Positions 1 through 64,000 of a DNA stretch of 64,000 nucleotides are shown here, one piece after another. Below the pieces are notes generated by a model. That model saw only the letters and a program-made list of their open reading frames with translations, had not been told where the DNA came from and did not search any database. Position numbers and translations under genes: made by a program. How positions within the stretch are numbered: the first letter of the stretch is position 1; each line of letters opens with the position of its first letter. Location: positions 1,357 to 65,356 of the forward strand of contig CAYZIN010000003.1 of assembly GCA_964478595.1 (NCBI GenBank). Reading direction: 5' to 3'. The DNA is from an uncultured Candidatus Saccharibacteria bacterium. GTDB lineage: Bacteria; Patescibacteriota; Saccharimonadia; UBA4664; CAZJNH01.

Positions 1-60
1 AAAGGTGGCATGCAGAGCCGCCGCAGCAAAGCTGCTTAAGTAGTCACTAGAACTCACTCT

Positions 61-86
61 AAAAAACTCCCATCCGGGAGTTTTTT
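61..86. terminator. Bidirectional intrinsic terminator candidate (A6-stem-loop-T6)
   Basis: The sequence aaaaaa ctccc atcc gggag tttttt forms a short GC hairpin flanked by an A-run and a T-run. It lies downstream of the minus-strand gene ending at 212. Confidence 0.5.
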
Positions 87-211
87 AGTTGTCAGCTCGG
101 GGTCCTGCCGCCTGCGGATCCCGCGTGCGTGCTCGTAAATTGCTCGTGTAATTTCCTGCGCGCGGCAGCGGGATCCCTCCGGCGTCACCCCTCGCCTTTG
201 ATCTCCTGGCA

Positions 212-679
212 CTAAACAAAGGAGGGGTGGACCCAGCGTTCGATGACGCGGCGGGTTACTCGGCGATCCTTGCGCCAATTGACCGCCCAAATCGAGCCGC
301 AGGCAAAGCATTTATAGGTGTCGCGATCTTTCTGCAGACTAAAGTTTTGGCAGTCTGGGCAAGTGGCGCGTTTACTGAGCCACTCGTCGTAGGTTTCAAT
401 ACATTGGGCGATATGCTCTTCGTCGATCTGCAGTCCAAACTGGGGAGCCAGTTCTCGCACCACATCCCAGGCGTCCATCTCCATCTTGATCAGCTCCATA
501 TCATACTTGTAATTACGGTGGCCGAGGCGAGCGTGCCCAATTTCGTGGATTAAGGCAATTTTCCCGTCGTCGCGCTTCAACCGGCGAGAATCGTAGGTAA
601 CTGTGCCGGTAGCGGGCGACCACATAAAATACCGCCCGGGAACAAAATTAATATCTGGAAAATGTTTGAGTAAATCCAA
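212..679 (-). CDS. ImmA/IrrE-family HEXXH zinc metallopeptidase-like protein with C-terminal zinc ribbon
   Basis: The protein carries an HEIGH motif (IALIHEIGHARLGH) and a C-terminal CPDC...CFACG zinc ribbon. No adjacent XRE-type partner is visible. Confidence 0.5.
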   Translation of the reverse strand: MDLLKHFPDINFVPGRYFMWSPATGTVTYDSRRLKRDDGKIALIHEIGHARLGHRNYKYDMELIKMEMDAWDVVRELAPQFGLQIDEEHIAQCIETYDEWLSKRATCPDCQNFSLQKDRDTYKCFACGSIWAVNWRKDRRVTRRVIERWVHPSFV

Positions 680-734
680 AGACCACCCTCGCTAAGAGTT
701 CAGTATACAGGTGTGCTACTAAAGCTATACAAGC

Positions 735-1583
735 TTAAGCGGATTTGTGATCTTGGGCAGATTTGGCTAGCAAGATAGCGCCAAAAACCGAAGCGGTTTC
801 GGGATACTTAGCGGCTTTAATCTCTGGGGTTGGATACAGGCGGTATTGCTCATCTAAGTATTTCTCGAGCGGTTGCTTGAAGCTATCAAGATGCGTGCCA
901 ACCCCGCCGCCGAGTACGATGACTCCCGGCGAAACGGCAGCGCAGAGATTTACAAGACCGTGAGCGAGGTCTTTAGCGTATTCGTCCCAAACCTTGGGGT
1001 CTTTAACCTCGGCTGGTTGCTGTCCGAACCGTTTATGAAAGGCTGGCCCACTGACGATGGTCTCCCAATGCCCAACCCCGCCGCAGCCACATTTTTCACC
1101 ATTTGGATCAATTATCATGTGGCCACCCTCTACATCAAAGGCTCCGCGGTAAATTTGCCCTTTGCTTACTAGGCCCGTGCCCACCCCGGTACCGATACCG
1201 ACGTAGAGGACTGGGTCAAAACCCGCTCCAGACCCCAGCCTGGCTTCGGCCAGAGCGGCCGTGTTGGCGTCGTTTTCTAAAACCACCGGCGCACGAAAGT
1301 GTTTTTCTAAAACTTTAATAATCTCTAGGTGACGCCAGGGGATGTTGGCGGCTTTGCCGATAGCGCCATTTTCCCAGTCGATCGGGCCGGGGGCTGCTAC
1401 GCCAATAGCTTTAATATCGCTATTGCGAGCCACGGCGTGAACGAGATCTACAATTGCTTCTTGGGCTATCTCAACTTTGCCGGGGGTGGCGATTTTTTGT
1501 TGAGAGACGATTTTGGCCTCTAAGTCGGCCGAAGCCACCAAAGTTTTGGTGCCGCCAATGTCGATTCCAATATACATACACAT
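735..1583 (-). CDS. ROK family sugar kinase (glucokinase-like)
   Basis: It has the N-terminal ATPase motif IGIDIGGTK, the ROK signature and a CGCGGVGHWE zinc motif. Confidence 0.8.
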   Translation of the reverse strand: MCMYIGIDIGGTKTLVASADLEAKIVSQQKIATPGKVEIAQEAIVDLVHAVARNSDIKAIGVAAPGPIDWENGAIGKAANIPWRHLEIIKVLEKHFRAPVVLENDANTAALAEARLGSGAGFDPVLYVGIGTGVGTGLVSKGQIYRGAFDVEGGHMIIDPNGEKCGCGGVGHWETIVSGPAFHKRFGQQPAEVKDPKVWDEYAKDLAHGLVNLCAAVSPGVIVLGGGVGTHLDSFKQPLEKYLDEQYRLYPTPEIKAAKYPETASVFGAILLAKSAQDHKSA

Positions 1584-1682
1584 ATAGTATAACGCTTATG
1601 CTTTTGGCTTTCTTAAGCCTTTTTTCTTGCTCTCATCATTGCTTTAGCGTATAAGAGAAATAATTAACCAAGTGAGGGAAAA

Positions 1683-2009
1683 GTGAATCTCAATCGCGAC
1701 TTTCTTAAAACCTTGGGCGGAATTTTAGTCATCGGTGCAATAGTTGTTGCTACCTTTTTGGTCGGCAACCAGCAAAGGCAAGATCAAATTAGAAAAGAAA
1801 ATCAAGCTCAGCAAAAAGCACCAGTACCAATTAAAAAGAACCAACCCGCTGCCAATTCCGGTAGTTCATCCAGTCCTGCTGCCGGTAAATCTACAGTTGG
1901 GGGAGGCAGCATTCCGCAAACCGGTCCTTCTGACATTGCTTGGCTGATCCTTCCAGCCGCAGCCACCGGGTTCTTTGTGGCTCGCCGCCGCAAAAGCTAC
2001 CAGTACTAG
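1683..2009 (+). CDS. Small cell-surface protein with LPXTG-like (IPQTG) sortase sorting signal
   Basis: The start is GTG with a GAGGG RBS. There is an N-terminal TM/signal helix and a Ser/Gly-rich linker. The C-terminus is IPQTG followed by a hydrophobic stretch and an RRRK tail. Confidence 0.5.
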   Translation: MNLNRDFLKTLGGILVIGAIVVATFLVGNQQRQDQIRKENQAQQKAPVPIKKNQPAANSGSSSSPAAGKSTVGGGSIPQTGPSDIAWLILPAAATGFFVARRRKSYQY

Positions 2010-2080
2010 TTTCAAAGCCAGCGGGCTATTCAGATATGGACAGGTAGGGGCAAAGCCGGTAAAATTAAGCAGTTAAATTT

Positions 2081-3229
2081 ATGGCAACCAAAACCCCTAT
2101 CAGTATGAAAGACTTGCTTGAAGGCACCGAGATCGAGGGTCTGAACGTCGGTGATGCAGTGGAAGGCAAGGTTATCGACATCGAACGCAACGGCGTTTGG
2201 TTAGACCTTGGCGCCCGTGGTACAGGTTTGGTTGTTGGCAAAGAACTCGATATGTCGGAGCCAATTAAGGTTGGTGACGTTTTGGGTGCGACCATTTTGG
2301 ACCCAGAAGCCGATGGTGGTTTTGCGGTGCTCTCACTTAAGCGAGTGGCTAAGGAAAAGGGCTGGGAAGCTCTTGAAGCGCGTTTTAGTGGCGGCGAAAT
2401 CTTTAATATCGAAGCATATGACGCCAACAAAGGCGGCCTTTTAGTCGAGTGCGAAGGCATTCGCGGCTTTTTACCGGTGTCGCAACTAGCAGCCGAGCAT
2501 TATCCGCGAGTAGCCGGAGCCGACAAAGATGAAATTTTGAACCGGTTATCTAGTTTGATTGGTAAACCTTTGCGCGTACGAATCCTAGACATCAACCGCC
2601 GCGAAAGTAAGCTGATCTTCTCTGAAAAAGAAGCACTTAGGGAAGATACTCAACAGCGGGTAGCCCAATTGAAGGTAGGTGATGTGGTTGAAGGTTTGGT
2701 AACGGGTGTAGTTGATTTTGGAATTTTCCTGAACATTGATGGCATAGAAGGCTTAGTCCATATTTCTGAAATTGCTTGGGATCGAGTGGATAACCCGTCG
2801 AGTTACGTCAAGGTTGGGGAGAAAATCAAAGCTAAAATTATCGCCATCGACAAGGACAAATTGAGCTTATCGATCAAGCAATTAAGCGACGATCCATGGC
2901 TGGCTGAGATAAAAAAATACAAAGTCGGTGACGTGGTAGAGGGGAAAGCCACCCGCATTACGCCCTTTGGCGCCTTCGTCCAAGTTACCCCCGTAATCGA
3001 AGCCCTAGTGCACGTTTCGGAGTTGGCCGATGAGGGCACCGAGGATCCGGCTAGTTTGGTGAAACTAGGTGAAACGATGCAGTTTAAGGTCATTGATATT
3101 GATACCGAATCGCACAAGCTTTCATTGTCACTAAAGCAGATGTCTGAAAAAAAGCCGGCGAAGGCTAAAGCCAAAACGCCTGCCAAGAAGACCACTAGAA
3201 AGAAGGATGAGGACGCCGATCAGTCCTAA
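2081..3229 (+). CDS. rpsA: 30S ribosomal protein S1
   Basis: It contains four S1 domains with repeated VGDVVEG/GKV motifs and a lysine-rich C-terminal tail. Confidence 0.9.
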   Translation: MATKTPISMKDLLEGTEIEGLNVGDAVEGKVIDIERNGVWLDLGARGTGLVVGKELDMSEPIKVGDVLGATILDPEADGGFAVLSLKRVAKEKGWEALEARFSGGEIFNIEAYDANKGGLLVECEGIRGFLPVSQLAAEHYPRVAGADKDEILNRLSSLIGKPLRVRILDINRRESKLIFSEKEALREDTQQRVAQLKVGDVVEGLVTGVVDFGIFLNIDGIEGLVHISEIAWDRVDNPSSYVKVGEKIKAKIIAIDKDKLSLSIKQLSDDPWLAEIKKYKVGDVVEGKATRITPFGAFVQVTPVIEALVHVSELADEGTEDPASLVKLGETMQFKVIDIDTESHKLSLSLKQMSEKKPAKAKAKTPAKKTTRKKDEDADQS

Positions 3230-3247
3230 CGCTGATCGCACCCAACC

Positions 3248-5005
3248 ATGAGCGATCAGCCAACCACAAAAATCCAAGTTCCCGAAGCTATTCGGGTCGG
3301 TGAATTTGCCGAAAAGCTTAACTTGCCCGTGACCAAAATTATTGGCGAGTTGATGAAAAACGGGGTAATGGCGACCATCAACGAAATGATCGATTACGAC
3401 ACGGCTGCCATTATCGCTAGCGATTTGGGAATTGAAGTTGAACCCGAAGTAATCGAAGAGGCTGTGGCGCCAGTGGTTGAGAAGGTCAAAGACGGCGAAA
3501 ACCGACCGCCAGTAGTGGCAGTCATGGGGCACGTCGACCACGGCAAGACCAAGTTACTCGATGCCATTCGTCAAAGCGATGTGGCCAGTGGTGAAGCCGG
3601 GGGAATTACTCAACACATTGGCGCCTACCAAGTTAAACGCAAAGATCGCTGGATTACTTTTCTTGATACCCCCGGCCATGAAGCCTTTTCAGCTCTGCGC
3701 GCTCACGGCGCTAAGATGACCGACGTGGCGGTGATTGTAATCGCCGCGGACGATGGTGTAAAACCCCAAACCAAAGAAGCCATCGATCACGCCAAAATGG
3801 CTGGCGTCAAAATCGTAATTGCAATTAATAAAATCGACAAAGAGGGTGCCGATGCCAATCGAGTCAAAACTCAATTGGCGGAATTAGGCCTAAACCCTGA
3901 AGAGTGGGGCGGCGATACAGTGGTGGCAGAGGTTTCAGCCAAAGCCGGCACCGGGATTGATGAGCTCCTAGACCTCGTTTTATTGGTAGCGGACATTGAG
4001 GAATTAAAGACCCGCAAAGAAGGTCCCAGCGAAGGCATGGTGGTGGAATCCCACCTTGAAAGCGGGCGAGGTCCGGTGGCGACGCTACTGGTTAACAATG
4101 GCACGCTGAAGGTTAGTGACTATATCGTGGCCGGCAACACCTATGCCAAAGTGCGCAGCTTGGAAAATGACCGCGGTAAAAAGATTAAAGAGGCGACTGG
4201 CGGCATGCCGGCGGTGGTTAGCGGTTTTAAGGAGGCACCAGCCTTTGGTCAAATCTTTTATGGGGTCGAAGCCGAGCAGCAGGCGCGGGAAAAGTCGACG
4301 GCCGGTAAGCGTTCGGCTCAAGCTAAAAGTATGGTTAGGGTCAAAAAAATTGAGGCCCAAGACATCGCCAACGCTATTACGGCTGGCAAAGTCAAAGAAC
4401 TTAATGTGGTGATTAAAGCCGACGTTCAGGGATCACTAGAAGCGTTGCTAGATTCGTTGAAAGACCTTCGCAACGAAGAGGTTGGTGTAAAGGTAATTCA
4501 AGGCGGTCTTGGCGATATTTCGGAAAACGACGTAAATGCCGCCAAAACGGCGGGAGCTTTACTGATTGGCTTCAATGTCGGAGTGAACTCGCGGGTTAAA
4601 CAATTGGCCGGCCGTGAGCAGGTCCAAATCCAGCTCTACAAAGTTATTTATGAACTGCTCGATAATTTGCGCGATGTATTATCGGAAATGCTGGATCCTG
4701 AGGTAATTGAGCACGCCGTCGGGACGTTGGAAATTCTGGGAGTCTTTAAAGTCAAAAAGGGTTCAGTGATTTGCGGCGGTGAGGTTAAAGACGGTAAAGT
4801 CGAACCGAAGCTGCAACTTAAGATTTCTCATAGCGGCAAAGAGGTTGGTCGCGGCACCGTGATCAGTCTGCAACGGGAAAAGCAGGCAGCCAAAGAAGTT
4901 AATGCCGGCGAACAGTGCGGAATGGAAATCGCTACCTCCGCCACAATCGAAGTTGGCGATAAACTCGAATTTTTCACTACGGAGACTAAAGCCCGGAGGC
5001 TGTAA
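3248..5005 (+). CDS. infB: Translation initiation factor IF-2 (short form)
   Basis: The G-domain carries GHVDHGKT, DTPGH and NKID motifs. Its C-terminal domains are typical of IF-2. Confidence 0.95.
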   Translation: MSDQPTTKIQVPEAIRVGEFAEKLNLPVTKIIGELMKNGVMATINEMIDYDTAAIIASDLGIEVEPEVIEEAVAPVVEKVKDGENRPPVVAVMGHVDHGKTKLLDAIRQSDVASGEAGGITQHIGAYQVKRKDRWITFLDTPGHEAFSALRAHGAKMTDVAVIVIAADDGVKPQTKEAIDHAKMAGVKIVIAINKIDKEGADANRVKTQLAELGLNPEEWGGDTVVAEVSAKAGTGIDELLDLVLLVADIEELKTRKEGPSEGMVVESHLESGRGPVATLLVNNGTLKVSDYIVAGNTYAKVRSLENDRGKKIKEATGGMPAVVSGFKEAPAFGQIFYGVEAEQQAREKSTAGKRSAQAKSMVRVKKIEAQDIANAITAGKVKELNVVIKADVQGSLEALLDSLKDLRNEEVGVKVIQGGLGDISENDVNAAKTAGALLIGFNVGVNSRVKQLAGREQVQIQLYKVIYELLDNLRDVLSEMLDPEVIEHAVGTLEILGVFKVKKGSVICGGEVKDGKVEPKLQLKISHSGKEVGRGTVISLQREKQAAKEVNAGEQCGMEIATSATIEVGDKLEFFTTETKARRL

Positions 5006-5325
5006 TGTCGCTACGGACCGAAAAAATTGAAAGCACGGTGCATCATGAGGTGGCCCAAGCGTTGGCCGAATTGTTGCCCCACGACTCGATCATTACAGTA
5101 ACGGGTGTGGAAGTGGCGCCGGATTTAAAAAAGGCAACTGTGTGGATTGGCGTGCTTGGAAAAGACGAACAGGACGTGATGAGTCAAATCGAGCAGGTTC
5201 GGCGAGACGTGCAAAAAGTGGTGAATAAACGTTTGACCACTAAGTTTGTGCCGAGGCTGACTTTTAAGAGCGATCATGGCGGAGCTTATGCCGACCGAAT
5301 CAACCGCGTTTTAAAGAATCTTTAA
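5005..5325 (+). CDS. rbfA: Ribosome-binding factor A
   Basis: It has RbfA-like length and sequence. Its start is coupled to the infB stop. Confidence 0.85.
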   Translation: MSLRTEKIESTVHHEVAQALAELLPHDSIITVTGVEVAPDLKKATVWIGVLGKDEQDVMSQIEQVRRDVQKVVNKRLTTKFVPRLTFKSDHGGAYADRINRVLKNL

Positions 5326-5363
5326 GTTGCCAGATCTTAGCGAAAAGCTTATGCTCTTATCAT

Positions 5364-5678
5364 ATGGACGGTCAACAGCCGCAAGATATTGAACAGTTTG
5401 TGGACTGGATTTTAGCTCAGAAGGGTGAGCTAAAAGACACACCAGAAGATGTTAAAGTTCAACTCAAGAAAGATTTAGTCGAAAGCCTTGAAGATCAAAT
5501 CAACGCTGCGCTTTTAAGTTCGATTCCGCAAAAAGATTTGCCAGAAATGGATCAGCTGATTCAAAACCAGGCATCTCAGGAAGAGATCGTGAAGTTTTGC
5601 GAGACTAAAATTCCCGATATGAAGAACCTGGTTGCCGGAGTTTTAGCGCGTTTTAAAACTGATTTTTTGGGAGCTTAA
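5364..5678 (+). CDS. Hypothetical small acidic protein, first gene of the giant-protein operon
   Basis: This is an acidic 104-aa ORF. Its stop overlaps the start of the next gene (TAAATG). Confidence 0.4.
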   Translation: MDGQQPQDIEQFVDWILAQKGELKDTPEDVKVQLKKDLVESLEDQINAALLSSIPQKDLPEMDQLIQNQASQEEIVKFCETKIPDMKNLVAGVLARFKTDFLGA

Positions 5679-8600
5679 ATGTCCGGAGAGGGAATTAGTC
5701 CGGACGCAGGGGGTGAAGTAACAGGGGCTTTTTCGAGTCCAGATTTGGCGACGCCAGCCCCCGACGCACCGCACAGAAATCCCGAGCCGGGTACAGTAAT
5801 TCACCCTAATGGGCTGGAGGTACATCTGGTCGGCGCCGATGCTAATGCCCGCGCGCGGGACGAAGCTGATCGCCGAGTAGATAGTGAAGTAGCCGAAAAA
5901 GGTCTTTTGACTAGAATCTGGAAGGGCAACCTTGCCAAAGATTATTACTCGATGAAGTACGAGAGGGAAGAGCGCGCCAAGATAGAAGCGGCCGGCACGC
6001 CGTTTCTAAATGAAGAGGAAGCCACTAAAACCATCGAACGCTTTGCCAGCGAAGCCGAAAGCATGGTCGACACCGAAGCCGGCGAGAGTAAGGTTGAATT
6101 GTCTGAATTGCCCGGCGGCAATGAATTAAAGGATCAGTTTAAGGCTCTTATCAGGGAAGTGGCCGAAAAAGACATGTCCCGGCCAGCGTTTGAACAAGAA
6201 AAAACTAGGCTTATTAACGAAGTAGCCTCCAAGAATCCGGAGTTAGCCAAAGCCGGACTCCAATACGCCGATAACATCGAAAAGATTGCCGAACAAGTCG
6301 AAGCTAGGGTCGAGGCCGGCGAGGTTCTGGATAATTTATTGGCGGAGACGAAGATTTATCTAGACCGCGCTCGTGCCGGTGTTCGGACCGAGGCTCAGTA
6401 TGGCGCGATCGACCGCGTGTTCGAAAAGATTCGCAGTCACGGCCTTAGCGCGGTGGCAAATGAAGGAGTTTTGGCTACCGCTATTTCAGTTGGCTACACA
6501 GCGGCTCGCTGGAGCGGCCGACGAGCAGTAGCAGTAGTAGGCAAAATGGCGATTCCTGGAATTTCCAGTGGAATTTTAGCCGGCATGCGTGAAAACAAAT
6601 TCATGAAAGATGAACGTCGTCGTCACAATCGTGAAATGGCCGAAGGTATGCAAACTACCGAAGCGGCGTCGCGGCGGCGGATCGAGCTTGAAAACGTTCG
6701 CTATGAAACAGCATCTAGTAAAGATTTAGTCGACGCCCTGAATTCATCGTTGTTTGAAACCGACCCCGAAGGTAAGAGGGTCGAAAGGGATCTTGGTGGA
6801 GACGAATTGGTTGATGCTATGCACTTGGTGGCAGAGATCGATGCTCGTCGCCAGTTATCTAACCGAATGAGAATTGATCTGATTACTTTTAGCGACAAGA
6901 CTACGGTCGAGCAGGAGCGGTTTGAGCTTTATAAATCGGTATCCGAGGCGAAGACTATCCTGGCCAAGCAATTTGAGGCTGGGGACGACACGTTTAAGGC
7001 TGAAACTTTGGGAGATAGTACTTTTGCAGATGCGCTGGCTAGTTTGAGATATATTGAGGTTTCTAATCTCGGAATACATATTGAGCAACAAGACCGAGCG
7101 TTTGATCATTTACGGCGGGTAGAGGTTGCTAAGGCCGCTGCCAAAGGAGTTTTGATCGGAGCGACGATCGGCCTGATCGCGCAAGAAGCAACCTCCTTCT
7201 TGCGGGCCGACCAGACTGGACTTCTCGAACACGCGCTTCATCACGGCGGAAATTCCGAGCGCGCTCATCAAACCCTGCTGCTTAGTATTTTTGGTCGTCA
7301 CGAAGTTGGCCACCTAAGTGCTCACGATGCGCTGCCTGGCGGCAAGGGTGAGGTACAAATGCCCAAAGGCGTGAGCTTAACTCATGACGCCAATGGCAGC
7401 TTTAGCCTGCACGACGGTGGTAAAGAAATTGCCCATGGTTTGAAGTTTAATAACGGTCAGATGGATCCGGGAACTAAGGCAGCCTTGACCCATGCTGGTT
7501 ACGTTATCCAATCGGAACACGTACAGTCCGGCACCGAGGCGGTCATGCGCACTCCGGATCAGTTAATTGCCCACCATTCGGGAGATTTTAAAACAGTTAA
7601 TCGGCAGCTGTGGTACGACAACAACACTCCGCAATTTGACCGCAATGAACTTGGGTTAGGATGGGCGGGAACGAACGGTCTGGACGCAAATGGCAACTAC
7701 ATTTACTCGGTGGCCCATATGACCGTTGGCGGTTCAACTCACGCCGGGCTTTCGGCTAATGCCCAACAATTGGTGTCCGAGGGCCGTATGAAACTGTTAA
7801 TTTCGGCGTCTCGAGAAACGCAAAACCGCGCGCTAGAGTTGCCGGTGCGTGCCGATGGTACTGTGCTGATTGCCAAAGATAGCTTGGCCGGAAGAGCCTT
7901 TTTCCAAAACTCCGGCTGTCACGCGGTATTTACTGGGAAATTTGCGGAAGTCGCCCAAACTACCAGCAGTAGTAATGGCGTGGATAATTTCCGTATTTTA
8001 GCTACCGAAGTTGGCCCAGGCCAACCGCGCTTTGTTGATCTTAATCCGAAGGACCTATTTATCACCCGTATTCAGTTGCCACCAACCATAGACGTACCGC
8101 CGATTATTCCAATTTTCGGGCGTGAAGCTTTGGGCGAAGCTGAAGCGCCGGAAGACCAAAACGCCAAAACGATTGAAATTCCGGCAGTGAAGATCGAAGA
8201 GACGCAGCCGGAAAAGGAAGCGCCGGAAAAACCGCTAAGTTTATTTGAACTAAAAGAGCGGGCTCGGGTGGCGGTGGGAGAACTCAAAAATAGTAGCGTG
8301 ATTACCCCGGCCGAACGCGAAGTGATCGCAGCCAATATTGGTCGAATTACTCAAAACATGCAGCGCCGAGAGGTAACGCAATCGGATCTGGCCAGTTTGT
8401 CGGCGATGTTTATTAACTTGAACCAAAAAGCTCCAGAGCAAATGCCGGGCAATTTATTGCCTCATTATGTTCAGTCCTTATTGGCGGTAGATAATCAACT
8501 GGCTCGTCAAAAAGAGGTTGGATGGGAGATTGGCGAGTCAGCCCGAACCGTTTATCCGGCTGCGAAACCTTTCGAAACTGGCGAAGCCGATGAGCGTCCG

Positions 8601-9305
8601 AGGCCACCGTCGTTAACTCTGTTTGAGCTTAAAGAACGGGCCCGGCAAGCGGTTGGCGAAATGAAAAATAAGGGCGGGATTACCCCTGCGGAACGAGAGG
8701 TCATCGCTTCAAACCTAGGTCGGATTACTCAACGGATGAACCGGCGCAACGTCACGCAATCGGATCTTTACAGCCTATTTTCAATTTTCACAAAATTGCA
8801 TCAGACCGAACCGGACTTAGTGCCAAGAGACGATTTAGAGTCGATCAACGCTTCGATTTTGGCGGCCGATGGAAAGCTGGGCAGTCAAAAAGATGAGGGT
8901 TGGGAGATAGGCGAGTCAGCGCCGACGGTTCACCCCTCGCCCAAACCCTTCGAGGTTACCGCCAAGCCGGTCTCGCCATCAGTCGATACCGACGCCCCTC
9001 CCAAGACGCCAGGCTATTTAAGCCGTGAAAATTTCCTCAACCGGGCCGAAGAGCGTGGTCGAATTCCAGTTGATGTTGATGCCTCACCCGAAGCCGCTCC
9101 ACCCACAGATGTTGATGCAACTCCTGCTTCGCCGGAGGAAGAGCCTGAAGTTAAAACCGGCCCGGCGATTTGGCGCAATAACGACGCCGACCTGCCGGTT
9201 GAAGTTGAGGGTTTCGCTGGAACGCGTGACGGGCGAGCGTACGTCAATGTCCTCGGTAGTGCCACGGCATTGCCACTTGATGAAATTGTCTACCCCGAGG
9301 GTTAG
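5679..9305 (+). CDS. Giant (1208 aa) membrane-anchored protein with coiled-coil N-region, two tandem 125-aa repeats and an acidic Pro-rich C-terminus
   Basis: The reading frame is long and uninterrupted. Hydrophobic helices lie around aa 265-310 and 490. There is an internal tandem repeat (PxSLxLFELKERAR...GWEIGESA) and a DVDASPEAAPPTDVDATP C-terminal tail. Confidence 0.7.
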   Translation: MSGEGISPDAGGEVTGAFSSPDLATPAPDAPHRNPEPGTVIHPNGLEVHLVGADANARARDEADRRVDSEVAEKGLLTRIWKGNLAKDYYSMKYEREERAKIEAAGTPFLNEEEATKTIERFASEAESMVDTEAGESKVELSELPGGNELKDQFKALIREVAEKDMSRPAFEQEKTRLINEVASKNPELAKAGLQYADNIEKIAEQVEARVEAGEVLDNLLAETKIYLDRARAGVRTEAQYGAIDRVFEKIRSHGLSAVANEGVLATAISVGYTAARWSGRRAVAVVGKMAIPGISSGILAGMRENKFMKDERRRHNREMAEGMQTTEAASRRRIELENVRYETASSKDLVDALNSSLFETDPEGKRVERDLGGDELVDAMHLVAEIDARRQLSNRMRIDLITFSDKTTVEQERFELYKSVSEAKTILAKQFEAGDDTFKAETLGDSTFADALASLRYIEVSNLGIHIEQQDRAFDHLRRVEVAKAAAKGVLIGATIGLIAQEATSFLRADQTGLLEHALHHGGNSERAHQTLLLSIFGRHEVGHLSAHDALPGGKGEVQMPKGVSLTHDANGSFSLHDGGKEIAHGLKFNNGQMDPGTKAALTHAGYVIQSEHVQSGTEAVMRTPDQLIAHHSGDFKTVNRQLWYDNNTPQFDRNELGLGWAGTNGLDANGNYIYSVAHMTVGGSTHAGLSANAQQLVSEGRMKLLISASRETQNRALELPVRADGTVLIAKDSLAGRAFFQNSGCHAVFTGKFAEVAQTTSSSNGVDNFRILATEVGPGQPRFVDLNPKDLFITRIQLPPTIDVPPIIPIFGREALGEAEAPEDQNAKTIEIPAVKIEETQPEKEAPEKPLSLFELKERARVAVGELKNSSVITPAEREVIAANIGRITQNMQRREVTQSDLASLSAMFINLNQKAPEQMPGNLLPHYVQSLLAVDNQLARQKEVGWEIGESARTVYPAAKPFETGEADERPRPPSLTLFELKERARQAVGEMKNKGGITPAEREVIASNLGRITQRMNRRNVTQSDLYSLFSIFTKLHQTEPDLVPRDDLESINASILAADGKLGSQKDEGWEIGESAPTVHPSPKPFEVTAKPVSPSVDTDAPPKTPGYLSRENFLNRAEERGRIPVDVDASPEAAPPTDVDATPASPEEEPEVKTGPAIWRNNDADLPVEVEGFAGTRDGRAYVNVLGSATALPLDEIVYPEG
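8232..8960 (+). repeat. Two tandem copies of a repeat of about 375 bp (125 aa) inside the giant gene
   Basis: Copy 1 begins PLSLFELKERARVAVGELKNSSVITPAEREVIAANIGRITQNMQRREVTQSDL. Copy 2 begins PSLTLFELKERARQAVGEMKNKGGITPAEREVIASNLGRITQRMNRRNVTQSDL. Both end in GWEIGESA. Confidence 0.8.
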
Positions 9306-9307
9306 TT

Positions 9308-10348
9308 GTGCCTGAGAAACAGGGACCAGCCGGCCAAGAACACGAATTTCACTCTAGCCTGACTGAGCTGGATATTGCCGAAACGATCGAGCGGATTCCT
9401 GACCAGGAACAAGCTAAAGCTATTGCCTTAAATACTCATACGGCGCTAGAACGTTTTAAAAAAGCCTGCCAGGAATCAGAGCCAGACTGGGCCAATTATC
9501 GCTGCGCGAATTATGACGCCAAATTGCTACCGAGCCTAACGACTTTATACGGTATTAAAGAAGCTGACATTGGTTCGTTGGGCCAGCATATCTACGGCGA
9601 ATTCACGAAGTTTGGCGAACACATGGATCGGCGGAAACAGGCTTTGCCGGCCACGGAGGGGATCGTTAAGCGAATTGAAGGTCAATATCCCTGGTTTTAC
9701 GTGGGTGTCAATGAGGTAGAACGGGTCCGAAGAGGTCTTCGGGAGCGCAATATTGGTCGAATCTACGTTAATCCGCAGCCCCAGAACGTGCCGCGGGTGT
9801 TTGCTGAAATAGTTAATCTTGGAGCAAAAACGCAGATTCCCTTTGAGCTAAAGGCGCGCGGAGTTATGCATTCGGGTTTAAATGAAATTTCCAAAAAATC
9901 GTATGAACGAAAAAACGGCGAGAGAACTATTTTGGCCCGCGACAGAATTGTGGTTTATTTCGACAATCGAGACGAGTCTGGGATGTTAAAAATAATAGAA
10001 GAGCTTGCTGGTTTGCACGGCAAAGAGATGTCTAACGATCGGCCAGATTTTACGATGCCTTTAGGAATTAAAGCTAACGGCCAAAAGGTTCCCGGATTTA
10101 GTTTTGGTGAAGAGCCGAATAAACGCGAAAAAGGTCGGACGGGCTCGTTCTCGAGCCGGCGGGAAGAAATCCTTAGCCTCATCGAACTCGGGGCTCAAAA
10201 GGCTGGACGGCGGGTTTACGAACCTAGTTTTAATATAGACGCTGCGTTCAATCAGGTTGCAAGGCGCGAAGGAATTGATCCAGATAATCCGGCATTTAAC
10301 TTGGGTAGCACTAATTTTCCAGAGATTCGAAAACTCGGTTTTAGGTAG
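9308..10348 (+). CDS. Hypothetical 346-aa protein translationally coupled to the giant protein
   Basis: A GTG start lies 3 nt after the giant-gene stop. No family was recognised. Conserved-looking blocks include RIYVNPQPQN and RIVVYFDNRDESGMLKIIEELAGLHG. Confidence 0.55.
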   Translation: MPEKQGPAGQEHEFHSSLTELDIAETIERIPDQEQAKAIALNTHTALERFKKACQESEPDWANYRCANYDAKLLPSLTTLYGIKEADIGSLGQHIYGEFTKFGEHMDRRKQALPATEGIVKRIEGQYPWFYVGVNEVERVRRGLRERNIGRIYVNPQPQNVPRVFAEIVNLGAKTQIPFELKARGVMHSGLNEISKKSYERKNGERTILARDRIVVYFDNRDESGMLKIIEELAGLHGKEMSNDRPDFTMPLGIKANGQKVPGFSFGEEPNKREKGRTGSFSSRREEILSLIELGAQKAGRRVYEPSFNIDAAFNQVARREGIDPDNPAFNLGSTNFPEIRKLGFR

Positions 10349-11198
10349 GGTGGCCGGCGAGGAACTCTTTTCCGGTCATTTCTTTTTTTCCGGCCGGTTT
10401 GAGCCGATCGATAATCAATGAACCTTTTGCTAAGTCCTTTGGCTCCGGTTCGCCGATGTGGGCGGCGGTGACGGTAACTTCGATGCCTCCAAGCTCAGTT
10501 TTGGATCCGGGCCAGCCGAGGTAAGCGCGAACTTGGCGTTCTATTTCAACTGCGGGTTTATTCCAATCGATCTGCCCGTCTTCTTTACTAATCATTGGAA
10601 TCACGGAAGCTTGTGATTCGTCTTGGGCTTTTGGTTTGAGCTTGCCGGACAAAATATCAGGCAGATGTTTGACTAGCATTTCTGAGCCAAGCTTCGATAG
10701 TTTTTCGTAGAGTTCTAGTCGAGTAGCGCCTTCAATGTTTATCGATTCGGCAACGTAGGTTGGGCCGGTGTCCATGCCGGCGTCGATTTGCATTAGCGTG
10801 ATGCCGGTTTCTTTATCGCCGTTTAAAATCGCGGCTTCGATTGGAGCGGGTCCGCGGTACTTTGGCAAAAGCGAGGCGTGAGTGTTTATCAGTCCTTTGG
10901 AGAATAAATCGATCACCGATTGCGGAATGATTTTACCGTAAGCCACCACCACCCCAGCATCGGGCTTTAGGGCTTCAAGTTCTTCTCGGATCTCCTTAAA
11001 TTTGAGCGGCTGAAAAACCTTGATGCCGTGAGCTTCGGCAATCTTTTTGACCGCCGGCACAATCAATTGCTGTCCGCGACCACCCGGTTTGTCGGGTTTG
11101 GTAATGACGGCTACGATATTAAATCCAGCGTCGATCAGCGCCTCGAGCGCTGGGGCGCTAAAGTCGGCCGTTCCAAAGAAAAACAATCGATCGGTCAT
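10341..11198 (-). CDS. fmt: Methionyl-tRNA formyltransferase
   Basis: It carries the N-terminal FFGTADFSAPALEAL motif and the SLLPKYRGPAPI formyltransferase motif. Confidence 0.9.
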   Translation of the reverse strand: MTDRLFFFGTADFSAPALEALIDAGFNIVAVITKPDKPGGRGQQLIVPAVKKIAEAHGIKVFQPLKFKEIREELEALKPDAGVVVAYGKIIPQSVIDLFSKGLINTHASLLPKYRGPAPIEAAILNGDKETGITLMQIDAGMDTGPTYVAESINIEGATRLELYEKLSKLGSEMLVKHLPDILSGKLKPKAQDESQASVIPMISKEDGQIDWNKPAVEIERQVRAYLGWPGSKTELGGIEVTVTAAHIGEPEPKDLAKGSLIIDRLKPAGKKEMTGKEFLAGHPT

Positions 11199-11257
11199 AA
11201 ATTTAGCATATCGAGATAGCCTGAAATTGACAGCATAAGCGGTTTGACTGATACTGG

Positions 11258-11917
11258 GTGGAGATGAATCCTAGTTTTTCTAATCCGCACCAACCCCACG
11301 ACGTTTTTCAGCCCAATGGGGAAGTGCATCATTCTCCTCCGCAGCAGCCAACTTCGCCGCCCCCGACAGTAACCCCCGTTCAAACGTTCGAACCGACTCT
11401 TCAACCAACCCCAGTTATCAAGTACTTGTCGACACACGCGACCGAGTTTTTTCTAATGTTGTTAGCGATGGCCCTGGCGGCTTTTTCTTTGGGTGCTATT
11501 TTGCATAGCGGAGTTGATCGTTTAACTGGCGTTGATAGCAGTTATTTTACCGACGCTTTTTCCATTTCCAGCGCGTCGCTGATTGTGTCGTTACCGATTT
11601 TCGCCTTACTCTTTTTGCGCATTAAGCGAGCAGAGCATCGCAACCCGGTTCTCTCTCAAGACATCTCGCGCCACCGATTAGTGCAGCTTACTCTGGTTGT
11701 TAGCTTTTTGGTGGGACTCAGTAAGTTGATTACGTATTTTTACGGCTTGCTAAACCATACCAGCTCCGATGGCGGTTTTAATATCTTTAGTTTTTTTGGA
11801 GCGGGAGACACCTCGACTACTTCGGGGTGGGGTAATTTCTTGCATATGGTTGTGACCATGGCGATCGCGGGCGGGATCTTTACTTATTTTTGGATCGACC
11901 ATCACCGAAGGGTCTAG
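11258..11917 (+). CDS. Hypothetical multi-pass membrane protein with Pro-rich N-terminus
   Basis: The N-terminus is Pro/Thr-rich (PPQQPTSPPPTVTP) and is followed by about four hydrophobic helices. Confidence 0.45.
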   Translation: MEMNPSFSNPHQPHDVFQPNGEVHHSPPQQPTSPPPTVTPVQTFEPTLQPTPVIKYLSTHATEFFLMLLAMALAAFSLGAILHSGVDRLTGVDSSYFTDAFSISSASLIVSLPIFALLFLRIKRAEHRNPVLSQDISRHRLVQLTLVVSFLVGLSKLITYFYGLLNHTSSDGGFNIFSFFGAGDTSTTSGWGNFLHMVVTMAIAGGIFTYFWIDHHRRV

Positions 11918-11918
11918 T

Positions 11919-12659
11919 TTGAAGAAATATTATGTCTTTATGGCGGTCTTAATGGTGATCGGCGCAGTGGCAGTAGTTGCGCAATATGGATTGGCGCAAG
12001 GCCCGAAAACCGACCAGCAACTAGCAACCGATATGTCCGAGATACAGGATAAAGTTGACGCCTTCGCCACCAAAAACAAGGCTCTCCCGGAGAAATTATC
12101 CGACGTTCAACTCACCGCCAAACTATCTAAAAGCGTAAAGCAAAACAATATCTCCTACCAAAAGGACGACTACAATGTTTTCGAGCTATGCGCGACCTTT
12201 AAAACCAGCACCATATCCAAAGCCGAGCAAGCCCGCCAAGTCAACGATAATGTCGATGGTTTCTTCTACGACACTCCCAGCTCTCACGACAAGGGCCACC
12301 AATGTTTTAAACGTACCGCTTACGGGGTAGATAACCCCATCGATCTAAAAACTAGTGCAGACAGTCTAAGCCTGCACTCTTCCTCGAGCGCCACTTCTTC
12401 TAGTCCTAGCACAATTCAGGCCACCGGCAGCAAACAAGAGGCTGGCACTGTCACGCAGATGGATCTCACCAATAAAAAGATTTACTACCAGATATTTAAC
12501 TCTGAGGAGCACAACGCTTCGTGGTCCACCAATCCAACGGTTGTAAATTACAAAGACTCATCTAAGACTAAGTTGAGCGATATCGCGGTTGGTGATTCTG
12601 TTAGGGTGACGCTTGGCCGAGATGGTTATGTTTCGGAAATCGAAGTTCTAAAAAGCTAG
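11919..12659 (+). CDS. Hypothetical secreted/membrane-anchored protein
   Basis: The start is TTG. There is an N-terminal hydrophobic anchor and a Ser-rich linker. No family was recognised. Confidence 0.45.
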   Translation: MKKYYVFMAVLMVIGAVAVVAQYGLAQGPKTDQQLATDMSEIQDKVDAFATKNKALPEKLSDVQLTAKLSKSVKQNNISYQKDDYNVFELCATFKTSTISKAEQARQVNDNVDGFFYDTPSSHDKGHQCFKRTAYGVDNPIDLKTSADSLSLHSSSSATSSSPSTIQATGSKQEAGTVTQMDLTNKKIYYQIFNSEEHNASWSTNPTVVNYKDSSKTKLSDIAVGDSVRVTLGRDGYVSEIEVLKS

Positions 12660-13129
12660 TTGATACTGTCGATTTCGTAAGTACCGTTGCTATCGGTGGC
12701 CGACTCGTCGTTCTTGTTTTCTAGGGTCGCTGTCAGTGCGAAAGATGTGCAATCATTCGTGCAGCCGTCAGGCGATGGCTTGTAAGAATATTTTCTAGGC
12801 GGTAGCGGATCTTGAGGCAAGCTGGGCAAGTACCCACTGACGAGAACTTTTGATAATCCCGAGTAGTCGCCGCTGGGGTAACTGCCGGGGTCTTGGTCAT
12901 TGTAGTAAGTTTCTAGCGCGTTTTTAACGCTTCGTAGGTCGGCCTTACGCTGAGCGTCACGAGCTCGAGAAGAACCGCTCGAGGAATAGCCGATCCCGCC
13001 GCCGGTGCTTGAGGATTTCGAATTGATATGGCCGATAATAGAGATTAACAAACCGGCCACAGCTAAAGCTCCGATGCTGCCGGTTACGTAGACTAGCCAA
13101 GCTGGTTTGTTTGCCGTTTGGGGAAGCAT
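12656..13129 (-). CDS. Pilin-like domain protein (non-canonical N-terminus)
   Basis: A single N-terminal TM helix is followed by ARDAQRKADLRSVKNALETYYND, which resembles the post-helix region of type IV pilins and pseudopilins. The canonical G/FTLIE prepilin cleavage motif is absent. Confidence 0.4.
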   Translation of the reverse strand: MLPQTANKPAWLVYVTGSIGALAVAGLLISIIGHINSKSSSTGGGIGYSSSGSSRARDAQRKADLRSVKNALETYYNDQDPGSYPSGDYSGLSKVLVSGYLPSLPQDPLPPRKYSYKPSPDGCTNDCTSFALTATLENKNDESATDSNGTYEIDSIN

Positions 13130-13136
13130 AAGCAGA

Positions 13137-13673
13137 TTATAGCGTAGTTGGTTTGAATTTGCCGGAAGGTTGAAGTTCGAAGAGCTTACTTTGATCGTCC
13201 ACGCGTTCTAGGAAAACCTTACCGTCAAGATGATCGAGCTCGTGTTGAAAGACGCGCGCTAAAAAGCCCTTGGCGGTGACTTTGACTTCTTTTCCTGCTA
13301 GGTTGAGAGCTTTCACTTTGACTGTTGGGTAACGAGGAACATTGCCGTAAATCGACTGCACGCTCAAACAGCCCTCTAAATCCTCTTCCGGTTCGCCTTC
13401 GTACTTAGTAATTTCGGGATTGATGTAAACATCGAAGTCGCGGCTTTTCTTGTTCTCCATTTTGCTGCGGACAATAACTACCCGGTAGGGTTGGCCAATT
13501 TGAATTGCAGCCAACGCTGCGGCCGACTCGTGCTCGCGATGATCTTCCCAATCCAAAGTCGCCTCGGTCATATCTTTAACCAGCTTTTTAATAGAAGAGT
13601 CGATGATGTTGATCCGCTTCGACTTTTGCTTCAGCCGTTTGTCCGGCAGGCTTACCAGATCTTTTTCGGTCAT
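13137..13673 (-). CDS. def: Peptide deformylase
   Basis: It carries the EGCLS and QHELDHLDG metal-binding motifs. Confidence 0.9.
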   Translation of the reverse strand: MTEKDLVSLPDKRLKQKSKRINIIDSSIKKLVKDMTEATLDWEDHREHESAAALAAIQIGQPYRVVIVRSKMENKKSRDFDVYINPEITKYEGEPEEDLEGCLSVQSIYGNVPRYPTVKVKALNLAGKEVKVTAKGFLARVFQHELDHLDGKVFLERVDDQSKLFELQPSGKFKPTTL

Positions 13674-13692
13674 GAAGTAATTTTACCTTAAT

Positions 13693-15627
13693 CTAAAGCA
13701 AATTGATGGGGTCGGGGTCGACTGTCCAAGCGGTGGGGACTTTTTTGGCTGCCTCAATGAGGATATGGCGAAAAGGTGATTTAGCGATTAATTGCCAATT
13801 ATACTTACCAGCCGATTGCTCGTGATAGGCGGGGGCGGGTCCGAGGATAGTGATGCCGGCAGTTTTGATCGCTTCGGCGATTTTTTTGGATTCGGCCTCG
13901 GCTTTTTCGGCACTTTTGGCGGATAGTTCAAGCTTCAGTAGATAAGAGTAGGGTGGGTATTTAAGAAGGTGACGTTGGGCCAACTCGGCTTTCGAAAATT
14001 CATCAAAGTTGCCCTTGGCGGCGGCAATTATTGCTGGATGGTCGGGCGAGTAAGTTTGAATAATCACTTTACCTGGTTCGTTGGCGCGGCCGGTTCGGCC
14101 GCTGACTTGGCTAATTAACTGGAAGGTGCGCTCGGCGGCGGTGAAGTCGGGGAGGTAAAGCAGGGAGTCGGCCAAAACGATTCCGACCGTGTCTACCAGC
14201 GGCAAATTCAGGCCTTTGGCGATCATTTGGGTGCCGATTAAAATGTCGATTTTTCCGGCATGCAAGTCGGCGTGAGTTTGGTTAATGAACTTTGGTGTGG
14301 CAGTGTCTTTGTCGAGCCGGGCAATTTTAGCGGTGGGGAAGAGGCTTTTAACTTCGGCTTCCACGCGCTGGGTGCCGCCGCCCAAGAATTTGAACTTGGT
14401 CTCGCCGCACTCGGGACATTTAGGGGGTGGGGGAGACACGTAGTTGCAGTGGTGGCAGACCAGCCGCAGCCGATCGGCGTGAAAGGTAAGTGGCAGTTGG
14501 CAACTAGGGCACAGCGATACGTAGCCGCAGCTGCCGCAAATATGGGTGGTTGCGCTGCCGCGGCGGTTTATGAACAGCAGCGATTGCCGATTAGCTTCTA
14601 ATGTTTCGGTTAACGCTTCTTTCAGCTCACTAGAGATTAACTGGCCGCTTTTACGTTGGCGCAAGTCGATGATTTGGCCGATCGGCAAACTTTGCCCGCC
14701 CGCGCGGCTCTTCATTTCTAGTAACTTCAACCGCCCCTGTGCAGCTAAAAACATTTGGTTAACGCTAGGCGTGGCGCTGCCGAGGATTAACTTGGCGCCG
14801 TGAAGCTTAGCCAATTTGGCGGCCACGGCGTCGGTTTGGTAACGCGGCGCTTGTTCGGACTTGTAGGTGGTTTCGTGACACTCATCGATAGCAATCAGTC
14901 CTAGGTTTTTGACCGGCAAAAAAAGGGCAGAGCGGGGACCAATTATGACCCGCGGCCGTTTATCGTTTAAGATTTCCTGCCAATTTAGGAATTTCTGCGC
15001 CGGCGTCATTCGTGAGTGGCGGGAAATGACCTTGTCGCCAAACACTTCGTGAAAACGGGCGATGATTTGGGGCGTTAAGGCAATTTCCGGTACCAGAATA
15101 ATGGCCGATTTGCCGGCCTCGATCGCATCTTTGGCCAGCTGAATGTAGATGTGGGTTTTGCCCGAGCCGGTCACGCCGTGGAGCAAAAAGGGGCCCGGCT
15201 CTTTTTTGGCTGCTGCCAAAGCCTTGATTTGACCCTGGCTTTCGGGTTGATCGGGCCAGTTGATTTTAGGAAAGTCCTGTTTGGTTCGCGTCGATTGAGG
15301 TGGCTTATCGAGGTTGGCCGGTAGGATGGTTTGCCAAACGGCGGCTGGGGAGGCGAGGTAGTACTCAAACAACCAATGCGCCAAGTCGATCAACTCAGCG
15401 GGCAATTGCCATTTGGTTTCCGGAATTGAGACGGCCTTAGTTTTAAATGAAGGCTTAGATTCGGTTCCGGTAACGACGCCCCAAACGGTGCGGCGCAGCA
15501 GGGGAATCTTTACCAATAAACCAATCGGCAAATTCTGGTCGGATTCATAAGTAAATTCAAATCGGTCGGTCGCTCCATAACCTGCGGGGGAGACGAGATA
15601 GTATTTCTTCTGTAGTGCCACGCTCAT
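13693..15627 (-). CDS. priA: Primosomal protein N' (PriA helicase)
   Basis: It has Walker A GVTGSGKT, a DECH box, Cys-rich zinc-binding inserts and a C-terminal PriA domain. Confidence 0.9.
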   Translation of the reverse strand: MSVALQKKYYLVSPAGYGATDRFEFTYESDQNLPIGLLVKIPLLRRTVWGVVTGTESKPSFKTKAVSIPETKWQLPAELIDLAHWLFEYYLASPAAVWQTILPANLDKPPQSTRTKQDFPKINWPDQPESQGQIKALAAAKKEPGPFLLHGVTGSGKTHIYIQLAKDAIEAGKSAIILVPEIALTPQIIARFHEVFGDKVISRHSRMTPAQKFLNWQEILNDKRPRVIIGPRSALFLPVKNLGLIAIDECHETTYKSEQAPRYQTDAVAAKLAKLHGAKLILGSATPSVNQMFLAAQGRLKLLEMKSRAGGQSLPIGQIIDLRQRKSGQLISSELKEALTETLEANRQSLLFINRRGSATTHICGSCGYVSLCPSCQLPLTFHADRLRLVCHHCNYVSPPPPKCPECGETKFKFLGGGTQRVEAEVKSLFPTAKIARLDKDTATPKFINQTHADLHAGKIDILIGTQMIAKGLNLPLVDTVGIVLADSLLYLPDFTAAERTFQLISQVSGRTGRANEPGKVIIQTYSPDHPAIIAAAKGNFDEFSKAELAQRHLLKYPPYSYLLKLELSAKSAEKAEAESKKIAEAIKTAGITILGPAPAYHEQSAGKYNWQLIAKSPFRHILIEAAKKVPTAWTVDPDPINLL

Positions 15628-15648
15628 AGTATATAATCCTTCAGGTAG

Positions 15649-16983
15649 ATGAAGCTGAAAACTAAGTTTTATTTAATTTTGGTCATGGCGGTGTTGGCGG
15701 CCATTGTGGCTTATCCGCGCGAGCATGACATCTTAAAATTCGTGGGTATTAAAACCAATCTGCAGGTTAAACGAGGCTTGGATTTGCAAGGTGGCACCCA
15801 CTTAGCCTATCAGGCCGATTTGAAGGGGATTGCGTCTGGCGATCGGGCGGGCGCGATGAGCAGTTTGGTTTCGGCCATCCAACGGCGGATTAATCCCAGC
15901 GGTACCAGCGAAGTTTTGGTCCAGACCGCCGGCTCCGACCGGGTAATTATTGAGTGTCCCGGTACTAACGCCAACTGTAGTCCGGATATTATTGGCCGGC
16001 AGGCGAATCTGCAATTTCTAGAAATTACTAATGATAATAAGGTAATCGACACTGGGGTTAGCGGTAAGGACGTTGATCGAGCGGATGCGGACTTTTCTTC
16101 GAACTCAACCGGCTCAACCGGCTTACCCATTGTGCGGCTGCGGATGAAATCTGGATCCTCAACCACCAAGTTCTCCAGCGTTACCTCTCACATCAACCAG
16201 GTTGGCGATAAGCTAGTGACACTGCTGGATAACCAAATAGTGTTCGGTCCTGCCACAGTCTCTTCGGCAATTACCGATGGAACCGCGCAGCTGCAGGGCA
16301 ACTTCGACGTTAAACAAGCCAAACAAATCGCGCTAGAGATTAACGCCGGAGCCTTACCGGTGCCAATTACACTCGGCGAGGAAGCGACCGTCGGTCCGAC
16401 TTTGGGCCAAGAGGCGGTCTCCAAAAGTCTGATCGCCGGGTTAATCGGACTGATAATTTTGGCAGCTTTTATGATTTGGTATTACCGTCTGGCGGGTCTA
16501 GTGGCAGTCTCGGCGCTGGCGATTTACACCGTTTTGATGCTGAGTTACTTTAAGCTAAGTACCTACATTCCCGGCGGGTGGTTTGTGTTTAGTCCGATCG
16601 TTTTGACTCTAGCCGGCATTGCGGCGTTTATTATTTCAATTGGGATGGCGGTGGATGCCAACATTTTGATTTTCGAACGCATGAAAGAAGAGCTGCGCCA
16701 TGGCAAAAGCTTTGTAGCGGCGGTAGAAGCCGGCTTTGACCGAGCTTGGCCGAGTATTCGCGACTCCAACGTTACTACTTTAATTTCGACCATTATTCTT
16801 TACTCGTTTAGCGGAGGCACTCCCCAAATCAAGGGCTTTGCAGTTACCCTGGCTATCGGTGTGCTGTTTAGTATGTTTACGGCGGTGGTGATTAGCAGAA
16901 CGTTTATGCGAATGCTAATTCGGACTCGGGCGGGGCGTAACCCCAAGCTTTATGGCTTGCAGGGAATGGAAGCGGAAGTATGA
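15649..16983 (+). CDS. secD: Protein translocase subunit SecD
   Basis: There is a periplasmic domain plus a C-terminal block of six TM helices. Its end overlaps the start of secF. Confidence 0.9.
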   Translation: MKLKTKFYLILVMAVLAAIVAYPREHDILKFVGIKTNLQVKRGLDLQGGTHLAYQADLKGIASGDRAGAMSSLVSAIQRRINPSGTSEVLVQTAGSDRVIIECPGTNANCSPDIIGRQANLQFLEITNDNKVIDTGVSGKDVDRADADFSSNSTGSTGLPIVRLRMKSGSSTTKFSSVTSHINQVGDKLVTLLDNQIVFGPATVSSAITDGTAQLQGNFDVKQAKQIALEINAGALPVPITLGEEATVGPTLGQEAVSKSLIAGLIGLIILAAFMIWYYRLAGLVAVSALAIYTVLMLSYFKLSTYIPGGWFVFSPIVLTLAGIAAFIISIGMAVDANILIFERMKEELRHGKSFVAAVEAGFDRAWPSIRDSNVTTLISTIILYSFSGGTPQIKGFAVTLAIGVLFSMFTAVVISRTFMRMLIRTRAGRNPKLYGLQGMEAEV

Positions 16984-17891
16984 AAATTATCGGCCGTCGC
17001 AAACTTTGGTACGCGATCTCAACCTTATTGATCTTGCCCGGTCTTATCTCTTTGGCGACTCACGGATTGCGATTAGGCATCGACTTTACGGGCGGTTCAA
17101 CCGAAGTCGTGCAGGGCAGTTTAAGCCGCGACAAATTCACCAAACTCTCAAGCGATCTAGGCTTTACCGATGTAGTCGTGACGCCAGAAAGTGGGAATCG
17201 CACCTCGGTTCGCTTTAGCGATAAGGCCAATGCCTCACTAGCCAATACTCACCACAACGCATTAAAGGCTCGGCTGGCTCAAGCCGGTTTTACCGAAATT
17301 CAGTTCAGCAATGTTGGGCCGGTGGTTTCCAAAGACATTACCCGTAACGCTATCGTTGCTATTGCCGTCGTTTCGCTAGCCATCGTTATCTACATTGGCT
17401 TTGCTTTCCGAAACGCGCCGCCGCCGGTCAAACCGGTTAGTTTTGGTATTGCGACTATCATTGCCTTGCTCCACGACGCCCTGTTTTTGATTGGACTGTT
17501 TTCGATCCTCGGTTGGCTGTTTAAGGTTGAGGTCGATGCGTTATTCGTGACGGCCGTTTTGACTGTCATCGGATTTTCGGTGCACGATACGATTGTGGTG
17601 TTTGACCGGGTCCGCGAAAACCTCCGCCGTGAGCGCAAACCGTTTGATGAGATCGTCAATGACAGTGTTAATCAAACTTTTGCCAGGTCGCTTAATACTT
17701 CAATGACTGTACTGCTAGTTTTGCTCGCACTGTACTTATTTGGGGGAGAGTCGATCAAGCTGTTCGTCTTGGCACTACTCGCCGGAATCGCGTCGGGAAC
17801 TTATTCTTCGATCTTCAACGCCTCGCCGCTGCTGGTGACCTACCACAACTGGCAAACCAAACGTAAAAGGATTAAGCTGCTTTCACTTTGA
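16980..17891 (+). CDS. secF: Protein translocase subunit SecF
   Basis: It has SecF topology and the conserved TM block, and is coupled to secD. Confidence 0.9.
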   Translation: MKIIGRRKLWYAISTLLILPGLISLATHGLRLGIDFTGGSTEVVQGSLSRDKFTKLSSDLGFTDVVVTPESGNRTSVRFSDKANASLANTHHNALKARLAQAGFTEIQFSNVGPVVSKDITRNAIVAIAVVSLAIVIYIGFAFRNAPPPVKPVSFGIATIIALLHDALFLIGLFSILGWLFKVEVDALFVTAVLTVIGFSVHDTIVVFDRVRENLRRERKPFDEIVNDSVNQTFARSLNTSMTVLLVLLALYLFGGESIKLFVLALLAGIASGTYSSIFNASPLLVTYHNWQTKRKRIKLLSL

Positions 17892-18108
17892 TCTTGAGGG
17901 AGGCTTTTTCGATTTTAGCTTTGGCGTGTTTTTGGGGTGGCTGATGATTGATCTCGATATTCATAAACTTTCCGATCGGTTCTTCCGCAATCTGTGATGG
18001 TTTCCGATCGGGTAGCCGTTTGTTATTTAAGTGCCCGCAATTCAAACAGAAGTTGCCGTGGGCGGTTTCGATTAGGTTTTTGTGCTCACAATCATTAAGC
18101 ATAAGCAT
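17872..18108 (-). CDS. Small zinc-ribbon-like hypothetical protein
   Basis: The 78-aa protein has CEH...CLNCGH cysteines. It overlaps secF convergently by 20 nt. A TACAAT -10 lies immediately upstream. Confidence 0.35.
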   Translation of the reverse strand: MLMLNDCEHKNLIETAHGNFCLNCGHLNNKRLPDRKPSQIAEEPIGKFMNIEINHQPPQKHAKAKIEKASLKIKVKAA

Positions 18109-18220
18109 ATTGTACTATTGAGCACACTTTTTTGAACAACAAAAATAACGAAAAATAAGCATTTGCATTATGAAAAGTAATGTTGTAAATTATTCACAGA
18201 TAGAGAGGAGGGGTGCGAGC

Positions 18221-18511
18221 GTGATATTAGATCTGTTTATTACGTCAAAAACACGGCGCAAAATCGTTGCTGTTTACACCAAACACCCCGATTTCCGGAT
18301 TCACGTCCGCGGTTTGGCCAAGATGATTAAAGAGGACCCGGGTAATGTGCAGCGGGAACTAAGTCGGTTGGAAAAAGCCGGTTTTGTAACTAGCTCGCGC
18401 GACGGCAACTCCAAAGTCTACGGTGCCAACCAGAGCTTCTATCTATTCAGAGACCTACAGAGCATGGTCCTGAAGGCGTCGCAAATGCAAGGGAGAGGCG
18501 CCAAAGCATAA
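18221..18511 (+). CDS. Winged-helix transcriptional regulator (ArsR/MarR-like fold)
   Basis: A GTG start is preceded by a GAGGAGGGG RBS. The ORF-track ATG at 18170 lies inside a candidate -35 (TTGCAT-17-TAAATT). The protein contains an HTH/wing-like stretch (VRGLAKMIKEDPGNVQRELSRLEKAGFV). Confidence 0.5.
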   Translation: MILDLFITSKTRRKIVAVYTKHPDFRIHVRGLAKMIKEDPGNVQRELSRLEKAGFVTSSRDGNSKVYGANQSFYLFRDLQSMVLKASQMQGRGAKA

Positions 18512-18746
18512 GTTCGGGTTCCGAAAATAATAAAAAACTAAAAGAAAGGTCCAAACAAAAATGTTCGCCAAAATGTTCAAAAAGCACAATATCAAAGTTA
18601 TGGGAGAATCGAGTATTTATAGGCCGACGATTCGCGTCAGCCAGCCACAGCGGCCGGTCAACTTCATTGCAAGAAGTGAACCGGTTTTTGCGTATCAGGA
18701 GCGAGCTCGCTAAAAAGTACGTTTTTTCTGTGGAAGAATAGCAAAA

Positions 18747-18765
18747 GCCCCCGCCTAACGGGGGC
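18747..18765. terminator. Intrinsic terminator hairpin downstream of the minus-strand GH1 gene
   Basis: The stem-loop is gcccccg-cctaa-cgggggc. A T-run follows on the minus strand. Confidence 0.6.
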
Positions 18766-18804
18766 CCTTGCTTTCCTTGTCGGGAAAGTGGTCCCTAGCG
18801 GGGG

Positions 18805-20139
18805 CTAGATCGCGTTGTTTGCGATGATTCTGGCGTAGGACCAGGCGCTGGGCCTGATCGTCCGTTCAAGCGAATTGCGATCCACATGGATTAGGCCAAA
18901 TTCTGGCCAGAATCCCTTATCCCATTCGAAGTTATCGAGAAGGGACCAGTGGAAATATCCGCGCAGGTCGACGCCGTCTTGAATCGCCTTCAGGCACCAT
19001 TGCAGCGACTCGCGGAGGTAACGTTCGCGGTGAACGTCCCGGAAATCGGCCAGGCCGTGTTCCGTGATAATCACCGGCTTCCCGCGTGTCGCTTTGTGAT
19101 TCCGAAGTTGGATCAGCACTCGGTACAACCCTTCGGGGTACAACTCCCAGCCCAGGTCCGACCGCCACGCGTCCGGCTTTTGGCCGGCGAATGGCTGGCT
19201 CAGTTTGTAAACCTGGTGCATATAGTAATTCAGTCCGACAAAGTCTTGCCGATCCGAGGTTGCGCGGTGGAACGCCCACATACTGTGGTCCACAAACGCC
19301 TTGATGCCTTTGCTGATCGGATCACGGGCTGAGTCGTTGCAGCTTAGGTTGACCGCCGAGCTAACGACTGCGCCGGGCACGAGTTCGTGAATGATCTCGT
19401 AACTCCGGCGGTGGCACTCAACCAAGTTCCGGCTTACCTTGCGGAAGTTCCGGTAGCTGCCATTCTGCGGCGGCCACGGCGGAGTACCGATCGCGAACTT
19501 CGGGCCGTAGCTGAGCAGGGAGTAAACCTCTGGCTCATTCAGAACCAGCCAGTAGGTAACTCCCTCGCCCGCCAATGCCTGAACGGTGGTCCGTACATAC
19601 TCCTCGAACCGCCGCGCGGCGTTGTCGCCGAGCCAGGCGCCTTCCTGCTCAAACCAGAGCGGGTGACACCAGTGCCAGAGGCAAACGACCGGCTCGATAC
19701 CGCGAGCCTTGCACGCCCGGATGACCCTGCGATAATGCTCGATCTCGTCGGGCTCGATTAGGCCCGACACCGGCTCGATTCGCGACCATTCGATCGAGAA
19801 GCGGTAGGCCTTGAGACCCAGTTGCTTCGCGAGATCGAGATCGTCTTCGAACCGCTGGTAGTGCTCGCAGGCTCCCAAGGAGAGATAGTTGCCCGGGTCC
19901 TTGGCTTGCCGTTTGATCATAGGCCAGATCTCGGGCGGAACGCCACGGCCGTTGCCGTAGTCTTTGTTCTCGTCCGCGTCGTCTGCCAGTTGGTAGTTCT
20001 TCTCGAACTCATAAGCCGACCATTGATCGTTGCTGCCGCCCTCGACCTGATGGCCCGAGGTTGAAGCGCCCCAGAGGAAACCTTTGGTGAAACCGCCGGT
20101 GACCGGCTGCATTGCGAATCCTTTCGCTCGTAGGAACAA
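18805..20139 (-). CDS. Glycoside hydrolase family 1 beta-glucosidase
   Basis: It has the N-terminal FLWGASTSGHQVEGG motif, LVLNEP (acid/base) and ITEHG (nucleophile, a variant of ITENG). GC is markedly higher than in neighbouring genes. Confidence 0.85.
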   Translation of the reverse strand: MFLRAKGFAMQPVTGGFTKGFLWGASTSGHQVEGGSNDQWSAYEFEKNYQLADDADENKDYGNGRGVPPEIWPMIKRQAKDPGNYLSLGACEHYQRFEDDLDLAKQLGLKAYRFSIEWSRIEPVSGLIEPDEIEHYRRVIRACKARGIEPVVCLWHWCHPLWFEQEGAWLGDNAARRFEEYVRTTVQALAGEGVTYWLVLNEPEVYSLLSYGPKFAIGTPPWPPQNGSYRNFRKVSRNLVECHRRSYEIIHELVPGAVVSSAVNLSCNDSARDPISKGIKAFVDHSMWAFHRATSDRQDFVGLNYYMHQVYKLSQPFAGQKPDAWRSDLGWELYPEGLYRVLIQLRNHKATRGKPVIITEHGLADFRDVHRERYLRESLQWCLKAIQDGVDLRGYFHWSLLDNFEWDKGFWPEFGLIHVDRNSLERTIRPSAWSYARIIANNAI

Positions 20140-20247
20140 TCAAGGCTTCCCGGAACAGCCGGAAAGCCGAAATAGGGCGTAATTATACCTTAAGCGGCTT
20201 GGTTTGTCAATCTGTTGGGAGGAGGCCGGGAATTATGCTAATCTGGG

Positions 20248-21525
20248 TTGCAGATGAGCTCGAAGTACCAAAGCGTGAGGGGGATGAACGATATTTTGCC
20301 TGGGGAGCAGGCAAAATTTGATCTGGTTTCGGCCACCTTCGAGAGTCTAGTTAACGCAGCCGGCTACGGCAAAATTGCCACCCCTATGCTAGAAGCCGCC
20401 GAATTATTCCATCGGACCGTTGGTGAAGAAACTGACATCATCTCGAAAGAGTTATACGAGTTTGAGGATAAATCGGGGAACAAAGTGGCTTTACGGCCCG
20501 AATCCACCGCTCCGGTAATGAGGGCATATCTGGAGCATGGGATGGGAAGCCTCCCTAAGCCGGTTAAGCTCTATTATATTGGGCCGATGTTTCGCTACGA
20601 ACGCCCACAGGCTGGCCGCAATCGACAACATTACCAGGTTGGCATTGAAGCGATTGGATATGACGCGCCGAGCCTGGACGCTCAGGTGATTATGTTGGCA
20701 CTACGGTTTTACCGACGTTTGGGCGTTGCCGGGGTTAGCCTTCAGATTAACAGCGTTGGAGATGAAAATTGCCGGCCAAAATACATCAAAACGTTGACCG
20801 AGTATCTGGAAGGCCACCGCAAGCAGCTGTGTGAAAATTGTAATAATCGACTAAAAACCAATCCGTTGAGGGTCTTAGACTGCAAGGATGAAGGTTGCCA
20901 GAAGATTCTAGACGGCGCGCCGCAAATGCTTAATTCGCTGTGCAAAGCTTGTCACGCTCACTTCAGGGGAGTTTTGGAGTATCTGGACGAGCTAAACGTA
21001 CCCTATGAGCTAAATCATCGCTTGGTGAGAGGGTTAGATTACTACAACCGCACCGTATTCGAGTTCTACGGGGCTCGCGAGGGGGCCCAAAGTAGCATTG
21101 GGGCGGGTGGCCGCTACGATGGGCTAGCTGAGCAGCTAGGAGGGCCGAAAACGCCCGGAATTGGCTTTGGGATAGGTATAGAAAGAGTTCTTCTGGAGCT
21201 TGAGGGTTCAGGAGCGGAACTGCCCGAAGCCGACCCACCCCAGGTTTATGTGGCATCGTTAGGGGAACCGGCCAGGATCGATGCCTTCAGGTTAATTGAA
21301 CAGCTTTTAGATAACGATATTTCGGCCGTTGGATCGGTCGAAAAAGATGGAATTGCCTCGCAACTCTCGAAAGCGAATAAGACCAAGGCCCCTTACGCAG
21401 TAATCATTGGCCAGAAGGAGGTTTTTGATAAGGTGGTGATAATTCGAGATATGAAAAACGGTGCCCAGGAGAGCGTTCCCAGAGCCAAAGTCCTATCTGA
21501 AATACAGGCTCGCCTCGATAGATAA
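20248..21525 (+). CDS. hisS: Histidyl-tRNA synthetase
   Basis: It shows class II aaRS motifs, an HisRS-type GAGGRYDGL motif and a C-terminal anticodon-binding domain. Confidence 0.9.
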   Translation: MQMSSKYQSVRGMNDILPGEQAKFDLVSATFESLVNAAGYGKIATPMLEAAELFHRTVGEETDIISKELYEFEDKSGNKVALRPESTAPVMRAYLEHGMGSLPKPVKLYYIGPMFRYERPQAGRNRQHYQVGIEAIGYDAPSLDAQVIMLALRFYRRLGVAGVSLQINSVGDENCRPKYIKTLTEYLEGHRKQLCENCNNRLKTNPLRVLDCKDEGCQKILDGAPQMLNSLCKACHAHFRGVLEYLDELNVPYELNHRLVRGLDYYNRTVFEFYGAREGAQSSIGAGGRYDGLAEQLGGPKTPGIGFGIGIERVLLELEGSGAELPEADPPQVYVASLGEPARIDAFRLIEQLLDNDISAVGSVEKDGIASQLSKANKTKAPYAVIIGQKEVFDKVVIIRDMKNGAQESVPRAKVLSEIQARLDR

Positions 21526-21564
21526 AGAGACCCCCGCAGGGGTCCCTTCTGGGACGTACGAGGG

Positions 21565-21900
21565 TCAAAACTGGCGGCCCGGTGGGCCAACCAGGAAAAC
21601 CAGTTTCTGATCTGGTGTGATCTGGATATAGAGTGTTGTGTCGTCTGGCGTTCTGATGTTGGTCTCGATCGTGTTTGGGCGGAGCTTGAACATCGGCATG
21701 AACCTGGCTACATCGCTCATCTGTACCCCAAACCACTCGGTTAGAACTTCCAGTAGTTTCATCCCGTCGCCGTGTCTCCATTCGATCGACTCATAAAGAC
21801 CTAGGTCGCTAGGAGTAAGGGCTGTCAACTCGTCGTGAAGTTGCGAGATCAAGATAGCTGATTCGACCAGCTCGGTGAGTTCTTGCTTGTCAACGGGCAC
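21565..21900 (-). CDS. Hypothetical protein (GC-rich island)
   Basis: The start is GTG with an AAGGAG RBS. No family was recognised. Confidence 0.4.
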   Translation of the reverse strand: MPVDKQELTELVESAILISQLHDELTALTPSDLGLYESIEWRHGDGMKLLEVLTEWFGVQMSDVARFMPMFKLRPNTIETNIRTPDDTTLYIQITPDQKLVFLVGPPGRQF

Positions 21901-21952
21901 AAATACTCCTTTTCTCGAAGGCCAGAGGATTATACCTGAAATATAAGATACG

Positions 21953-21973
21953 AAAAAGCCCCCGAGAGGGGGC
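21953..21973 (-). terminator. Intrinsic terminator after the Rpf-like gene
   Basis: The hairpin is gccccc-gaga-gggggc, followed by T5 on the minus strand. Confidence 0.65.
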
Positions 21974-21986
21974 TAATTCGTTAGGG

Positions 21987-22553
21987 TTAGATCAACCCTA
22001 GTTTGCGAGCACAAGCAGGCCATGGGTACCAACCGCGAGCGGCTTGGGTAGCCTGGGCTTTGGCGTCCTGCACGGCAGGAGGAGCCTGGTCGGCGGTGGC
22101 ATAACCACCGTAACCACCCCAAGTACCGTAGTCGAACTGGTAGGCACCGTAAAAGCCGTTACCCGAGTTACGGGTATAGTCGCCGCCAGCCTCACAGAAG
22201 CGAAGCTGGGCCCAAACGTCGCCAGTATTGACGACAATCGGGGTTTTACGGGCAGTCTGGGCAGCCAAAGCGGCGGCCCGAGCAGCCTGTTCAGCGGCGG
22301 CTTTTTCGGCAGCTTGTTCCGCGCGCAAAGGCTTAACGACATCGTTTTCGAAGTCGGGTGCCTTGGTGTCGACGTGGAACGGGTCGGCCTGCTTAATGTC
22401 AAAGTTTATTTTCGGGACAGTAACTTGCTGATCGGCCTGAGCCTGAGCCGGCGTCACAGCGCTGATGGCTACCGGGACGGCAGCCAGGGGCGAGATCCCT
22501 GTCGGGTTGGCGAACGAAAGAATCGTTGCACCAACGGCTAGGAAACTACGCAT
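21987..22553 (-). CDS. Secreted Rpf-like (resuscitation-promoting factor) transglycosylase-like domain protein
   Basis: It has a signal peptide, an Ala/Gln-rich linker and a C-terminal WAQLRFCEAGGDYTRNSGNGFYGAYQFDYGTWGGYGG...GWYPWPAC block. That block matches the Rpf/transglycosylase-like domain consensus (W..L..CESGG...NTGNGYYGGLQF..TW...GG). The gene is GC-rich. Confidence 0.7.
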   Translation of the reverse strand: MRSFLAVGATILSFANPTGISPLAAVPVAISAVTPAQAQADQQVTVPKINFDIKQADPFHVDTKAPDFENDVVKPLRAEQAAEKAAAEQAARAAALAAQTARKTPIVVNTGDVWAQLRFCEAGGDYTRNSGNGFYGAYQFDYGTWGGYGGYATADQAPPAVQDAKAQATQAARGWYPWPACARKLGLI

Positions 22554-22740
22554 TGTGAAAGATTCTCTCCTTCACCCTCTCGACATCTCTCTGGGCGGTT
22601 TTTGGGCCCACCCGTTTAAGTGAGAGAGGCAACAAAAAAGACCTGCCAGATGACAGACCTTCTAGTTACAAGGAGGTATTCTAGCAGCATAAGCACTATT
22701 TGTCAACCCCTAAAAGTAAAAAACCACTCCTGTTGGATGA

Positions 22741-22769
22741 TTGACAAAGCTGTCAGAACGGCTTAGAAT
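22741..22769 (+). promoter_or_regulatory. Consensus sigma70 promoter TTGACA-17-TAGAAT
   Basis: The -35 TTGACA is at 22741-22746. A 17-nt spacer follows, then TAGAAT at 22764-22769. Confidence 0.6.
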
Positions 22770-22797
22770 GTCGCAATCCCCGAGCGAAGGAGGAGGT

Positions 22798-23022
22798 ATG
22801 CAGTCTCCCCAGGAGCTGGAGGCCCAGCGCCTGTCGCAGTCTCGACACCCAACCAACGGCCCGCTGATGAGGCTTGTTTCACCACCCCACCCGTTGATGT
22901 TCGATCCGCTGCTCGATCTCTCCGAGGAGGAATCGCAGCCGATCTCGCGTCAGCTAGACGAAGCGCATCGTTTGGCGGGGCCGGCTAGTGGTGGCTGGAG
23001 GTGGTGGCTACGGGAAAGGTAA
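22798..23022 (+). CDS. Small hypothetical protein (74 aa), first of a three-ORF cassette
   Basis: A strong GAAGGAGGAGG RBS precedes an ATG at 22798. The ORF-track start at 22741 would sit on the promoter. The C-terminus is Trp-rich (GGWRWWLRER). Confidence 0.4.
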   Translation: MQSPQELEAQRLSQSRHPTNGPLMRLVSPPHPLMFDPLLDLSEEESQPISRQLDEAHRLAGPASGGWRWWLRER

Positions 23023-23234
23023 TCAAGCACCCTCGGCGGCGTCACCCTGCAGCCAACCGGCTGACAGAGCGGGAGATCGAGCTTCTTAGCGAAAAGGAGC
23101 TAAAGGATCGACTGGCTCGGCATCTTCGATCCAGCGGCGTCGAAGAGCACGAGATTCAGATTGTCCTGGGTTCGGGCAAGGAATATTGCCAGGGCGTTCT
23201 GAAATCGATCATTCGTAAAGCGTCCGACGACTAG
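23001..23234 (+). CDS. Small basic hypothetical protein (77 aa)
   Basis: It starts at a GTG overlapping the preceding ORF. The protein is helical and Leu/Arg-rich (LTEREIELLSEKELKDRLARHL). Confidence 0.35.
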   Translation: MVATGKVIKHPRRRHPAANRLTEREIELLSEKELKDRLARHLRSSGVEEHEIQIVLGSGKEYCQGVLKSIIRKASDD

Positions 23235-23244
23235 GAGGGCAGGA

Positions 23245-23427
23245 TTGGCCAGGCCAGTTGACCTGACGAAGTTCTCGGAGCAGGACATCGCGCGGTTGAA
23301 CCGCAAAACGATGCTTAAGATGCTCCACAGCCTCGGGCAGCGGCGCAGTCTGCAGCGGCCTATCAAGCATCTTCGCCGCGACATCATGTTTCATCGCAGC
23401 CAACAGATAAACGGCAACGGCGCATAG
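23245..23427 (+). CDS. Small basic hypothetical protein (60 aa)
   Basis: The start is TTG with an AGGAGG RBS 6 nt upstream. Confidence 0.35.
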   Translation: MARPVDLTKFSEQDIARLNRKTMLKMLHSLGQRRSLQRPIKHLRRDIMFHRSQQINGNGA

Positions 23428-23497
23428 CGCCAATAGCATTAAAGGGTCCGTCGGGAAACCGGCGGGCCCTGAAGTTTTTTGTGGGATAATTTCTGAT

Positions 23498-23836
23498 ATG
23501 GAAGATTGCTTATTTTGTAAAATCGCTAACCACCAGAAGGAGTCGCTCATCTGGGAAAACGACGATATTGCCGCGTTTTACGACCTTCATCCTCGGGCAC
23601 CGGTGCACGTTTTGATTGTGCCGAAACGGCATATTGAGCGGCTCTCTATGCTCGAGGATGAGAGGCTGGCAGGCAAGTTGTTGATGGCGGTTAAAGATGT
23701 GGCTAAGAAGCTGGACTTGGGGCCGTTCTATCGAGTAGGCATTGTCGGAAAAGATGTTCCTCACTTGCATATTCATCTGCTGGGTAAGGAAACGACCGAT
23801 GTAGCTCCAGAGGGCCCGCTGCCTGAGGGGCTGTGA
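23498..23836 (+). CDS. HIT family protein (histidine triad nucleotide-binding)
   Basis: It carries the HLHIHLLG histidine triad. Confidence 0.8.
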   Translation: MEDCLFCKIANHQKESLIWENDDIAAFYDLHPRAPVHVLIVPKRHIERLSMLEDERLAGKLLMAVKDVAKKLDLGPFYRVGIVGKDVPHLHIHLLGKETTDVAPEGPLPEGL

Positions 23837-23839
23837 GAC

Positions 23840-23868
23840 TTGAACCCAGGTTGGCTATCCTGTAAAAT
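23840..23868 (+). promoter_or_regulatory. Promoter TTGAAC-17-TAAAAT for rpsU
   Basis: The -10 ends 9 nt before the rpsU ATG and there is no SD. This makes rpsU a possible leaderless or near-leaderless transcript. Confidence 0.45.
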
Positions 23869-23877
23869 GGTCAAGTT

Positions 23878-24087
23878 ATGCTTCAAGTAACTCGTAAAGA
23901 CGACAAAGAATCACTCGAGAACCTGCTGCGCCGCTTTAACAAAAAAGTGCAGCTGGCGGGAGTTTTGGGTGTGGCTCGTCGGAAGCAATATTTTGAGAAG
24001 CCGCTTTCAAAGCGTGAAGCCCGTGAAATTGCCATTCGTAAAAAGATCCGCAAAGACGCTCGCGCCAAACAATTTATCTACAAATAA
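23878..24087 (+). CDS. rpsU: 30S ribosomal protein S21
   Basis: The S21 signature is LENLLRRFNKKVQLAGVLGVARRKQYFEKPSKREA. Confidence 0.9.
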   Translation: MLQVTRKDDKESLENLLRRFNKKVQLAGVLGVARRKQYFEKPLSKREAREIAIRKKIRKDARAKQFIYK

Positions 24088-24527
24088 TGATTGAAAAGAT
24101 CGAAGCCGATCTGAAAGCTGCCATGCAAGCCGGTGAAACGGACAAAGTGGCTGTTTTGCGTTTGCTTAAGAGCGCGCTACATAATCAGAAAATCAACTTA
24201 GGGCATGATTTGAGTGATGCGGAAGCAATCGCTGCCCTGGAAAAAGAAGCCAAACAGCGCAAAGACTCGATTGAAGCTTATGAAAAAGCCAACCGACAGG
24301 ATTTGGCTGACCCTGAAAAGGCTGAGTTGAAAGTAATTGAAGATTATTTACCAGAAAAGATGAGCGAGGGTGACTTGAGTAAAATTATTGACGAGGTGAT
24401 TGCCGAAACGGGAGCCGACTCGGCCGCTCAAATGGGCCAGGTGATCGGCAAAGTTCGTGAAAAAACGGCTGGTCAGGCTGATGGTGCAATGATCGCCAGT
24501 TTAGTGCGGCAAAAACTAAATGCTTAA
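24087..24527 (+). CDS. GatB/YqeY domain protein
   Basis: It has YqeY-like sequence and length. It is commonly linked to rpsU. Confidence 0.8.
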   Translation: MIEKIEADLKAAMQAGETDKVAVLRLLKSALHNQKINLGHDLSDAEAIAALEKEAKQRKDSIEAYEKANRQDLADPEKAELKVIEDYLPEKMSEGDLSKIIDEVIAETGADSAAQMGQVIGKVREKTAGQADGAMIASLVRQKLNA

Positions 24528-24548
24528 GGCTTCAGCCAATTTAGCCTA

Positions 24549-25004
24549 ATGCCTGAAATTAAAGTTAATCCGTTTGGGGGAGACTTTCCGGAGGGCTTTA
24601 ATTTGACCGTTATCGACCGAGTGACGGTTTTTTTGAATGAAATGAAGGATTTACCGAGCAAAAAGGGCAGTGTTAATTTAAAGCTGGTTTCTGACACCGA
24701 AATTAGAGAGCTAAACAAGGAATTTGCCAACATAGACGCCCCGACCGATGTTTTGAGTTTTCCCTATAGCGGGCATGGTGAGGAGATGGGCGATGTTGCC
24801 ATTAGCGTTGAAACGGCGCAGCGGCAGGCGGAGGCGGCGGGGGTAAGCTTGACCGACGAACTAGCGACACTGCTGGTTCACGGATTGTTGCATATTTTAG
24901 GGCTTGATCATAAAACACCCAAGGAGCAAGCTTTAATGGAGCAGTATCAGGCTAAAATCCTAAAGGACGCCGGACTGACTTACCGGAAGTTTAAATGGCA
25001 GTAA
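24549..25004 (+). CDS. ybeY: Endoribonuclease YbeY
   Basis: It carries the HGLLHILGLDH metal-binding motif. Confidence 0.9.
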   Translation: MPEIKVNPFGGDFPEGFNLTVIDRVTVFLNEMKDLPSKKGSVNLKLVSDTEIRELNKEFANIDAPTDVLSFPYSGHGEEMGDVAISVETAQRQAEAAGVSLTDELATLLVHGLLHILGLDHKTPKEQALMEQYQAKILKDAGLTYRKFKWQ

Positions 25005-25378
25005 AAAAGGAACATTACAGTTTAATTCGAGCGGTTCGCTATGCCCTGGCCGGTTTGCGCTATATTTTGGGGCACGAGCTAAACGCGCGTATTCATTTAG
25101 CGGTAGCGATTTTGGTGCTACTGGCTGGAGTTTTGCTGGGCCTGACCAACACCGAACTGGCGGCAATTTTCTTTGCAGTGCTACTGGTGTTTTTAGCCGA
25201 AATTTTGAACAGTGCAATCGAGAAGATTTTGGATTTGGTTAAACCAGAACATTCACCCGAGGTGAAGTTGGTGAAGGATATGGCGGCCGGAGCGGTGCTG
25301 GTGGCGTCGGTAGGATCGTTTCTTTTGGGGGTAGCGATTTTCTTCCCGGTAATTTTGGAGAAGTTATGGGCCCGGTAA
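24995..25378 (+). CDS. dgkA: Diacylglycerol/undecaprenol kinase
   Basis: It has a three-TM DgkA-like architecture and conserved N-terminal motifs. Confidence 0.75.
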   Translation: MAVKKEHYSLIRAVRYALAGLRYILGHELNARIHLAVAILVLLAGVLLGLTNTELAAIFFAVLLVFLAEILNSAIEKILDLVKPEHSPEVKLVKDMAAGAVLVASVGSFLLGVAIFFPVILEKLWAR

Positions 25379-25902
25379 TAATTCTGATGGGGCCACCAGG
25401 TGCCGGCAAGGGGACGCAGTCGGACATTTTAGCTAAGCGGATTGGTGGCGTTCACCTTTCAAGCGGTGACCTATTGCGTTCGACTAGAGACGAACGACTA
25501 AGGCACATCATGGTAACCGGTGGCCTAGTGCCGTCGGAGGATGTTTGTCGATTGGTGGGTGAGGCCATAAAAGAAGTGCCAAGCGACAAACCGATTGTGC
25601 TCGATGCGTTTACTCGGATGAAGCCGGAAGCAGAGTGGTTACAGGATTATTTGCTAAAGGTGAATCGCAAATTGAAAAAAGTCATTTTGCTTGATGTTGG
25701 GATCGATGAGGCGGTTAACCGTAATAGCCTGCGTAAGCGGGAGGATGATGACATTGAGGCTCAGAAAAAACGCTGGCGTCTTTACAGCCAAGAAACCGGG
25801 CCGGTGTTTGATTATTATCGTAACCTTGGGATTTTAACCGAAATTGATGGAGTTGGCTCCGTTGAAGAAGTGTCTAAACGGATCGAGGCCGCTCTTGAAT
25901 AA
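25366..25902 (+). CDS. adk: Adenylate kinase
   Basis: It has a GPPGAGKGTQ P-loop and an SSGDLLR motif. Confidence 0.9.
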   Translation: MGPVIILMGPPGAGKGTQSDILAKRIGGVHLSSGDLLRSTRDERLRHIMVTGGLVPSEDVCRLVGEAIKEVPSDKPIVLDAFTRMKPEAEWLQDYLLKVNRKLKKVILLDVGIDEAVNRNSLRKREDDDIEAQKKRWRLYSQETGPVFDYYRNLGILTEIDGVGSVEEVSKRIEAALE

Positions 25903-26641
25903 TCTGGTTAAAACGCCGGCTGAAATCGAGAATATGAGAAAATCAGGCAAGATTTTGGGCGAGATTTTACGGGTGCTTTCAAAAGCGATCAAAGCGGGTA
26001 TGAAGACAAAGGAACTGGATGATTTGGCTAGTTCGGAACTAAAAAAACACGATGCCGAGGCAGCATTTTTGGGTTACCAGGGTTTTCCAGCGTCACTGTG
26101 CGTTTCGATCAATGAGGAAATCGTCCACGGGATTCCCGGGGAACGAGTTTTGGGGGAAGGCGATATTGTTGGGCTGGATTTTGGGGTGAAATATAAGGGA
26201 ATGATTACCGACGGAGCGGTGACGGTGGGGGTGGGTGAAGTTTCGCATCCTGCCAGGCAGCTGCTAGAAGATACTCACGATGCGCTGTATGACGCAATTG
26301 CAGTGATCAAACCAGGGATAATGATTGGTGATGTTTCTTACGCCATCGAAGAAACCCTAACCTCTACTGGGCTTAGTGTGGTGGAAGGTCTTAGCGGGCA
26401 CGGTGTTGGCCGCGAGCTGCATGAAGACCCAGAGGTGCCAAACTTTGGCCGGCCAGGCACTGGACCGAAGCTCCAAGCTGGCATGACAATTGCAGTAGAG
26501 CCGATGGCCTCAACCGGTAAAGGGAAAATTAAAATTGCCGATGATGGCTGGACCGTTGAGACCGCGGACGGTTCGTTGGCGGCTCAATTTGAGCACACGG
26601 TGCTGGTGACGGAGTCTGGCTGCGAAATCCTGACCAACTGA
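25895..26641 (+). CDS. map: Methionine aminopeptidase type I
   Basis: The MAP fold carries conserved metal ligands (D..D..H..E..E). The start is probably TTG at 25895, preceded by GAGG. The longer ORF-track start at 25844 lies inside adk. Confidence 0.8.
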   Translation: MNNLVKTPAEIENMRKSGKILGEILRVLSKAIKAGMKTKELDDLASSELKKHDAEAAFLGYQGFPASLCVSINEEIVHGIPGERVLGEGDIVGLDFGVKYKGMITDGAVTVGVGEVSHPARQLLEDTHDALYDAIAVIKPGIMIGDVSYAIEETLTSTGLSVVEGLSGHGVGRELHEDPEVPNFGRPGTGPKLQAGMTIAVEPMASTGKGKIKIADDGWTVETADGSLAAQFEHTVLVTESGCEILTN

Positions 26642-26660
26642 TATATACTAAGCTGCAGAT

Positions 26661-27890
26661 ATGGCAAAGACACAAACTCAAGTTAACTACATTGGACTAG
26701 ATATCGGCTCGAGCAAAGTGGCTTGCGTGGTTGGCGTTTCAGAAGAGGGCGCAGCTACCCCTAGTATAATCGGGGTTGGTGTGGCGCCTAGCGTGGGGAT
26801 GAGAAAAGGGATTGTGGTTGATGTTGAGGAAACGGTTAGCGCCATAACCGCGGCGGTTGATGAAGCCGAGAGGATTTCGGGTGTGGTTATCGACCGCGCT
26901 ACGATTAGTGTGGACGGCGCTCATATTACCAGCCAAAACTCTAAGGGGGTGATTGCGGTGGGGCGGGCAGATCAGGAAATTAGCCTTGATGACCTGCGGC
27001 GGGCTGAAGAGGCCGCTACGGCTGTAAACTTGCCTCAAAATCGGGAGATTTTACAGGTTTTTCCCCGCAGTTACACCGTTGATGACCAAACCGGTATTCA
27101 CGATCCCGTTGGGATGCGAGGGGTTCGTCTAGAAGTAGATACCCATATTGTAACGGGCTCGACTCCAGCCATGAAAAATCTACACCGAGCCGTTTATCAG
27201 GCGGGAATCGATATTGCCGGCCAAACACTCGTTCCGATTGCCTCGGCCAAGGCGGTTCTTTCCAAGCGGCAGCGTGAAATTGGCGTTGCACTGGTAGACA
27301 TCGGTGGCGGCACCACGGGGGTAGCGGTATTTGAAGAAGGAGATATTGCCAGCTCAGTCATTTTACCGGTCGGAGCCGGACACATTACCTCCGATATTGC
27401 TATCGGTTTAAGAACCTCAATCGAAACCGCCGAAAAAATTAAGATCAAATACGCCGATGCCACCAAGACTTCTGATAAAGAAAAAATTCGAGTGGAAGAA
27501 CTAGACGGTGAAGATTCAATCCTGACTCGCAGGGAGTTGTCCAACATTGTAAATGCACGGTTGGGTGAGATCTTTGATTTGGTTAGGGCGGAGCTGAAAA
27601 AGATCGGTAAGGATGCCCTCTTGCCGGGCGGAATGGTTCTGACTGGGGGCGGTGCGAAGCTAAAGGGTATTGAAGAATTCGCTAAAGACGCACTGAAATT
27701 GCCGGTTACAATCGGCAAAGTCGATGGTCTTTCGGGCATTGCCGAAAAAGTCAGCGGCCCGGGCTATACGGCGGTGATTGGGCTGATGCTTGAAAACATG
27801 ACGGCCACGACGATTTCGGGTGCACCGGCCGCTAAAATTAGCCACACCGTTGACCGTATAAAACAGACTTTACGTAACTTGCTTCCCTGA
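26661..27890 (+). CDS. ftsA: Cell division protein FtsA
   Basis: It has actin-like ATPase motifs (IGLDIGSSK, VDIGGGTT) and lies immediately upstream of ftsZ. Confidence 0.9.
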   Translation: MAKTQTQVNYIGLDIGSSKVACVVGVSEEGAATPSIIGVGVAPSVGMRKGIVVDVEETVSAITAAVDEAERISGVVIDRATISVDGAHITSQNSKGVIAVGRADQEISLDDLRRAEEAATAVNLPQNREILQVFPRSYTVDDQTGIHDPVGMRGVRLEVDTHIVTGSTPAMKNLHRAVYQAGIDIAGQTLVPIASAKAVLSKRQREIGVALVDIGGGTTGVAVFEEGDIASSVILPVGAGHITSDIAIGLRTSIETAEKIKIKYADATKTSDKEKIRVEELDGEDSILTRRELSNIVNARLGEIFDLVRAELKKIGKDALLPGGMVLTGGGAKLKGIEEFAKDALKLPVTIGKVDGLSGIAEKVSGPGYTAVIGLMLENMTATTISGAPAAKISHTVDRIKQTLRNLLP

Positions 27891-27957
27891 TACAAATCAT
27901 CGTTTTAGAACAAATTATTTGTTCGGAATTTCTCCCACTTTCAGCCGAGTAAAAAAT

Positions 27958-27986
27958 TTGCATTAAAAAATTTGTATGCCTATACT
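27958..27986 (+). promoter_or_regulatory. Promoter TTGCAT-17-TATACT upstream of ftsZ
   Basis: It sits in the 143-nt ftsA-ftsZ spacer, followed by an AAGGAG RBS. Confidence 0.5.
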
Positions 27987-28033
27987 GCAGGTTGTATCCG
28001 TAATTCGGATTTGCTAAGGAGATTACAGGTTAT

Positions 28034-29296
28034 ATGGCAGAGATTCTGCCCGAGATCGAAACATTTGCCAGAATTAAAGTAGTCGGCGTCGGCGGAGGTG
28101 GCGGATCGGCGGTCAACCGCATGATTAAAGCCAAACTGCAGGGTGTCGAATTTGTGGCGGTTAACACCGACGCGCAGGCTCTTCATAATTCTCACGCTCC
28201 GCGCAAGGTTCACATTGGTAAACAAACCACTCGTGGTTTGGGGGCTGGTGCTGACCCAGAAGTTGGTCGCCGAGCAGCCGAGGAAAGCGAAGCTGAAATT
28301 TTTGAGGCGCTAAAGGGCGCCGACATGGTCTTTATGACCGCCGGTGAAGGTGGCGGAACCGGTTCCGGCGCGAGTCCGCTAATTGCTCAGGCAGCTAAAG
28401 AAAGCGGCTCCTTAGTGGTTGCGATTGTGACTCGTCCATTTACGTTTGAGGGTGAACGCCGCAAGCGGGTGGCTGAAAAGGCTATTCAGGAGCTCAAGGA
28501 TAAAACCGACGCGCTTATTACCATTCCAAACGATCGGCTACTGTCGATGATTGACCGCAAAACTTCTTTAATTGACGCTTTTGGTATTGTCGATGATGTC
28601 TTGCGTCAAGGTGTCCAGGGTATTTCCGATTTAATTACCATTCAAGGATTAATCAACCTCGACTTTGCTGACGTGAAGGCGATTATGCAAGGTGCTGGTA
28701 CTGCGTTGATGGGTATTGGGCGAGCCAGCGGCGAGAACCGGGCGATCGAAGCGGCGCAACAGGCTATTGATTCGCCTTTGCTTGAGATTTCTGTTAACGG
28801 CGCCAAGGGTGTGCTGTTTAATGTGACCGGCGGACGCAATATGGGCATGCACGAAATCGACCAAGCCGCCAAAACCATTACCGATGCCGTTGATCCCGAA
28901 GCCAACATTATTTTTGGTGCAGTGCTTGATGAAACTCTGGATGACGAAATTAAAATCACCGTCGTGGCGACCGGATTTGAACCGAAGAAAACGCAACAAC
29001 AGCAGCAACAGCAACCTTACAGCTTTTCTTCTTATGTCTCCGGGACTCGCGGACCTTTCATTAATGAAAGGCCAGCAGAGGTGATTGAAGAAGAGGTGAC
29101 CGAAACCGTGGAGGTGATAGAGCCGGTGGCCAGTATTGAGCCTGAGCCGCTGTTTAATCGCGACATTGAGCCCGAGGCGGAAATAGTTGAACCGGCTAGA
29201 GCCGAGAAGGTTGAGACGGCGGCCGACTGGACCGAAGTCTCTCTCGACGACGATGATTTAGATGTGCCAGCTTTTATAAGAAAGAAGATAGACTAA
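28034..29296 (+). CDS. ftsZ: Cell division protein FtsZ
   Basis: It has the tubulin signature GGGTGSG. A Q7 linker lies ahead of the conserved C-terminal peptide ([13 protein letters not shown]). Confidence 0.95.
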
Positions 29297-29308
29297 GCAC
29301 AAAAAGTA

Positions 29309-29339
29309 TTGACACGCCCTCTACCATTAGCGTTATGAT
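29309..29339 (+). promoter_or_regulatory. Candidate nrdR promoter (TTGACA ... TATGAT)
   Basis: The -35 TTGACA is at 29309-29314. TATGAT lies 18-19 nt downstream. Confidence 0.4.
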
Positions 29340-29373
29340 GTAATTCGCTTACGCTAAATGTAGGGGGTATGTT

Positions 29374-29829
29374 ATTAAGTGTCACGAATGTGACTATCTA
29401 GACTCCAAGGTTATCGAATCGCGGGATGCCGACGGATTGTCGATTCGCCGCCGCCGCCAGTGTTTACGCTGCGGCTTTCGATTTACCACCTACGAACGAG
29501 CAGAGTCAGCCAAACTATCGGTCGTTAAAAAAGATGGGCGACGGGAATTATTTGATCGCGAAAAAGTGTCGGGCGGAATTTATCGGGCTTGTGAGAAACG
29601 GCCGGTGGCAGTGGCTTTAATTGAAGAAGTTGTCGACCAAATCGAGCGGGATTTGAGGGCAAGGGGGGAGGCTGAAATCGTTTCCAGCGAAATCGGTGAG
29701 CTTGTGATGCAAAAATTAATAACGCTAGATGACGTGGCTTACGTTCGATTTGCCAGTGTGTATCGCAGTTTTGCCGACTTGGCCAGTTTTGAGGCGGAGG
29801 TTGCGCGGCTTAAAAACCGGCCGGCTTGA
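29374..29829 (+). CDS. nrdR: Transcriptional repressor NrdR, apparently initiating at a non-canonical ATT codon
   Basis: The conserved N-terminal zinc ribbon (KCHEC ... RRRRQCLRCGFRFTTYE) and the ATP-cone lie in one frame. The first CxxC at 29380 is upstream of every ATG/GTG/TTG. An in-frame stop is at 29341. ATT at 29374 is preceded by an AGGGGG RBS with a 6-nt spacing, giving M-K-C-H-E-C like canonical NrdR. Confidence 0.75.
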   Translation: MKCHECDYLDSKVIESRDADGLSIRRRRQCLRCGFRFTTYERAESAKLSVVKKDGRRELFDREKVSGGIYRACEKRPVAVALIEEVVDQIERDLRARGEAEIVSSEIGELVMQKLITLDDVAYVRFASVYRSFADLASFEAEVARLKNRPA

Positions 29830-29892
29830 CGTTGACCCCGCACCTTTGACCTTAAAAGGTGCCGGGCTAGCGCCAAAACCGCTAGGGGGACT

Positions 29893-29911
29893 TTGACAAC
29901 TAGATTCTAGT
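29893..29911 (+). promoter_or_regulatory. TTGACA -35 hexamer abutting a 13-bp palindrome (ACTAGAtTCTAGT), a candidate NrdR box upstream of the RNR gene
   Basis: The palindrome directly overlaps the putative promoter of nrdJ. NrdR boxes are palindromic operators at nrd promoters. Confidence 0.35.
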
Positions 29912-30000
29912 TTATTTCTTCGAACTGTCTGGGGGGCGGAGCATCTGTGAGGGTGCAGTTGCTTCGCTGCCTGGACGGTCTACGAAAGAAAGGAACGCAA

Positions 30001-32754
30001 GTGACAGTTACGGAAATCAAGCCGTACGAAGAGCTGAAGGCTCGATTGGCGGAGGAGTTCGAGTTGGAGAAGGCGCGCAAGCCTTCATTCACCGAGAACT
30101 CGCGTACTACCTTCGACCTTCGATACTCAGTGAAGAACGAGGCCGGCGAACTGTCGGAGGATCCCCGCGAGGCGATCTGGCGGGTAAACTCCAACGTCTC
30201 CAGCATCACCCCGCTTTACTCGGGCTACCAAGGAACGACGGAGCCGGCGGAGGTTGATCGCGACACGGTGCCGTTCCCGCTGAAGCAGGCAGTTCGTCAG
30301 TACAACTGGTTGCTGAAGCAGGATCGGGTGCATTGCTCGTTCGAGGAACTGATGACCCACGGGGTCGACCAGTGGATCGAGCGGGCTCATACGTACCAGG
30401 AGATGGCGACGAGTTGGGACCACGTGTTCAATTCGCCGACTTGGACCGGAGCGGGGACTGGCCTGATGCAGTTGGCCGCTTGTTTCGTCCTGCCGATCTC
30501 CGACGACCTCGGCCGCGGCCGCTCGAGCATCTTCGAGACGCTCAAGGTGGCGGCGCTGATCCAGCAGACCGGCGGGGGCAATGGCTTCTCCTTCTCGGCG
30601 CTGCGCCCCAGCGGATCGCTGGTCCGGCGCAGCATGGGCAAGGCGACTGGGCCGATGGGCTTCCTCGAGGTCTACAACGCGGCCTTCGGCGTGATCGCTC
30701 AGGGTGGTTCGCGCCGGGGTGCCAACATGGGTGTGCTGCGAGTCAGCCACCCGGACATCCGGCCGTTCATCCAGTCGAAGGTTGTCGAGGGAGAGATCGG
30801 CAACTTCAACCTGAGCGTGGCGATCGAAGACGCGTTCATGGACGCCGTCGAACGCGACGGCGACTGGGTCTTGCAGTGGAAGCTCAACTCGCCGACGGAC
30901 GATCCGGTTGACTACCAGTTGACCGAGACCATCCGGGCGCGGGAGCTCTACGACGAGATCGTCAAGAACGCTTGGGTGATCGGAGACCCCGGCAACCTGT
31001 TCATCGATCGAGCCAACCGGGACAACCCGGTGCCGAAGCTCTACGTTCTGGAAGCCACCAATCCCTGCGGGGAACAGTGGCTGCCGCCGTATTCGAACTG
31101 CTGCCTCGGCTCGATCGCGGTCGTCAACTTCGTCGAATGGGACGAAGCGCGCGGTTGTTACGTCATGAACTGGGAGCGGCTGCGTCAAACGATCGTCCTG
31201 GCAACCGAAGCGCTCGACGACGTCATCGACGCCAACGCCTACGTTCCGGAAGTTCCGGAGCTGGAGGCGGCGGCGCAGGGCGAGCGGCGAATCGGGTTGG
31301 GCCAGATGGGCCAAGCGGATGCCATGATCAAACTCGGCATTCGTTACGGCGCTGCGGACGGTCTCGACTTCGCCAGCCAGCTGACGGAGTTCGTGCGTTA
31401 CCACAGCATGCTGACGTCGATTCGGCGGGCCAAAGAGCGCGGACCGTTCGAGTGGATCGAAGATTCGATCTACGATCCGAAGTTGCTGCGTGAACTCGGT
31501 CCCGGGGCGGAGATCTCAGGCGAAATGACCGATGGCAGCGGGCGGATGTACTCGTCGCGGCTATGGCAGCCGCCAACGCCGCTGGTCAAACACGAACGCG
31601 ACTTCGGCCGGCCGGACTGCGACTGGATCGTCGTGACCGAAGGCATCATGGAGCACGGCATCCGCAACGCCTGTCAGCTGACCATCGCCCCGACCGGCAC
31701 CATTGGTACTGTGTCGGCGATGGAGGGCTACGGCTGCGAACCGCTGTTCGCGCTGATCTACGAGCGGACGGTGATGCAGGAAGGCAAGGACATCAAGCTC
31801 TACTACCTGTCACCGCTGTTCGTTGAGGCTCTGCAGCGCGCCGGTATCGACGACGCGACGCAGAAGAAGATCCTGGACAAGGTCAAGGAAACGGGGTCGT
31901 GCCAGGGGATCGAAGAGGTGCCGGCCGAGATCCAGAATGTGTTCGTGGTGTCGGCCGATGTGACCGGCGATGAGCACGTTTGGACGCAGGCTGTCATCCA
32001 GCGGTTCGTCGACAACTCGATTTCCAAGACCATCAACCTCCCCAAAGAGGCGACGGTTGAGGACGTGTCGGCTGCCTACAAGCTGGCTTACCAGCTCGGT
32101 TGCAAGGGCATCACGGTTTACCGGCAGGGTAGTCGGGAACGTGAGGTTCTGGCAACGGGCAAGGGCGACCAGACGATCGATCCGGATCACTGGCCGTTCA
32201 TCGAGCCGATGCCGCTGCCCGGCTACGTCGAGACGGTGGGTCTACCGACGCGGACACTGCGGATGCCGACGCCGTTCGGTAAGCTTCACGGGTATCTGAC
32301 GGAGCTGGTCGAACACCCGGGGCGTCCGTTTGACACACGGCTGCAGTTCGGTAAGGCCGGCAACGACAAGGCGGCCGACATCGAAGCCATCGGTCGGTTG
32401 ATCTCGCTGTGCTTCCGGGCGGGAATCAACGTCAAGGATGTGGTTGACCAGCTCGAAGGCATTGGCGGTCAGAGTCAAATCGGGTTCCGCGACCGGAAGG
32501 TGCGGTCTTCGCCCGACGCGATCGCCAAGACCTTGAAGCGGCTTTACATGCCTGAAGAGTGGGCAGCCGACTACGCTCTTGACACCCCAACCAACGGCTC
32601 AGCGCCCACGGTTGTGGCGGAGCCGGCGGCTGTGAGCAAGCCGCGCGGTGATTTGTGCCCGGAGTGCAAGAACTACTCGGTAGTTCACATTCAGGGTTGC
32701 AAGTACTGCAAGCGGGAGCTGGGGGGCTGCGGCAAGCAGCTCAACTGCGACTAG
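30001..32754 (+). CDS. nrdJ: Class II (adenosylcobalamin-dependent) ribonucleotide reductase with C-terminal zinc ribbon
   Basis: It has the TNPCGEQWL active-site motif and class II-like domains. The C-terminus is CPECKN...[19 protein letters not shown] is about 63%. The start is proposed as GTG 30001 with an AAAGGA RBS. The ORF-track GTG at 29947 is also possible. Confidence 0.9.
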
Positions 32755-32843
32755 CAACAACGGTTTGATCGCTTATTTAGTGATCGGACGCGAGAGAGGG
32801 TGGGTCCAACCGGACCTGCCCTCTTTTCGTTTATAATAAGAAT

Positions 32844-33104
32844 ATGACCGCATACGTTTTTTATAGCGCCGACAACGGGCCAGAGGTTCGCAAATGCAAA
32901 GAATTTATCGACCAGTTGACTCGGCAGAAAGTCGACTGCAGCCCCACCGAATTTAATAGCCGGCAAGCAATTGTGCTGCGCGAGACATATGACATTATGG
33001 ATCACCCCGCAGTGGTACTCACACGCTTGGATGGTAGCTTAGTGAATAAGTGGCAAGGTGACTGGCCGCTCGTTTCAGAACTAACTTACTTTGCTCATAT
33101 CTAA
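32844..33104 (+). CDS. Small thioredoxin/glutaredoxin-fold-like protein lacking the CxxC motif
   Basis: The secondary-structure pattern resembles NrdH/Grx (β-strand VFYSA, cis-Pro-like HPAVVL). The redox-active CxxC is replaced by DNGP. It lies immediately after the RNR gene. Confidence 0.3.
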   Translation: MTAYVFYSADNGPEVRKCKEFIDQLTRQKVDCSPTEFNSRQAIVLRETYDIMDHPAVVLTRLDGSLVNKWQGDWPLVSELTYFAHI

Positions 33105-33125
33105 ATTCTCGATAGAATTAAGAGA

Positions 33126-35957
33126 ATGAAAAAAGCCGCGCGACCAGATTTACCGGCCTTTGAAGCCGAAATGCTAAAGGTCTGGGATGCCGAGAAGGCG
33201 TTCCAAAAGTCCTTGGAGTTACGCAAAAGCGGCAAACGTTTCCGGTTCTTCGACGGCCCGCCCTTTGCCAACGGCGAGCCTCATTACGGCCATATCGAAC
33301 AGGCAGCCATTAAAGATGCCATCGCCCGCTATAAAACCATGCGGGGCTACTACGTGCCCAGACGGCTCGGTTACGACACTCATGGTTTGCCGGTCGAGTT
33401 CGCAGTCGAAAAAGAGCTGGGCTTTAAGAACAAGCAAGACATTATCGATCACGGTGTCGACAAATTTATCGAGGCTTGTCGGGCGGTGGTATTTAAGCAC
33501 CGAGGCGACTTTGAACGGATGCATCACCGGATTGGCCGTTGGGCAGGTTTTGACGACACCTACGCCACACTCGACCAAGATTATATGGAAAGCGTTTGGT
33601 GGGTGTTCGGCGAAATTTATAAGAAAGGCCTGGTTTATCAAGGCTTTAAATCGCTGCCATACTGCCCGCGCTGCGCCACTCCACTTTCCAACTTTGAAAT
33701 GAACGACGGCTATAAAGACGACGTGATGGACCCGAGTTTTTACGTGAAGTTTAAGTTAAGAGACGAAGATGCTTACATGCTCGCTTGGACCACAACGCCC
33801 TGGAGTTTACCGGGTAATGTCGCGTTAGCGGTTCAGGCTGAGGCTGACTACGCCACGGTGGAAGTTAAGGGCCACGGTAGATTGATTTTAGCCAAGGACC
33901 GATTAGAAGTTCTCGATCTCAAAGGCCACGAATTTAATATCGAATCGACCCGCAAGGGCAGGGCTTTAGTCGGGCTACATTACGAGCCGCTGTACGAAGT
34001 TTCCGACGAGCCGAAAGCTTACGCAATTTACGACTCTAAAGAGGTGAGCTTAGAAGATGGAACCGGTATTTTGCACGTTGCGCCGGCGTTTGGTGAAGTA
34101 GACTTAGCCTTTGGGCAAGAACATGGCTTACCAGTCCTTTCAACCCTTGATCCGAACGGCAAAGTGATTGAGGGGCCCGACGAAGCTAAGGGGCGGTTCT
34201 TTAAGGATGCCGACAAACCGATAATTGCCGATTTAACCAAACGGGGACTGGACTTCGCGGCCGAATACGAACCCCACACTTATCCGTTTTGCTGGCGCTG
34301 CGAGACGCCGTTATTTTATTACGCTATCTCAACTTGGTTTGTTGAGGTTACCAAAATCCGCGAACAGTTAGTGGAGGCCGGAAAGGAAACTACTTGGACG
34401 CCGGGCCATGTTAAGACCGGCCGGTTTGTGAAATGGCTGGAGGGAGCTCGAGATTGGGCGATTTCCCGCAACCGGTTTTGGGGGACGCCAATTCCAATTT
34501 GGCGATGCGGCGAAGGCCACGACACCGTACTTAGTAGCGTGGAGCAATTAGAAAAACTCTCGGGCCGATCGGTTAAAGAACTGCACAAACCCTACATCGA
34601 TGAAGTCAAAATTAAATGTGGTGAATGCGGCAAAGAGGCGACCCGTATCGAGGAGGTGTTTGATTGTTGGTTTGAGTCGGGCTCAATGCCGTACGGCCAA
34701 GACCATTATCCGTTTGAGAATAAAGTCGAGTTTGATGCCTCGTTTCCGGCCGACTTTATTGTCGAGGCAATTGAACAGGTCCATCTGTGGTTTTATACCC
34801 TTCACGTTTTGGGCGTAGCGTTGTTTGATAAGCCCGCTTACACCAACGTCGTCGCTACTGGTTTAATTTTGGCAGCTGATGGTCGGAAATTGTCTAAACG
34901 ACTTAAGAACTTCCCACCGGTCGAGGAATTGTTCGAAAAATATGGCGCCGACAGCGTGCGCTTTTTCTTGCTTTCGAGCCCACTCATGTACGCAGAGGCT
35001 ACCCGGCTAGATCAGGACGCTATTCGCGACGTCGAGCGCAATGTTTTTCTGACCCTTTGGAATACCCATAGCTTCCTTACGACTTACGCCGAGATCGACA
35101 AATGGGAACCACCAACGGAAATCGCAGAGCCCAAGAGCGATAACCTCCTCGACCAATGGATTGTTAGTCGGCTTAATCAAACGATCAGTGAGGTTACCAA
35201 ACAAGCCGAGGAGTATCAAATTGCGGCAGCCTTACGGCCAATCCAGGAGTTGATCGACGATTTGTCGAATTGGTATGTCAGACGATCGCGTCGACGGTTT
35301 TGGAAAAGTGAAAGTGACAGCGATAAAAACCAAGCGTACGCCACGCTGCATTTTGTTTTGGCGCAAGTTTGCCAAATAATGGCGCCTTGGTCGCCGTTCG
35401 TAACCGACCAGATTTTTCGCAATCTGACAAATGAAAGTGTGCATTTTTCCAACTGGCCGGAGGCTGGAAGAATCGATGATGCAGTTATTGAACAAATGGA
35501 TTTGGCCCGAAAAATCGTACAAGAAGGTCTGGCTCAACGCGGCGAAGCCAAAATTAAAGTTCGCCAGCCGTTAGCTAAATTGGAGATTATCGACGAGCTG
35601 CCCGAGCCACTACGGGTGATCATCGCCGAAGAGGTGAATGTCAAAGAGGTGATAACGGGAAAAGCCCTCAAGCTTGATACCGAACTGACCGATGAGCTTA
35701 AAGCCGAAGGTTTGGCGCGTGAAGTGATTCGGCACATTCAACAACTCCGCAAAGAGCTCGACCTAAAAGTGGACGACCGCATCAATCTAAGCCTTTCGAC
35801 TAAGGATGGTGAACTTAAGGTTGCAATTAATTCCCACTTAGATCTGATAAAATCCGAGACATTGGCAGCCGAGTTGTCGGACCAAAGCACCGATGGTCCA
35901 AGACCAGTGGCAATCGATGGTAAAGAGCTGGAGGTAGGAGTTGAGCGAGCGAGTTAG
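33126..35957 (+). CDS. ileS: Isoleucyl-tRNA synthetase (type 2, about 940 aa)
   Basis: It has the HIGH motif PHYGH, the KMSKS variant KLSKR and CxxC pairs in the editing region. Confidence 0.95.
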   Translation: MKKAARPDLPAFEAEMLKVWDAEKAFQKSLELRKSGKRFRFFDGPPFANGEPHYGHIEQAAIKDAIARYKTMRGYYVPRRLGYDTHGLPVEFAVEKELGFKNKQDIIDHGVDKFIEACRAVVFKHRGDFERMHHRIGRWAGFDDTYATLDQDYMESVWWVFGEIYKKGLVYQGFKSLPYCPRCATPLSNFEMNDGYKDDVMDPSFYVKFKLRDEDAYMLAWTTTPWSLPGNVALAVQAEADYATVEVKGHGRLILAKDRLEVLDLKGHEFNIESTRKGRALVGLHYEPLYEVSDEPKAYAIYDSKEVSLEDGTGILHVAPAFGEVDLAFGQEHGLPVLSTLDPNGKVIEGPDEAKGRFFKDADKPIIADLTKRGLDFAAEYEPHTYPFCWRCETPLFYYAISTWFVEVTKIREQLVEAGKETTWTPGHVKTGRFVKWLEGARDWAISRNRFWGTPIPIWRCGEGHDTVLSSVEQLEKLSGRSVKELHKPYIDEVKIKCGECGKEATRIEEVFDCWFESGSMPYGQDHYPFENKVEFDASFPADFIVEAIEQVHLWFYTLHVLGVALFDKPAYTNVVATGLILAADGRKLSKRLKNFPPVEELFEKYGADSVRFFLLSSPLMYAEATRLDQDAIRDVERNVFLTLWNTHSFLTTYAEIDKWEPPTEIAEPKSDNLLDQWIVSRLNQTISEVTKQAEEYQIAAALRPIQELIDDLSNWYVRRSRRRFWKSESDSDKNQAYATLHFVLAQVCQIMAPWSPFVTDQIFRNLTNESVHFSNWPEAGRIDDAVIEQMDLARKIVQEGLAQRGEAKIKVRQPLAKLEIIDELPEPLRVIIAEEVNVKEVITGKALKLDTELTDELKAEGLAREVIRHIQQLRKELDLKVDDRINLSLSTKDGELKVAINSHLDLIKSETLAAELSDQSTDGPRPVAIDGKELEVGVERAS

Positions 35958-36411
35958 TGGTTGCGATGTCTGCCCATTCATAGACAACCCCGACGCATTG
36001 GTGCTTCGCAGCAAGTATTGGATGGTGAATGTAGCGCCGGAGCAGAATTACCTGGGTCGCTGCTACGTCAGTCTGCTTGAGCACAAAGGGGACTTGGCGG
36101 AGCTTTCGAGTGAGGAGTGGCTTGATTTCGCCGCAGTGCTAAAGCAGCTTGAGTTGGCGATTCGCCAGGCCTTTGGGGCTGAGCTGTTTAACTGGGCATG
36201 TTTGATGAATAACGCCTACAAAGTCCATCCTTCCCACCCCCACGTTCACTGGCACGTCCGGCCGCGTTACAGCCTCGTCCATGTCCCTAGCTTTCGGGGC
36301 ACGCAGTATCACGACCAGAAGTTTGGTCACAACTACGACCGCGAGGCCAAGAAGCCGGTTGGACCAGAACTCCAACAAGCCATCGCCACCGAACTCAAGA
36401 AATACGTTTAG
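35941..36411 (+). CDS. HIT-like (histidine triad) family protein
   Basis: It carries an HVHWHV triad. The start is TTG, overlapping the end of ileS. Confidence 0.6.
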   Translation: MSERVSGCDVCPFIDNPDALVLRSKYWMVNVAPEQNYLGRCYVSLLEHKGDLAELSSEEWLDFAAVLKQLELAIRQAFGAELFNWACLMNNAYKVHPSHPHVHWHVRPRYSLVHVPSFRGTQYHDQKFGHNYDREAKKPVGPELQQAIATELKKYV

Positions 36412-36455
36412 TCCGCAGGGCAAGAAGTCTGCGGGCTTCTTGTATACTGACAAAT

Positions 36456-37565
36456 ATGTTTAACGCGAGGGTTTGGCGAAGTTTCGACTGGTGGTTGTTT
36501 GCGCTAGCCGCCCTTTTAACTTCGATCGGACTTATAGTTTTATATTCACTTGGTTTTAAAGCCGAGGGCGTCAGTGTGCCGGTCGATGCTCGTAATCAGG
36601 TAGCATTCGCGATTTTGGGAGCAGCGTTGTTGGTAGGGACCGCGTTAACAGATTATCGGCTGTGGGCTAAATACAGTCGCTGGTTGTACGGTTTAATGCT
36701 GCTGTTGCTCGGCTGGGTCGCGATCAACGGCCACTCAGCGCTCGGCGCGACTCGCTGGATCAACCTGGGCTTTTTCCAATTTCAGCCTTCGGAGCTGTCG
36801 AAATTAATCGTCATTATCGTATTGGCTAAGTTTTTGGCCGACCACTACGAGGAAATGAACCGAATTAAAAACGTCGCGCTATCGTTGGTTTATGTCCTAA
36901 TTCCAGCGGTTTTGGTATTAATTCAGCCCGACCTTGGTACGGCCATAGTTTACGCGTTTATTTGGACGGTCATGGTTTTGTCTAGCCGAGTCAAATTATC
37001 ACATTTCGCGGCTTTGTTTGCGCTAGCTGGCGCAATGGTACCGGTGGCAATTAAGCTAATGAAGCCCTATCAACGAGCCCGATTGGCGACGTTTTTGCAT
37101 CCAACGGCCGACCCATTGCGCGGCGGCTATAACGTTTTGCAGGCCACCATTGCTGTCGGTAGCGGCCAACTAAGGGGAAGAGGATTGGGCGCCGGTACGC
37201 AAAGCCAGCTGAACTTTTTGCCCTCTCAGCACACCGATTTTATCTTCGCGGTGGTGGGGGAGAAACTCGGTTTTATAGGGGGCATGCTGATAATCATCCT
37301 GTTTGTTTTACTGCTTTTGAGGGCTCTTGCCATTGCCGCCAAAGCCCAAGACCGCTTCGGGATGCTAATCGCTGTTGGGATTGCGACCATGCTTTTGGTG
37401 CATGTATTTATTAATGTCGGAATGAATTTGGGTTTGCTCCCGGTCACCGGAATTCCGCTGCCGTTTGTGTCTTATGGCGGCACCAGTTTAATCGTCGGAC
37501 TGATTGCGATCGGTTTGCTCGAATCAATTGCTATACGCCACAAAAAAATCTCCTTCGGCCGCTAG
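36456..37565 (+). CDS. SEDS family peptidoglycan glycosyltransferase (RodA/FtsW)
   Basis: It has about 10 TM helices and conserved SEDS loops (GAGTQSQLNFLPSQHTDFIFA). mreBCD-mrdA lies elsewhere in the window. Confidence 0.85.
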   Translation: MFNARVWRSFDWWLFALAALLTSIGLIVLYSLGFKAEGVSVPVDARNQVAFAILGAALLVGTALTDYRLWAKYSRWLYGLMLLLLGWVAINGHSALGATRWINLGFFQFQPSELSKLIVIIVLAKFLADHYEEMNRIKNVALSLVYVLIPAVLVLIQPDLGTAIVYAFIWTVMVLSSRVKLSHFAALFALAGAMVPVAIKLMKPYQRARLATFLHPTADPLRGGYNVLQATIAVGSGQLRGRGLGAGTQSQLNFLPSQHTDFIFAVVGEKLGFIGGMLIIILFVLLLLRALAIAAKAQDRFGMLIAVGIATMLLVHVFINVGMNLGLLPVTGIPLPFVSYGGTSLIVGLIAIGLLESIAIRHKKISFGR

Positions 37566-37642
37566 TATTGCCATAAGCGTTAAATCGGCGTAATATTCTC
37601 GCCATTCGCAGTGGGGCGAAGCACCAAGACATGGGGGAGAGG

Positions 37643-38071
37643 ATGACTAGGCTAAAGCAGTTTGGGGAAGTGGAGTTTCCGGTATCCCGGGAGGACCTAG
37701 CCAAGATCGCTGTCCAGGCAGGGCTGACTGCAGCCGACGGACGCAGAGTTCATACCATTGCGTACCGGCGCCTGCGCAAACTCAAGTACCAATTGGCGAG
37801 GAAGTCGAAGCCAATTTACGTCTACCTCTATTGCCCGAAGGGGTTTTGTGGTGGGGACGCTTGTGAGCGGATTAATGAGCACCTCATCGATGAGAGCTCG
37901 ATGCAGTGGGTGCCTGATCATCCGTCGCAAGGGCCGGTGATGAGCGCCGTGCTGGCTCAATTCCGTCGCTCGGAAGCTGCTAAACGCGGTTGGGAAACTC
38001 GCCGAAGCGTGAAAGCTCGTCGCTCAATCGCCGCCAAGCGAGGCTGGAAGAAGCGCCGGAGGGCGGCATGA
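37643..38071 (+). CDS. Hypothetical basic protein with duplicated AAKRGW(E/K) motif (GC-rich)
   Basis: An ATG is preceded by a GGGAGAGG RBS; the ORF-track start at 37631 is 12 nt upstream. The C-terminal tail is Arg/Lys-rich with an AAKRGWETRR...AAKRGWKKRRR repeat. Confidence 0.4.
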   Translation: MTRLKQFGEVEFPVSREDLAKIAVQAGLTAADGRRVHTIAYRRLRKLKYQLARKSKPIYVYLYCPKGFCGGDACERINEHLIDESSMQWVPDHPSQGPVMSAVLAQFRRSEAAKRGWETRRSVKARRSIAAKRGWKKRRRAA

Positions 38072-38361
38072 AGGCACTATTTCCGGTCGACGAAGCCGAA
38101 CAGATGATGACCATCTACGTTTGGCGCTATCAAACGCCGACCGACAGTTCGCTCGATCCGAGCTTTTGGTGGTACCGCGCGCTGCGTCAACTCTGGCACA
38201 GCCGCAAATGGAGTCGCGACTACGAGCGGATCATTAAACGGGCCGTTGAGCGCAACTACGTTGAGTTCAATCGCCCGTTGGTCAAACCCGAGTTGTTCGA
38301 CCTACTGACCGATGAACTCTGGGCAGACCTGGTCGGCTTTTTCGGCCAAGAGGCTGCGTGA
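38068..38361 (+). CDS. Hypothetical protein, translationally coupled (ATGA) to the preceding ORF
   Basis: An ATG at 38068 with a CCGGAGGG RBS overlaps the upstream stop. The protein is Trp-rich. The ORF-track start at 37990 lies inside the previous gene. Confidence 0.4.
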   Translation: MKALFPVDEAEQMMTIYVWRYQTPTDSSLDPSFWWYRALRQLWHSRKWSRDYERIIKRAVERNYVEFNRPLVKPELFDLLTDELWADLVGFFGQEAA

Positions 38362-38423
38362 ACACCATTCACGTAGCCTCGTTGTTTACAGATCAAAGTT
38401 GGTCTGGTAACATCCTTTGAGTC

Positions 38424-38729
38424 ATGAAAGCAGTTATACAAACAGGCGGAAAACAGTATCTGGTCGAAAAGGGCCAGACTTTAAACGTGGAATTATTGAA
38501 CACGGCCAAAGACAAGGCCGAGTTTGCGCCGCTTTTAGTAATTGACGGCGACAAAACTCAAATCGGCAAACCGACGGTTGAGGGTGTGAAGGTTAAGGCC
38601 GATGTTTTGGGCGAAGCCAAGGGAGATAAGATTAAAGTAATGAAATTCCGTAATAAAAAGCGGATCAAGAAATTGACCGGCCACCGCCAACGCTACTCCC
38701 AAATCAAAATCACCGCCATCGGCAAGTAA
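38424..38729 (+). CDS. rplU: 50S ribosomal protein L21
   Basis: It has L21 sequence (MKAVIQTGGKQY...) and an AAGGAG-like RBS. No rpmA follows. Confidence 0.9.
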   Translation: MKAVIQTGGKQYLVEKGQTLNVELLNTAKDKAEFAPLLVIDGDKTQIGKPTVEGVKVKADVLGEAKGDKIKVMKFRNKKRIKKLTGHRQRYSQIKITAIGK

Positions 38730-38744
38730 CACTGTCCGCAAATC

Positions 38745-38771
38745 AGCGCCTTGAAAAGGCGCTTTTGGTTT
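38745..38771 (+). terminator. Intrinsic terminator after rplU
   Basis: The hairpin is agcgcctt-gaa-aaggcgct, followed by tttggttt. Confidence 0.65.
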
Positions 38772-39331
38772 GCTAAGATTCTGGCCTGTTCTGCTGAAAC
38801 TTGATAGCTGAATTGGTTTGAGTTGACTAAGTTGGCGGATACCTTGAATCGTCATCGCCTCGCAGGAGGTGTGTGACGTTTGTAGGGCAGCGCCCGCTGG
38901 GGGCGGATTTGGCGAATAATCATCGTGGCCATCGCGGTGGTTACATTCGACCCAGTCTCTGTGGAGGACAACGATTGGTTGTCTCGCCGATGTTGATCGC
39001 TTTAGCTTCCTAGCTTGGGTCTGGCTGGCAAGCTTCCACACCGGAAGCCACACGCCCGCAGTAGCCGGCCAGATCCATTTTTTGAGTGAGACGCGCGCCT
39101 CCTTGGTGAATCTCGGGGGAGAGCGCATCATCATGGCCGCGTCTCACTCAATTTTTCGGACCGGCTCTGGCACGGTCCACTGGCTCGGTGCCGAAGAAAT
39201 TGCGGCGGAGCCTTACGCCGCAGGGCCTTCTTGCGGGCACCGAGCCCAGTTTCCCGGCAGCTTTGGGACTTCCCTTTTCCAGGGATCTCCCTGAAGCTGC
39301 CGGAGTTTCACCGGAATAGATACCCGGCCAA

Positions 39332-39364
39332 CCCCCGACCTCACGGTCGGGGGTTTCCTTTTTG
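39332..39364 (+). terminator. Strong intrinsic terminator inside the ORF-free region
   Basis: The hairpin is cccccgacc-tcac-ggtcggggg, followed by tttcctttttg. Confidence 0.65.
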
Positions 39365-39373
39365 ACCGCCCCG

Positions 39374-39402
39374 TTGACAAGCACTTTGGCTGGGAGTAGT
39401 AT
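39374..39402 (+). promoter_or_regulatory. Consensus promoter TTGACA-17-TAGTAT
   Basis: The -35 is at 39374-39379 and the -10 at 39397-39402. No ORF with an RBS follows it. Confidence 0.55.
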
Positions 39403-39408
39403 CTCGTC

Positions 39409-39769
39409 TTGGTGTTGACATTGTGGCCGATGCTCACGGCAGCACTCTCGAGGGATTCGAAAAGCCGCTATTTCGCCCTGCATCTGCGGGTGTCGTGCGA
39501 GATAGTGGGTTCGTTTCTATCACGGGAGAGGGCTTTCGGGCCCGGGTTCGACTCCCAACGGCCACGCTGCAGTAGTTTCCGGCCCAAAGGGGGACGGAAA
39601 AAGGGCGGCAATGCCCACGAGTTTTCCGAAAGGAGTGATAGGTACGATGACCTCTGGTCGCACTCTGTCTGAGGATTTCTATGGGATCAACATCGACGCG
39701 ATCGACGCGACGACGGCGTAGTACACGCCACTTGCAGTCGGAGACCCCGGGGCTATACGCCCCGGGGTC
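39409..39769 (+). ncRNA. Candidate structured ncRNA of about 360 nt with a tRNA/tmRNA-like T-arm motif; identity unresolved (tmRNA-like or tRNA-like Y-RNA-like)
   Basis: The segment is bounded by a consensus promoter and a strong terminator. It contains UUUCGGGCCCGGGUUCGACUCCC (compare the E. coli ssrA 3' region UUUCGGACGCGGGUUCAACUCCC). A 7-bp GUGGCCG/CGGCCAC pair at 39423 and 39560 encloses about 137 nt. A short tag-like frame reads ...INIDAIDATTA*. No convincing protein ORF is present. Confidence 0.3.
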
Positions 39770-39780
39770 ATCCTTTTTAT
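39743..39780 (+). terminator. Intrinsic terminator (11-bp GC stem + T-run) ending the ncRNA unit upstream of parB
   Basis: The hairpin is gaccccggggc-tatac-gccccggggtc, followed by atcctttttat. Confidence 0.7.
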
Positions 39781-39820
39781 AACGCGGTAATGCTAAAATA
39801 CGCTTTAGTAGGAGGTTGTT

Positions 39821-40702
39821 TTGCCAAAAGGGCAGAGTTTTCAGTCTTTAATTCCCACCGATCTAGTCGAGTTGCAGTATGACATAACTGCTTCTGGTGA
39901 CGAGGTTGCTCAAATTGACCCCGAAATTATCGATCCCAATCCTCATCAGCCGCGAAACAATTTTGACGAAAAAGAACTCTTTGCGCTAGCGGACTCAATT
40001 AAACTTCACGGTATTTTGCAGCCGCTAGTTTTAACACCGGCCGGTAACCGTTTTCATTTAGTGGCAGGTGAAAGAAGATTACGAGCGGCCAAAAGCTTAA
40101 GTCTAACGGCGGTACCAGCTATTGTCCGCGACTTTAATGAACAACAAAAGGTTGAGCTGGCCCTAATCGAAAATTTGCAGCGGGCGGAACTTAATCCAAT
40201 CGAAACGGCAACGGCCTACCAAAAATTAATCAGCCAATTTAATCTTTCCCACGCGGAGGTGGCCAGGCGGATTGGGCGAGATAAATCAACTGTGACCAAT
40301 ACCTTACGGCTTTTGGGTTTGCCAGAGCGAGCCAAGGAAGCGCTAGTTAACGGCGAAATTAGTGAAGGGCACGGCCGGGCGATTTTAACTTTGCACGATC
40401 CCGAAAAAAGAGCCGAGCTAGTCGATTTGGTGATCAAAAATCATTACAGCGTCCGCCAAACCGAAGAGTTTGCCAGAAGCTACGGCCGGCACGAACAAGG
40501 CCGGGAGCGAGCCTTTAAACGAGTGGCTGGCTTTAGCGGCGGGGATGAAATCTCCAAGAAATTAACCAAACTGTTGGGCAAAAAAGTCCAAACCCTACCT
40601 ACGGCTGTAGGCGGCCGGTTGGTGATTTATTTTAACGACGAATCAGAACTTGAGGTTTTGGCCGAGGCGATTGAGCGCGGCTGGAAGGGGAAGATTAAGT
40701 AG
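39821..40702 (+). CDS. parB: Chromosome partitioning protein ParB/Spo0J
   Basis: The start is TTG with a GGAGG RBS. It has the ParB box GERRLRAAK and an HTH region. Confidence 0.85.
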   Translation: MPKGQSFQSLIPTDLVELQYDITASGDEVAQIDPEIIDPNPHQPRNNFDEKELFALADSIKLHGILQPLVLTPAGNRFHLVAGERRLRAAKSLSLTAVPAIVRDFNEQQKVELALIENLQRAELNPIETATAYQKLISQFNLSHAEVARRIGRDKSTVTNTLRLLGLPERAKEALVNGEISEGHGRAILTLHDPEKRAELVDLVIKNHYSVRQTEEFARSYGRHEQGRERAFKRVAGFSGGDEISKKLTKLLGKKVQTLPTAVGGRLVIYFNDESELEVLAEAIERGWKGKIK

Positions 40703-41419
40703 GCGAATTTCGTTAACCGGCAATAGCCGCAAGATAGCGACGCCGATGATATTTTCGCTAGGCAAAAAACCCCATTCACGGGAGTCGTAAGACCCGCCGG
40801 GGGTGCGGTTATCACCCATCACAAAGACGTTCCCCGGAGGCACCACTTCATCGATATCACCTTGCGTAACAGCATCCCTTTCAACTGGATTATTGGCGTC
40901 CGGGTCAAAGCCCTCTGGGTGCTGTGAGTTGTAGATTGTAACCCTGCCGTCTTTGACAACTACGCGATCACCCGGCAAACCCGCTACGCGCTTGACGAAG
41001 GTTTGGGTTGGACTGGGTGGGGCGATAAAGACGACAACCTGCTCGCGGTGAGGGATGTAATAAACGTGCTTAGCTGACCCGCCGCGCAGCTTAGTAAAGC
41101 TAGCTCCGACCTTAGAAATGATTAAGTAGTTAGAATCTTGCAGAGTGGAAAACATGCTTGAACCGACTACTTGATAGGCTTGAAAGACGAAAAAGTGCAA
41201 AACGATAACGATTGCAAAAGGAGTAATTAACCAATTAAAAATCGTCCGGACGGTAGCCCAGACTATCCCTAATGCAGCGCCGGAGTTGTCATCTTCGTCT
41301 TCGTCGGTTTGATCGGGCTTAGTAGGGTGCTCCAGTTCGGCGAGCAGTGCGTCGGCTTCTTGCTTGGCGGTTTTAGGGGTAGCTTGCGGCGCTTCGTCTT
41401 CGGTCGATTTTTTTGGCAT
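40643..41419 (-). CDS. lepB: Signal peptidase I
   Basis: It has the catalytic Ser box VVGSSM, the Lys box KRVAGLPGD and the GDNRTPGGSYDSREWG motif. The start is set at MPKKST (41419). The ORF-track extension to 41533 overlaps the divergent LCP gene. Confidence 0.85.
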   Translation of the reverse strand: MPKKSTEDEAPQATPKTAKQEADALLAELEHPTKPDQTDEDEDDNSGAALGIVWATVRTIFNWLITPFAIVIVLHFFVFQAYQVVGSSMFSTLQDSNYLIISKVGASFTKLRGGSAKHVYYIPHREQVVVFIAPPSPTQTFVKRVAGLPGDRVVVKDGRVTIYNSQHPEGFDPDANNPVERDAVTQGDIDEVVPPGNVFVMGDNRTPGGSYDSREWGFLPSENIIGVAILRLLPVNEIRLLNLPLPAALNRLGQNLKF

Positions 41420-41532
41420 AGTCAAAAGTATACAGGCCAAAGCGCCCCTCCGGCTACCCTTGCACCTGAAAGGCCGAAACGCTAAACTGGTCGTCTGGAT
41501 CGAGTTCAACGTATGAGTTAAACTTAAGCGCA

Positions 41533-42924
41533 ATGACTGAGCACGACGAGCAGGCTGAAACCTTAATTATCGAAGACGCAGAAGAGGTTTTGGTTAAACA
41601 AAAGCGAAAATTTTGGAGAAAGTTGAAGAATCTGAAACGCTGGCAAAAAGCTTTACTGGTGGTGGCCGCTGTAGTGTTGGCGGTTATCGTTGTATTGGGC
41701 GTCAAGACGTTGCTCGCCACCAAGCGGATTTTGACCGCAACTGGCAGCGCGCCGGTTTTGTCTGGAGACATTAGCCCCGACAAGCTCCGTAAAGAAGGCG
41801 ACAGCCGGGTCAATATTTTGCTATTGGGCATTGGCGGCGCCGGCCACGACGGACCGGATCTTTCCGATTCAATCATGATTATTTCGATCGATCCAAAGAC
41901 CAAAACGGCGGCGGCCTTGTCGATCCCACGGGACTTATATGTCCCGATTGGCCCAAACAACAAATATGGTCACGCCAAAATTAACGCCGCTCACGCCTAC
42001 GGAGAGCAAGAGGATTATCCGGGCGGCGGGCCGGCGCTGGCGAAACAAACGGTTGAGAATCTGCTCGATTTGCCGATTCATTATTACGTTAGGACCGACT
42101 TTAACGGTTTTAAGACTGCGGTTGATGCTGTAGGGGGAGTCGACGTCTGTGTCGACAAGCGGCTGTACGATCCCTACTTCCCGCTCGGCGAAACCGGCGA
42201 TTACACGGTGGTTAATATTGCGGCGGGCTGCCAGCACATGAACGGCCAGCTAGCCTTGGAGTATGCCCGGTCGCGGGAAACTACGAGTGACTTCGATCGC
42301 GCCGCTAGGCAACAAAAAATTATTCTTGGCCTTAAAGACAAGGTGTTTTCGGCTGGGACCTTGGCCAATCCGGCTAAGGTATCCAAACTAATCGATACCG
42401 TTGGCACTCACGTTAAAACCGACCTGTCTTTATCGGACCTTATGAAGCTGATTAAGCTGACAAAGCTAATCAATAACAATACCGTGCAGAAAAAGGTTCT
42501 GGACACCTCCGACGCCGGACTGTTGAAATTTGGTTTTACGCAAGACGCTGGTTCTATCGAAGTGCCGCAGGCGGGGATCGACAATTTTCTCGACATTCAG
42601 ATCCTGACTCATACTTTATTCCCAGACCCTTACATAGCCGAAGAACATTCAGCGGTTGAAGTGCAAAACGGCACCTACCGTAGCGGGTTGGCAACCACGG
42701 TTACCAAGCTGCTAAAGGGGTATGGGTACAACGTCGTCAATACCACCACGGCTCCGCAGCAAAACTACACCAAGTCGGTTCTTTATGACTACTCTGGCGG
42801 CAAAAAACCCTACACCATCAACTATCTCGAGCGCCGATTTGGGGTAAAAGCGGTTAAAGCGGCCCGTCCCACCGGTTCTAGTACCGACATTACCTTGATC
42901 GTCGGATCAGACTACGAACCTTAA
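41533..42924 (+). CDS. LytR-CpsA-Psr (LCP) family cell-envelope transferase with LytR_C domain
   Basis: An N-terminal TM helix is followed by an LCP core (NILLLGIGG...DSIMIISID, RDLYVPI) and a C-terminal LytR_C-like domain. Confidence 0.85.
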   Translation: MTEHDEQAETLIIEDAEEVLVKQKRKFWRKLKNLKRWQKALLVVAAVVLAVIVVLGVKTLLATKRILTATGSAPVLSGDISPDKLRKEGDSRVNILLLGIGGAGHDGPDLSDSIMIISIDPKTKTAAALSIPRDLYVPIGPNNKYGHAKINAAHAYGEQEDYPGGGPALAKQTVENLLDLPIHYYVRTDFNGFKTAVDAVGGVDVCVDKRLYDPYFPLGETGDYTVVNIAAGCQHMNGQLALEYARSRETTSDFDRAARQQKIILGLKDKVFSAGTLANPAKVSKLIDTVGTHVKTDLSLSDLMKLIKLTKLINNNTVQKKVLDTSDAGLLKFGFTQDAGSIEVPQAGIDNFLDIQILTHTLFPDPYIAEEHSAVEVQNGTYRSGLATTVTKLLKGYGYNVVNTTTAPQQNYTKSVLYDYSGGKKPYTINYLERRFGVKAVKAARPTGSSTDITLIVGSDYEP

Positions 42925-42925
42925 G

Positions 42926-43696
42926 ATGAGACTAAGGCTATTCAAACTACCAAGGCTGGCGGCGGCGTTTGTGGTGGCGGCTATTTTGAGCGGAGCGGTT
43001 TTTTGGTTGGCCCATTTGGGTTGGGCAGCGCCCGATCACGCCGTAGATAGTAGCTGGGGGATCGCCGCTTTCGCCCTGGTGTTAATTAGCAGTTTGTATT
43101 GGCATGCCAGAAGCGGGCGGCGGCTGACCCTAGCCTCCCGGCTGTTACTTGGTTTTAGCTTTAGTTTATTGATATTACTATCCGGAAACTGGTACCTCGC
43201 AGCGGTTTTTGGCTTCGCCTTTACGGCGCTGCTAGTCGGTATAGTCCAGCGCCATCTAACGCCACCGGTGAGATTGGCCGTTGCTGGCGCAATGCAGTTT
43301 GCGGCGTTGTGGGCGATTTATTTGGCCGGCGCGGTGTGGAAGTGGCCAATGTTTTGGTTGTTGGTTTTAACCTACGCCAGCGCCTACATTTCGGCCAGCT
43401 GGCTACTTGATGGTTATGAAGAGCGGGCTCGCCGACTGTTAGCCACAGCTTGGGGTTTGATCGCCGGCGAATTTGCCTTCGTGTTTTCGATCTGGTTGGT
43501 TAACTACATAATTAAAGTCGTAGTGTTGCCCCAGGCTGCCCTGGTTATTTCGGCGATTGGTTACGTTTTTGCCGGGATTTATTTGGCGCACAAAGATTCA
43601 AAACTGGGCCGTTTTCGTCTGGCGGAGTATTTATTGATCGGGCTGCTTCTAATTGTGATTGTGGCGGTTGGCACAAAATGGAGCGGTAGCCTGTAG
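42926..43696 (+). CDS. Hypothetical polytopic membrane protein
   Basis: It has about 7-8 hydrophobic helices. No family was recognised. Confidence 0.45.
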   Translation: MRLRLFKLPRLAAAFVVAAILSGAVFWLAHLGWAAPDHAVDSSWGIAAFALVLISSLYWHARSGRRLTLASRLLLGFSFSLLILLSGNWYLAAVFGFAFTALLVGIVQRHLTPPVRLAVAGAMQFAALWAIYLAGAVWKWPMFWLLVLTYASAYISASWLLDGYEERARRLLATAWGLIAGEFAFVFSIWLVNYIIKVVVLPQAALVISAIGYVFAGIYLAHKDSKLGRFRLAEYLLIGLLLIVIVAVGTKWSGSL

Positions 43697-43726
43697 CCTT
43701 AAGCGATTTGATATAATTTAATTTAA

Positions 43727-44848
43727 ATGGCAGCCGAAGACCAAGAATCATTAATACCCCGAGCAATTGTCGAAAAGCTTCTGGTTTTGGCGCTGCTGGC
43801 CGGTTTGGTTGGCGGCGTAGTTGGCGGTTGGGGCTGGCAAAAGCTGGAAACTCTTAGTCCAACGGCCGGAAAAGAGCTGGTTTTGCAGGAAAATTCGGCG
43901 GTAATCGACGTTGCCAAAAAGGTTTCACCGAGTGTGGTCAGCATTACTACCGTGGCTACAGTAAATAACGTGTTTGGCTTTGGCCAAACCGAAGAAGGGG
44001 CCGGCACTGGCATGGTGGTCAGCTCCGACGGCCTGATTTTAACCAACAAACACGTTGTACCGGTAGGGACGGCGTCGGTCAAGGTTTTTACCAACGATGG
44101 CAAAGAGCTTGACGGTACGGTAGTGGCTCGTGACCCAAGTAATGACCTGGCGTTCGTGAAAGTTAACGCCAATTTACCGGCGGTCCAGTTGGGTGATTCG
44201 TCTAAAGCCGAAGTAGGGCAAAGGGTGATCGCGATTGGTAACGCGTTGGGTCAGTTCCAGAATAGTGTGACCTACGGGGTCATCTCTGGGGTTGGTCGGC
44301 CGATCCAGGCGGGGGACGAAACCGGTGGATCAAGTGAGTCGTTGCAAGACTTGTTCCAAACCGATGCAGCGATTAACCCCGGTAACTCCGGCGGCCCGAT
44401 GGTGAATTTGGCCGGGCAGGTGATTGGCATTAATACGGCTATCGCCGGTGACGCTCAGAACATTGGCTTTGCAATCCCGATCAACGAAGCCAAAGGAGAT
44501 ATTTCTAGCTACGAGAAAAACAAAAAAATCGTTAAGCCATTTTTGGGTGTGCGGTTTATTCAAATCACGAAAGAGTTTGCCGCCAGCCGAAATTTGCCGG
44601 TTTCAGACGGTGCCTACGTCGATGCCGATGGTGCAAACCCGATTGTCGATGGCAGTCCGGCCGCCAAAGCTGGGATCAAGGCCGGTGACATTATAACTAA
44701 GGTCGGTAATGAAGCGGTCGATTCGAAAAGTTCGTTAACTGCTCTAATTTCCGAACATCAGCCCGGCGATAGGGTGGCTCTGACAATTCTGCGCAACGGT
44801 AAAACCCAAGTCGTAAACGTCACCCTTACCGAAGCCCCCAGCCAATGA
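43727..44848 (+). CDS. htrA: HtrA/DegP-family serine protease with PDZ domain
   Basis: It has a trypsin-like catalytic triad including GNSGGPMVN, plus a C-terminal PDZ domain. Confidence 0.9.
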   Translation: MAAEDQESLIPRAIVEKLLVLALLAGLVGGVVGGWGWQKLETLSPTAGKELVLQENSAVIDVAKKVSPSVVSITTVATVNNVFGFGQTEEGAGTGMVVSSDGLILTNKHVVPVGTASVKVFTNDGKELDGTVVARDPSNDLAFVKVNANLPAVQLGDSSKAEVGQRVIAIGNALGQFQNSVTYGVISGVGRPIQAGDETGGSSESLQDLFQTDAAINPGNSGGPMVNLAGQVIGINTAIAGDAQNIGFAIPINEAKGDISSYEKNKKIVKPFLGVRFIQITKEFAASRNLPVSDGAYVDADGANPIVDGSPAAKAGIKAGDIITKVGNEAVDSKSSLTALISEHQPGDRVALTILRNGKTQVVNVTLTEAPSQ

Positions 44849-45192
44849 TGGCTTTAATAGTTATTTTGATCGTAGTAGTCATAATCGCCGTCAAGCGAAC
44901 GGCTCACTTTTTGGTTTCCCAACTTGGCAATACGCCAACCTCTAAAACTTTAAACATCGACATTACTCGGCGGTTTTTGAAATTTCTCTGTCTAACCGCG
45001 CTAGTAATTCTTGTCTGGTCGATTTTCCGGCTCGCCGTTTCTTCTTCTTGGTTACCATTTCAGCAGTTTTGTTCGATCCATTGCTTGTCGCCGGTTGGGG
45101 TTTACGCGCTGTATTTGAGTGCAGCCATCGGCTCTTTTGAGGTGCTACTAATAGCCATGCCCTACGCTAGGCAAAACCCTAAAACGAAGTAG
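44845..45192 (+). CDS. Small hypothetical membrane protein
   Basis: It has two or three TM helices. It overlaps the 3' end of the convergent prmC by 30 nt. Confidence 0.35.
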   Translation: MMALIVILIVVVIIAVKRTAHFLVSQLGNTPTSKTLNIDITRRFLKFLCLTALVILVWSIFRLAVSSSWLPFQQFCSIHCLSPVGVYALYLSAAIGSFEVLLIAMPYARQNPKTK

Positions 45193-45938
45193 GATTGGTC
45201 GCGGAGTTTGAGGCCGGCGTTGCCGGCTATTTTAATTAGTTCGGGTTGCTGCCAGGGATCGGATTCGATAAAGACGTGCCCAGCTTTGGCTAAATGTTTT
45301 GGCAGCTGCTCGAAAAATTTACGATAAAGATCCAAACCATCTTTACCTCCAAGTAGAGCAACTTTTGGTTCGTTTTTAACTTCGGGGAGCAGATCGGAAT
45401 CATTTTTGAGGTAGGGGAGATTAGCGACAACGGTTTCGAACTGGCCGGCGACTTTAGAGAAAAGGTCAGATTCAACGAGCTTAATTTTGACATCGTTTAG
45501 CTTCGCATTTTCTTGGGCGACCTTGAGGGCGGAAGAGGAAACATCGGTGGCTGTGACGGTTAGGTCGGGACGGTTAACTGCGATTGAGATAGCTAGGGCG
45601 CCGCAGCCAGTGCCGATATCGATTAGTTTAGAGTCTTTGGGTGCGCCTTTAATGGCTAAATCGACGATGGTTTCCGATTCCGGGCGGGGCTGCAAAACGT
45701 CGGGGGTGATTATGAGTTCCAGGCCGTAAAAGTCTTTACTGCCCACCAAATGAGCGATCGGGACCCGCTTTGCCCTCTTAGCGATTAGTTCTTCAAGACC
45801 CTCAATTTGCCTTTCCGGGTAGGCTAGAAGAGTTGATTTATCGGTGCCGGAAACGTATTCGGCTAGCACTAAGGCATCGAGCTCCGGCGAAGAAACGCCG
45901 GCCTTGGCTAGTACGGTTTCAGCCTGTTTGATCGTCAT
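45162..45938 (-). CDS. prmC: Release factor glutamine N5-methyltransferase PrmC/HemK
   Basis: It has the SAM-binding motif [12 protein letters not shown] and NLPY (the NPPY family). It is coupled to prfA. Confidence 0.85.
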
Positions 45939-46968
45939 GAATGGCGCCGGCTTTCATTAGTTCGGTCATGACATCGTCGATATCGCCGTCCATAAACTTT
46001 TCGAGGTTGTGACGAGTCAGGTTAATACGATGGTCGGTCACGCGATCTTGGGGGAAGTTGTAGGTGCGGATCTTTTCGCTGCGATCGCCGGTACCGATTT
46101 GCCCTTTGCGGGCGGCGGAGGTGGCGGCGCGTTCCTCTTCTAGCTTTTTGGCGAGAAGGCGAGATCGCAAGACGCCCATAGCTTTCATTTTGTTCTTAAG
46201 CTGGGAACGTTCATCCTGGCAAACAACCACTATCCCGGATGGTTTGTGGGTTATTCGGACAGCCGAGTCTGTGGTGTTAACCGACTGGCCGCCATGGCCG
46301 CCGGATCGAAAAACGTCGATTTGCAAGTCGTCGGTATTAATTTCGACATCGGTTTCTTCGGCTTCGGGCAAAACGGCAACGGTGGCAGTCGAAGTATGAA
46401 TACGACCCTGCGATTCAGTTACTGGTACTCGTTGAACTCGATGCACACCGGACTCAAATTTCAGTCGGCCATAGGCGCCGCTGCCGCGTAAAGCAAAAAC
46501 GATTTCTTTAAACCCGCCAGTGTCGTTTGAGCTTTGGCTGATCAGCTCGGCTTTCCAGCCCTGGCGTTCGCCGTAGCGAATGTACATACGGTAAATCTCT
46601 CCGGCAAAAAGGGAGGACTCATCTCCGCCTGCACCAGCCCGAATTTCGATAATGGAGTCTTTTTGGTCGTTCGGGTCCTTGGGCTCTAGCGCTTCGGCTA
46701 GTTGCTCGTTCACTTGGGCTATTTCGGATTCAATCCTGGGCAAATCCTCCAGTGCTAAGGCTGCCAGTTCGGGATCGGTTAAGGCCTCTTTTGAATCAAT
46801 CAGCTCCTTTTCCAGTTGATGCTGCCGGTCAAACAGCGCGATAGTTGCTTGAAGATCGGAGATTTGCTTAGAAGTCTTACCATAATCGGGCGAGCTGTAA
46901 GAAGTCTCCGTCAATTTCTGACTGAGTGATTCGTAGTCGGATCGGATTTTTTGCTCTTGTGGGTTCAT
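45919..46968 (-). CDS. prfA: Peptide chain release factor 1
   Basis: It carries the GGQ motif ([10 protein letters not shown]) and an RF1-type PVT tripeptide. Confidence 0.9.
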
Positions 46969-47082
46969 AATTGAATGTAATGAGAAGCAATGCTGGCATA
47001 TGCTTCGAGTGGAATGAAATTATACATAGTATACTTTTAGCCTAACAAAAAGACGCCTAAGTGGCGCCAGATTGTAATTAAG

Positions 47083-47400
47083 TTATTTAGTTTCAGATTC
47101 AGGTAAATCGACGGTTTCGGCTTCAAGTTTTTCTTCGATCTTTTCAACTACGGCCTCTTCAATCTTTTCGGACTTCGAGTTTTTGGCTTGGGATTTCTGC
47201 GCGGCAGCACGGCGGGCGTTGAATTTATCAACCCGACCAGCGGTGTCGACCAGCTTTTGTTTGCCGGTGTAGAAAGGATGGCAATTCGAACAGATCTCCA
47301 CCTCGATAGAAGGAATAGTGGAGTGGGTTTCAAAGTCCGTGCCGCAACCGTTGCAGTGGACTTTAGTGACCATATATTCGGGGTGGATGCCCTGTTTCAT
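47083..47400 (-). CDS. rpmE: 50S ribosomal protein L31 (with acidic C-terminal extension)
   Basis: It has CxxC...CxxC L31 zinc motifs (CNGCG...CSNCH). Confidence 0.9.
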
Positions 47401-47461
47401 AACTGAATCAGTTTAAGGGAAAACCCCGAGGTAATCAAGAGGCTAGAGAGTAGGGAATAGG

Positions 47462-47490
47462 TTGACAAAACGTAAGCTTTATGCTAATGT
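47462..47490 (+). promoter_or_regulatory. Promoter TTGACA-17-TAATGT
   Basis: It lies about 155 nt upstream of the 47650 ORF, implying a long leader. Confidence 0.45.
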
Positions 47491-47649
47491 TGCTCGGTTC
47501 ATTCGGACTTGTTCTGGATGAGCGCTCCTTACAAAGATCCCTTTAACGGGATTTTGCAGTCACAACCCCTCTGTGGTTTGTGGCTGCTTATCTGGTTGCA
47601 ATCACCCTCATGCAGCCAGTTAAGCAGCTCACGAACAGAGGAGGAAACG

Positions 47650-47862
47650 ATGAAATTGTGGCGGACTCTCTTGGTCGCTGCAACGGCTTTCTGTCTGACC
47701 TGGCTCTACATTCTGACGTTCCCTCAGCAATTGTCCTGGAAGCTCGTCGGGGTTTTCTCCGCGATCACTCTCGCGGTGAACACCTTCGCCTGGCTGATCG
47801 AGCGCATTGTCGAGGAGCACTCCGATGAGCTGAAGCGCGAGATCAGCCGTCAGCTTAGCTAG
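47650..47862 (+). CDS. Small two-TM membrane protein (70 aa), GC-rich island
   Basis: A strong AGAGGAGGA RBS precedes the ATG at 47650. The upstream part of the ORF-track frame lacks an RBS. Confidence 0.45.
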   Translation: MKLWRTLLVAATAFCLTWLYILTFPQQLSWKLVGVFSAITLAVNTFAWLIERIVEEHSDELKREISRQLS

Positions 47863-47937
47863 GGTTTCCCGGGGGCGACTCCTACGCAGCCCGTCCGGCT
47901 CTAACGAGCGCCCCCGGGCTGAATTACCGCGTCGGAT

Positions 47938-47996
47938 GTCCCCGGGCGGGTCGTAAGCAGCCTGCCCGCAGCCCGCAGCCCGTCCGGGGACTTTTT
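47938..47996 (+). terminator. Long GC-rich hairpin + T5, a terminator candidate
   Basis: The outer stem is gtccccgg...ccggggac, followed by ttttt. Confidence 0.5.
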
Positions 47997-48007
47997 AAGG
48001 GGGTGAC

Positions 48008-48133
48008 ATGCAAGATTTTGTGCGGAAGCACAAGAAGCTGGTGATCGGATTTTTCACCTCCTTGGCGCTCGTCGCCTTGGCCGTGAAAGATTTCAAGCAC
48101 CAGCAGCAGAAGCGCATCAACAGCGGCAAGTAG
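48008..48133 (+). CDS. Candidate small membrane ORF (41 aa), not in the ORF track
   Basis: An AAGGGGG RBS lies 4 nt before the ATG. The protein MQDFVRKHKKLVIGFFTSLALVALAVKDFKHQQQKRINSGK has a single TM helix. Confidence 0.3.
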   Translation: MQDFVRKHKKLVIGFFTSLALVALAVKDFKHQQQKRINSGK

Positions 48134-48376
48134 CCGCTGTCACTCGAGAGGGAAACGAGTGAAAGAACATAGTTAGCCGCGTTTAATTTGGCTCGCGGGA
48201 TACAAAAAAGCCAATGCGGCTTCGGGGATGGATTCGGATGATTCCGAGTCCTATCAACCTCGAAGCCGTAATACTTTGTCCTTACTTCACGATCAGAGTA
48301 CAATCGCGAGCTAAGGAGAGGGTACATTAAAAACGGCTGGCATTAAGCTGGCCGAAAAAAGACGAGGGGTGCGACG

Positions 48377-48682
48377 ATGGACGAGCTGTGGGAATATAAG
48401 CCCGATTGGGATCATTCCGTCGGCAGAAGCCTACGGACGCGCATCACCATCACCGGTCAGGGCATTGCGCCAGACGATCCGATTCGGATCACCCTAACGC
48501 GCACTGCAATCAAAGTCCATTGGCCGGAAGGCATCGAGATGCCGACCGACGAAGGGCACCGTTTCATCGGGGCTCTCAACGATCTTCTCCGCGACCAGCT
48601 GAGCTGGTTGTCGGCCGGAGTCGACCCACCGGAACCGAAACCATCACTCAAGGTGGTCGACCCGCACAACGCAGCGTCGTGA
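48377..48682 (+). CDS. Hypothetical protein (GC-rich island)
   Basis: It has a GAGGGG RBS. No family was recognised. Confidence 0.4.
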   Translation: MDELWEYKPDWDHSVGRSLRTRITITGQGIAPDDPIRITLTRTAIKVHWPEGIEMPTDEGHRFIGALNDLLRDQLSWLSAGVDPPEPKPSLKVVDPHNAAS

Positions 48683-48708
48683 CGCCACGCGCGGCGAAGG
48701 AGCGGCTG

Positions 48709-48745
48709 GATGTTTTCAGCCGCTCCTTTCTTGTTGTCAAAAACC
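48709..48745 (+). terminator. Intrinsic terminator upstream of rpsB
   Basis: The hairpin is ggagcggctg-gatgtttt-cagccgctcc, followed by tttcttgtt. Confidence 0.6.
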
Positions 48746-48845
48746 AGATTAGCTGCTAGTCTATATGAGTCATTTTTAACGAAACAGTCTCGTTACTTAA
48801 TCCTCCGCTTAGCGGATCGACGAGACAAAGGAAAGGATTTTAAAA

Positions 48846-49577
48846 TTGCCTGAATTAAAAGAGTTACTGGAAGCCGGAGCGCATTTTGGTCACCAAACGC
48901 GCCGCTGGAACCCTAAAATGGAGCGCTTTATTTATGGTGCCCGCGGCGGCGTACATATTATTGATCTGACTAAAACCGCTGATTTTATCAAAACGGCCGC
49001 TAAATTCGCCGAAGACACTGCTGCCAGCGGCAAACCGGTTCTGTTTGTTGGCACTAAGAGACAGGCGAGGGGAATCATCGAAGCTGCGGCCAAAAAAGCT
49101 GGCATGCCCTATATTATCGAGCGCTGGCTCGGCGGCACGCTAACTAACTGGCAAACCATTAAGCGCCAGATTGATCGGCTAAAGAAGCTCGAGGCAGACC
49201 TAGAAAGCGGGGATACCGAATCCAAATACAGCAAGAAAGAAGTGTCGGAGTTTAAGGAAGAAATTCGGAAGTTAAACCTGGTACTTGGCGGTGTTAAAGA
49301 CATGACCGAACTGCCGGGTGCCATTTACATAGTTGACTCGGTAAGGGAGCAAATTCCGATCGCCGAAGCCAAAAAACTGGGCATTCCGGTAATTGCGATC
49401 GCCGATACCAATTCCGACCCCGACCAAATCGACTTTCCGATTCCAGCTAACGACGACGCTATTAAATCGATCGCCATAATTACCGATGAAATTGCTAAAG
49501 CCGCTTTGGACGGGCGGGAAAAGCACCTAAAACAGGTGGCAAAAGCCGAGGCCCAGGCGGAGGTGGCCAGTGTCTAG
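48846..49577 (+). CDS. rpsB: 30S ribosomal protein S2
   Basis: The start is TTG with an AAGGAAAGGA RBS. It has S2 motifs (GAHFGHQTRRWNPKM). Confidence 0.95.
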   Translation: MPELKELLEAGAHFGHQTRRWNPKMERFIYGARGGVHIIDLTKTADFIKTAAKFAEDTAASGKPVLFVGTKRQARGIIEAAAKKAGMPYIIERWLGGTLTNWQTIKRQIDRLKKLEADLESGDTESKYSKKEVSEFKEEIRKLNLVLGGVKDMTELPGAIYIVDSVREQIPIAEAKKLGIPVIAIADTNSDPDQIDFPIPANDDAIKSIAIITDEIAKAALDGREKHLKQVAKAEAQAEVASV

Positions 49578-50163
49578 CGTTGAGGATATTAAAAAACTCC
49601 GAGACATGACCGGCGCTGGTTTTTCGAGCGCCAAGGAGGCTTACGAAGAAGCCGAAGGTAATTTAGAAAAGGCGGTAGAAATACTGCGCAAGAAGGGTCT
49701 GGCCGGGGCTGCCAAGAAGGCCGGTCGGGAAGCCAAGCAGGGTTTGATTGAAGCCTATACGCATGGCGGCCGAATTGGCGCGATGGTTGAAATTAACTGC
49801 GAAACCGACTTTGTGGCTCGAACCGATGACTTCAAAAACTTTGTTCACGATATTGCCATGCATGTGGCTGCCTCAAATCCACTTTACGTCTCGGTTGACG
49901 ATATTCCAGAAGAGGTAATCGAAAAAGAAAAAGAGATTTACGGCGAAGAGGTTGCTGGAAAACCGGCCGATGTAGTTGAGAAAATCGTTTCCGGCAAGCT
50001 GGCCAAGTACTACTCAGACGTTTGTTTGCTAAACCAAGCCTTCGTTAAAGATCCCGACCAAACGATCGAAGATTTACGTACCGCTTTGGTCGCCAAAATT
50101 GGTGAGAATGTGGTAATTCGCCGGATCGCACGGTGGGAATTGGGCGAAGCTAGTGACAACTAG
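49570..50163 (+). CDS. tsf: Elongation factor Ts (short form)
   Basis: It has the UBA-like N-terminus (IKKLRDMTGAGFSSAKEA). The start is GTG, coupled to rpsB. Confidence 0.9.
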   Translation: MSSVEDIKKLRDMTGAGFSSAKEAYEEAEGNLEKAVEILRKKGLAGAAKKAGREAKQGLIEAYTHGGRIGAMVEINCETDFVARTDDFKNFVHDIAMHVAASNPLYVSVDDIPEEVIEKEKEIYGEEVAGKPADVVEKIVSGKLAKYYSDVCLLNQAFVKDPDQTIEDLRTALVAKIGENVVIRRIARWELGEASDN

Positions 50164-50716
50164 AGAAATTGTCGATCAAGCACCCGACAAAATGGACAAA
50201 GCCCTCGAGTTTTTGGCTGAGGAGCTGAAAGGTCTTCGAACTGGCCGAGCCTCAACCGCGCTGGTTGAGGGAATTACGGTTGAGCAGTATGGGCAAAATA
50301 TGGCAATCAAGCAGGTGGCAACTCTTTCGGTGCCAGATCCGCGCACGATTCAGATCACGCCCTGGGACCCGACGATGGTAGCTGTGATCGAAAAAGCGAT
50401 TCGAGAGAGTCAAAGTTTGGGTTTGAATCCCAACAACGACGGCCACGCGATTCGGCTTAATCTTCCGCCGCTCAATGAAGAAACCCGCAAAAATCTGGTC
50501 AAGGTTTTGGGTGAGAAGATCGAGGCATGCCACATTAGCCTGCGCGGCATCCGCCACGAGCTTCTCGATGAAGTAAAGAAGCTGGAGAAGCAAAAGCAGG
50601 CCACTCAAGACGATGTGAAGTTTGCTGAAACTAAGCTCAACGAAAAGATCGATGAATACCGCGGCAAAATCAAGCAAATTGAGGAAGCCAAAACCAAAGA
50701 AATAATGGAAGTTTAA
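50153..50716 (+). CDS. frr: Ribosome recycling factor
   Basis: It has RRF length and motifs. It follows tsf directly, with no pyrH between them. Confidence 0.9.
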   Translation: MTTREIVDQAPDKMDKALEFLAEELKGLRTGRASTALVEGITVEQYGQNMAIKQVATLSVPDPRTIQITPWDPTMVAVIEKAIRESQSLGLNPNNDGHAIRLNLPPLNEETRKNLVKVLGEKIEACHISLRGIRHELLDEVKKLEKQKQATQDDVKFAETKLNEKIDEYRGKIKQIEEAKTKEIMEV

Positions 50717-50733
50717 GGATATACTTAAGCGCA

Positions 50734-51465
50734 ATGACACCTCAATCGAACCCCCAACCAATCTCTACCGACACCGAAACCATTGTTCCGACTCACCTCG
50801 GTTTAATTCTCGATGGTAATCGCCGCTGGGCCAAAGAAAACGGATTGCCTCAAATGGAGGGGCATCGGCGGGGCTACGAGAAAGTCAAAAAAGTGGCAGA
50901 AGAGGCGTTTAATCGCGGCGTAAAATACGTCTCGGTTTATGCTTTATCGGCGGAAAATCTCAACCGCAGCAAAGAGGAGGTAAACTACCTCATGAAGTTG
51001 CTGTATTGGGTGGCCACTCACGAAGTTGATGAGCTGGACGGCAAAAACATCAAAATCATCTGGATGGGCGAGGCGGATGGATTAGTGCCAAAGGTCGTTA
51101 AGGCGATTAAGGCCGCCGAGGTCAAGACGGCTAAAAATACTGGCGGGGTACTGGTGCTTTGCGTTAATTACAGCGGGCAACAGGAGATCGCGACAGCTGC
51201 GGCCAAGATGATTCAGGCCGGAGTCAAACAGGAAGAGGTCACGCTACAAAAAGTTGCCGATTATTTATATGCTCCCGAGGTACCGTCTTGCGACCTGATC
51301 GTTCGGACTTCGGGGGAACAGCGATTGTCGAATTTCCAGCTCTGGCGAGCAAATTATGCGGAGCTGCTATTTATTGATGAGTATTGGCCAGGGATCGATG
51401 CGAACGAGTTTCTCGACACCTGTCTGGCTCATTTCACGGCTCGGGCTCGCCGCTTCGGCAAATAA
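50734..51465 (+). CDS. uppS: Undecaprenyl diphosphate synthase
   Basis: It has cis-prenyltransferase motifs (GLILDGNRRWA, RTSGEQRLSNFQLWR). Confidence 0.9.
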   Translation: MTPQSNPQPISTDTETIVPTHLGLILDGNRRWAKENGLPQMEGHRRGYEKVKKVAEEAFNRGVKYVSVYALSAENLNRSKEEVNYLMKLLYWVATHEVDELDGKNIKIIWMGEADGLVPKVVKAIKAAEVKTAKNTGGVLVLCVNYSGQQEIATAAAKMIQAGVKQEEVTLQKVADYLYAPEVPSCDLIVRTSGEQRLSNFQLWRANYAELLFIDEYWPGIDANEFLDTCLAHFTARARRFGK

Positions 51466-51486
51466 TTTCTGGTAAGCTAAGAGGGT

Positions 51487-52575
51487 ATGATCATAAGCAT
51501 TTTAATTGTGGCTGCGACGCTGTCCCTGCTCGTTTTCATTCACGAGCTGGGGCATTTTATTGCCGCCAAACGATCGGGAGTAGAGGTAAGGGAGTTTGGT
51601 TTTGGTTTTCCGCCGCGGCTATTTGGGGTTAAGCGAGGCGGGACAATTTTTTCGATTAATCTGATTCCGCTTGGCGGCTTCGTAAAGCTAAAGGGCGATC
51701 TGGAAAACGAAGGCGGTTCGGGTAATTTTACCCAAGCCAGTTATGGCAGGAAGTCGAAAATTCTACTGGCGGGCGTGGCCATGAACTTGCTGGTGGGGTA
51801 TTTACTGCTGGTGTTTTTGGCAATTACCGGTTTACCGCCGGTGCCAGGCGTTAACCCGAATCAACGAGGCGTAACCTATGTCCAACCACCCCAAGTGATC
51901 GTTTCGGAGGTCTTAAATGGTTCGGCGGCCCAGCGCGCGGGATTTAAGAAAGGCGACGTAGTTTTGAGCGCAAACGATGAAGTCATAACCGGCCCCAAGC
52001 AGCTGCAACAATTTACCTCTCACCACGCCGGCGATTTAGTGAATTTTAAGATCAAAAGGGGAAATCATACGTTCGATCAAGCAGCAACTCTCTCCGGCAC
52101 CGGGCAATTGGGCATCGGTTTGCAATCAGCCTATTTAATAAAATATTCGCCCCTGCCAGCTCTGTTGGTTTCGGCCAAACTGGTCGTCCAGATTATTGCT
52201 TCTACTATTGGTGGGTTTTTCAAAGCGATCTTTAATTTACCCAAGATTATCGGCGGCAGTTTCGGTAAAAATCGTCCGGCGGCGGCCAACGGCGTGATCG
52301 GTCCGGTAGGGATAGTGTCGATTGTGAGCGGTATTTTGTATCTTGGCTTCCGCTACATCCTAATCCTTGTAACCTTAATTTCAATTTCCCTTGCGGTAAT
52401 TAACACGCTGCCAATTCCAGTACTGGATGGCGGCCGCTGGCTGCTGATTACGATTAACAAACTCGCACGCAGGGATTTGACCAAACCGATCGAAAGTTTT
52501 TTGTTTGGTCTAAGCTACGCTTTCTTGATTGTACTGATTGTGACGGTCACTTATTTGGATATTAGGTTCCATTGA
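51487..52575 (+). CDS. rseP: RIP site-2 metalloprotease RseP
   Basis: It has an HELGH motif in TM1, a PDZ domain and a C-terminal LDGG motif. Confidence 0.85.
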   Translation: MIISILIVAATLSLLVFIHELGHFIAAKRSGVEVREFGFGFPPRLFGVKRGGTIFSINLIPLGGFVKLKGDLENEGGSGNFTQASYGRKSKILLAGVAMNLLVGYLLLVFLAITGLPPVPGVNPNQRGVTYVQPPQVIVSEVLNGSAAQRAGFKKGDVVLSANDEVITGPKQLQQFTSHHAGDLVNFKIKRGNHTFDQAATLSGTGQLGIGLQSAYLIKYSPLPALLVSAKLVVQIIASTIGGFFKAIFNLPKIIGGSFGKNRPAAANGVIGPVGIVSIVSGILYLGFRYILILVTLISISLAVINTLPIPVLDGGRWLLITINKLARRDLTKPIESFLFGLSYAFLIVLIVTVTYLDIRFH

Positions 52576-53294
52576 AGCTAAACGCTAAATTCGACGTTCC
52601 ATGGGGTTGGCGGGAGGCGATGTTTGTTTACATGGCGTCTTGGATCGGCTTGCCAATTTTGCTAGTACTGCTTTTAAGGTTCGTTGGCGTTTTTAAGCTC
52701 GTTTCAGCCCTCGCACACGGTGTGGCTAAAGGCGAAATAACTTCGGCTTTTGTTTTTTTATTAATAAATGGGGTCGCGGCGCTGCTTTTGGTGCGTTATT
52801 TTCTTAAAAAACACAAGGTTGGTTGGGACAAAGTTGGGTGGCGTCCGTTTAATTTATTTAAGGCAGCGTTACTAATTTTGATTGGCCTGGGCGTTTTTTT
52901 GGTGGCGGCGCATTTAATTTTTATCCTAATTGCTCACTTATTCCCGCACTTTAACGCCAGTCAACCTCAGGTCAACGATTTCACAACCGGCGCAAAAGCT
53001 TCGCCCAAGTTGAGTTTGATTGCTCTGGTTTTGATCCCACCGATCATTGAAGAAACGGTTTTTCGCGGCTTTATTTTTCCGGCGATTTCCGACCAGTTTG
53101 GCATGATTACTGGAGTAATCGGTTCGAGTTTATTGTTTGCGGTAGCTCATTTGCAGCTTAACGTTTCGGTCTACACCTTTGTGCTGGGCTGCTTGCTTGC
53201 TATGATGTATGCGAAAACTAGAAGTATTTGGCCGGGCATATTCTTGCACATGTTAAATAACTATTTGGCCTATACGGTCATCCTTGGGAAATAA
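52572..53294 (+). CDS. CPBP (CAAX protease/Abi) family intramembrane metalloprotease
   Basis: It has the EETVFRG and FAVAH motifs and a C-terminal HMLNN motif within a multi-TM body. Confidence 0.7.
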   Translation: MKLNAKFDVPWGWREAMFVYMASWIGLPILLVLLLRFVGVFKLVSALAHGVAKGEITSAFVFLLINGVAALLLVRYFLKKHKVGWDKVGWRPFNLFKAALLILIGLGVFLVAAHLIFILIAHLFPHFNASQPQVNDFTTGAKASPKLSLIALVLIPPIIEETVFRGFIFPAISDQFGMITGVIGSSLLFAVAHLQLNVSVYTFVLGCLLAMMYAKTRSIWPGIFLHMLNNYLAYTVILGK

Positions 53295-54532
53295 TGAGAC
53301 TATCTGAAACGTTCGCTAAAACCACCAAAACCATCGCCGAGAACGAGTCGGTCCATTATAAGTTGTTGGTTCGGGCTGGGTTTATCGACCAGCTGGCGGC
53401 CGGCATTTACAGCTACTTGCCGCTGGGCTTGCGAGTGCTGCGCAAGATCGAAAACGTGGTCCGGGAAGAAATGAACGGGATTGGAGGAGAAGAGATTCTA
53501 ATGCCAATTTTGCACCCGGCAGCCAACTGGAAAACGACCGGTGGGTGGAATCAAATCGACATTTTGTTTAAGCTCAAAAGCCGGACCGGCCAGGAGTACG
53601 CCTTGGGCCAAAGCGAAGAAGAGGTGGTAACGCCGCTGGTGATGCAGAGGCTTAAATCCTACAAGGATCTGCCCAAAAGCGTTTATCAGATTCACTGGAA
53701 GTATCGCGACGAGCTGCGAGCCAAATCTGGTATATTACGCGGCCGCGAATTTTATATGAAAGATATGTATAGCTTTCATACCGATCAGGGTGATTTTGAT
53801 AATTACTACGAGACGGTAAAACAAGCGTACTTGCGAATTTACGACCGTTTAGGGTTGCAGGCTAAGGTGACCGAGGCGTCCGGTGGATTGTTTAGCGAAA
53901 AGATCTCCTACGAATTTGAGGTTTTAACGGATGCCGGGGAAGACGACATTTTGTACTGTGAGGATTGCGACTACTGCATTAACACCGAAATAGCCAAAAC
54001 CAAAGCCGGGGATAAGTGCCCGAGTTGCGGTAAAGGCAAATTGAAAAAAGCGAAGGCGTCTGAAGTTGGTAATGTTTTTGATCTCGGCCAGAAATACACC
54101 AAAGCCTTTGATTTGTCGGTTAGCGACCCTTCGGATAAGCCAATTTATCCGATTATGGGTTGCTTTGGTCTGGGGATTAGCCGGGTTATGGGCGTAATTG
54201 CCGAAAAGTTTAACGACGAGCATGGCCTGATTTGGCCCAAAAGCGTAGCCCCAGCTGATGTTCATATCGTAACGATCAGTGAAGATACGGCGGTTAAAGA
54301 GGCGGGCGATAAGTTGCACCAGTTGCTGGAAGATTCCGGCAAAGTGGTCATTTTAGATGACCGAGACGTATCGGCTGGCGCAAAGTTTGCCGATGCTGAT
54401 TTGATAGGTGTGCCGCTGCGCGTGACGATTAGTCCGAAAACCCTCGAGAAAAACTCCGTCGAACTCAAGGTTCGCTCCGAAAAAGACTCTAAACTCGTTG
54501 AGCTCTCCAAACTCCAGTCGACTCTCGAATGA
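53294..54532 (+). CDS. proS: Prolyl-tRNA synthetase (bacterial type lacking INS editing domain, with Cys4 insertion)
   Basis: It has class II motifs and a bacterial-type N-terminus (LLVRAGFI). An insert carries CEDCDYC...CPSCG. Its 412-aa length implies no INS domain. Confidence 0.9.
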   Translation: MRLSETFAKTTKTIAENESVHYKLLVRAGFIDQLAAGIYSYLPLGLRVLRKIENVVREEMNGIGGEEILMPILHPAANWKTTGGWNQIDILFKLKSRTGQEYALGQSEEEVVTPLVMQRLKSYKDLPKSVYQIHWKYRDELRAKSGILRGREFYMKDMYSFHTDQGDFDNYYETVKQAYLRIYDRLGLQAKVTEASGGLFSEKISYEFEVLTDAGEDDILYCEDCDYCINTEIAKTKAGDKCPSCGKGKLKKAKASEVGNVFDLGQKYTKAFDLSVSDPSDKPIYPIMGCFGLGISRVMGVIAEKFNDEHGLIWPKSVAPADVHIVTISEDTAVKEAGDKLHQLLEDSGKVVILDDRDVSAGAKFADADLIGVPLRVTISPKTLEKNSVELKVRSEKDSKLVELSKLQSTLE

Positions 54533-54993
54533 TCAACTTGCGCCAGGCCAAGCCGGATGAGGTTCGGGGGATTCAAGACCTTAACGACTTAGTTTTTGCC
54601 GATAACGTTAAGTATGATCCAGACCTTGATCCAGGTTGGGCTCAGTCGGATAAGGGTCGCAAGTACTTTACCGACCGTCTCAGTGACCCGACTGCTTATT
54701 TTGTGGTGGCAGAGGAGGGTGGTCGTCTAGTTGGCTACGCTAACGCTCAACCGATTAAAGAGTTTGAATACCGCGAGCATAAATATGTGGAGATCGACAA
54801 TTTGGGGGTCATTCCGGAGTATCGCCGGCAGGGCATCGCATCGAAGCTACTGGATGAATGTCTGTCTTGGGCGAAAGGCGAAGGCTACGAAAAAGTTTAT
54901 CTTCAAAGCTACGCCAAAAACACCGGCGCCCGAGAATTCTACAAAAAGTTGGGTTACCACGAGATCGATATCGGGCTCGAAAAAGACCTTTAG
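54529..54993 (+). CDS. GNAT family N-acetyltransferase
   Basis: It has an acetyl-CoA binding motif (RRQGIASKLL). Confidence 0.75.
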   Translation: MINLRQAKPDEVRGIQDLNDLVFADNVKYDPDLDPGWAQSDKGRKYFTDRLSDPTAYFVVAEEGGRLVGYANAQPIKEFEYREHKYVEIDNLGVIPEYRRQGIASKLLDECLSWAKGEGYEKVYLQSYAKNTGAREFYKKLGYHEIDIGLEKDL

Positions 54994-55129
54994 TTGAGCA
55001 CAAAAGTTGTACAACTGATCAAGTAAACCCCTGGTCCGTTTTGGTGTTCAATAAAAAGGTTCAAAACCGCTTGAGCTAATCTGTAAACGTAGGTTAAACT
55101 GGAATGAATGATTGTGGGAGAGGGCGAGT

Positions 55130-56188
55130 TTGATTAAACGTGTTTTGGGTAGATTTTCGCACGATGTTGGCATCGACTTAGGAACAGCCAACACGCTTGT
55201 TTATGTCCGCGGCAAGGGGATCGTTATCAACGAACCCAGCGTTGTGGCCATTAACAAGCACAACAACCAGATACTGGCCATCGGCGACGAAGCCAAACAA
55301 ATGGTCGGCAAAACTCCGGCTTCGATTGTTGCAACCCGGCCGCTGGTAGACGGCGTAGTTAGTGACTTCGAAGTGACCGAGCAGATGCTGCGCTATTTTA
55401 TCGATAAAGTTCACAAAGAAAGCTTTACGGTAGTGCCAAGGCCGCGGGTGGTGATTGGAATTCCCTCTGGCGTGACCGAGGTAGAGAAGCGGGCGGTAGA
55501 AGATGCGGCTACTAACGCCGGAGCCCGCCAAACTTTCCTGGTTGAAGAGCCGATGGCGGCGGCAATTGGCAGCCGGCTGCCAATTCACGATGCGGCCGGT
55601 TCGATGATCGTCGATATTGGCGGTGGTACGACCGAGGTGGCAATTATTTCGCTGGGTGGGATCGTGACTTCTCGTTCCCTACGGATTGCCGGCGACGAGC
55701 TAAACGAAGACGTCATGCACTACGCTCGTGATGAATTTAACCTCCAAATCGGGGAGAGAACCGCCGAGGCTATTAAGATTGGTATCGGGTCGGCTTATCA
55801 AATGAGCGGCGACGACAAGAAAACTATGCCAATGCGAGGACGGGATTTGGTTACTGGTTTACCTCGAGAGATAAAGGTGTCGTCTGAGCAAATTCGCTTA
55901 GCGTTGATGCGCAGCGTGGCCGAAATCGTCGACGCCATTAAAATTACCATTGAAGAGACTCCTCCGGAGCTTGTAGCCGACATTATGGGCCGCGGGATTT
56001 ATTTGGCTGGCGGCGGCGCATTACTTAACGGGCTGGCTCTGCTGGTTCACCGTGAGACTCGGATGCCGGTTAAAATTACCGATGACCCATTAACTACCGT
56101 TGTCCGGGGCACCGGCCTAGTTTTGGAAGACTTGGATAAACTGAAAGACATTATTGTGCCGACTCAGTTCGGCAAAATTCCCAGGTAG
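55130..56188 (+). CDS. mreB: Rod shape-determining protein MreB
   Basis: It has actin-fold motifs (GIDLGTANT). The start is probably TTG at 55130 after a GGGAGAGGG RBS; the ORF-track start is 55112. Confidence 0.9.
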   Translation: MIKRVLGRFSHDVGIDLGTANTLVYVRGKGIVINEPSVVAINKHNNQILAIGDEAKQMVGKTPASIVATRPLVDGVVSDFEVTEQMLRYFIDKVHKESFTVVPRPRVVIGIPSGVTEVEKRAVEDAATNAGARQTFLVEEPMAAAIGSRLPIHDAAGSMIVDIGGGTTEVAIISLGGIVTSRSLRIAGDELNEDVMHYARDEFNLQIGERTAEAIKIGIGSAYQMSGDDKKTMPMRGRDLVTGLPREIKVSSEQIRLALMRSVAEIVDAIKITIEETPPELVADIMGRGIYLAGGGALLNGLALLVHRETRMPVKITDDPLTTVVRGTGLVLEDLDKLKDIIVPTQFGKIPR

Positions 56189-57007
56189 ATGAAGGTTGGA
56201 GGCAGACAATTTAATCGGCCGGTTGGGCGGCGCATTTTAGGATTGATTTTGCTGGGTGCTCTTCTAGTTGGATTGGGAAGATTTGGCTGGACGAAGCCGC
56301 TGAATGTGGTTGCTGACTACACCGTAAATCCGATCGGCTCTTGGTTTGCCGGTCTTGGCCGAGGCAGCAACGGTTTTTTTGGCACTATTGGCAAAGCTAG
56401 CCGACTGGCCGCTAACAACGCCGAGCTAACAGGCGACAACGCCGATTTACGCCAGAGAGTTAGCCAGGATGCCGAGCTAAAGGTTGAAAACGCGGAACTG
56501 CGAAGGGTGTTGAATTTTAGCGAAAGCCACGATTTTAATCTGGTGGTGGCTCGGGTGGTGGCTTACCAGCCCGACAACTTTCGCCAGTTTTTAACTATTA
56601 ACCGAGGCAGTCGGGATGGGATCAAAGTCGGTCAGGCGGTGGTCGGTGAGGGAATTTTGGTCGGTAATATTTCAGAGGTTGCACCAACATCCGCCAAGGT
56701 TTTTTTGGTCAGTGACCCTGACTTTCGAGTAGCGGGCTTAAGTCAAGAAAGCCGGGCCACCGGAATTGTGAGCGGGCAACTGGGGGGTGGACTTTTGATG
56801 GACCAAATCGCCCAAAGTGACACGATCACTCCTGGCGATACGATTATTACCAGCGGATTGGGTGGAGAGTTTCCGCAGGGGTTGATTATCGGTAAAGTTG
56901 ATAGCATTTCAACTGCAAAGGGCGCGGTTTTCCAATCGGCCAAACTCTCAAACGGCTTGGTAATGTCTAAACTCGATTTAGTGTCGGTGATTACGGGAGC
57001 CAAATGA
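56189..57007 (+). CDS. mreC: Rod shape-determining protein MreC
   Basis: It has an N-terminal TM helix, a coiled-coil and a β-rich C-domain. It lies immediately after mreB. Confidence 0.8.
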   Translation: MKVGGRQFNRPVGRRILGLILLGALLVGLGRFGWTKPLNVVADYTVNPIGSWFAGLGRGSNGFFGTIGKASRLAANNAELTGDNADLRQRVSQDAELKVENAELRRVLNFSESHDFNLVVARVVAYQPDNFRQFLTINRGSRDGIKVGQAVVGEGILVGNISEVAPTSAKVFLVSDPDFRVAGLSQESRATGIVSGQLGGGLLMDQIAQSDTITPGDTIITSGLGGEFPQGLIIGKVDSISTAKGAVFQSAKLSNGLVMSKLDLVSVITGAK

Positions 57008-57498
57008 AGCGCATCATCTTGACCGGCTTAATGCTTCTGGTTGTGCTCTGTCTGCAAGTTGGTTTTCTGGGCGGTTGGCGGCCGCTGGGGGTATTACCTA
57101 ATCTGCTTTTGATCGCTCTTACCTATTGGGGTCTTAATCGACCAGCTAGCGAAACTTTGGCGGCGGCGCTAACTGGCGGATTGATCTTGGATTTGGCTTC
57201 TGGTGCCGATTTTGGTCTGCGATTGGCGTTTTATAGTTTTTACGCTTTGGGGGTGATTTATTTGAAGCAACGCGGGGCTGGGCAGTCGATTCTAGTTGTT
57301 GGCGGGACGTTAATTGCCGGCACGATTTTATATAATCTGGTAGTTTTGTCGACGCTGGTCGCCGGTCACGTCGGTTTCAGGGTCATAATCGCTGCTAAGC
57401 TAATTGCCCTGGAGCTGATTTTGAATTTGTTAATTGCCTTTCTACCTCGCAAAATCTGGAGCTGGAGCTTGAAGCCTCCCCGTGGGTCATTGGCGTGA
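57004..57498 (+). CDS. mreD: Rod shape-determining protein MreD
   Basis: It is a small polytopic membrane protein placed between mreC and PBP2. Confidence 0.6.
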   Translation: MKRIILTGLMLLVVLCLQVGFLGGWRPLGVLPNLLLIALTYWGLNRPASETLAAALTGGLILDLASGADFGLRLAFYSFYALGVIYLKQRGAGQSILVVGGTLIAGTILYNLVVLSTLVAGHVGFRVIIAAKLIALELILNLLIAFLPRKIWSWSLKPPRGSLA

Positions 57499-59468
57499 AA
57501 AAACGGTTTGCCCCCAAGTTTAGTCTCGACCACGACCAAATGCCGGGTGGTGGCCGACTGAAACTCAAGCGCGGGGCGGCTCAGCGCGAGATCGGTGCCG
57601 ACGTGATCTCGGCCAAAGAGTCTGGCGGTGGCAAGATTGAGCAGCAATTTAAACGCCGATCAATTGTTGTCATGTCACTAGTCTCGGTGGTGTTGATGAG
57701 TATTTTGTCGGTGCGGTTGTTTGGCTTGCAAATCGCTGAGGGGGCCAGGAATTTGGATTTGGCGGAGGGGAACCGAATTCGGGAAAAAATCGAGCGGGCG
57801 CCGCGCGGCGCGATCTACGACCGGAACGGGGTGCTTTTAGTGCGTAACATTGCTGGTTTTGACGTATCGGTCACTCCTTCGCTACTGCCGAAAAAGGCCA
57901 ATGATCGGCAGGCCGCTTATATACGAGTTGGGCAGCTGCTTAGCATGAGCGCAGAAGACGTAAAGAAAAAAAGTGAGAATCTGAATCAAAACCCCTTAGT
58001 GCCTCAGCTGATCGCCAGCGGCATCGATCGCAACCAGGCGTTGCTTTTAGAACAGGATTTGCCGAAGTTGCCGGGTTTTCACCTAGACGTTAATCCGACA
58101 CGGCAGTATTTGGATAACGGGCTACTGAGCCATTTTCTCGGCTACATTGGCCGGATCGATCCCGCCGAGCTGAAGGCCGACAATACCTATTTGCCGACCG
58201 ACTACATTGGCAAACTGGGCATCGAGCAGCAGTACGAATCGATTTTGCGGGGCCGGAGCGGCAGTGAGCAGATTGAAGTTGATGCCGCCGGCAATCCGGT
58301 AAAAGTGTTGGCCTCGGTTCAGCCGCAAATTGGCCACGACATTCACCTGACCATCGATTTTGCACTAGAACAAAAGCTCGCAGGAGAGTTGCAGGCGCAA
58401 ATGAAGGGTGCCAACGCCACCCAAGCCGCGGCGGTGGCTATCAACCCCCAGGACGGCGAAGTCTTGGCCGCAGTTAGTTTGCCAACGTATGACGGCAATT
58501 TGTTTGCCAACGGCATTTCGAGCTCGGACTATCAAAAACTTGTCAACGACAAAGCTCAGCCCCTATTTAACAAAGCCATCGGCGGTGCATATCCTACCGG
58601 TTCGATTATCAAACCGATTGTAGCTTCCGCGGTTTTGCAAGAGCACGTAGTAACACCCGATACCACCGTTGACGACACCGGTTCGGGGCTTGAAATTCCC
58701 AACCGCTACGACCCCAGTATTAAATACGTCTTTCATAGTTATGACCCCGGCGGTCTGGGGATCGTCAATATCACCTCGGCGATCGAAAAATCCTCCAACA
58801 TTTTTTTCTACACGGTGGCCGGTGGATTTGGACCGATCAAAGGCATTGGCGCGACGAAGTTGGGCGAGTACATGCACAAATTCGGGCTAGGTGATCCTAC
58901 CGGTATCGATGTGCCGGGCGAAACGGCTGGCCGGGTGCCAACCCCAGACTGGAAAAAGCAGGCGACGGGAGAGACGTGGTATTTGGGTGACACCTATAAC
59001 TTAGGGGTGGGGCAGGGTGACTTTTTAGCCTCACCGCTACAAATGGCGGTGGCCGAAGCTGCTGTGGCTAACGGCGGCAAAGTATTTCAACCGAAGCTGC
59101 TAGAGCAGGTTTATAACGGCGGCAAAGTAGCTCAGAGTTTTCAGCCAAAGCTGGTGAGGCAGAATTTCATCGACCAAAGCAATTTGGATATCGTTCGTAA
59201 CGCGATGCATCTAGTGACGACCGGCGGGACCGCTCACTTCTTATTCGGCGATAATTTTCCAGTTGCCGTCGGCGCCAAAACCGGCACCGCCGAAACCGAT
59301 CCGAACGGCCACCGCCAACCCCACGCTTGGTTTACTGCTTTTGCACCCTATGACAACCCCCAAATCGAAATCGTGGCTCTAATTGAAAACGCCGGCCAAG
59401 GTTCGACGGTTGCCGGTCCAGCCGTCAAAAACACCCTCCAATGGTACTTCACCCAGCACCCGCACTAG
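57495..59468 (+). CDS. mrdA: Penicillin-binding protein 2 (elongasome transpeptidase)
   Basis: The start is GTG. It has a dimerisation domain plus transpeptidase motifs SIIKP (SxxK), SSN and KTGTAE. Confidence 0.9.
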   Translation: MKKRFAPKFSLDHDQMPGGGRLKLKRGAAQREIGADVISAKESGGGKIEQQFKRRSIVVMSLVSVVLMSILSVRLFGLQIAEGARNLDLAEGNRIREKIERAPRGAIYDRNGVLLVRNIAGFDVSVTPSLLPKKANDRQAAYIRVGQLLSMSAEDVKKKSENLNQNPLVPQLIASGIDRNQALLLEQDLPKLPGFHLDVNPTRQYLDNGLLSHFLGYIGRIDPAELKADNTYLPTDYIGKLGIEQQYESILRGRSGSEQIEVDAAGNPVKVLASVQPQIGHDIHLTIDFALEQKLAGELQAQMKGANATQAAAVAINPQDGEVLAAVSLPTYDGNLFANGISSSDYQKLVNDKAQPLFNKAIGGAYPTGSIIKPIVASAVLQEHVVTPDTTVDDTGSGLEIPNRYDPSIKYVFHSYDPGGLGIVNITSAIEKSSNIFFYTVAGGFGPIKGIGATKLGEYMHKFGLGDPTGIDVPGETAGRVPTPDWKKQATGETWYLGDTYNLGVGQGDFLASPLQMAVAEAAVANGGKVFQPKLLEQVYNGGKVAQSFQPKLVRQNFIDQSNLDIVRNAMHLVTTGGTAHFLFGDNFPVAVGAKTGTAETDPNGHRQPHAWFTAFAPYDNPQIEIVALIENAGQGSTVAGPAVKNTLQWYFTQHPH

Positions 59469-59503
59469 GAGTAAACAAGCATAAGGTTTAATTATAATTT
59501 TGT

Positions 59504-59532
59504 TTGACAATAGTAACTATTGACATAAATTG
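59504..59532 (+). promoter_or_regulatory. Promoter TTGACA-16-TAAATT upstream of greA
   Basis: The hexamers are in the mrdA-greA spacer. Confidence 0.4.
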
Positions 59533-59643
59533 CGGTCGGTCACACAATCAATTAGCAAAACTTAAAAAAGGCTATCTCAGGTTTCGGTGCCGCCGGGGCT
59601 TTTTTACTTCCAGGCACTGAAAGTAAGGAGGATTTGCAAGAAA

Positions 59644-60120
59644 ATGAACAACACTAACAGTAAAAAAGAATATTTCCTAACCAAGGATGGAATCGACAAG
59701 CTCAAAGAAGAGCTGGAAGATTTAACCGGTAATCAGCGGCAAAAAATTGCCGTCAAACTTCGCGAAGCCAAAGAGTACGGCGACCTGTCTGAAAACATTC
59801 AGTGGGATGACGCCAAGGATCAACAGGCATTCGTGGAGGGCAGGATTGCCGAAATCGAGCACATTTTAAAACACGCCCAAGTTATTGAATCACCACGCAA
59901 AAAAGACTCCGTCGATTTGGGTACCACCGTTCATGTCGAGCTAGAAGAAGGCAAGCAGGTTTATATGATCGTCGGTTCGACCGAAGCCAACCCGGAAGAA
60001 GGTAAGATTTCGAATGAATCTCCGATTGGCATGGCGCTGATGGGCAAAAAAGCCGGCGAACAAGTCGAAGTGGCCGTTCCGTCCGGCAGCATGACCTTTA
60101 AGATCCTCAAAATCGAGTAA
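59644..60120 (+). CDS. greA: Transcription elongation factor GreA
   Basis: The start is an ATG after an AAGGAGG RBS; the ORF-track start at 59587 lacks an RBS. It has a GreA coiled-coil plus an FKBP-like C-domain. Confidence 0.9.
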   Translation: MNNTNSKKEYFLTKDGIDKLKEELEDLTGNQRQKIAVKLREAKEYGDLSENIQWDDAKDQQAFVEGRIAEIEHILKHAQVIESPRKKDSVDLGTTVHVELEEGKQVYMIVGSTEANPEEGKISNESPIGMALMGKKAGEQVEVAVPSGSMTFKILKIE

Positions 60121-60156
60121 CTTTAATTCCAACAGGTAGCATTTGGGCTTTGTCTC

Positions 60157-60185
60157 TTGACAAAGTCCTTATGTTTTTGTATACT
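60157..60185 (+). promoter_or_regulatory. Consensus promoter TTGACA-17-TATACT (extended signature CTCTTGACAAA...G-TATACTTGCGCG)
   Basis: The hexamers are perfect with optimal spacing. The same extended signature recurs at 63931. Confidence 0.6.
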
Positions 60186-60229
60186 TGCGCGGTCTTTTGA
60201 CAGCCAAATACTTGTTGAAAGGAGCGGGC

Positions 60230-60478
60230 ATGGGACCTTTACGCATAATCGGCCTCGGCCTCGGAAGTACCGTCTTGTACTTTTTCCTGAAGTTCTGCAC
60301 GATCGGCACGCCAGTTGCGATCTTCTTCGCGGTCGGAGCGTTTGTCGTCGGTCTGATTCTCTACAATGAGAATCCCAGTTGGTCAGGACCTCGCCGGCTC
60401 GAAGAAGACGTCGAGCGCGAGAAGCGCCGCAGGCTGGAACACCCGGAGGACTTCTATCCTCCGTCGACACTCCCGTAG
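60230..60478 (+). CDS. Small two-TM membrane protein (82 aa), GC-rich cassette
   Basis: An AAAGGAG RBS precedes the ATG at 60230. The protein has two hydrophobic helices and a charged C-tail. Confidence 0.4.
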   Translation: MGPLRIIGLGLGSTVLYFFLKFCTIGTPVAIFFAVGAFVVGLILYNENPSWSGPRRLEEDVEREKRRRLEHPEDFYPPSTLP

Positions 60479-60497
60479 CCAACCGAAAGGAGCAAGC

Positions 60498-60722
60498 ATG
60501 TGCAATAGTTGCGGTGCCGAAGGGTACTCGAGTGGTCACTCGAACCACAGAGCCGGTTGTCCAAGTGACTGGGGCTTCGTAGGGACCGACAATGGTCGGC
60601 AAGTTCGAGCCTTCCACGAAGGCCAAGCCGACGCCCAAGCCGGTCGCCCGGAACTGCCGTCCGACTCGCTCTCGTCCACTTCGTACCGTCTGGGCTTCCG
60701 ACGCAGGAAGTCCGGCCACTAG
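60498..60722 (+). CDS. Small Cys-containing hypothetical protein (74 aa)
   Basis: An AAAGGAG RBS precedes the ATG at 60498. It has a CNSCG...GCPSDWG motif. Confidence 0.35.
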   Translation: MCNSCGAEGYSSGHSNHRAGCPSDWGFVGTDNGRQVRAFHEGQADAQAGRPELPSDSLSSTSYRLGFRRRKSGH

Positions 60723-60796
60723 CTCGACAGCAACAAGATTTAGGCGCAGCCCGTCACGAAAAGTGGCGGGCTGTTTGCTTTTGATAGAATACCTTT

Positions 60797-62329
60797 ATGC
60801 CTGAATCGAAATATTGGCTAGATATTGTCGTCGCGGACATTCTCAAACAGCATCCGAAGGGGGAGGTGACTGTGGCGAGCGGTATTTCCCCATCGGCTTC
60901 CTACCACATAGGCCATTTTCGCGAGGCCTTAACGGCCGACGCGATTGCTCGCCAAATCCGAGACTCCGGTCGAAAAGCTAAGCACGTACATTTTTCCGAC
61001 AACTTCGATCCGTTGCGCCGCCGGTACGAGTTTTTGCCGAAGAAGTTCGAGCAGTTTGTCGGTCAACCGATCTGTCACATACCCGATCCCGATCCGAAGG
61101 GTTGCCACAGTAATTACGCCAAACATTTTTATGCCGAATTTGAGAAGTCCGCCAAGAAGATGGGGGTTGAGATGGAGGTGGTATTTAGCTTTGAAGACCA
61201 GTACAAAGCCGGCAAAATGACTCCCTATATCGAAAAAACGCTAGAGAATATTGATCAAATTAGGGAAATCTTCGAACGCGTTTCAGGGCGCAAGCTTCCG
61301 CCCGACTGGACCCCGATTCAAGTCATTAACCCCAAGACCCAGCAGTTTTTTAACGCTAGCCTGGCGACTTGGGTAAAGGGTGACCAGACCATCGAAGGAG
61401 TCGACTATACCGGGGGTGACGTCAAGCTCAACTGGCGCCTGGACTGGCCGGCTCGTTGGGCGCTATGGAGAGTCGACGTTGAACCGTTCGGCCGGGAGCT
61501 TGCAACCAAAGGTTCTAGCTACGACACCGGCAAGGAATTCGTGAAGTTATTTGGCGGCGAAGCGCCCTACCCCGTGCCCTACGACACTATCAATCTCAAG
61601 GGCGATACCAAGAAAATGAGCAGCTCCTTGGGTAATTTAATTACTCCCGACGAAGCACTGGAAATTATGTCGGCAGAGGTTTTGCGGTTTTTTGTGCTGC
61701 GCAGCAAGCCGGATCGGATTTTGTATTTTGACTCTGGTTTGGGCTTGTTTAACCTGATTGAAGAGTACTCGAAGATCGAGCTGGCTTTGGAGCAGGGGGA
61801 AGTTCATGAATTTGCTGAGGCTTACAGGTTGGCCGTAGCCGGTACCAAACAACGAACGATCGCTAGTGTGCCGTTTAGTCATTTAGTGGCGTCTTATCAG
61901 GCGGGCTTAACCCAGGAGAAGCTGGTGTTGGAGATTTTGGATCGTACCGGATATGAGAAGGCGGTTAAGGATGAGCGCGAGATTTTGAACCGAGAGCTGA
62001 AGTTTGTGAAGAATTGGTTGGCCAAATATGCTCCTGAAGAGGTGAAGTTCGAGGTTCAACCTAAGCTGCCTAAGGTCGAGCTATCTGGCGATCAGAAAGC
62101 ATATCTAAAGGATTTGGCCGATTCTCTCGAGAAGGAGCCGAAACTGAACGGGCAGGGGATACACGATCTGGTTTACGCTTGTGCTTTAAAAGCCGATTTG
62201 AAGCCAATCCAGGCCTTCCAGGCCACTTATTTGGTCCTGCTGGGCAAAGATAGCGGCCCTCGGGCTGGGTGGTTCCTGGAGACCCTAGACCGCAAATTCC
62301 TCCTAAAGCGCCTCCGTCTCGAAGGATAA
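60797..62329 (+). CDS. lysK: Class I lysyl-tRNA synthetase
   Basis: It has a class I Rossmann fold with HIGH (SYHIGH) and KMSKS (KMSSS) motifs, in the LysRS-I architecture. Confidence 0.9.
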   Translation: MPESKYWLDIVVADILKQHPKGEVTVASGISPSASYHIGHFREALTADAIARQIRDSGRKAKHVHFSDNFDPLRRRYEFLPKKFEQFVGQPICHIPDPDPKGCHSNYAKHFYAEFEKSAKKMGVEMEVVFSFEDQYKAGKMTPYIEKTLENIDQIREIFERVSGRKLPPDWTPIQVINPKTQQFFNASLATWVKGDQTIEGVDYTGGDVKLNWRLDWPARWALWRVDVEPFGRELATKGSSYDTGKEFVKLFGGEAPYPVPYDTINLKGDTKKMSSSLGNLITPDEALEIMSAEVLRFFVLRSKPDRILYFDSGLGLFNLIEEYSKIELALEQGEVHEFAEAYRLAVAGTKQRTIASVPFSHLVASYQAGLTQEKLVLEILDRTGYEKAVKDEREILNRELKFVKNWLAKYAPEEVKFEVQPKLPKVELSGDQKAYLKDLADSLEKEPKLNGQGIHDLVYACALKADLKPIQAFQATYLVLLGKDSGPRAGWFLETLDRKFLLKRLRLEG

Positions 62330-62346
62330 GGTATACTTAATCTGAA

Positions 62347-63564
62347 ATGATTGATCTGAAAAAATTTCGGGAAGATCCGCAGGAATACGAAAAATCGGCC
62401 GAGTTGCGGGGAGTGAAAGTTGATTTTGCCCGCATTCGTGAGCTCGATGAGCAGCGATTGAAATTGACTAAGGAAGTTGATGGTCTGCGTTCGGAATTGA
62501 ACGTGACTGGCCGCCCAGACGAAAAAGAACTTGAGAATCTGAAGAAATCCAAGCTTGAGCTGGCCGAAAAAGAAAAGGAGCAGACCAAAGTCTCGGAGGA
62601 ACTCGACGAATTACTGTCGCAAGTCCCGAACTTGATGGCCAAAGATACACCCGAAGGCGGGGAAGAGGCGAGTCGGGTGGTTAGGGAGCATGGCAAAGCC
62701 GAAAAATCCGGCGCCAAAGATCATGCCGATTTTTTGGAGGAACACGGTTGGTTGGATTTTGAACGCGGAGCTAGGGTAGCGGGGAGCAAGTTTTATTATT
62801 TGACTGGACCGCTAGTCAACCTCGAGCGAGCAATTTTACAGTTGGCGATGGATAGGGCGACCGAAGCCGGTTTTACACCAATAAGCGTGCCGCATTTGGT
62901 TAATTCGAAGGTGGCGGCCGGCACTGGGTTTTTGCCGAGAGGGGAAGAAAAGCAGGTTTATTCGGTTGAAGGCGAAGATTTGCACTTGATTGCCACCGCC
63001 GAAATTCCGCTGGCTGGATTTCATGCGGAGGAAATTATTCCCGAAGCCGAACTGCCCAAAAGTTATGTGGCACTTTCCCCGGCCTACAGGAGGGAAGCGG
63101 GCGCTTACGGCAAACATTCCAAGGGGCTTTATAGGGTGCACCAGTTTAATAAATTGGAGTTTTTCGTCTTTTGCGCGCCAAAAGACAGCCCCGCTTGGCT
63201 GGATAAATTAGTGAAATTAGAAGAAGACATCGCGGCCGCTTTGGGTATACCATACCGAGTGACGCGCACAGCGGCGGGCGACATGAGCGCGCCGGCTTAC
63301 GAAAAGTACGATTTAGAGTACTGGAGCCCTGTTGATGGGCAGTATCGTGAGCTGACTTCGGCGTCTAATTGCACCGATTTCCAGGCCCGCCGGCTAAATA
63401 TTCGAATGAAGGGGAGTGAAGGTAATGAACCTTTGCACACCTTAAATGCCACCGCTATTGCGACTAGCCGCGCCCTGATTGCGGTAATCGAAAATCATCA
63501 GAAAGAAGGTAAAATAGAGTTGCCTGACCAATTGGCCGATTATTTTGGAGCCAAAAATTTATGA
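62347..63564 (+). CDS. serS: Seryl-tRNA synthetase
   Basis: It has an N-terminal coiled-coil arm plus class II core motifs. Confidence 0.95.
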   Translation: MIDLKKFREDPQEYEKSAELRGVKVDFARIRELDEQRLKLTKEVDGLRSELNVTGRPDEKELENLKKSKLELAEKEKEQTKVSEELDELLSQVPNLMAKDTPEGGEEASRVVREHGKAEKSGAKDHADFLEEHGWLDFERGARVAGSKFYYLTGPLVNLERAILQLAMDRATEAGFTPISVPHLVNSKVAAGTGFLPRGEEKQVYSVEGEDLHLIATAEIPLAGFHAEEIIPEAELPKSYVALSPAYRREAGAYGKHSKGLYRVHQFNKLEFFVFCAPKDSPAWLDKLVKLEEDIAAALGIPYRVTRTAAGDMSAPAYEKYDLEYWSPVDGQYRELTSASNCTDFQARRLNIRMKGSEGNEPLHTLNATAIATSRALIAVIENHQKEGKIELPDQLADYFGAKNL

Positions 63565-63920
63565 TTAAGCTGCATATTTCCGGGAAAAATTATGAACTCG
63601 ACGAGGCGATTAAGCGCTACGTTAATAAAAAGCTAGGTGGTCTTGAGAAATATTTGCCGCGCCAGGCCAAGGAGTGCAGCGGCAGTGTGGTTTTAATTGA
63701 GGATCCGAGCGGCAGGGAAGATAACCGCTACGTTTGCGAATTTTCACTTAAACTGCCCGGGCATGTTATTACGGCTCAAGAGGCTACCGTGAGCATTTAT
63801 GCCGCTGTTGATATTGTGGAAGCTAAGGCCAAAATTCAGGTTTTGAAGTATAAAGACAAGCACCAGGGCGAAAAGCGTCGGTTTCGCCGCACAGCCCGCG
63901 CCTTATTTGGTCGAGAGTAG
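63561..63920 (+). CDS. hpf: Ribosome hibernation promoting factor (short HPF/RaiA)
   Basis: It has the RaiA/HPF fold signature and is coupled to serS. Confidence 0.8.
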   Translation: MIKLHISGKNYELDEAIKRYVNKKLGGLEKYLPRQAKECSGSVVLIEDPSGREDNRYVCEFSLKLPGHVITAQEATVSIYAAVDIVEAKAKIQVLKYKDKHQGEKRRFRRTARALFGRE

Positions 63921-63930
63921 CCTACTACTC

Positions 63931-63959
63931 TTGACAAAAGGGTAATGCTTTGGTATACT
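63931..63959 (+). promoter_or_regulatory. Second copy of the extended consensus promoter (CTCTTGACAAA-N-GGTATACTTGTGCGC)
   Basis: The -35 TTGACA is at 63931-63936, followed by a 17-nt spacer and TATACT at 63954-63959. The downstream gene is outside the window. Confidence 0.55.
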
Positions 63960-64000
63960 TGTGCGCATCGTTCTTTGAGTTGCTAGCCTAAGTGGCTGCA

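Follow-up and report, generated by a model that had tools for sequence, protein, structure and literature searches.

Gene chain and junctions

In the window, i.e. the whole stretch of 64,000 nt of DNA that was analyzed, three genes were found chained on the plus strand. Their exact coordinates and coupled junctions agree with a sequence-only reading of the same stretch, which had proposed three chained open reading frames of 104, 1208 and 346 aa. The genes and the sites associated with them are the following.

5327..5355, + strand: promoter-like site TTGCCA-17-TATGCT, ending 8 nt before the ATG of gene 1
5364..5678, + strand: gene 1, encoding a DUF5663 protein of 104 aa
5679..9305, + strand: gene 2, encoding a large protein of 1208 aa
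9297..9310, + strand: coupling junction of genes 2 and 3 (GAGGG, TAG, TT, GTG)
9308..10348, + strand: gene 3, encoding a HopA1-like partner of 346 aa, with a GTG start

The TAA stop of gene 1 (5676-5678) abuts the ATG of gene 2 (5679), while the TAG of gene 2 (9303-9305) is separated from the GTG of gene 3 (9308) by TT only. The starts of genes 2 and 3 are each preceded by a Shine-Dalgarno-like GGAG/GAGG, namely GGGAG 5 nt upstream of gene 2 and GAGGG 6 nt upstream of gene 3, the latter situated within the final codons of gene 2. This placement, together with the 2-nt gap, implies co-expression of gene 3; the tight coupling could also simply mark the site at which gene 3 was inserted. The frame of gene 3 contains no stops over its first 105 codons (chance approximately 0.0065), as compared to 4 and 9 in the other two frames. 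The promoter-like site upstream of gene 1 is weak evidence, since seven such sites were found in the region against 4.9 expected from shuffled sequences. No Shine-Dalgarno sequence follows it, so the transcript of gene 1 may be leaderless.

The large protein and its DUF5663 partner

The following features were assigned to the large protein encoded by gene 2.

5679..8126, + strand: conserved N-terminal part, aa 1-816 (about 815 aa)
6450..6581, + strand: pair of hydrophobic segments, aa 258-276 and 283-301, with the basic loop RWSGRR between them
7125..7181, + strand: third hydrophobic Gly-zipper segment, aa 483-501 (AAAKGVLIGATIGLIA)
7344..8078, + strand: beta-rich middle domain, aa 556-800
8235..8984, + strand: two tandem, diverged 126-aa repeats, aa 853-978 and 979-1102
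9009..9302, + strand: acidic, Pro-rich tail, aa 1111-1208

Over about aa 25-830 the protein is 30-36% identical to 25 relatives (E 1e-68 to 1e-135), and this similarity is lost past the boundary motif PPIIPIFGRE (aa 807-816; family form PP.IP..GR) that closes the conserved part. The conserved part is built of two helical regions, one acidic and one charged, together with the three Gly-zipper hydrophobic segments and a beta-rich domain. No match to this part was found in Pfam, NCBIfam, PADLOC, PHROG or PDB. While the structural model of the large protein is poor overall (mean pLDDT 52, pTM 0.30), its middle domain was modeled by AlphaFold2 with a pLDDT of about 70-86, in support of the non-repetitive middle domain noted earlier. 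Conserved motifs in this domain include WYDNNTP, NGNY and GLSANAQ, and Foldseek searches of PDB and BFVD with it gave no significant match.

Internal transmembrane helices had also been suggested, and three hydrophobic segments are indeed present, at positions kept in 26/26 relatives. They are Gly/Ala-rich and of borderline hydrophobicity, with a 19-residue Kyte-Doolittle maximum of 1.62 (aa 283-301; 1.07 for aa 258-276). The loop between the first two segments always contains K/R and never D/E (26/26 relatives), and the third segment is flanked in all relatives by a net basic stretch upstream and a net acidic stretch downstream. Charges distributed in this way do not fit a simple three-helix membrane model. 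The three Gly-zipper segments are probably a membrane anchor.

Beyond the boundary motif, a GT2-like glycosyltransferase domain with a DAD motif ends the large protein in 20 of the 26 relatives, and the C-terminal ends of the remaining ones consist of GT9 plus PHA_gran_rgn, DnaJ, or helical repeats. No GT2-like domain was identified in the window protein, neither by Pfam nor by a profile derived from six GT2-like C-terminal regions that have Pfam support. The two tandem repeats that it carries are predicted to be helical, with low model confidence; a single copy is found in the relative L005, and helical repeats are otherwise shared with no other relative. Two near-identical repeats of 125 aa had been described here. 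The repeats exist, but they are 126 aa long and only 56-60% identical at the protein level (BLASTP 56%, E 9e-39; tblastn 60%) and 72-75% at the DNA level, and they were not detected by Tandem Repeats Finder. The acidic and Pro-rich character of the tail was borne out (D+E 20%, P 12%, net charge -12), the C-terminal region of the protein having a pI of 4.7. The last 49 aa of the tail (nt 9156-9302) constitute a small module that recurs in L001 and L002, where it is found at the N-terminus of a 790-794-aa protein (L001 5173-7557, minus strand; L002 493-2865, minus strand; Jackhmmer E 1e-29). Judging from these comparisons, the repeats and the acidic tail stand in place of the GT2-like domain in the window lineage.

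No signal peptide is evident in the large protein, whose N-terminus is hydrophilic and acidic and whose hydrophobic segments are internal only, and no cell-wall anchor, adhesin-type repeat domain or other Pfam domain was found in it. Nothing supports the surface or attachment role proposed for it, and the ends seen in its relatives (GT2, GT9, DnaJ) are of types that work in the cytoplasm.

The product of gene 1 is small and acidic (pI 4.3). Its Pfam score against PF18908 is slightly under the cutoff (23.1 vs 23.7 bits), but in Jackhmmer searches it grouped with the small genes that precede the large-gene relatives (E 1e-30 to 1e-41), and precomputed PF18908 matches exist for those of L001-L004 (weak in L004). 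Through these links we assign gene 1 to the DUF5663 family despite its score.

In 24 out of 26 related loci, the large gene is preceded by a DUF5663 gene at a distance of 0-26 nt; 22 of these loci come from genomes at species level, most of them Saccharibacteria MAGs. No such partner was scored in L008, which is truncated by the contig end, or in L024, which has overlapping ORF calls. The usual neighborhood of the pair is S1-infB-(rbfA)-pair, followed by the convergent genes fmt-def-priA. A HopA1-like ORF was found in none of the 26 loci, and in the closest relative, L005, the large gene directly abuts fmt with no HopA1-like gene between them. By this conserved arrangement, genes 1 and 2 look like a pair that is passed on vertically and is confined to Patescibacteria, mostly Saccharibacteria. 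Gene 3, seen behind the pair in the window locus only, is best read as a lineage-specific addition; its GC content and codon usage are ordinary for the genome. The three chained genes are not one conserved triad and are best read as a composite operon. The sequence-only reading was thus right in regarding the large protein as uncharacterized and the chain as operon-like, but its dedicated three-gene system did not survive the synteny check that it had called for, which retained genes 1 and 2 together and not gene 3.

The HopA1-like gene product

Two parts can be distinguished in the product of gene 3.

9308..9664, + strand: N-terminal extension, aa 1-119, pI 5.2
9665..10348, + strand: HopA1/LanY-type lyase-like domain, aa 120-346, pI 9.8

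This partner had been thought to match no family. It does, however, match the Pfam HopA1 family (PF17914) at 39.1 bits, well above the cutoff of 22.7 (E 9e-10), over aa 145-330 and profile positions 21-170 of 170. A total of 106 relatives were found among 1.84 billion representative proteins, and PF17914 is matched by all 68 that were aligned. In the structural model, most of aa 150-346 has a pLDDT exceeding 90, and in a comparison that included the solved PF17914 members HopA1 (4rsx/4rsw) and LxmY (9dk1-3), Foldseek returned HopA1 4rsx (2e-8), LxmY 9dk2_B (1.6e-7) and HopA1 4rsw_A (1.3e-6), each with a probability of 1.00. Lyase domains of LanKC, a class III lanthipeptide synthetase, and OspF/SpvC were also found. 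The best PDB profile match was again HopA1 (E 0.03), while the sequence similarity to LxmY was too low for a profile match. By profile and predicted fold, the gene 3 product belongs to the HopA1/LanY family PF17914, which is not a housekeeping one; homology to a housekeeping enzyme had been named earlier, together with a triad not kept in relatives, as the counter-case. The N-terminal extension has no detectable relatives, as homologs align only from about aa 120, and is partly helical (helix 33-64 with pLDDT 83-93). Neither a signal peptide nor a recognizable secretion signal was found in the protein.

Four residues of gene 3, R151, K182, D212 and Y217, are located in columns that are at least 90% conserved, and the R.D..V.Y motif is present. 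By motif spacing, and not by direct alignment, R151, K182 and Y217 correspond to R187, K219 and Y236 of CaoY, the distance between the Arg and the Lys being 31 residues in gene 3 vs 32 in CaoY. R187 and K219 of CaoY have been shown to be required for lyase activity, while R229 aids elimination but is not essential (PMC9486802). The column equivalent to R229 holds Ala210 in gene 3, with Arg211 beside it, and the register at this column is uncertain due to an 18-residue low-confidence insertion between K182 and the R.D..V.Y motif. Taken together, gene 3 is most likely to encode a phospho-Ser/Thr lyase-like protein, predicted to act by phosphate loss through beta-elimination on a protein or peptide substrate. 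HopA1 itself has no demonstrated lyase activity, and the characterized LanY lyases act in complex with a LanK kinase (PMC9486802). No kinase gene was found near gene 3, either by Pfam on the flanking ORFs or by a motif scan of all ORFs in the 64-kb window. The relatives of gene 3 lie in varied, unrelated gene contexts, and in 11 of the 68, as well as in L027, L030 and L036, the domain is fused to a phospho-Thr-binding FHA domain.

Readings of the locus and related systems

To the explanation as a whole of a conserved pair with an added lyase-like gene and a replaced catalytic end we would give an even chance. The conserved N-terminal part would anchor the large protein at the membrane, and the usual GT2-like end, absent in the window lineage, would have been replaced by the two diverged helical repeats and the acidic tail. 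Gene 3 would have been inserted directly behind the pair, its start becoming coupled to the stop of gene 2. Its enzyme, which we infer to be catalytically active, would remove phosphate from phospho-Ser or phospho-Thr and leave dehydroalanine or dehydrobutyrine, a change that is not reversible by a kinase. It may work with the large protein, e.g. as an enzyme module in trans, the basic lyase-like domain docking on the acidic C-terminal region, in which case the assembly would presumably lie at the cytoplasmic face of the membrane.

An alternative, which we hold to be rather unlikely, is that the genes are functionally independent. The HopA1-like gene would have come to lie between the large gene and fmt by insertion, its function being unconnected with the large protein. 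Gene 3 would then be an irreversible eraser of the cell's own cytoplasmic phospho-Thr marks, as set in Ser/Thr-kinase and FHA signaling. The absence of a Ser/Thr kinase within the 64-kb window speaks against such a role, although the FHA fusions in the gene 3 family do hint at bacterial phospho-Thr signaling and the protein lacks a signal peptide. Independence is also consistent with the absence of gene 3 from all 26 related loci while the pair persists, and with the varied contexts of the gene 3 relatives, but it leaves aside that the large protein has lost its usual catalytic end, that the charges of the two products are complementary (lyase domain pI 9.8, C-terminal region of the large protein pI 4.7) and that the 2-nt spacing and the Shine-Dalgarno sequence inside the end of gene 2 imply co-expression.

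An effector role for gene 3 is speculative. In a host-directed version, which we regard as improbable, the large protein would be a membrane-inserting delivery platform and the DUF5663 protein an adaptor or chaperone, and the lyase would be passed into the host bacterium and irreversibly inactivate its phospho-Thr-dependent kinase and FHA signaling, in the way OspF, SpvC and HopAI1 act on host MAP kinases. Family and fold are common to gene 3 and the type III effectors HopA1 and OspF/SpvC, and a small acidic partner is encoded upstream, but a signal peptide or other known secretion signal is lacking in both the large protein and the gene 3 product. The fixed boundary motif followed by an exchangeable C-terminal end would suit a delivery platform, yet the GT2-like end is uniform in 20/26 relatives, unlike the ends of polymorphic effectors, and the pair sits in a housekeeping neighborhood and looks vertically inherited. 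In Saccharibacteria, an essential type IV secretion system is suspected to export proteins (PMC10633639). The closest gene 3 relative, P0011, is found two genes from a VirD4/TraG-like coupling-protein gene, a homolog of which follows the large gene and a DUF5663 gene in L008; such a gene is, however, nearby in only 1/26 related loci, and no secretion-system genes were found in the window. A contact-dependent effector of an epibiotic Saccharibacterium, delivered into its bacterial host with the large protein as docking or translocation platform and possibly the type IV apparatus as route, appears slightly less probable still. Inside the host it would irreversibly turn phospho-Thr or phospho-Ser sites in proteins of Ser/Thr-kinase and FHA signaling into dehydro-amino acids; if true, this would be a first case of a phospho-lyase effector being directed by a bacterium at another bacterium.

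It is very improbable that gene 3 supplies the lyase half of a dehydratase for peptide natural products, as LanY does with LanK in class V lanthipeptide or thioamitide pathways. It does share its Pfam family with CaoY, LxmY and TvaD and its fold with LxmY (PMC9486802), but it is too dissimilar in sequence from LxmY to give a profile match, no aminoglycoside-phosphotransferase-like kinase, precursor peptide, cyclase or decarboxylase is encoded next to gene 3, which is flanked by the large protein gene and fmt, and its closest relatives also lack such neighbors and are often FHA-fused. A polymorphic toxin paired with an immunity gene is hardly credible, as is phage or mobile-element cargo such as a tape-measure-like large protein. 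In their favor are the variable C-terminal end beyond a conserved boundary motif and the large, helical protein with Gly-rich hydrophobic segments. Against them, no toxin or defense-system (PADLOC) match was found, most relatives have one C-terminal type, and the 346-aa enzyme-fold protein downstream is unlike an immunity protein; there is also no PHROG or viral-contig match and no significant fold match to viral proteins (BFVD), the composition is not anomalous and the chromosomal position is kept across many genomes.

Among known systems, gene 3 can be compared to the LanY-type lyases (CaoY, LxmY and TvaD/ThoD, of class V lanthipeptide and thioamitide pathways), with which it shares PF17914. 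Its predicted fold can be superposed on that of LxmY in the LxmKY complex (9dk2_B), with an rmsd of 3.5 A over 216 columns, and its Arg, Lys and Tyr lie in conserved columns with CaoY spacing. It differs in that genes for a LanK kinase, a precursor peptide or other steps of a peptide pathway are missing from its surroundings, in the Ala (next to an Arg) at the CaoY R229 column, the 18-residue insertion and an unrelated 119-aa N-terminus, and in its coupling to a large membrane-associated protein, all within a reduced genome. HopA1 of Pseudomonas syringae (4rsx/4rsw) is the best fold match, and its GR...K...D..V.Y motifs align with gene 3, although the N-termini are unrelated and the identity is about 14-16%. 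HopA1 is delivered by type III secretion with the chaperone ShcA and targets plant EDS1 (PMC9486802); for gene 3, a type III system is neither expected nor seen, the window containing no secretion-system genes. For OspF/SpvC the fold matches were weaker, though consistent (E 1e-4 to 2e-2), and no sequence similarity to gene 3 was detectable. OspF/SpvC and the branch to which gene 3 belongs have in common the chemistry proposed for them, a beta-elimination that relies on a catalytic Lys and Tyr. In the LanY/HopA1 branch, the His and Lys found at the OspF active site are missing and an Arg is used instead (PMC9486802).

For the large protein, the counterpart is an unnamed DUF5663-linked family of Saccharibacteria (e.g. 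the OY970378.1 locus, L005, and the JGI proteins P0004 and P0005), whose N-terminal part is like that of the window protein: the three segments and the boundary motif are shared, as are the DUF5663 gene upstream and, in most cases, the neighborhood. A GT2-like end is found in 20/26 members of this family, as opposed to the helical repeats of the window protein, which alone has a HopA1-like gene behind the large gene.

Layout and setting of the three genes

Three adjacent genes on the plus strand form the locus in question:

5364-5678, +, gene 1, DUF5663 protein of 104 aa
5679-9305, +, gene 2, the large protein of 1208 aa
9308-10348, +, gene 3, the partner of 346 aa, with a GTG start

Both the coordinates, which are identical to those claimed in the sequence-only reading, and the chaining it described were recovered: the TAA of gene 1 abuts the ATG of gene 2, and TAG-TT-GTG joins genes 2 and 3. 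GGGAG is found 5 nt upstream of the gene 2 ATG and GAGGG 6 nt upstream of the GTG, within the final codons of gene 2, and no terminator-like sites were identified between the three genes. That genes 2 and 3 are fused or linked by a programmed frameshift was considered and rejected: the partner frame contains a TGA at 9281-9283, and by inspection no slippery heptamer occurs in the 19-nt gap. As a Shine-Dalgarno sequence and a GTG are present instead, the two were taken as separate genes. Codons 1-105 of gene 3 are free of stops, against four and nine stops in the alternative frames, and its long N-terminal extension is therefore probably translated. At its 3' end, gene 3 overlaps the convergent fmt by 8 nt. 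A promoter-like TTGCCA-17-TATGCT (window 5327-5364) ends 8 nt upstream of the DUF5663 ATG, and as the interval lacks a Shine-Dalgarno sequence the operon mRNA could be leaderless; such promoter-like sites are no commoner in the region than in shuffled sequence.

The surroundings are as follows:

upstream of gene 1: S1-domain protein, IF-2 and RbfA
downstream of gene 3, convergent: fmt, def and priA
11258-11917, just past fmt: DUF5671 membrane protein
29947-32754, in the most GC-rich stretch of the window: ribonucleotide reductase with a C-terminal TSCPD domain

The remaining window is likewise of a housekeeping nature, with e.g. ribonucleotide reductase, a LytR-CpsA-Psr protein, HtrA, ParB and SecD, and other ORFs have N-termini resembling FtsA and FtsZ. 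No Rfam family, rRNA included, was found in the window. Its GC content is about 51%, peaking at 62.5% in 30001-32000 around the ribonucleotide reductase, and genes 1-3 are unremarkable in both GC and codon usage.

A conserved pair with a variable end

Gene 1 scores slightly below the Pfam DUF5663 cutoff (23.1 versus 23.7 bits) and is unambiguously akin to small genes carrying that annotation; a full-text literature search found DUF5663 mentioned in no paper. Gene 2 had no match in Pfam, NCBIfam, PADLOC, PHROGs or PDB. Relatives with 30-36% identity across its first ~815 residues were obtained by a word-indexed search of a 5.8-billion-protein collection (seven) and from species-level genomes (22 loci), and repeating the word-indexed search with a 26-sequence profile added no more. 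They belong mainly to Saccharibacteria MAGs, with a few in MAGs labelled as other Patescibacteria lineages, which makes a Saccharibacteria-like source the most likely one for the window. None is located on a viral contig. In 24 out of the 26 related loci the large gene is preceded, at a distance of 0-26 nt, by a DUF5663 gene encoding 99-131 aa; in the other two, the upstream region is cut by the contig end (L008) or the called ORFs overlap (L024). Many of the loci also share the order S1-infB-pair followed by convergent fmt-def-priA. This shared neighbourhood, together with the linked DUF5663 gene, argues for a vertically inherited core gene pair and not a mobile cassette. A phage or mobile-element origin was rejected, with no PHROG, PADLOC or viral-contig match and a normal composition. 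The DUF5663-large-protein pair of Saccharibacteria is widespread, syntenic and wholly uncharacterised, and the N-terminal part of the large protein has no Pfam model.

The large protein is organized as follows:

aa 1-257, acidic helical region
aa 258-276 and 283-301, hydrophobic segments 1 and 2, with a linking loop that is basic in every relative
aa 302-482, strongly charged helical region
aa 483-501, third segment, a Gly-zipper with consensus AAAxGxxxGxxxG
aa 556-800, beta-rich domain, the best-modelled part (pLDDT 70-86)
aa 807-816, boundary motif PPIIPIFGRE, end of the conserved part
~aa 853-978 and 979-1102, helical tandem repeats with a period of 126 aa
aa 1111-1208, acidic Pro-rich tail with a net charge of -12

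The tail agrees with the sequence-only reading, and so does the presence of two tandem repeats, but these are not near-identical as had been stated (56-60% identity in protein, 72-75% in DNA) and are not detected by Tandem Repeats Finder. The proposed TM helices correspond to three internal Gly/Ala-rich segments whose hydrophobicity is borderline (maximum 1.62). The overall model is poor (mean pLDDT 52), and no significant structural neighbour was found for it.

Past the boundary motif the family members diverge and similarity is lost. A C-terminal GT2-like domain with a DAD motif is present in 20 of the 26 members, several of them at or near the Pfam glycosyltransferase family 2 cutoffs. In its place, the large protein of locus L012 (4272-8864) has GT9 heptosyltransferase-like and PHA_gran_rgn domains, and that of L019 (2678-6172) a DnaJ domain. 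The helical repeat forms the end of the window protein and of that in L005, while the relatives P0008 and P0010 have none of these ends. The cytoplasm is where GT2, GT9 and J domains all act; since the gene 2 protein also lacks a signal peptide, we favour an anchor on the cytoplasmic face of the membrane, with a charge distribution that does not fit a simple topology model; an assignment by the positive-inside rule was abandoned for that inconsistency.

The C-terminal 49 residues of the large protein (aa 1160-1208, window 9156-9302; AIWRNNDADLPVEVEGF...LPLDEIVYPEG) recur at aa 11-65 of 790-794-aa proteins in loci L001 (5173-7557, minus strand) and L002 (493-2865, minus strand), with a Jackhmmer E of ~1e-29. 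These proteins have no Pfam match and adjoin the DUF5663-large-gene pair in both loci, followed in L001 by a second DUF5663 gene.

Gene 3 as a HopA1/LanY-type protein

The partner had been thought to match no family. It does match Pfam HopA1 (PF17914), with an E of 9e-10 and a score of 39.1 bits where the cutoff is 22.7. When 1.84 billion representative proteins were scanned exhaustively with HMMER, 106 relatives emerged, all aligning only to aa 120-346; a word-indexed protein search yielded one. An AlphaFold2 model, built on an alignment of 68 relatives, has a pLDDT above 90 across most of the domain. Searched against PDB with Foldseek, it matched HopA1 (4rsx, E 2e-8; also 4rsw) and LxmY from the lexapeptide dehydratase LxmKY (9dk2_B, E 1.6e-7, with an rmsd of 3.5 A across 216 columns), and more weakly the phosphothreonine lyases OspF, SpvC and VirA. 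Sequence searches of PDB with gene 3 alone or a full-length profile gave nothing meaningful, and a domain-only profile placed HopA1 4rsx on top, with an E of only 0.03. Kinship of the N-terminus with DUF5663 or the gene 2 repeats was dismissed, as no similarity was found.

For the PF17914 members CaoY, LxmY and TvaD, elimination of phosphate from phospho-Ser and phospho-Thr has been shown (PMC9486802). CaoY loses all or nearly all lyase activity when R187 or K219 is replaced by Ala, and R229 contributes as well; Y236 is conserved and was not among the mutated residues (PMC9486802). R151, K182, D212 and Y217 of gene 3 fall in columns at least 90% conserved, with a spacing matching CaoY. The column equivalent to R229 holds Ala210, with Arg211 beside it and an 18-residue low-confidence insertion just before. 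The same motifs align to HopA1 itself. Gene 3 adds a divergent new member to a known family, and its setting is new as well; in a full-text literature search, HopA1 and Saccharibacteria did not occur together in any paper.

Of 68 relatives, 11 have the HopA1-like domain fused to a phospho-Thr-binding FHA domain, and three metagenomic loci show the same fusion, which fits a phospho-Thr substrate. The domain is often C-terminal in larger proteins of low-GC metagenomic contigs, commonly after an FHA domain (e.g. L027 483-2441, L030 65-2179 and L036 19-3189), which suggests a wider, undescribed FHA-plus-lyase architecture. It also occurs in the very large proteins P0051 (1814 aa) and P0086 (3160 aa).

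History and possible role of the combination

A conserved triad was not borne out: none of the 26 related loci has an ORF hit by the HopA1-like profile, and most of them extend more than 1.2 kb past the large gene. The large gene directly abuts fmt in L005, which is the closest relative and alone shares the repeat with the window. Many related loci have an ORF of roughly 108 aa (usually 92-125 aa) and a second DUF5663 paralog in the slot that the HopA1-like gene occupies in the window, and the 64-kb stretch itself lacks a second DUF5663 gene. Conversely, 13 metagenomic loci with a HopA1-like domain contained no DUF5663 or large-protein relative. The closest gene 3 relatives have varied gene contexts with no adjacent kinase, and neither a kinase motif nor a kinase family was found in the window. 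A lineage-specific gain of gene 3 is the most parsimonious history, and not a recent one, judging from the ordinary composition. Of the dedicated three-part surface system that had been proposed, the chained genes remain and the conserved triad does not.

The second paralog, seen in many Saccharibacteria loci, is longer (117-162 aa) and starts with MFQLDD. In six loci it follows the large gene at a distance of ~400 nt, in most cases between a 92-125-aa ORF and the closely following convergent fmt, and in two it is upstream on the opposite strand:

L010 12422-12841, downstream
L014 12506-12934, downstream
L016 12535-12963, downstream
L021 12351-12794, downstream
L022 5110-5595, downstream
L023 11079-11510, downstream
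L001 4611-5099, minus strand, upstream
L017 6290-6643, minus strand, upstream

We give an even chance to a composite operon, in which this lineage would have dropped the usual glycosyltransferase end of a conserved, DUF5663-paired, membrane-associated protein of uncharacterised function, and a phospho-Ser/Thr lyase-like enzyme would now be translated in step with it, possibly as an enzyme module supplied in trans. The pI values are 9.8 for the gene 3 domain, which is basic, and 4.7 for the acidic C-terminal region of the large protein; the two products may be physically linked, and gene 3 may be an active lyase with a phospho-Ser or phospho-Thr substrate. The lead comes from one genome, and its functional steps are all ones that we infer.

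Rather less probable are two independent genes, with the lyase acting on the cell's own phospho-signalling. A host-directed effector system is unlikely. It would draw on the effector ancestry of the fold, on a Saccharibacteria type IV system suspected of protein export (PMC10633639), and on one-off sightings, in other genomes, of a VirD4-like gene near each component. A type IV secretion link was nevertheless set aside as too weak to use, with a coupling-protein-like gene near only one of the 26 related loci and one partner-relative locus. In the former (L008 4363-7598), the large gene is followed by a DUF5663 gene and a 918-aa VirD4/TraG-like, coupling-protein-like ATPase; in the latter (L040 5814-10698), P0011, the closest gene 3 relative, has a homolog of this ATPase (E 1e-149) two genes downstream, each neighbourhood being a single observation. 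The same L040 contig encodes a phenylalanyl-tRNA synthetase beta subunit (1597-4344) with a precomputed NLPC_P60 peptidase-domain hit, an unusual combination. A peptide natural-product dehydratase is very improbable, and a toxin-immunity pair or phage cargo equally so.

For the pair itself, the GT2-like end that is usual in the family suggests a cell-envelope role, and the exceptions without it, the window included, are natural variants for probing the function of the conserved part. If gene 3 is what we infer, a HopA1/LanY-type phospho-Ser/Thr lyase would stand in a reduced Patescibacteria genome, outside both familiar settings of this family, namely the type III effectors of plant pathogens and the pathways of peptide natural products. 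Taken with the FHA-fused relatives, such a placement would suggest a branch of the family devoted to the irreversible erasure of bacterial phospho-Thr marks.

Follow-up and report, generated by a model that had tools for sequence, protein, structure and literature searches.

Between positions 18700 and 23430 of a 64,000-nucleotide stretch of DNA from an uncultured Candidatus Saccharibacteria bacterium (the window), genes for a family 1 glycoside hydrolase (GH1), an Rpf-like protein and several hypothetical proteins are interleaved with hisS. An initial annotation had read them as a GC-rich mosaic acquired from a high-GC, possibly actinobacterial, donor, which raises the question of whether the locus is a foreign island. 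The genes sit where that annotation placed them, with GH1, hisS and the Rpf-type Transglycosylas domain identified by Pfam and the GTG-initiated ORF (21565-21900) and small ORFs belonging to no family, but the span is not one GC-rich island. It is a mosaic, in that conserved genes alternate with accessory pieces that are not the same from one close relative to the next. The locus is probably core Saccharibacteria chromosome (regulator, small ORF, hisS, Rpf-family enzyme, orfA and HIT gene) in which three small lineage-specific pieces would have been exchanged or inserted. It shows ordinary small-scale gene flux, for which no actinobacterial donor was identified.

The relatives compared were approximately 21 kb of L001, an 'uncultured Candidatus Saccharibacteria' metagenome-assembled genome (MAG) that is sister to the window, and approximately 2 kb each of L005, a related contig, and L013; absences refer to this locus only. 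Gene order in L001 is kept on both sides of the slot described below (55-94% amino-acid identity) and its hisS product is 87% identical, in agreement with the assignment of the window to Saccharibacteria.

Base composition and hairpins of the region

The GC content of the span is 0.554 versus 0.504 for the backbone, and no backbone window of equal length is as high. This enrichment, as first described, was held to apply markedly to all of the non-hisS genes, but the hypothetical gene is at backbone level and only GH1 is clearly enriched at third codon positions (GC3). Backbone GC3 averages 0.559 per gene (sd 0.061), with values of 0.746-0.752 for GH1 (z ≈ 3), 0.598 for the Rpf-like gene (z = 0.6) and 0.545, the backbone level, for hisS. 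Expected GC was obtained by applying backbone codon usage to the amino-acid composition of each protein; the excess over this expectation was +0.073 for GH1, +0.014 for the Rpf-like gene and -0.003 for hisS, with that of orfA, orfB and orfC (+0.04 to +0.08) being smaller and noisier than that of GH1. A clear codon-level excess is found in GH1 only among the region's genes; atypicality at synonymous sites is absent from the Rpf-like and 111-aa genes and weak in orfA, orfB and orfC. GH1 also deviates in tetranucleotide composition (distance z = 2.2), a comparison already suggested with the initial annotation. Outside the span, a class II ribonucleotide reductase gene (29947-32754, GC3 0.81) is a stronger outlier than GH1. 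Downstream of nrdR, the window and L001 carry genes for two non-homologous ribonucleotide reductases, each of them GC3-rich (0.81-0.83).

A hairpin scan identified 16 terminator-like sites versus 7.7 ± 2.5 in shuffled sequences. Hairpins do occur around the genes, as had been claimed (18747-18765, 20144-20168, 21527-21546, 21957-21974 and 23443-23470), but they do not bracket each gene as terminators, for that at 20144-20168 lies in the 5' leader of GH1, after the promoter.

The GH1 gene and the slot upstream of hisS

The left flank is core backbone. A winged-helix (ArsR/MarR-like) regulator (18170..18511, + strand; weak Pfam and NCBIfam HTH matches) has an orthologue in L001 that is 87% identical. 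It is followed by a conserved small ORF of 50 aa (MFAKMFKKHNIKVMGESSIYRPTIRVSQPQRPVNFIARSEPVFAYQERAR; 18561..18713, + strand), the exact sequence of which was not found in the protein collection. L001 has this ORF too, with the HTH gene on one side and relA on the other; nothing conserved follows it up to the left junction of the GH1 segment. On the other side of this segment lies hisS, a core gene encoding histidyl-tRNA synthetase (Pfam; 20254..21525, + strand; likely start ATG at 20254), which is 83-85% identical to that of L005.

The accessory segment between them (18742..20181, - strand) consists of a terminator, GH1 and a 5' leader, and its GC content of 0.592 is unmatched by any backbone window of equal length. 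Similarity to L001 stops at approximately 18741 on the left and restarts on the right at the -10 box at 20182, part of the sigma-70-type promoter of the slot gene (TTGACA-17-TATAAT, 12/12 matches; 20182..20210, - strand). This promoter belongs to a divergent promoter block common to the slot gene and hisS, and the block is kept in L005, upstream of GH1, and in L001, upstream of a gene for a 223-aa protein. A G+C-rich hairpin with T-runs on both flanks (GCCCCCGCCTAACGGGGGC; 18747..18765) is likely a bidirectional terminator for the 50-aa small ORF and GH1. The GH1 transcript carries a 10-bp stem-loop at its 5' end (20144..20168, - strand; fold energy -23.5 kcal/mol, z = -2.5); in L005 its counterpart is an 11-bp stem of other sequence in which the pairing is retained.

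Occupancy of the slot differs among the relatives. That of L001 holds RelA/SpoT and the unrelated 223-aa membrane-protein gene (GC3 0.83) with no GH1, and the genes around it have a somewhat raised GC3 (0.65-0.72). The order in L005 is the C-terminus of relA, GH1, the same promoter and hisS. The relA/spoT gene is kept beside the slot in both relatives and is gone from the window at this locus. The slot would be the first of the three pieces, its strong divergent promoter being conserved and its cargo differing between sister genomes: GH1 from a GC-richer donor in the window and L005, and the GC3-rich membrane-protein gene in L001. The adjacent relA/spoT would have been deleted in the window lineage.

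GH1 (18805..20112, - strand; ATG start at 20112) encodes a protein of 435 aa without a signal peptide, the form present in the NCBI-derived protein collection. It is a full-length match to PF00232 (249.8 bits against a Pfam cut-off of 22.6); thousands of homologues were found, with 96% covered by the match. The catalytic motifs LVLNEPEV (NEP, acid/base) and IITEHGLAD (TEHG, nucleophile) align to solved GH1 enzymes, the best of which score 226-252 bits. With 263.1 bits against the BGL equivalog TIGR03356 (cut-off 478.5), the protein falls below assignment at the level of beta-glucosidase, the level that would specify its substrate, and is a predicted cytoplasmic beta-glycosidase.

By composition, GH1 is foreign to its genome. 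Its GC3 is uniform along the gene (0.64-0.82) and falls sharply at either border, and this uniformly high value with sharp edges is the reason for considering it acquired from a GC-richer donor. This part of the high-GC donor proposal is supported, but no actinobacterial donor of GH1 is visible by protein similarity. Homologues in Patescibacteria show 43-49% identity (360-447 bits), closer than GH1s of Clavibacter, Nonomuraea and Streptomyces (32-34%, about 200-211 bits). The nearest GH1 outside the window and L005 pair is 49% identical. Named homologues, a minority of the top matches, are from non-Saccharibacteria Patescibacteria (43-46% identity), and one that is 45% identical was found in a Saccharibacteria-like genome. 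GH1 alone looks foreign in the region, its apparent relatives being other ultrasmall bacteria and not Actinobacteria; for the direction of transfer and the donor, we infer that the gene probably came from another Patescibacterium rather than an actinobacterium. Expression level was ruled out as the cause of its GC3, the highly expressed genes rpsU, ftsZ and rpsB having a GC3 of only 0.47-0.55.

An alternative that we consider unlikely is that GH1 is an old resident lost by L001, its GC3 being kept up locally, either through GC-biased gene conversion in a slot prone to recombination or through gene-specific selection on synonymous sites. The L005 orthologue lies at the same position with 70% identity, a GC3 of 0.80 and a dS of about 1, so that the pair hold 0.75-0.80 despite 30% protein divergence; the GC3 values of the non-homologous slot gene of L001 and its neighbours, and of the two ribonucleotide reductases downstream of nrdR, also favour such a process. 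Against it are the sharp steps at the gene borders, the backbone GC3 of hisS in the window and the lack of GC3 richness in highly expressed genes, as well as the GH1 homologues of other Patescibacteria, which are little elevated in L006 (0.60 vs about 0.50) and not elevated in L008 and L010. Exchange of cargo at the slot is preferred. High GC3 in two GH1 lineages so far diverged is nonetheless awkward for a simple recent transfer, its persistence calling for a source of very high GC content, for subsequent spread among lineages, or for a force that keeps GC3 high. Likewise, the GC3 richness of the L001 slot occupant could indicate a position-linked process and not a donor.

The cassette after hisS and the stretch after orfA

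Downstream of hisS is a single-gene insertion of approximately 430 bp (21518..21949, - strand; GC 0.509). It carries a GTG-initiated ORF of 111 aa with no Pfam family (21565-21900, - strand), together with its own -10 box (21934-21929), Shine-Dalgarno sequence and hairpin terminator (21546-21527), and it supplies the last two codons and stop of hisS, the originals having been replaced. The cassette is absent from L013, the closest relative, in which alignment and sequence place the Rpf terminator directly next to the 3' end of hisS, and from L001, which has an unrelated 122-aa ORF at this site. The gene had been counted among the GC-rich acquisitions; the insertion is real, but the GC content of gene and cassette is 0.51-0.52, with 45% of backbone windows equally high. 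For the protein, only a self-match was returned from 5.8 billion clusters and one relative (107 aa, 30% identical) from 1.84 billion representatives, and as this sole homologue is distant, no donor can be named. On these searches and alignments the gene is almost an ORFan and a genuine single-gene insertion; this second piece would have been put in at the terminator common to hisS and the Rpf-like gene.

Beyond the Rpf-like gene are divergent promoters (22678..22769), that of Rpf at 22706-22678 (- strand; TTGACA-17-TAGAAT with TG) and that of orfA at 22741-22769 (+ strand). L013 keeps orfA and both promoters, the orfA promoter being almost the same. The orfA gene (22798..23022, + strand; 74 aa; strong Shine-Dalgarno GAAGGAGGAGGT) is present in the NCBI-derived collection, and its counterpart in L013 is a 79-aa gene that is 45% identical and at the same place. 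As orfA is conserved, it lies outside any recent insertion, and of the small-ORF cassette once proposed as an acquired unit only the stretch after orfA is variable. This stretch (23023..23480, + strand; GC 0.572) extends to the HIT gene and shows no similarity to its equivalent of approximately 310 bp in L013 or to L001. Candidates orfB (23001-23234, + strand) and orfC (23245-23427, + strand), absent from L013 and L001 and not called as genes in any source, are located here with a strong terminator (12-bp stem; 23443-23470). No match to the small ORFs following the Rpf-like gene was found in Pfam, PHROG or Rfam. The stretch would form the third piece, replaced relative to L013. A core HIT-family hydrolase (Pfam; 23498..23836, + strand) with 55% identical orthologues in L001 and L013 forms the right end of the region.

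The Rpf-like gene and comparison with known systems

The Rpf-like gene (21987..22553, - strand) encodes a predicted secreted muralytic protein of 188 aa (PF06737, 62.6 bits against a cut-off of 27), with a hydrophobic N-terminal signal-like segment ending in AQA, an Ala/Glu/Lys-rich linker and a C-terminal Rpf domain. It aligns to the catalytic domain of Mycobacterium tuberculosis RpfB (1XSF; E = 1.8e-17); C120, E121 (the glutamate of CE(A/S)GG) and C181 align to RpfB and are invariant across 12 Saccharibacteria homologues. The product is most likely a secreted peptidoglycan-cleaving enzyme of Rpf (lysozyme-like) fold.

Acquisition of this gene had been proposed, and it is here that the proposal fails. 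Its closest homologues are in the same lineage: 831 were found, hundreds of them full-length proteins of approximately 185 aa with 45-80% identity, and those named are from Candidatus Saccharibacteria. The relatives L001 and L013, which lack the cassette and orfB/orfC (and, for L001, GH1), both have the Rpf-like gene at the same place, that of L013 with 80% amino-acid and 84.6% nucleotide identity. The terminator (AGCCCCCTCTCGGGGGCT then TTTTT; 21957..21974, - strand; hairpin scan) is the same in L013 from CCCTCTC on, hairpin and T-run included (21 nt). The GC content of the gene (0.594-0.598) derives from codon positions 1 (0.66) and 2 (0.52); amino acids predict 0.584 versus 0.598 observed, the A+G+P+R fraction is 0.40 (z = 3.3), and the GC richness of the gene is due solely to the abundance of Ala, Gly and Pro in its product. 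Judged from synteny and homologue distribution, it is a core gene, apparently old, vertically inherited and lineage-wide.

Transfer of the entire block, Rpf-like gene included, from a high-GC actinobacterial host is improbable. It would fit the GC content of the span, the solved relatives of the Rpf domain, which are all mycobacterial Rpf proteins, and the growth of cultivated Saccharibacteria on Actinobacteria (PMC7427843). Synteny, the hundreds of Saccharibacteria homologues and a GC content explained by amino acids contradict a recent transfer of the Rpf-like gene from Actinobacteria, as does its score against Rpf equivalogs (NF046106, 55.5 bits, cut-off 180; NF046107, 44.1 bits, cut-off 200). 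GH1 is closer to Patescibacteria, the 111-aa hypothetical is not GC-rich and the pieces are separate indels, each with its own junctions. Chimeric joining of GC-rich pieces, conceivable in a MAG contig such as the evident source of the window (65,451 bp), has a negligible chance of explaining the locus, given that hisS and GH1 are joined in the same way in another sample (L005, 71% nucleotide identity), the hisS-cassette-Rpf junctions are identical in two independent assemblies from other runs (L018 and L019), and junctions fall at promoters and terminators with genes left intact.

Two further, related readings are offered as possibilities of low likelihood. The Rpf-type enzyme of approximately 185 aa, conserved across Saccharibacteria, could be a lineage-wide effector acting on actinobacterial host peptidoglycan, its putative target, and its Rpf domain may have been captured from the host long ago; the enzyme could act by breaching the host wall or by imitating the growth-stimulating Rpf signal that the host itself makes. 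Sister Saccharibacteria could also swap non-homologous, persistently GC3-rich cargo behind conserved resident promoters, in which case GH1 and the membrane protein upstream of hisS and the two ribonucleotide reductases downstream of nrdR would be drawn from a shared GC-rich gene pool.

The window GH1 resembles beta-glucosidases such as Thermotoga maritima BglA (1OD0) and the Pyrococcus horikoshii enzyme (1VFF) in PF00232 length, NEP motif, nucleophile glutamate, cytoplasmic location and size (about 435 aa). It differs in possessing TEHG where TENG is usual, in falling far under the BGL equivalog cut-off, in belonging to a Patescibacteria-dominated subgroup, and in a codon composition atypical for its own genome. 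With actinobacterial Rpf proteins (M. tuberculosis RpfB/RpfC/RpfE and Micrococcus luteus Rpf), the Saccharibacteria protein shares the catalytic domain (approximately 45% identical to RpfB over approximately 85 residues), the CEAGG catalytic Glu, disulfide cysteines and predicted secretion. Its form is different: approximately 185 aa comprising a signal segment, short N-terminal region, Ala-rich linker and Rpf domain, without G5, DUF348 or LysM modules and under the Rpf equivalog cut-offs. The Pfam scan of ORFs in the region found no integrase or transposase domain; no tRNA genes were found in the 64 kb window and only short, chance-level flanking repeats. Like genomic islands of the classical type and hot spots of the flexible genome, the locus shows presence or absence at fixed positions between conserved core genes and an atypical composition of its GH1 cargo, but it differs from them in consisting of single genes of 0.4-1.4 kb, with cargo swapped behind a conserved resident promoter.

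Composition of the block and its core genes

The segment of the window from 18.1 to 24.1 kb lies downstream of SecD and SecF. It encodes a winged-helix regulator (18170-18511, forward strand), a conserved 50-aa ORF (18561-18713, forward), a glycoside hydrolase family 1 (GH1) protein of 435 aa (18805-20112, reverse), hisS (20254-21525, forward), a GTG-start ORF of 111 aa (21565-21900, reverse), a 188-aa protein with a C-terminal Rpf-type Transglycosylas domain (21987-22553, reverse), the small ORFs orfA, orfB and orfC (22798-23427, forward) and a HIT hydrolase (23498-23836, forward), beyond which lie rpsU and a YqeY-like gene. The lineage is Saccharibacteria: hisS is 87% identical to that of L001, a 21-kb locus of a sister Saccharibacteria MAG, with gene order kept on both flanks. 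A hisS search of metagenome contigs for further close relatives returned distant loci only (39-55% identity), none of them syntenic. The region lacks mobility genes, and neither a tRNA target nor flanking repeats were found. The 50-aa ORF (MFAK…VSQP…RPVNFIARSEPVF…) is conserved in L001 and is absent as a called protein from the protein collection.

The initial annotation had described 18700-23430 as a GC-rich mosaic block and suggested acquisition from a high-GC donor. Both the observation and its interpretation hold in part: the locus is indeed mosaic, with small lineage-specific pieces set among core genes, and its overall GC of 0.554 is matched by no backbone window of the same length (GC is 0.513 for the window and 0.504 outside the region under study and one other gene); the GC excess is, however, unevenly distributed. 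The GC expected for each gene was obtained by encoding its amino acids at backbone codon frequencies. Observed and expected values are 0.593 and 0.521 for GH1, 0.635 and 0.593 for orfA, 0.567 and 0.517 for orfB, 0.583 and 0.501 for orfC, 0.510 and 0.513 for hisS, and 0.598 and 0.584 for the Rpf-like gene, the GC of which is as its amino acids predict. The 111-aa ORF had also been counted as GC-rich, which its observed GC of 0.523 (expected 0.493) contradicts. GC at third codon positions (GC3) averages 0.559 (sd 0.061, 56 ORFs); GH1 reaches 0.746 (0.752 counted from the ATG start; z ≈ 3), a real signal of foreign composition, while the Rpf-like gene (0.598, z = 0.6) and the 111-aa ORF (0.625, z = 1.1) do not stand apart. 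Raw GC content can therefore mislead, as seen in GH1 versus the Rpf-like gene: splitting it into amino-acid and synonymous parts separates an atypical GH1 from a core gene that merely looks foreign. Alanine, glycine, proline and arginine make up 40% of the Rpf-like protein (z = 3.3), a richness that is family-wide because the Ala-rich linker is present in all homologues. Elsewhere in the window, the GC of a 198-aa ORF (60123-60719, reverse) also looks protein-driven (GC2 0.62; the same four residues at 0.38; GC3 low at 0.50).

Along GH1, GC3 stays at 0.64-0.82 and falls at the gene borders. In tetranucleotide usage, GH1 lies further from the rest of the window (z = 2.2) than anything except windows of the ribonucleotide reductase gene; the Rpf and small-ORF area lies at z = 1.2. 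Expression-linked codon bias was considered as a cause of the GC3 signal, but GC3 is not raised in genes for which high expression is expected (rpsU 0.47, ftsZ 0.51, rpsB 0.55), so expression does not explain it.

Cargo exchange upstream of hisS

In L001 the order is regulator, 50-aa ORF, relA/spoT, terminator, a 223-aa gene on the reverse strand, a divergent promoter block and hisS. The relA/spoT gene (L001 6992-9145) encodes 717 aa with HD, RelA_SpoT, TGS and ACT domains. The 2.3-kb contig L005, assembled from a different sample, carries the C-terminus of RelA (2147-2287; 74% identical to L001 RelA), a terminator, GH1, the same promoter block and hisS; its GH1 is 70% and its hisS 83-85% identical to those of the window. 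The match between the window and L001 runs to ~18741, right after the 50-aa ORF, and restarts at the -10 box at 20182, with only a terminator and GH1 with its leader in between. A single slot is occupied by either GH1 or the 223-aa gene. relA/spoT is cleanly missing at this point (~18741/18742), and none was found elsewhere within the 64 kb; since it is kept next to the slot in both L001 and L005, it was deleted from the locus in the lineage of the window.

GH1 and the L001 223-aa gene have in common a perfect TTGACA-17-TATAAT promoter, and slot cargo is GC3-rich throughout (GH1 0.75 in the window and 0.80 in L005; 223-aa gene 0.83). The 223-aa protein (L001 9189-9860, reverse) is Trp-rich and membrane-like, with no match in Pfam, NCBIfam or PHROG. 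A stable 5'-proximal stem-loop follows the slot promoter in all three genomes (window 20144-20168; L005 ~715-739; L001 ~9882-9902), with stems of 8-11 bp lying a few bases past the predicted transcription start. Its sequence differs between the window and L005 and its pairing is kept; it could be an mRNA-stabilising or regulatory 5' hairpin.

Homologue searches revealed no actinobacterial donor for GH1. After the L005 copy, the best homologues share 49% and 46% identity, below which come many more at 43-46% (360-447 bits), and all named ones are from Patescibacteria (Parcubacteria, Yanofskybacteria, Sungbacteria, "Patescibacteria group"). One homologue of 45% identity lies at an unrelated locus with ordinary GC3, in a genome that also has a Saccharibacteria-type Rpf gene. 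Actinobacterial GH1s on large replicons reach only 32-34% identity (~200-211 bits), and solved GH1s 226-252 bits. As the Patescibacteria homologues outscore the actinobacterial ones, the window GH1 belongs to a Patescibacteria-dominated subgroup. The search gave no self-hit because the window GH1 (18808-20112, P0254) has been placed in a 90%-identity cluster represented by a 54-aa SecE, apparently an artefact of how the database was clustered. The catalytic motifs NEP and TEHG are intact and the score is far under the beta-glucosidase equivalog cut-off; the function is most likely cytoplasmic beta-glycoside hydrolysis, feeding sugar catabolism.

Between the window and L005, GH1 shows dN 0.25 and dS ~1.0, and the adjacent hisS dN 0.13 with saturated dS. 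Given that GC3 is high in both GH1 copies, it has outlasted substantial divergence. This persistence is compatible with a very GC-rich source and partial amelioration, with subsequent movement of the gene from one lineage to another, or with some force maintaining GC3. Identity at four-fold sites, taken as a measure of the relative age of GH1, is 0.51 in GH1 (n = 91) and 0.33 in the N-terminal part of hisS (n = 51), values drawn from few sites and subject to interference from base composition.

Other variable sites in the window

The strongest compositional outlier of the window is a ribonucleotide reductase (29947-32754; GC3 0.81, tetranucleotide z 4-5) of the class II, B12-dependent NrdJ type with a TSCPD domain, located downstream of a backbone-like nrdR (29374-29829). 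L001 keeps the ftsZ-nrdR order and then has a different gene (19554-21266, GC3 0.83) that is cut short where the locus ends and has no detectable similarity to the window reductase. From its position and sequence, we suspect that this is another type of reductase, and the difference looks like an in-situ replacement. A phage source for the window reductase was rejected (≤36% identity to any phage copy). Transfer of a reductase has precedent in Saccharibacteria, namely NrdD (PMC7427843).

Between hisS and the Rpf-like gene, the 111-aa ORF is a clean insertion and is not GC-rich. In L013 (~2 kb), the closest relative at this region, the Rpf terminator (…CCCTCTCGGGGGCTTTTTCGT) reaches the end of hisS within a few bases. 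The window has ~430 additional bases (~21518-21949). Within them, the ORF comes with its own TATAAT box, AAAGGAG ribosome-binding site and terminator hairpin, in addition to the Rpf terminator; they also give hisS new last codons (…ARLDR* versus …ARLAP*). The same arrangement is repeated in two other assemblies, and L001 has an unrelated 122-aa ORF at this position. No family could be assigned to the 111-aa protein, and a search of 1.84 billion representatives yielded one full-length relative (30% identity); its single-sequence AlphaFold2 model (pLDDT only 52.8) was too uncertain to use. Phage origin was rejected for this protein, orfA/B/C, the 50-aa ORF and the L001 122-aa and 223-aa proteins, none of which has a PHROG match.

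orfA (ATG at 22798, 74 aa) lies behind a strong promoter (22741-22769) and a Shine-Dalgarno sequence, is publicly annotated and is 45% identical in L013. Its promoter and leader (22741-22797; TTGACAAAGCTGTCA…GGCTTAGAAT.TCGCAATCC) are almost identical in the two, the regulatory region being far more conserved than the protein. The ~460 bp that follow, up to a terminator with a 12-bp stem (23443-23470), have no counterpart in L013 or L001; the candidates orfB and orfC are called in no source. A structured RNA was considered for this transcript (22776-23480) and rejected: no tRNA or tmRNA was detected in it, the whole window was free of Rfam matches passing the gathering threshold, and 22500-23600 had none even at E ≤ 1. 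Coding is favoured over structured RNA because the Shine-Dalgarno sequence is strong and orfA is conserved as a protein.

The locus displays the ordinary flexible-genome behaviour of a reduced genome; what is notable is the exchange of cargo behind a conserved promoter and the persistently high GC3 of that cargo. Fine-scale gene flux is thereby documented in a reduced epibiont genome, comprising the exchange of individual genes behind an unchanging promoter, the loss of relA/spoT from this locus and the insertion of an ORFan cassette at a terminator.

The Rpf-type protein

The Rpf-like gene had been proposed to be of actinobacterial type and acquired from a high-GC host. This is contradicted by its distribution, as it is a core gene with the same position, promoter and terminator in L001 (55% identity) and L013 (80% aa, 84.6% nt). 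The search returned 831 homologues, the best 120 of which are 142-231 aa long and 44-80% identical (self-hit left out); contigs of 0.4-0.87 Mb carry many of them, and those named are mostly Candidatus Saccharibacteria. The protein scores well under the cut-offs of the actinobacterial Rpf equivalogs and represents a distinct Saccharibacteria family rather than a recent import.

Its architecture is conserved: from a hydrophobic N-terminus ending in AQA, a short region and then an Ala/Glu/Lys linker lead to a domain of ~80 residues, in which C120, E121 (CEAGG) and C181 are invariant. This domain aligns with RpfB of M. tuberculosis (E = 1.8e-17), by which an Rpf fold is predicted and Rpf-like chemistry is probable. 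In the literature searched, no paper dealt with proteins of the Rpf type in Saccharibacteria. As a conserved enzyme predicted to be secreted and muralytic, the protein is a plausible candidate for remodelling the wall where epibiont and host meet. A review mentions the proposal that Patescibacteria use lytic transglycosylases to compromise the envelopes of their hosts (PMC11665869).

Follow-up and report, generated by a model that had tools for sequence, protein, structure and literature searches.

A candidate AUU initiation codon for the repressor gene nrdR in a small clade of Saccharibacteria

We found that nrdR, in a 64-kb stretch of Saccharibacteria DNA (hereafter the window, by which we mean the whole stretch that was analysed), apparently begins with an ATT codon. 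Taken as a whole, the explanation that accounts best for our data, and that we consider very likely, is that full-length NrdR is made from AUU, that this weak start is heritable, and that it results in a low yield of repressor in an autorepressed nrdR-nrdJ operon. The ATT start of nrdR is a further example of a known phenomenon, namely the AUH starts of genes such as pcnB and infC, and does not call for a new mechanism. The genes and the promoter, operator and start signals of nrdR described below lie on the + strand.

The nrdR frame is closed upstream by an in-frame TAA at 29341-29343, after which it reads TTC GCT TAC GCT AAA TGT AGG GGG TAT GTT ATT AAG TGT CAC GAA TGT, with no in-frame ATG, GTG, TTG or CTG between this stop and the first Cys codon (29380). 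The ATT occupies positions 29374-29376, 6 nt after AGGGGG (29362-29367), or 5 nt when the gap is counted from the longer Shine-Dalgarno AGGGGGT (29362-29368), which is the strongest of any gene in the window. In this frame, the earliest canonical start is the TTG of Leu22 at 29437-29439, 57 nt past the first Cys codon; it is the start chosen by the gene finder, gives a 130-aa product and has no Shine-Dalgarno ahead of it. The original prediction had located the stop, the ATT, the AGGGGG and the 57-nt distance to the canonical start at these same positions, all of them correctly. When the window was scanned for an in-frame ATT, ATA, ATC or CTG that lies behind a strong Shine-Dalgarno and ahead of the first canonical start, only nrdR was found to have a substantial extension, of 21 codons, and the nrdR start pattern therefore exceeds chance. 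No infC gene is present in the 64-kb window, and no known RNA element from Rfam matched the region 29200-30200.

With Met placed at the ATT, the full-length nrdR coding sequence spans 29374-29829 (151 codons and a TGA stop), matches both Pfam and TIGR00244, and evolves with an omega of 0.017-0.08 relative to its relatives. The Pfam family Zn_ribbon_NrdR (PF22811) covers residues 1-41 of this product, at positions 1-42 of the 42 in the model, and the ATP-cone domain (PF03477) covers residues 49-134 of 151. The NCBIfam model TIGR00244 is matched over 1-147 of its 147 positions with 184.2 bits, the curated cut-off being 124.65, and such an end-to-end match to the NrdR models is obtained only when the protein starts at ATT. 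Both CxxC motifs of the zinc ribbon are encoded, the first (Cys3 and Cys6; TGT CAC GAA TGT) at 29380-29391, upstream of the annotated start, and the second (Cys30 and Cys33) at 29461-29472, the first pair being part of the protein only if translation begins at ATT. These matches indicate that nrdR very probably encodes a normal, functional, full-length NrdR.

Relatives were identified by protein search, several of them through suspiciously short gene calls, and their DNA was then read. Two loci carry ATA at the homologous codon (...GGGGGTGCGTC ATA AAG TGT CAC...), namely L003 (JGI contig Ga0307469_10123458) and L004 (an ENA MEGAHIT contig); their identity to the window is 98% at the protein level and 82.5% at the DNA level. 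Two others, the Logan contigs L001 (SRR9179562) and L002 (SRR9179560), with 79-80% protein identity to the window, carry ATT (...GGGGGTGCGTC ATT AAG TGC CAC...). In all four, the frame is closed upstream by a TAA and lacks a canonical start, and the Shine-Dalgarno reads GGGGGTG, followed after 4 nt by ATA or ATT; the GGGGG(T) run is invariant in the relatives. GTG stands at exactly the homologous codon in the next-closest relatives, L005/L008 (a Candidatus Saccharibacteria MAG), L006 and L007, and likewise in L009 and in L168, the source of an additional short call (P0121) that proves to begin properly with GTG. In more distant relatives the start is AUG. The alignment of orthologs hence favours the ATT start put forward by the original prediction, with ATT or ATA in three lineages and GTG in the nearest relatives.

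Between the window and L003, 67/68 nt are identical in the block comprising promoter, operator and Shine-Dalgarno, compared with 82.5% overall and with only 4/8 over the 8 nt of spacer and start codon. This pattern suggests that the third base of the start codon is free to change, never becoming G. Inside the clade, a neighbour-joining tree has bootstrap values of 4-51% and contains three ATT/ATA lineages; genome and metagenome scans, together with a further protein search for which the 130-aa product served as the query, returned the same three lineages and no further clade members. Judging from these comparisons, we conclude that the non-canonical nrdR start is inherited within a small clade of Saccharibacteria.

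Outside this clade, canonical starts prevail. Among 79 GTDB species representatives, nrdR starts with ATG in 69, GTG in 7 and TTG in 3, and the 80 metagenome loci comprise 65 with ATG, 7 with TTG, 6 with GTG and a single ATA, which is L003 itself. None of the 158 other nrdR loci has a non-canonical start, and we did not find a report of one for nrdR in the literature. Genome-wide use of non-canonical starts was also considered and rejected, as the scan of the 64-kb window gave no other convincing case. From the loci counts and the scan, it therefore appears that the non-canonical start is specific to nrdR and to a small clade, and characterises neither the genome nor the NrdR family as a whole.

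The gene upstream of nrdR is ftsZ (28034-29296 in the list of open reading frames), whose TAA stop at 29294-29296 lies 77 nt before the nrdR start; the same order, recognised by the Tubulin and FtsZ_C Pfam domains, occurs in the relatives. Between the two genes we propose a promoter with a putative -35 hexamer TTGACA at 29309-29314, invariant in 8/8 aligned relatives, and a putative -10 hexamer TATGAT at 29334-29339, which reads TATGAT, TATAGT or TATACT in the relatives. The spacer of 19 nt between these hexamers is unusual, a consensus scan made no promoter call at this place, and transcription is predicted to start near 29346. The putative -10 hexamer lies between two predicted NrdR boxes. 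NrdR boxes have six highly conserved positions, C4, A6, A8, T9, T11 and G13 (PMC13584703): box 1 (CCTCTACCATTAGCGT, 29318-29333) retains four of the six (C4, A6, T11 and G13), and box 2 (ACGCTAAATGTAGGGG, 29351-29366) retains them all. The second box follows the first after 17 bp, within the range of 14-18 bp that supports tight binding (PMC12051234), and its 3' end overlaps the Shine-Dalgarno.

Nowhere else in the 64 kb do CTA-N4-TAG cores occur as a tandem pair, and such a pair recurs ahead of nrdR in L005-L012 and in L168, often nearer to the consensus (for example ACGCTATATGTAGGGT in L009 and ACGCTAGATGTAGTGT in L010). NrdR regulons are recognised by paired 16-bp boxes about 15-16 bp apart in the promoter of an RNR-regulon gene, an arrangement shared by the predicted pair of the window. 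Transcriptional autorepression of nrdR is known in many bacteria (PMC9110341), and since conserved tandem boxes bracket the putative -10 hexamer, nrdR is most likely autorepressed at the level of transcription here too. A third box-like 16-mer, ACGCTAGATGACGTGG, is found inside the nrdR coding sequence at 29722-29737; it matches the consensus at 10/16 positions, in the left half only, and repeats the ACGCTA[A/G]ATG of box 2, probably by chance.

A repeat search also returned a long inverted repeat, pairing 29307-29333 with 29351-29377, which is more simply explained by the two palindromic NrdR boxes. We considered an RNA hairpin that would hide the Shine-Dalgarno (-35.5 kcal/mol, z = -4.3) and rejected it, as it needs a transcript that begins ahead of the nrdR promoter. 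RNA made from the predicted start near 29346 is unstructured (z about 0).

Downstream of nrdR lies a gene for an nrdJ-type class II ribonucleotide reductase (30001-32754; Pfam Ribonuc_red_lgN, Ribonuc_red_lgC and TSCPD), the likely start of which is the GTG at 30001, aligned with an ATG in L001. Between nrdR and nrdJ we found no terminator-like site, no NrdR-box pair and no convincing promoter, the conserved TTGACA at 29893 in this intergenic region having no -10 hexamer behind it. Because terminator, box pair and -10 hexamer are all absent from the intergenic region, nrdR and nrdJ probably form one co-transcribed operon with nrdR as its first cistron.

The region around nrdJ has several further features. 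Over 30001-32800, the class II RNR gene has a GC content of 60-67%, compared with about 50% in its flanks, and the change is abrupt near 30100 and near 32800. In the same place, L005, the closest species representative, has a different type of RNR (RNR_Alpha and RNR-II_ins_dom, 778 aa), and the homology of L003 and L004 to the window ends at 29995. The reductase appears to be a cassette that was exchanged by horizontal transfer between flanks that stayed conserved. L001 and L002, which come from sister sequencing runs, are 1 nt apart in nrdR, yet they diverge altogether where the downstream RNR gene begins (at about L001:690 and L002:865), which again points to strain-level replacement at this locus. 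Just upstream of the nrdJ start, a leader of about 75 nt (29919-29994) is conserved between the window and L003, L001 and L007, and folds as one long hairpin with an apical GAGGGU loop and 29 predicted pairs, 6 of them with compensatory changes across the 4 sequences; nothing in Rfam matches it, and L005, with its other type of RNR, lacks it. A second element, GGCTAGCGCC-A(n)-CGCTAGGGGGACTTTGACAA at 29865-29899, is near-invariant in all relatives, whichever RNR gene follows. Within it, CTAGCG and CGCTAG form an inverted repeat around a loop of 7 nt; the element lacks the geometry of NrdR boxes and is preceded by a hairpin at 29842-29866 whose sequence varies between relatives and whose pairing is kept.

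We infer that ribosomes use the AUU and that the rate of translation is low. Initiator tRNA would read the near-cognate AUU at 29374 (AUA in the sister lineage) with low efficiency, the ribosome being positioned on it by the strong Shine-Dalgarno AGGGGGU 5 nt upstream, and the weak start would keep the repressor yield per transcript low. Transcription itself would be autorepressed through the promoter bracketed by the two NrdR boxes, and as the repressor would be the first cistron of nrdR-nrdJ, a poor start on that cistron would increase the reductase relative to the repressor. A third base that varies between T and A and is never G, together with GTG in the sister lineages, fits a tunable weak start. 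In E. coli reporters, initiation at AUU, AUA or AUC reaches about 1-2% of that at AUG (bioRxiv 10.1101/063800), and the rules may differ in Saccharibacteria because most genes of the window lack a Shine-Dalgarno, a Shine-Dalgarno-like 4-mer being present upstream of only 8/32 large genes. We also noted that in 11/32 large open reading frames a -10-like hexamer ends 4-13 nt ahead of the start codon, compared with 3% at random positions, which suggests that many mRNAs of this genome are leaderless or have very short leaders.

A more far-reaching proposal, which we put forward tentatively and regard as rather doubtful, is that the weak AUU, AUA and GUG starts of nrdR were selected as a gain control on the autorepressed nrdR-nrdJ operon. 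Since NrdR would repress its own transcript, less NrdR translation would force more transcription of the operon and so yield more reductase, and lineages with swapped class II RNR cassettes would have re-tuned the start codon of the repressor. In that event, the dNTP supply would be sensitive, as a by-product, to IF3 and to the state of translation in the cell.

Alternatively, the AUU might be a dedicated, infC-like switch through which NrdR synthesis tracks IF3 activity or the translational state, for example ppGpp. IF3 discriminates against AUU and AUA. Moreover, the codon has stayed non-AUG across saturated synonymous divergence. Nutrient limitation, and ppGpp in vitro, preferentially inhibit mRNAs with a non-AUG start (PMC5499595), and NrdR synthesis might depend on IF3 or ppGpp. 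However, NrdR stands outside the initiation machinery, hence no autoregulatory loop can run through the codon, and the variation between ATT, ATA and GTG among close relatives fits an adjustable level of expression better than a specific sensor. We therefore consider a dedicated switch unlikely. These results divide the original prediction, which had placed the nrdR start at ATT and had seen in it a possible translational control point of the infC type. The first part is supported by the orthologs and by purifying selection. The second finds no support, because NrdR, a DNA-binding repressor with a zinc ribbon and an ATP cone, is no initiation factor and not the one that discriminates against AUU; the autoregulation visible in the sequence is transcriptional, by way of the NrdR boxes.

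Translation could also enter nrdR from an out-of-frame start, followed by a frameshift or by termination and reinitiation, in which case ATT would serve only as a reinitiation codon. Two out-of-frame ATGs are indeed present close to the start, one at 29369 and one that is directly followed by a stop (ATG TAG, 29358-29363), and L001 has a mini-ORF of 5 codons (ATG GGG GTG CGT CAT TAA) whose stop overlaps the ATT. Nevertheless, neither ATG of the window feeds into the nrdR frame, the one at 29369 is missing from L001-L004, and the mini-ORFs vary in frame and length between lineages, ATG TAG being found also in the GTG lineage L006. The out-of-frame ATGs lack a Shine-Dalgarno of their own, and no conserved slippery heptamer is found in the window or in L001-L004. 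As they coincide with conserved positions 8-13 of NrdR box 2, they are most simply seen as a by-product of the operator, and we regard entry by this route as highly improbable compared with direct initiation at the ATT.

The start codon might instead have been lost, leaving either a decaying pseudogene or only the 130-aa product from the TTG at 29437, without the first CxxC. Public gene calls of 121-139 aa (P0003, P0005, P0028 and P0119) would be in line with this, P0005 (130 aa) being identical to the truncated open reading frame, and the ATT/ATA carriers of all three lineages are called as such short proteins. On the other hand, the codons that such calls leave out are under purifying selection. 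Over codons 2-21, all 10 differences between the window (ATT) and L003 (ATA) are synonymous and none is non-synonymous (S = 12.2 sites, N = 47.8 sites); in the remainder of nrdR, dS between the two is 0.93 and omega 0.017, omega against L001 is about 0.07, and whole-gene values range over 0.02-0.08 across comparisons, with the nrdR frame intact in all lineages. As the differences between these two lineages, neither of which has a canonical start, are exclusively synonymous, the 20 codons between ATT and TTG are evidently translated, and the substitution pattern thus indicates that the region upstream of the annotated TTG is read in the nrdR frame.

The residues that would be missing from the shorter product argue in the same direction. 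A protein begun at residue 22 would lack two zinc ligands, Cys3 and Cys6, which form the first CxxC, and the DNA-contact positions 15 and 17 (Glu15 and Arg17). In Streptomyces coelicolor NrdR, Asp15 and Arg17 make contact with C4 and G13, two critical bases of the box, and both CxxC motifs are needed for the zinc ribbon (PMC13584703; PMC9110341). The absence of a Shine-Dalgarno before the TTG likewise speaks against a start at that codon. A lost start is in our view barely credible, and the possibility that functional NrdRs of this type do without the first CxxC, which would have undermined the original prediction, is refuted by the selection on the N-terminal codons. Finally, although a single base separates ATT from ATG and the window comes from a metagenome-assembled genome, we give practically no credence to a sequencing or assembly error at 29374-29376, since ATT or ATA recurs in diverged backgrounds (75-82% nt identity) in four more contigs, independent public assemblies from different projects and assemblers that represent two other lineages, and since no member of the clade has ATG at the homologous codon, only ATT, ATA or GTG.

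Initiation of full-length NrdR at AUU has practical consequences. Every public call for the nrdR of this clade (121-139 aa) would be truncated, with half of the zinc ribbon missing, and annotation pipelines should permit ATT and ATA starts for the NrdR family. Such pipelines already special-case the non-canonical start of infC. Bacterial genes known for a conserved non-canonical AUH start are very few; a repressor gene would join them, and the AUA of the sister lineage, if truly used, would be one of very few natural bacterial AUA start codons. Furthermore, close relatives would offer a natural series of ATT, ATA and GTG with which start-codon tuning could be studied in an autoregulated operon.

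A close parallel to the locus as a whole is nrdRJ of S. coelicolor, where nrdR also stands directly upstream of a class II RNR gene and two 16-bp NrdR boxes overlap the nrdR promoter, so that the repressor controls both itself and the reductase (PMC9110341, PMC13584703). The two loci differ in the spacer between the boxes (15 bp in S. coelicolor, 17 bp in the window) and in that box 2 of the window overlaps the Shine-Dalgarno; in the window, moreover, co-transcription is something we infer.

With regard to the start codon itself, infC, which encodes IF3 and starts with AUU or AUC, resembles nrdR in having a phylogenetically conserved AUH start that gene finders must special-case. In infC, however, the product is the very factor that discriminates against the codon, which closes a feedback loop, and we know of no role for NrdR in translation initiation. 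A further close parallel is E. coli pcnB, encoding poly(A) polymerase I. It belongs to another protein family and another organism, and its start was confirmed experimentally, whereas that of nrdR is known by sequence comparison; nrdR also differs from pcnB in that AUA occurs as well and in its strong Shine-Dalgarno. Yet pcnB likewise has an AUU start, its protein is one that is wanted at a low level, the inefficient codon limits expression in the way that we propose for nrdR, and its orthologs in other lineages use canonical codons, as those of nrdR do (bioRxiv 10.1101/063800). As would be expected of a gene of the infC and pcnB type, nrdR shows no canonical in-frame start ahead of its conserved N-terminal residues, a Shine-Dalgarno at a functional distance, and a non-canonical codon that is conserved in relatives and followed by sequence under purifying selection.

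Follow-up and report, generated by a model that had tools for sequence, protein, structure and literature searches.

To our knowledge, few systems are known in which a tRNA mimic is fused to a protein-binding helix, namely tmRNA and the Y RNAs, and almost no CPR non-coding RNAs have been described beyond the universal ones. The GOLLD and ROOL RNAs often adjoin or contain tRNAs. Y RNAs are modular, combining a stem of the 5' and 3' ends, which carries the Ro60 site, with a tRNA-like domain (PMC4201824; bioRxiv 10.1101/312249). YrlA of M. smegmatis is cleaved by RNase P and receives CCA, and its genes are found on the strand of rsr, no more than 4 kb away (PMC4201824). Eukaryotic tRNA-like elements of the mascRNA/MALAT1 type are described as tRNA-like folds flanked by leader-trailer pairing (PMC8457004). 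A literature search found nothing on tRNA-like or structured RNAs of CPR bacteria or Saccharibacteria at the rplU-parB locus, which is the subject of the present analysis.

In the 64-kb window (the whole stretch of DNA that was analysed), the gap between rplU and parB spans 1091 nt (38730-39820), holds mechanical ORFs only and, on its plus strand, carries two units that each run from a promoter to a terminator. The segment is probably best explained as a tandem pair of genes, each with its own transcription, whose products would be stable non-coding RNAs with a defined structure. They would belong to a family known so far from one Saccharimonadia subclade only, and always at the site that separates the rplU terminator from the par promoter. 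This family is most likely undescribed and lineage-restricted, with a tRNA-shaped domain in one of its two RNA genes. The features of the locus are as follows:

38424-38729, plus strand: rplU (ribosomal protein L21; Pfam PF00829 (L21), E 1.9e-30), upstream boundary
38745-38763, plus strand: rplU terminator, a terminator-like hairpin with T-run, overlapping P1
38751-38779, plus strand: promoter-like site P1, TTGAAA-17-TAAGAT, TG-extended, by consensus match
38786-39364, plus strand: predicted unit 1 RNA (~580 nt), in which module A follows a 5' domain specific to the window, from folding
39082-39151, plus strand: helix H1 of module A (TTGAGYGRG... / ...CYCRCTCAA), a 14-bp perfect inverted repeat
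39178-39252, plus strand: helix H2 of module A, CTGGCTCGGTGCC ... CTTCTTGCG GGCACCGAG(C)CCAG, from covariation
39254-39303, plus strand: hairpin H3, from the fold and inverted repeats, counterparts in relatives identified by eye
39311-39327, plus strand: hairpin H4 (CCGG-loop-CCGG), identified in the same ways as H3
39330-39355, T-run to 39364, plus strand: intrinsic terminator T1 of unit 1, 11-bp stem
39374-39402, plus strand: promoter-like site P2, TTGACA-17-TAGTAT, consensus match of 10/12
39743-39769, T-run to 39779, plus strand: intrinsic terminator T2 of unit 2, 11-bp stem with 10 G-C pairs
39791-39799, plus strand: parB extended -10, TGCTAAAAT, read from the sequence
39810-39815, plus strand: parB Shine-Dalgarno, AGGAGG, read from the sequence
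39821-40702, plus strand: parB (Pfam ParB_N and HTH_ParB), downstream boundary

The GC content of 0.58-0.62 over 38900-39600, against 0.45-0.50 in rplU/parB and 0.513 for the window, bears out an earlier sequence-only reading that described the segment as GC-rich relative to its flanks. The same reading was right that rplU has its own terminator and is not followed by rpmA, a tblastn search with L27 giving no match in the whole 64 kb. A genome-contig search with ParB found no close relative of the window (best match 48% identical), and the only nhmmer matches of the segment in the loci from that search were the organism's own Logan contigs.

Promoter-like and terminator-like sites are enriched over 38300-40000, with 3 of the former (0.8 +/- 0.9 expected) and 11 of the latter (2.4 +/- 1.7 expected). 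The overlap of the rplU terminator with the -35 box at the start of the insert recurs in three related loci (L041, L045 and L047), and the hexamers and spacing of P2 are identical in L044 at 1134-1162. The claim of a perfect promoter at 39374 stands as to the site and its perfect -35 box, but not as to the -10, which matches at 4/6 positions; the two strong intrinsic terminators claimed, one near 39332-39364 and one before parB, were both recovered as T1 and T2. The extended -10 of par (TGCTAAAAT) is kept in L041, L044 and L045, the L045 version scoring as TTCAAA-17-TAAAAT. Because this conserved par promoter lies 3' of the terminators, the RNAs are not parB leaders, and its position between T2 and the parB Shine-Dalgarno argues equally against a cis-regulatory leader or riboswitch of parB. 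As all of these signals are consensus matches, transcription of both units is predicted from them.

Both units fold most stably on the plus strand, unit 1 with a minimum free energy of -299.7 kcal/mol (z -9.85 vs shuffles; minus strand, z -6.8) and unit 2, of ~360-370 nt, with -167.4 kcal/mol (z -5.2; minus strand, z -3.5). The 3' half of unit 1, module A, recurs in related loci; for the 5' domain (38786-39075) no homologue was found among them. The 11-bp outer stem of H1, whose tip has a GGGGCGRA-like motif nearby, is paired in 44/44 cells across 4 loci, and 4 positions show double changes. H2 is the best-conserved element of the family, with 14 pairs and 70/70 cells paired in 5 loci, including 2 compensatory pairs and 3 G-U-type changes. 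Since G-U pairs become A-C mismatches on the other strand, the changes in H1 and H2 fit the plus strand only. The shuffle control for H2 was only moderately exceeded (10/500 shuffles), since the majority of its pairs are invariant. A model of H2 (R1) scored 87.5 bits at 39178-39252 with no second copy in the window, and over 24 related loci (200 kb of related DNA) it found syntenic copies only. Three further matches of the H2 pattern were rejected as chance: one viral, inside a high-GC phage ORF, and two metagenomic, inside a high-GC membrane-protein gene.

Folding and covariation had been proposed as checks on the suggestion of two non-coding transcription units, and both came out in its favour: no coding explanation was found, the layout is kept in relatives and base pairs covary in both units, so that the suggestion is upheld with transcription as its predicted component. 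The further idea that the second unit is the more RNA-like was not sustained, the more widely conserved core lying in unit 1, with H1 and H2.

Six related Saccharimonadia loci were compared, the named relatives being L041, L044, L045, L046 and L047. In these five the inserts are ORF-free, 0.35-0.5 kb long and have a promoter at their start. A structured insert of 0.35-1.1 kb at the rplU/par spot is confined to this one subclade, where it always begins with a promoter at the rplU terminator; in the window, L041, L044 and L045, where its end lies on the contig, a terminator and then a separate par promoter follow. More distant relatives (L050-L055, L21 72-74% identical) have rplU, ~98 nt and then parA-parB, and in L035-L037 a glycosyltransferase gene and parA occupy the position of the insert. 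The parA gene is gone from the locus in several insert-bearing lineages. At the corresponding place, L047 carries a 71-nt tRNA-like element with an aberrant anticodon loop, which scores 42 bits against the Rfam tRNA model and is negative in ARAGORN. Module A precedes module B in the window and B is fused into A in L044, a difference in order that points to fast rearrangement and would also be compatible with a selfish or decaying element. A repeat test found no second copy of the insert in the window, BLAST found no match in phage and plasmid collections, and the module B pattern had no match in viral collections. Repetitive extragenic palindromes or a MITE find no support in this distribution, with no second copy in 64 kb and H2 model matches that are syntenic only in 200 kb.

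Module B forms the 5' half of unit 2 and is composed of a leader and a tRNA-like domain, followed by a window-specific remainder:

39403-39422, plus strand: leader of module B (CTCGTCTTGGTGTTGACATT), identical in L044
39423-39566, plus strand: tRNA-like domain of module B, from the fold, ARAGORN with the arm removed and comparison with L044
39423-39429 / 39559-39565, plus strand: acceptor stem, 7 bp, GTGGCCG/CGGCCAC, perfect
39431-39444, plus strand: D arm, containing GG
~39446-39528, plus strand: long arm of ~83 nt, replacing the anticodon arm
39530-39543, plus strand: variable hairpin, from the fold
39544-39556, plus strand: T arm with a TTCGAnT T-loop
39566, plus strand: discriminator G
39567-39742, plus strand: 3' domain of unit 2, specific to the window, with a 24-codon ORF

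Over 186 aligned nt, module B is 80% identical to L044, its closest relative, compared with 82% for the rplU coding sequence. The likeness stops at CGGCCACGC, just past the acceptor stem, and the neighbouring spacer is not alignable between the two loci. The D stem differs between them, with TGCT/AGCA in the window against GCTC/GAGC in L044; in the long arm an A-U pair gives way to G-C, and 12 inserted nt fold into a UUCG-capped hairpin that falls precisely on the variable-arm site. The T-loop reads TTCGACT or TTCGATT, above a T stem of 5 bp in L044 and 3 bp in the window. With L044 as the single true orthologue, the fold rests on few substitutions. In the MFE fold the window leader pairs with 39685-39694; in L044 the leader pairs with the 3' strand of H2, 330 nt downstream. 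Breaks in the organism's own Logan contigs, at 39374 and 39624, flank module B. No homologue of the 3' domain (39567-39742) was found among related loci; of the second RNA of about 360 nt originally proposed, the conserved part is thus the ~145-nt tRNA-like domain with its leader, and the rest is specific to the window.

Known RNA classes do not account for the segment. At the gathering threshold over the whole window, Rfam placed no RNA family in the segment, and with E up to 10 over a 1.35-kb region and the 181 nt round module B it returned noise and a local T-arm match, which is also all that the tmRNA models recognised (7-14 bits). Standard tRNA detection (RF00005 and ARAGORN at default) made no call in the window segment, and in intron mode or at lowered thresholds the calls of ARAGORN stayed below threshold or overlapped one another. 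With the long arm deleted, ARAGORN at default calls the window element a tRNA. The 7-bp acceptor stem, the D arm with GG and the TTCGAnT loop are indeed those of a tRNA, with a T stem of 3 bp in the window; where a tRNA has an anticodon stem of 5 bp, a 7-nt loop (U33, R37) and a conserved anticodon, the ~83-nt arm is present, and forced 'intron' models give anticodon AUC in the window and AAG in L044. An amber-suppressor tRNA was rejected, as TAG is the commonest stop codon here (20/50); an alternative inner fold with CUA needs an acceptor stem with 2 mismatches. A tmRNA was likewise rejected: pair 3-70 is G-C and not G-U, ARAGORN at default is negative, Rfam recognises a T arm locally at 7.3 bits, the calls at -ps60 to -ps80 are spurious and overlapping, and the ORF has its own Shine-Dalgarno and ATG. 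RNase P, SRP and 6S RNA had no Rfam match in the 1.35-kb region (E up to 10) or in four relatives (E up to 1), so that neither tmRNA nor RNase P, the identities that the sequence-only reading had put forward for checking with Rfam and ARAGORN, fits the segment. Close lineages have no RNA at all at this spot.

Several other origins for the segment have to be weighed. It is highly improbable that the segment is coding, either as a frameshifted pseudogene of parA, a glycosyltransferase gene or rpmA, or as small proteins. Relatives do carry parA and a glycosyltransferase gene here, and a 24-codon ORF on the plus strand (39647-39721) lies behind a Shine-Dalgarno-like AAAGGAG site, yet tblastn with ParA, the glycosyltransferase, neighbouring small proteins and L27 found no remnant in the segment (best E 0.13, over 37 residues within parB) and the 24-codon ORF is absent from the relatives compared. 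The remaining ORFs are mechanical (199 and 111 aa on the minus strand; 87, 70, 50 and 36 aa on the plus strand), the four scanned with Pfam had no match, and the mismatches of module B between window and L044 fall 16, 12 and 9 by codon position, without codon periodicity. The description of the segment as ORF-free holds in that no credible ORF is present, and the frameshifted gene that had been named as a refuter was not encountered. A decaying or selfish non-coding insert, made of a former tRNA gene with structured spacer or mobile-element debris and having no present function, would account for the absence of the insert from nearby lineages, the module order shuffled between window and L044, the large lineage-specific parts, the tRNA-like elements defective as tRNAs and the contig breaks on either side of module B. 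It is nevertheless unlikely, given near-consensus promoters and strong terminators that every lineage keeps wherever its contig extends over that part, a pairing of H1 and H2 that compensatory changes hold at 100%, and a module B and leader as conserved as the rplU coding sequence; nor is there a second copy in 64 kb or 24 related loci, a match in phage, plasmid or viral collections, or an adjoining transposase or integrase. Stacked terminators and promoters might also isolate par from rplU, which is highly expressed, or serve to attenuate read-through, as the constant position between rplU and parA/parB and the overlap of the rplU terminator with a promoter would allow; with ~98 nt sufficing in relatives, parB having its own promoter 3' of T2, and insulation having no need of ~1 kb in which helices are conserved and covary and a tRNA-like domain is present, such a role is very unlikely. 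Proximity to parB and the many inverted repeats could suggest a DNA-level element, a parS centromere or a replication origin, but this is hardly conceivable in a GC-rich segment with no DnaA box and no AT-rich unwinding element, in a window with no parS-like site at <=3 mismatches, and with G-U pairs and variable loop lengths that indicate RNA hairpins on one strand.

The RNAs might instead be bacterial Y RNAs of the Yrn1/YrlA kind, H2 serving as the Ro60/Rsr-binding helix and the tRNA-like domain as effector. The modular architecture matches (PMC4201824; bioRxiv 10.1101/312249), the termini of M. smegmatis YrlA, as far as published primers give them (PMC4201824), are similar to the GCUYGGUG/CACCGAGC helix, and the L044 leader CUUGGUGUU pairs with GGCACCAAG to enclose the tRNA-like domain in a 5'/3' helix, whereas the window leader pairs with another downstream segment. 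The sequence GCCGAAG in the 5' strand of the window H2 fits GNCGAAN0-1G, for which ~0.5 chance occurrences per kb are expected; L041 has GCCGAAU, L045 has GCCGGAG, and the GNCGAA motif is missing in L044, L046 and L047. These sequence resemblances were spotted post hoc. No TROVE/Ro60 protein occurs among the 20 largest ORFs of the window, tblastn was negative over the window and all fetched loci, and no Ro60/Rsr gene was found within ~4 kb on the same strand in any of them. The H2 model had no match beside the Ro genes of two phages, and the RNAs are two to four times the length of Y RNAs. The silence of Rfam is no argument against a YrlA-type RNA, because Rfam flags no RNA beside the phage Ro genes either; on the whole, membership in the Y RNAs appears quite unlikely.

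Under the preferred explanation of two structured RNA genes, unit 1 would contain the core of the family, namely H1 and H2 as two long helices, with smaller hairpins and then a terminator on their 3' side, and unit 2 would present a conserved leader and then a tRNA-shaped domain with a conserved 83-nt arm for the anticodon arm. Enzymes of tRNA maturation (RNase P, a 3' nuclease and the CCA-adding enzyme) may recognise the tRNA-like domain, which could release or stabilise a tRNA mimic of ~145 nt, and H2, a sequence-conserved bulged helix, is a putative protein-binding site. On account of this putative site and the tRNA mimic, the RNAs are proposed to be protein-bound scaffolds or decoys and not mRNA leaders. 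A tentative extension is that they represent a new modular RNA class of the CPR, in which the conserved bulged H2 and the tRNA mimic with its extended 'anticodon' arm cooperate as a Ro60-independent counterpart of Y RNAs, or in which the mimic is charged or handled by tRNA enzymes outside translation. Saccharibacteria genomes are ~1 Mb and densely coding, so that 1 kb with two strongly promoted, heavily structured RNAs is unlikely to be idle. If true, the CPR would add a third, independent design to those of tmRNA and the Y RNAs, broadening what is known of tRNA mimicry and offering a handle on the RNA biology of that lineage; at this one chromosomal spot, moreover, insertion, duplication and reshuffling of an RNA gene family can be followed.

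Compared with described systems, the window family shares with OLE, ROOL, GOLLD and raiA a long, GC-rich, heavily paired RNA with a conserved core and variable periphery in an ORF-free intergenic region, but it is smaller, has six known loci in one CPR subclade and has no Rfam match. With mascRNA/MALAT1-type elements it has in common a tRNA-shaped module in a longer non-coding transcript, whose excision by RNase P/RNase Z would set the ends of the RNA, and a pairing of leader with trailer round the tRNA-like fold (PMC8457004); the two are unrelated in sequence, and for the window element such processing is a prediction. Like tmRNA, it has a tRNA-like domain with a TTCGAnT T-loop, a long helix replacing the anticodon arm and a short ORF downstream; unlike tmRNA, it has a real D stem, both acceptor strands within 145 nt, and an ORF that is not conserved and has its own Shine-Dalgarno and ATG. 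The Y RNAs Yrn1 and YrlA are similarly modular, with a closing helix and a tRNA-like domain with T and D arms, although they measure 100-200 nt against 350-580 nt for the window family. YrlA differs further in its closed acceptor-like stem and permuted order (T, AS, D); the order D, long arm, T of the window element is the one described for Yrn1, and the closing-helix topology is seen in L044.

The contig belongs to the class Saccharimonadia (TM7, CPR), from which all best ParB and L21 homologues come, and the segment analyzed occupies the 1091 nt between rplU and parB. It contains mechanical ORFs only, and none of the four scanned against Pfam matched a family, in agreement with the sequence-only reading, which had seen no recognisable product there. 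Its GC content peaks at 0.58-0.62, whereas the flanking genes have 0.45-0.50 and the whole window 0.513, so that the enrichment proposed earlier stands. A consensus scan also recovered all the signals that had been claimed, namely a terminator proper to rplU, two further terminators and a TTGACA-17-TAGTAT promoter:

38424-38729, rplU (Pfam-confirmed)
38745-38763, rplU terminator (consensus scan), overlapping the promoter-like site
38751-38779, promoter-like site (consensus scan), overlapping the rplU terminator
39330-39355 plus T-run, terminator T1 (consensus scan)
39374-39402, promoter P2, TTGACA-17-TAGTAT (consensus scan)
39743-39769 plus T-run, terminator T2 (consensus scan)
39821-40702, parB (Pfam-confirmed)

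The two units thus delimited, unit 1 (38786-39364) and unit 2 (P2 to 39779), are much more stable than shuffled sequences when folded as + strand RNA (z -9.9 and -5.2, respectively), and give z -6.8 and -3.5 on the minus strand.

Known-RNA models identified no family: Rfam returned none at gathering score over the whole 64 kb and nothing credible in the segment at E up to 10, and ARAGORN at standard settings found neither tRNA nor tmRNA. A frameshifted rpmA had been named as an explanation that would undo the non-coding reading; no remnant of L27 was found in the segment, nor of ParA or the glycosyltransferase present here in relatives. The segment also lacks a parS site or DnaA box, and no part of it has a second copy within the window. 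The 64 kb as a whole hold zero tRNA genes and are rich in translation genes (IF-2, S1, RF, the His-, Ile-, Lys- (class I) and Ser-tRNA synthetases and another class II synthetase). Elsewhere, a 1208-aa protein without Pfam domain (5679-9305) precedes one that carries a HopA1 effector-family domain (9308-10348; E 9e-10).

ParB homologues led to distant relatives only; loci with L21 58% identical (L035-L037) read FtsW, hypothetical gene, L21, glycosyltransferase, ParA, ParB, signal peptidase, LytR. L21 homologues, in turn, gave a graded series of relatives. In L050-L055 (L21 72-74% identical) rplU is followed by a spacer of ~98 nt, in which the rplU terminator and the par promoter are the sole features, and then by parA-parB. 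Exactly at that point, an ORF-free insert of 0.35-0.5 kb occurs in L047 (L21 74%), L046 (79%), L045 (81%), L041 (85%) and L044 (90%), the insertion being specific to one subclade. Its 3' neighbour is parA in L045 and parB directly in L041, L044 and the window. A promoter-like site (TTGACA or TTGACC, 17 nt, TAnnnT) opens every insert, often within the rplU terminator stem: the hairpin includes the -35 box (TTGACC in the stem) of the promoter that follows in the window (38745-38779), L041 (5314-5342), L045 (1431-1459) and L047 (1652-1687), a compact overlap conserved across the subclade. On contigs long enough to show the 3' end of the insert, a strong terminator closes it and precedes a conserved par promoter, TTCAAA-17-TAAAAT. 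In the related loci, six of which were retrieved, the transcription-unit layout is thus conserved and the sequence for the most part is not. When sequence collections were scanned with DNA patterns, the matches were chance ones only.

ParA is undetectable across the 64 kb, and parB stands without the preceding parA of its relatives; parA is also missing at the locus in L041 and L044, and is retained 3' of the insert in L045. On the other side of rplU, the slot after ftsW holds small hypothetical genes in all relatives. In the window (37631-38361) it contains a GC-rich pair of overlapping ORFs (146 and 123 aa) without Pfam match, the first ending in a repeated basic motif (AAKRGWETRR / AAKRGWKKRR); in L052 (3531-4001), and likewise in L053 and L055, 470 nt without called gene read like an uncalled or frameshifted small hypothetical gene, not RNA.

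The portion of unit 1 common to relatives is its 3' half (module A, about 39075-39364), which contains two helices. H2 (39178-39252) is the family signature: its 14 outer pairs are standard in 70 of 70 cells over five loci, with compensatory U-A to C-G changes at two pairs and G-U-type changes at three, and pairing falls to 23-47% when the partner strand is slid by 1-3 columns. The outer stem of H1 (39082-39151), 11 bp long, is retained in four loci, with 44/44 cells paired and double changes at four positions. On the opposite strand the G-U pairs would read as A-C mismatches, which places the constraint on RNA of the + strand. Short motifs recur within H1 (GGGGCGRA) and H2 (CUUCUUGCG), and a search of 200 kb of Saccharimonadia DNA, whole window included, with an H2 covariance model gave the syntenic copies only. 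H2 is conserved in sequence beyond the needs of pairing and is therefore predicted to be a protein-binding element.

Unit 2 begins with module B (39374-39568), which is ~80% identical to the L044 sequence directly 3' of rplU. The similarity comprises P2, an identical 20-nt leader and a 144-nt structured domain, and ends directly after CGGCCACGC. This identity matches that of the rplU coding sequence (82% at nucleotide level), the adjoining spacer being unalignable, and the mismatches lack codon periodicity; coding signal is absent. As judged from one orthologue (L044) and an analogue in L047, the domain is built to tRNA design. Its acceptor stem (GTGGCCG/CGGCCAC) has 7 bp and is perfect. The D stem, of 4 bp and with GG in the loop, differs at all positions and yet remains paired (TGCT/AGCA in the window, GCTC/GAGC in L044). 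The T-loop, TTCGAnT, sits on a T stem of 5 bp in L044 and 3 bp in the window, and the discriminator is G. An arm of ~83 nt, highly conserved in sequence, occupies the anticodon-arm site, with one A-U to G-C swap and several changes of G-U type. Twelve extra nucleotides in the window form a UUCG-capped hairpin exactly at the class II tRNA variable-arm site, and ARAGORN at default settings reports the window element as a tRNA once the long arm is deleted in silico. In L047 the same place holds a 71-nt tRNA-like element (42 bits against Rfam tRNA), in which the acceptor stem is bulged and the anticodon loop lacks U33.

A decoding tRNA was rejected, as forced intron models give different anticodons in the window and L044. 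So was an inner fold with anticodon CUA, which requires mismatches in the acceptor stem; the stop codon used most often here is TAG. ARAGORN calls such a 'tRNA-Pyl(CUA)' at default settings in L044 (1246-1316), with the inner GCGGATG as acceptor 5' strand, and only at lowered thresholds in the window (39487-39566); this may represent a competing fold or what is left of a tRNA half that was duplicated.

The modules are arranged differently in L044, L047 and the window, indicating that the family is modular and quickly rearranging. L044 forms H2 over a long range: CUUGGUGUU, in the leader of module B, pairs with GGCACCAAG, which lies 330 nt further 3', and the helix closes around H1 and the tRNA-like domain. 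In L047 H2 is local and comes after the tRNA-like element. The window keeps modules A and B apart, in two units that each have a promoter and a terminator of their own, module A being completed by window-specific sequence at 38786-39075 and module B by such sequence at 39567-39742. This second stretch includes a 24-codon ORF (MTSGRTLSEDFYGINIDAIDATTA, 39647-39721) behind AAAGGAG and just upstream of T2, absent from every relative compared. Logan contigs of the same organism (SRR9179562; L001, L002) end at 39374 and start at 39624, bracketing P2, module B and ~55 nt more, which suggests that the assembly graph branches here, owing either to a strain variant or to a sequence repeated elsewhere. 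Imperfect inverted repeats occur at 39357-39376 and 39585-39604.

The two non-coding transcription units first proposed are thus upheld by a layout conserved in relatives, + strand helices that covary across homologous loci and a conserved tRNA-shaped domain; judging from these sequence features, the segment is probably transcribed. The intact acceptor/T-arm minihelix and the end of homology at the discriminator suggest that the tRNA-like domain would be matured by RNase P, 3' trimming and CCA addition.

By analogy, the nearest known design is that of bacterial Y RNA, which combines a Ro60-binding closing helix with a tRNA-like module (PMC4201824; bioRxiv 10.1101/312249); YrlA of M. smegmatis is cleaved by RNase P and receives CCA (PMC4201824). 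Mycobacterium phage Khaleesi has 360 gene-free nt 3' of a Ro-like gene (L057, 4617-4978), where a YrlA-type RNA is expected, and Rfam 15 at gathering score returns nothing there. Two likenesses were noticed after the fact: the window H2 contains GCCGAAG, which fits GNCGAAN0-1G, and the helix GCUYGGUG/CACCGAGC resembles the YrlA termini. However, the GNCGAAN0-1G motif is unconserved in the family, no TROVE gene was found in the window or the related loci, and the H2 model has no match in the regions beside two phage Ro genes. On these tests membership is unlikely, and the RNA family may work like a Y RNA without being one.
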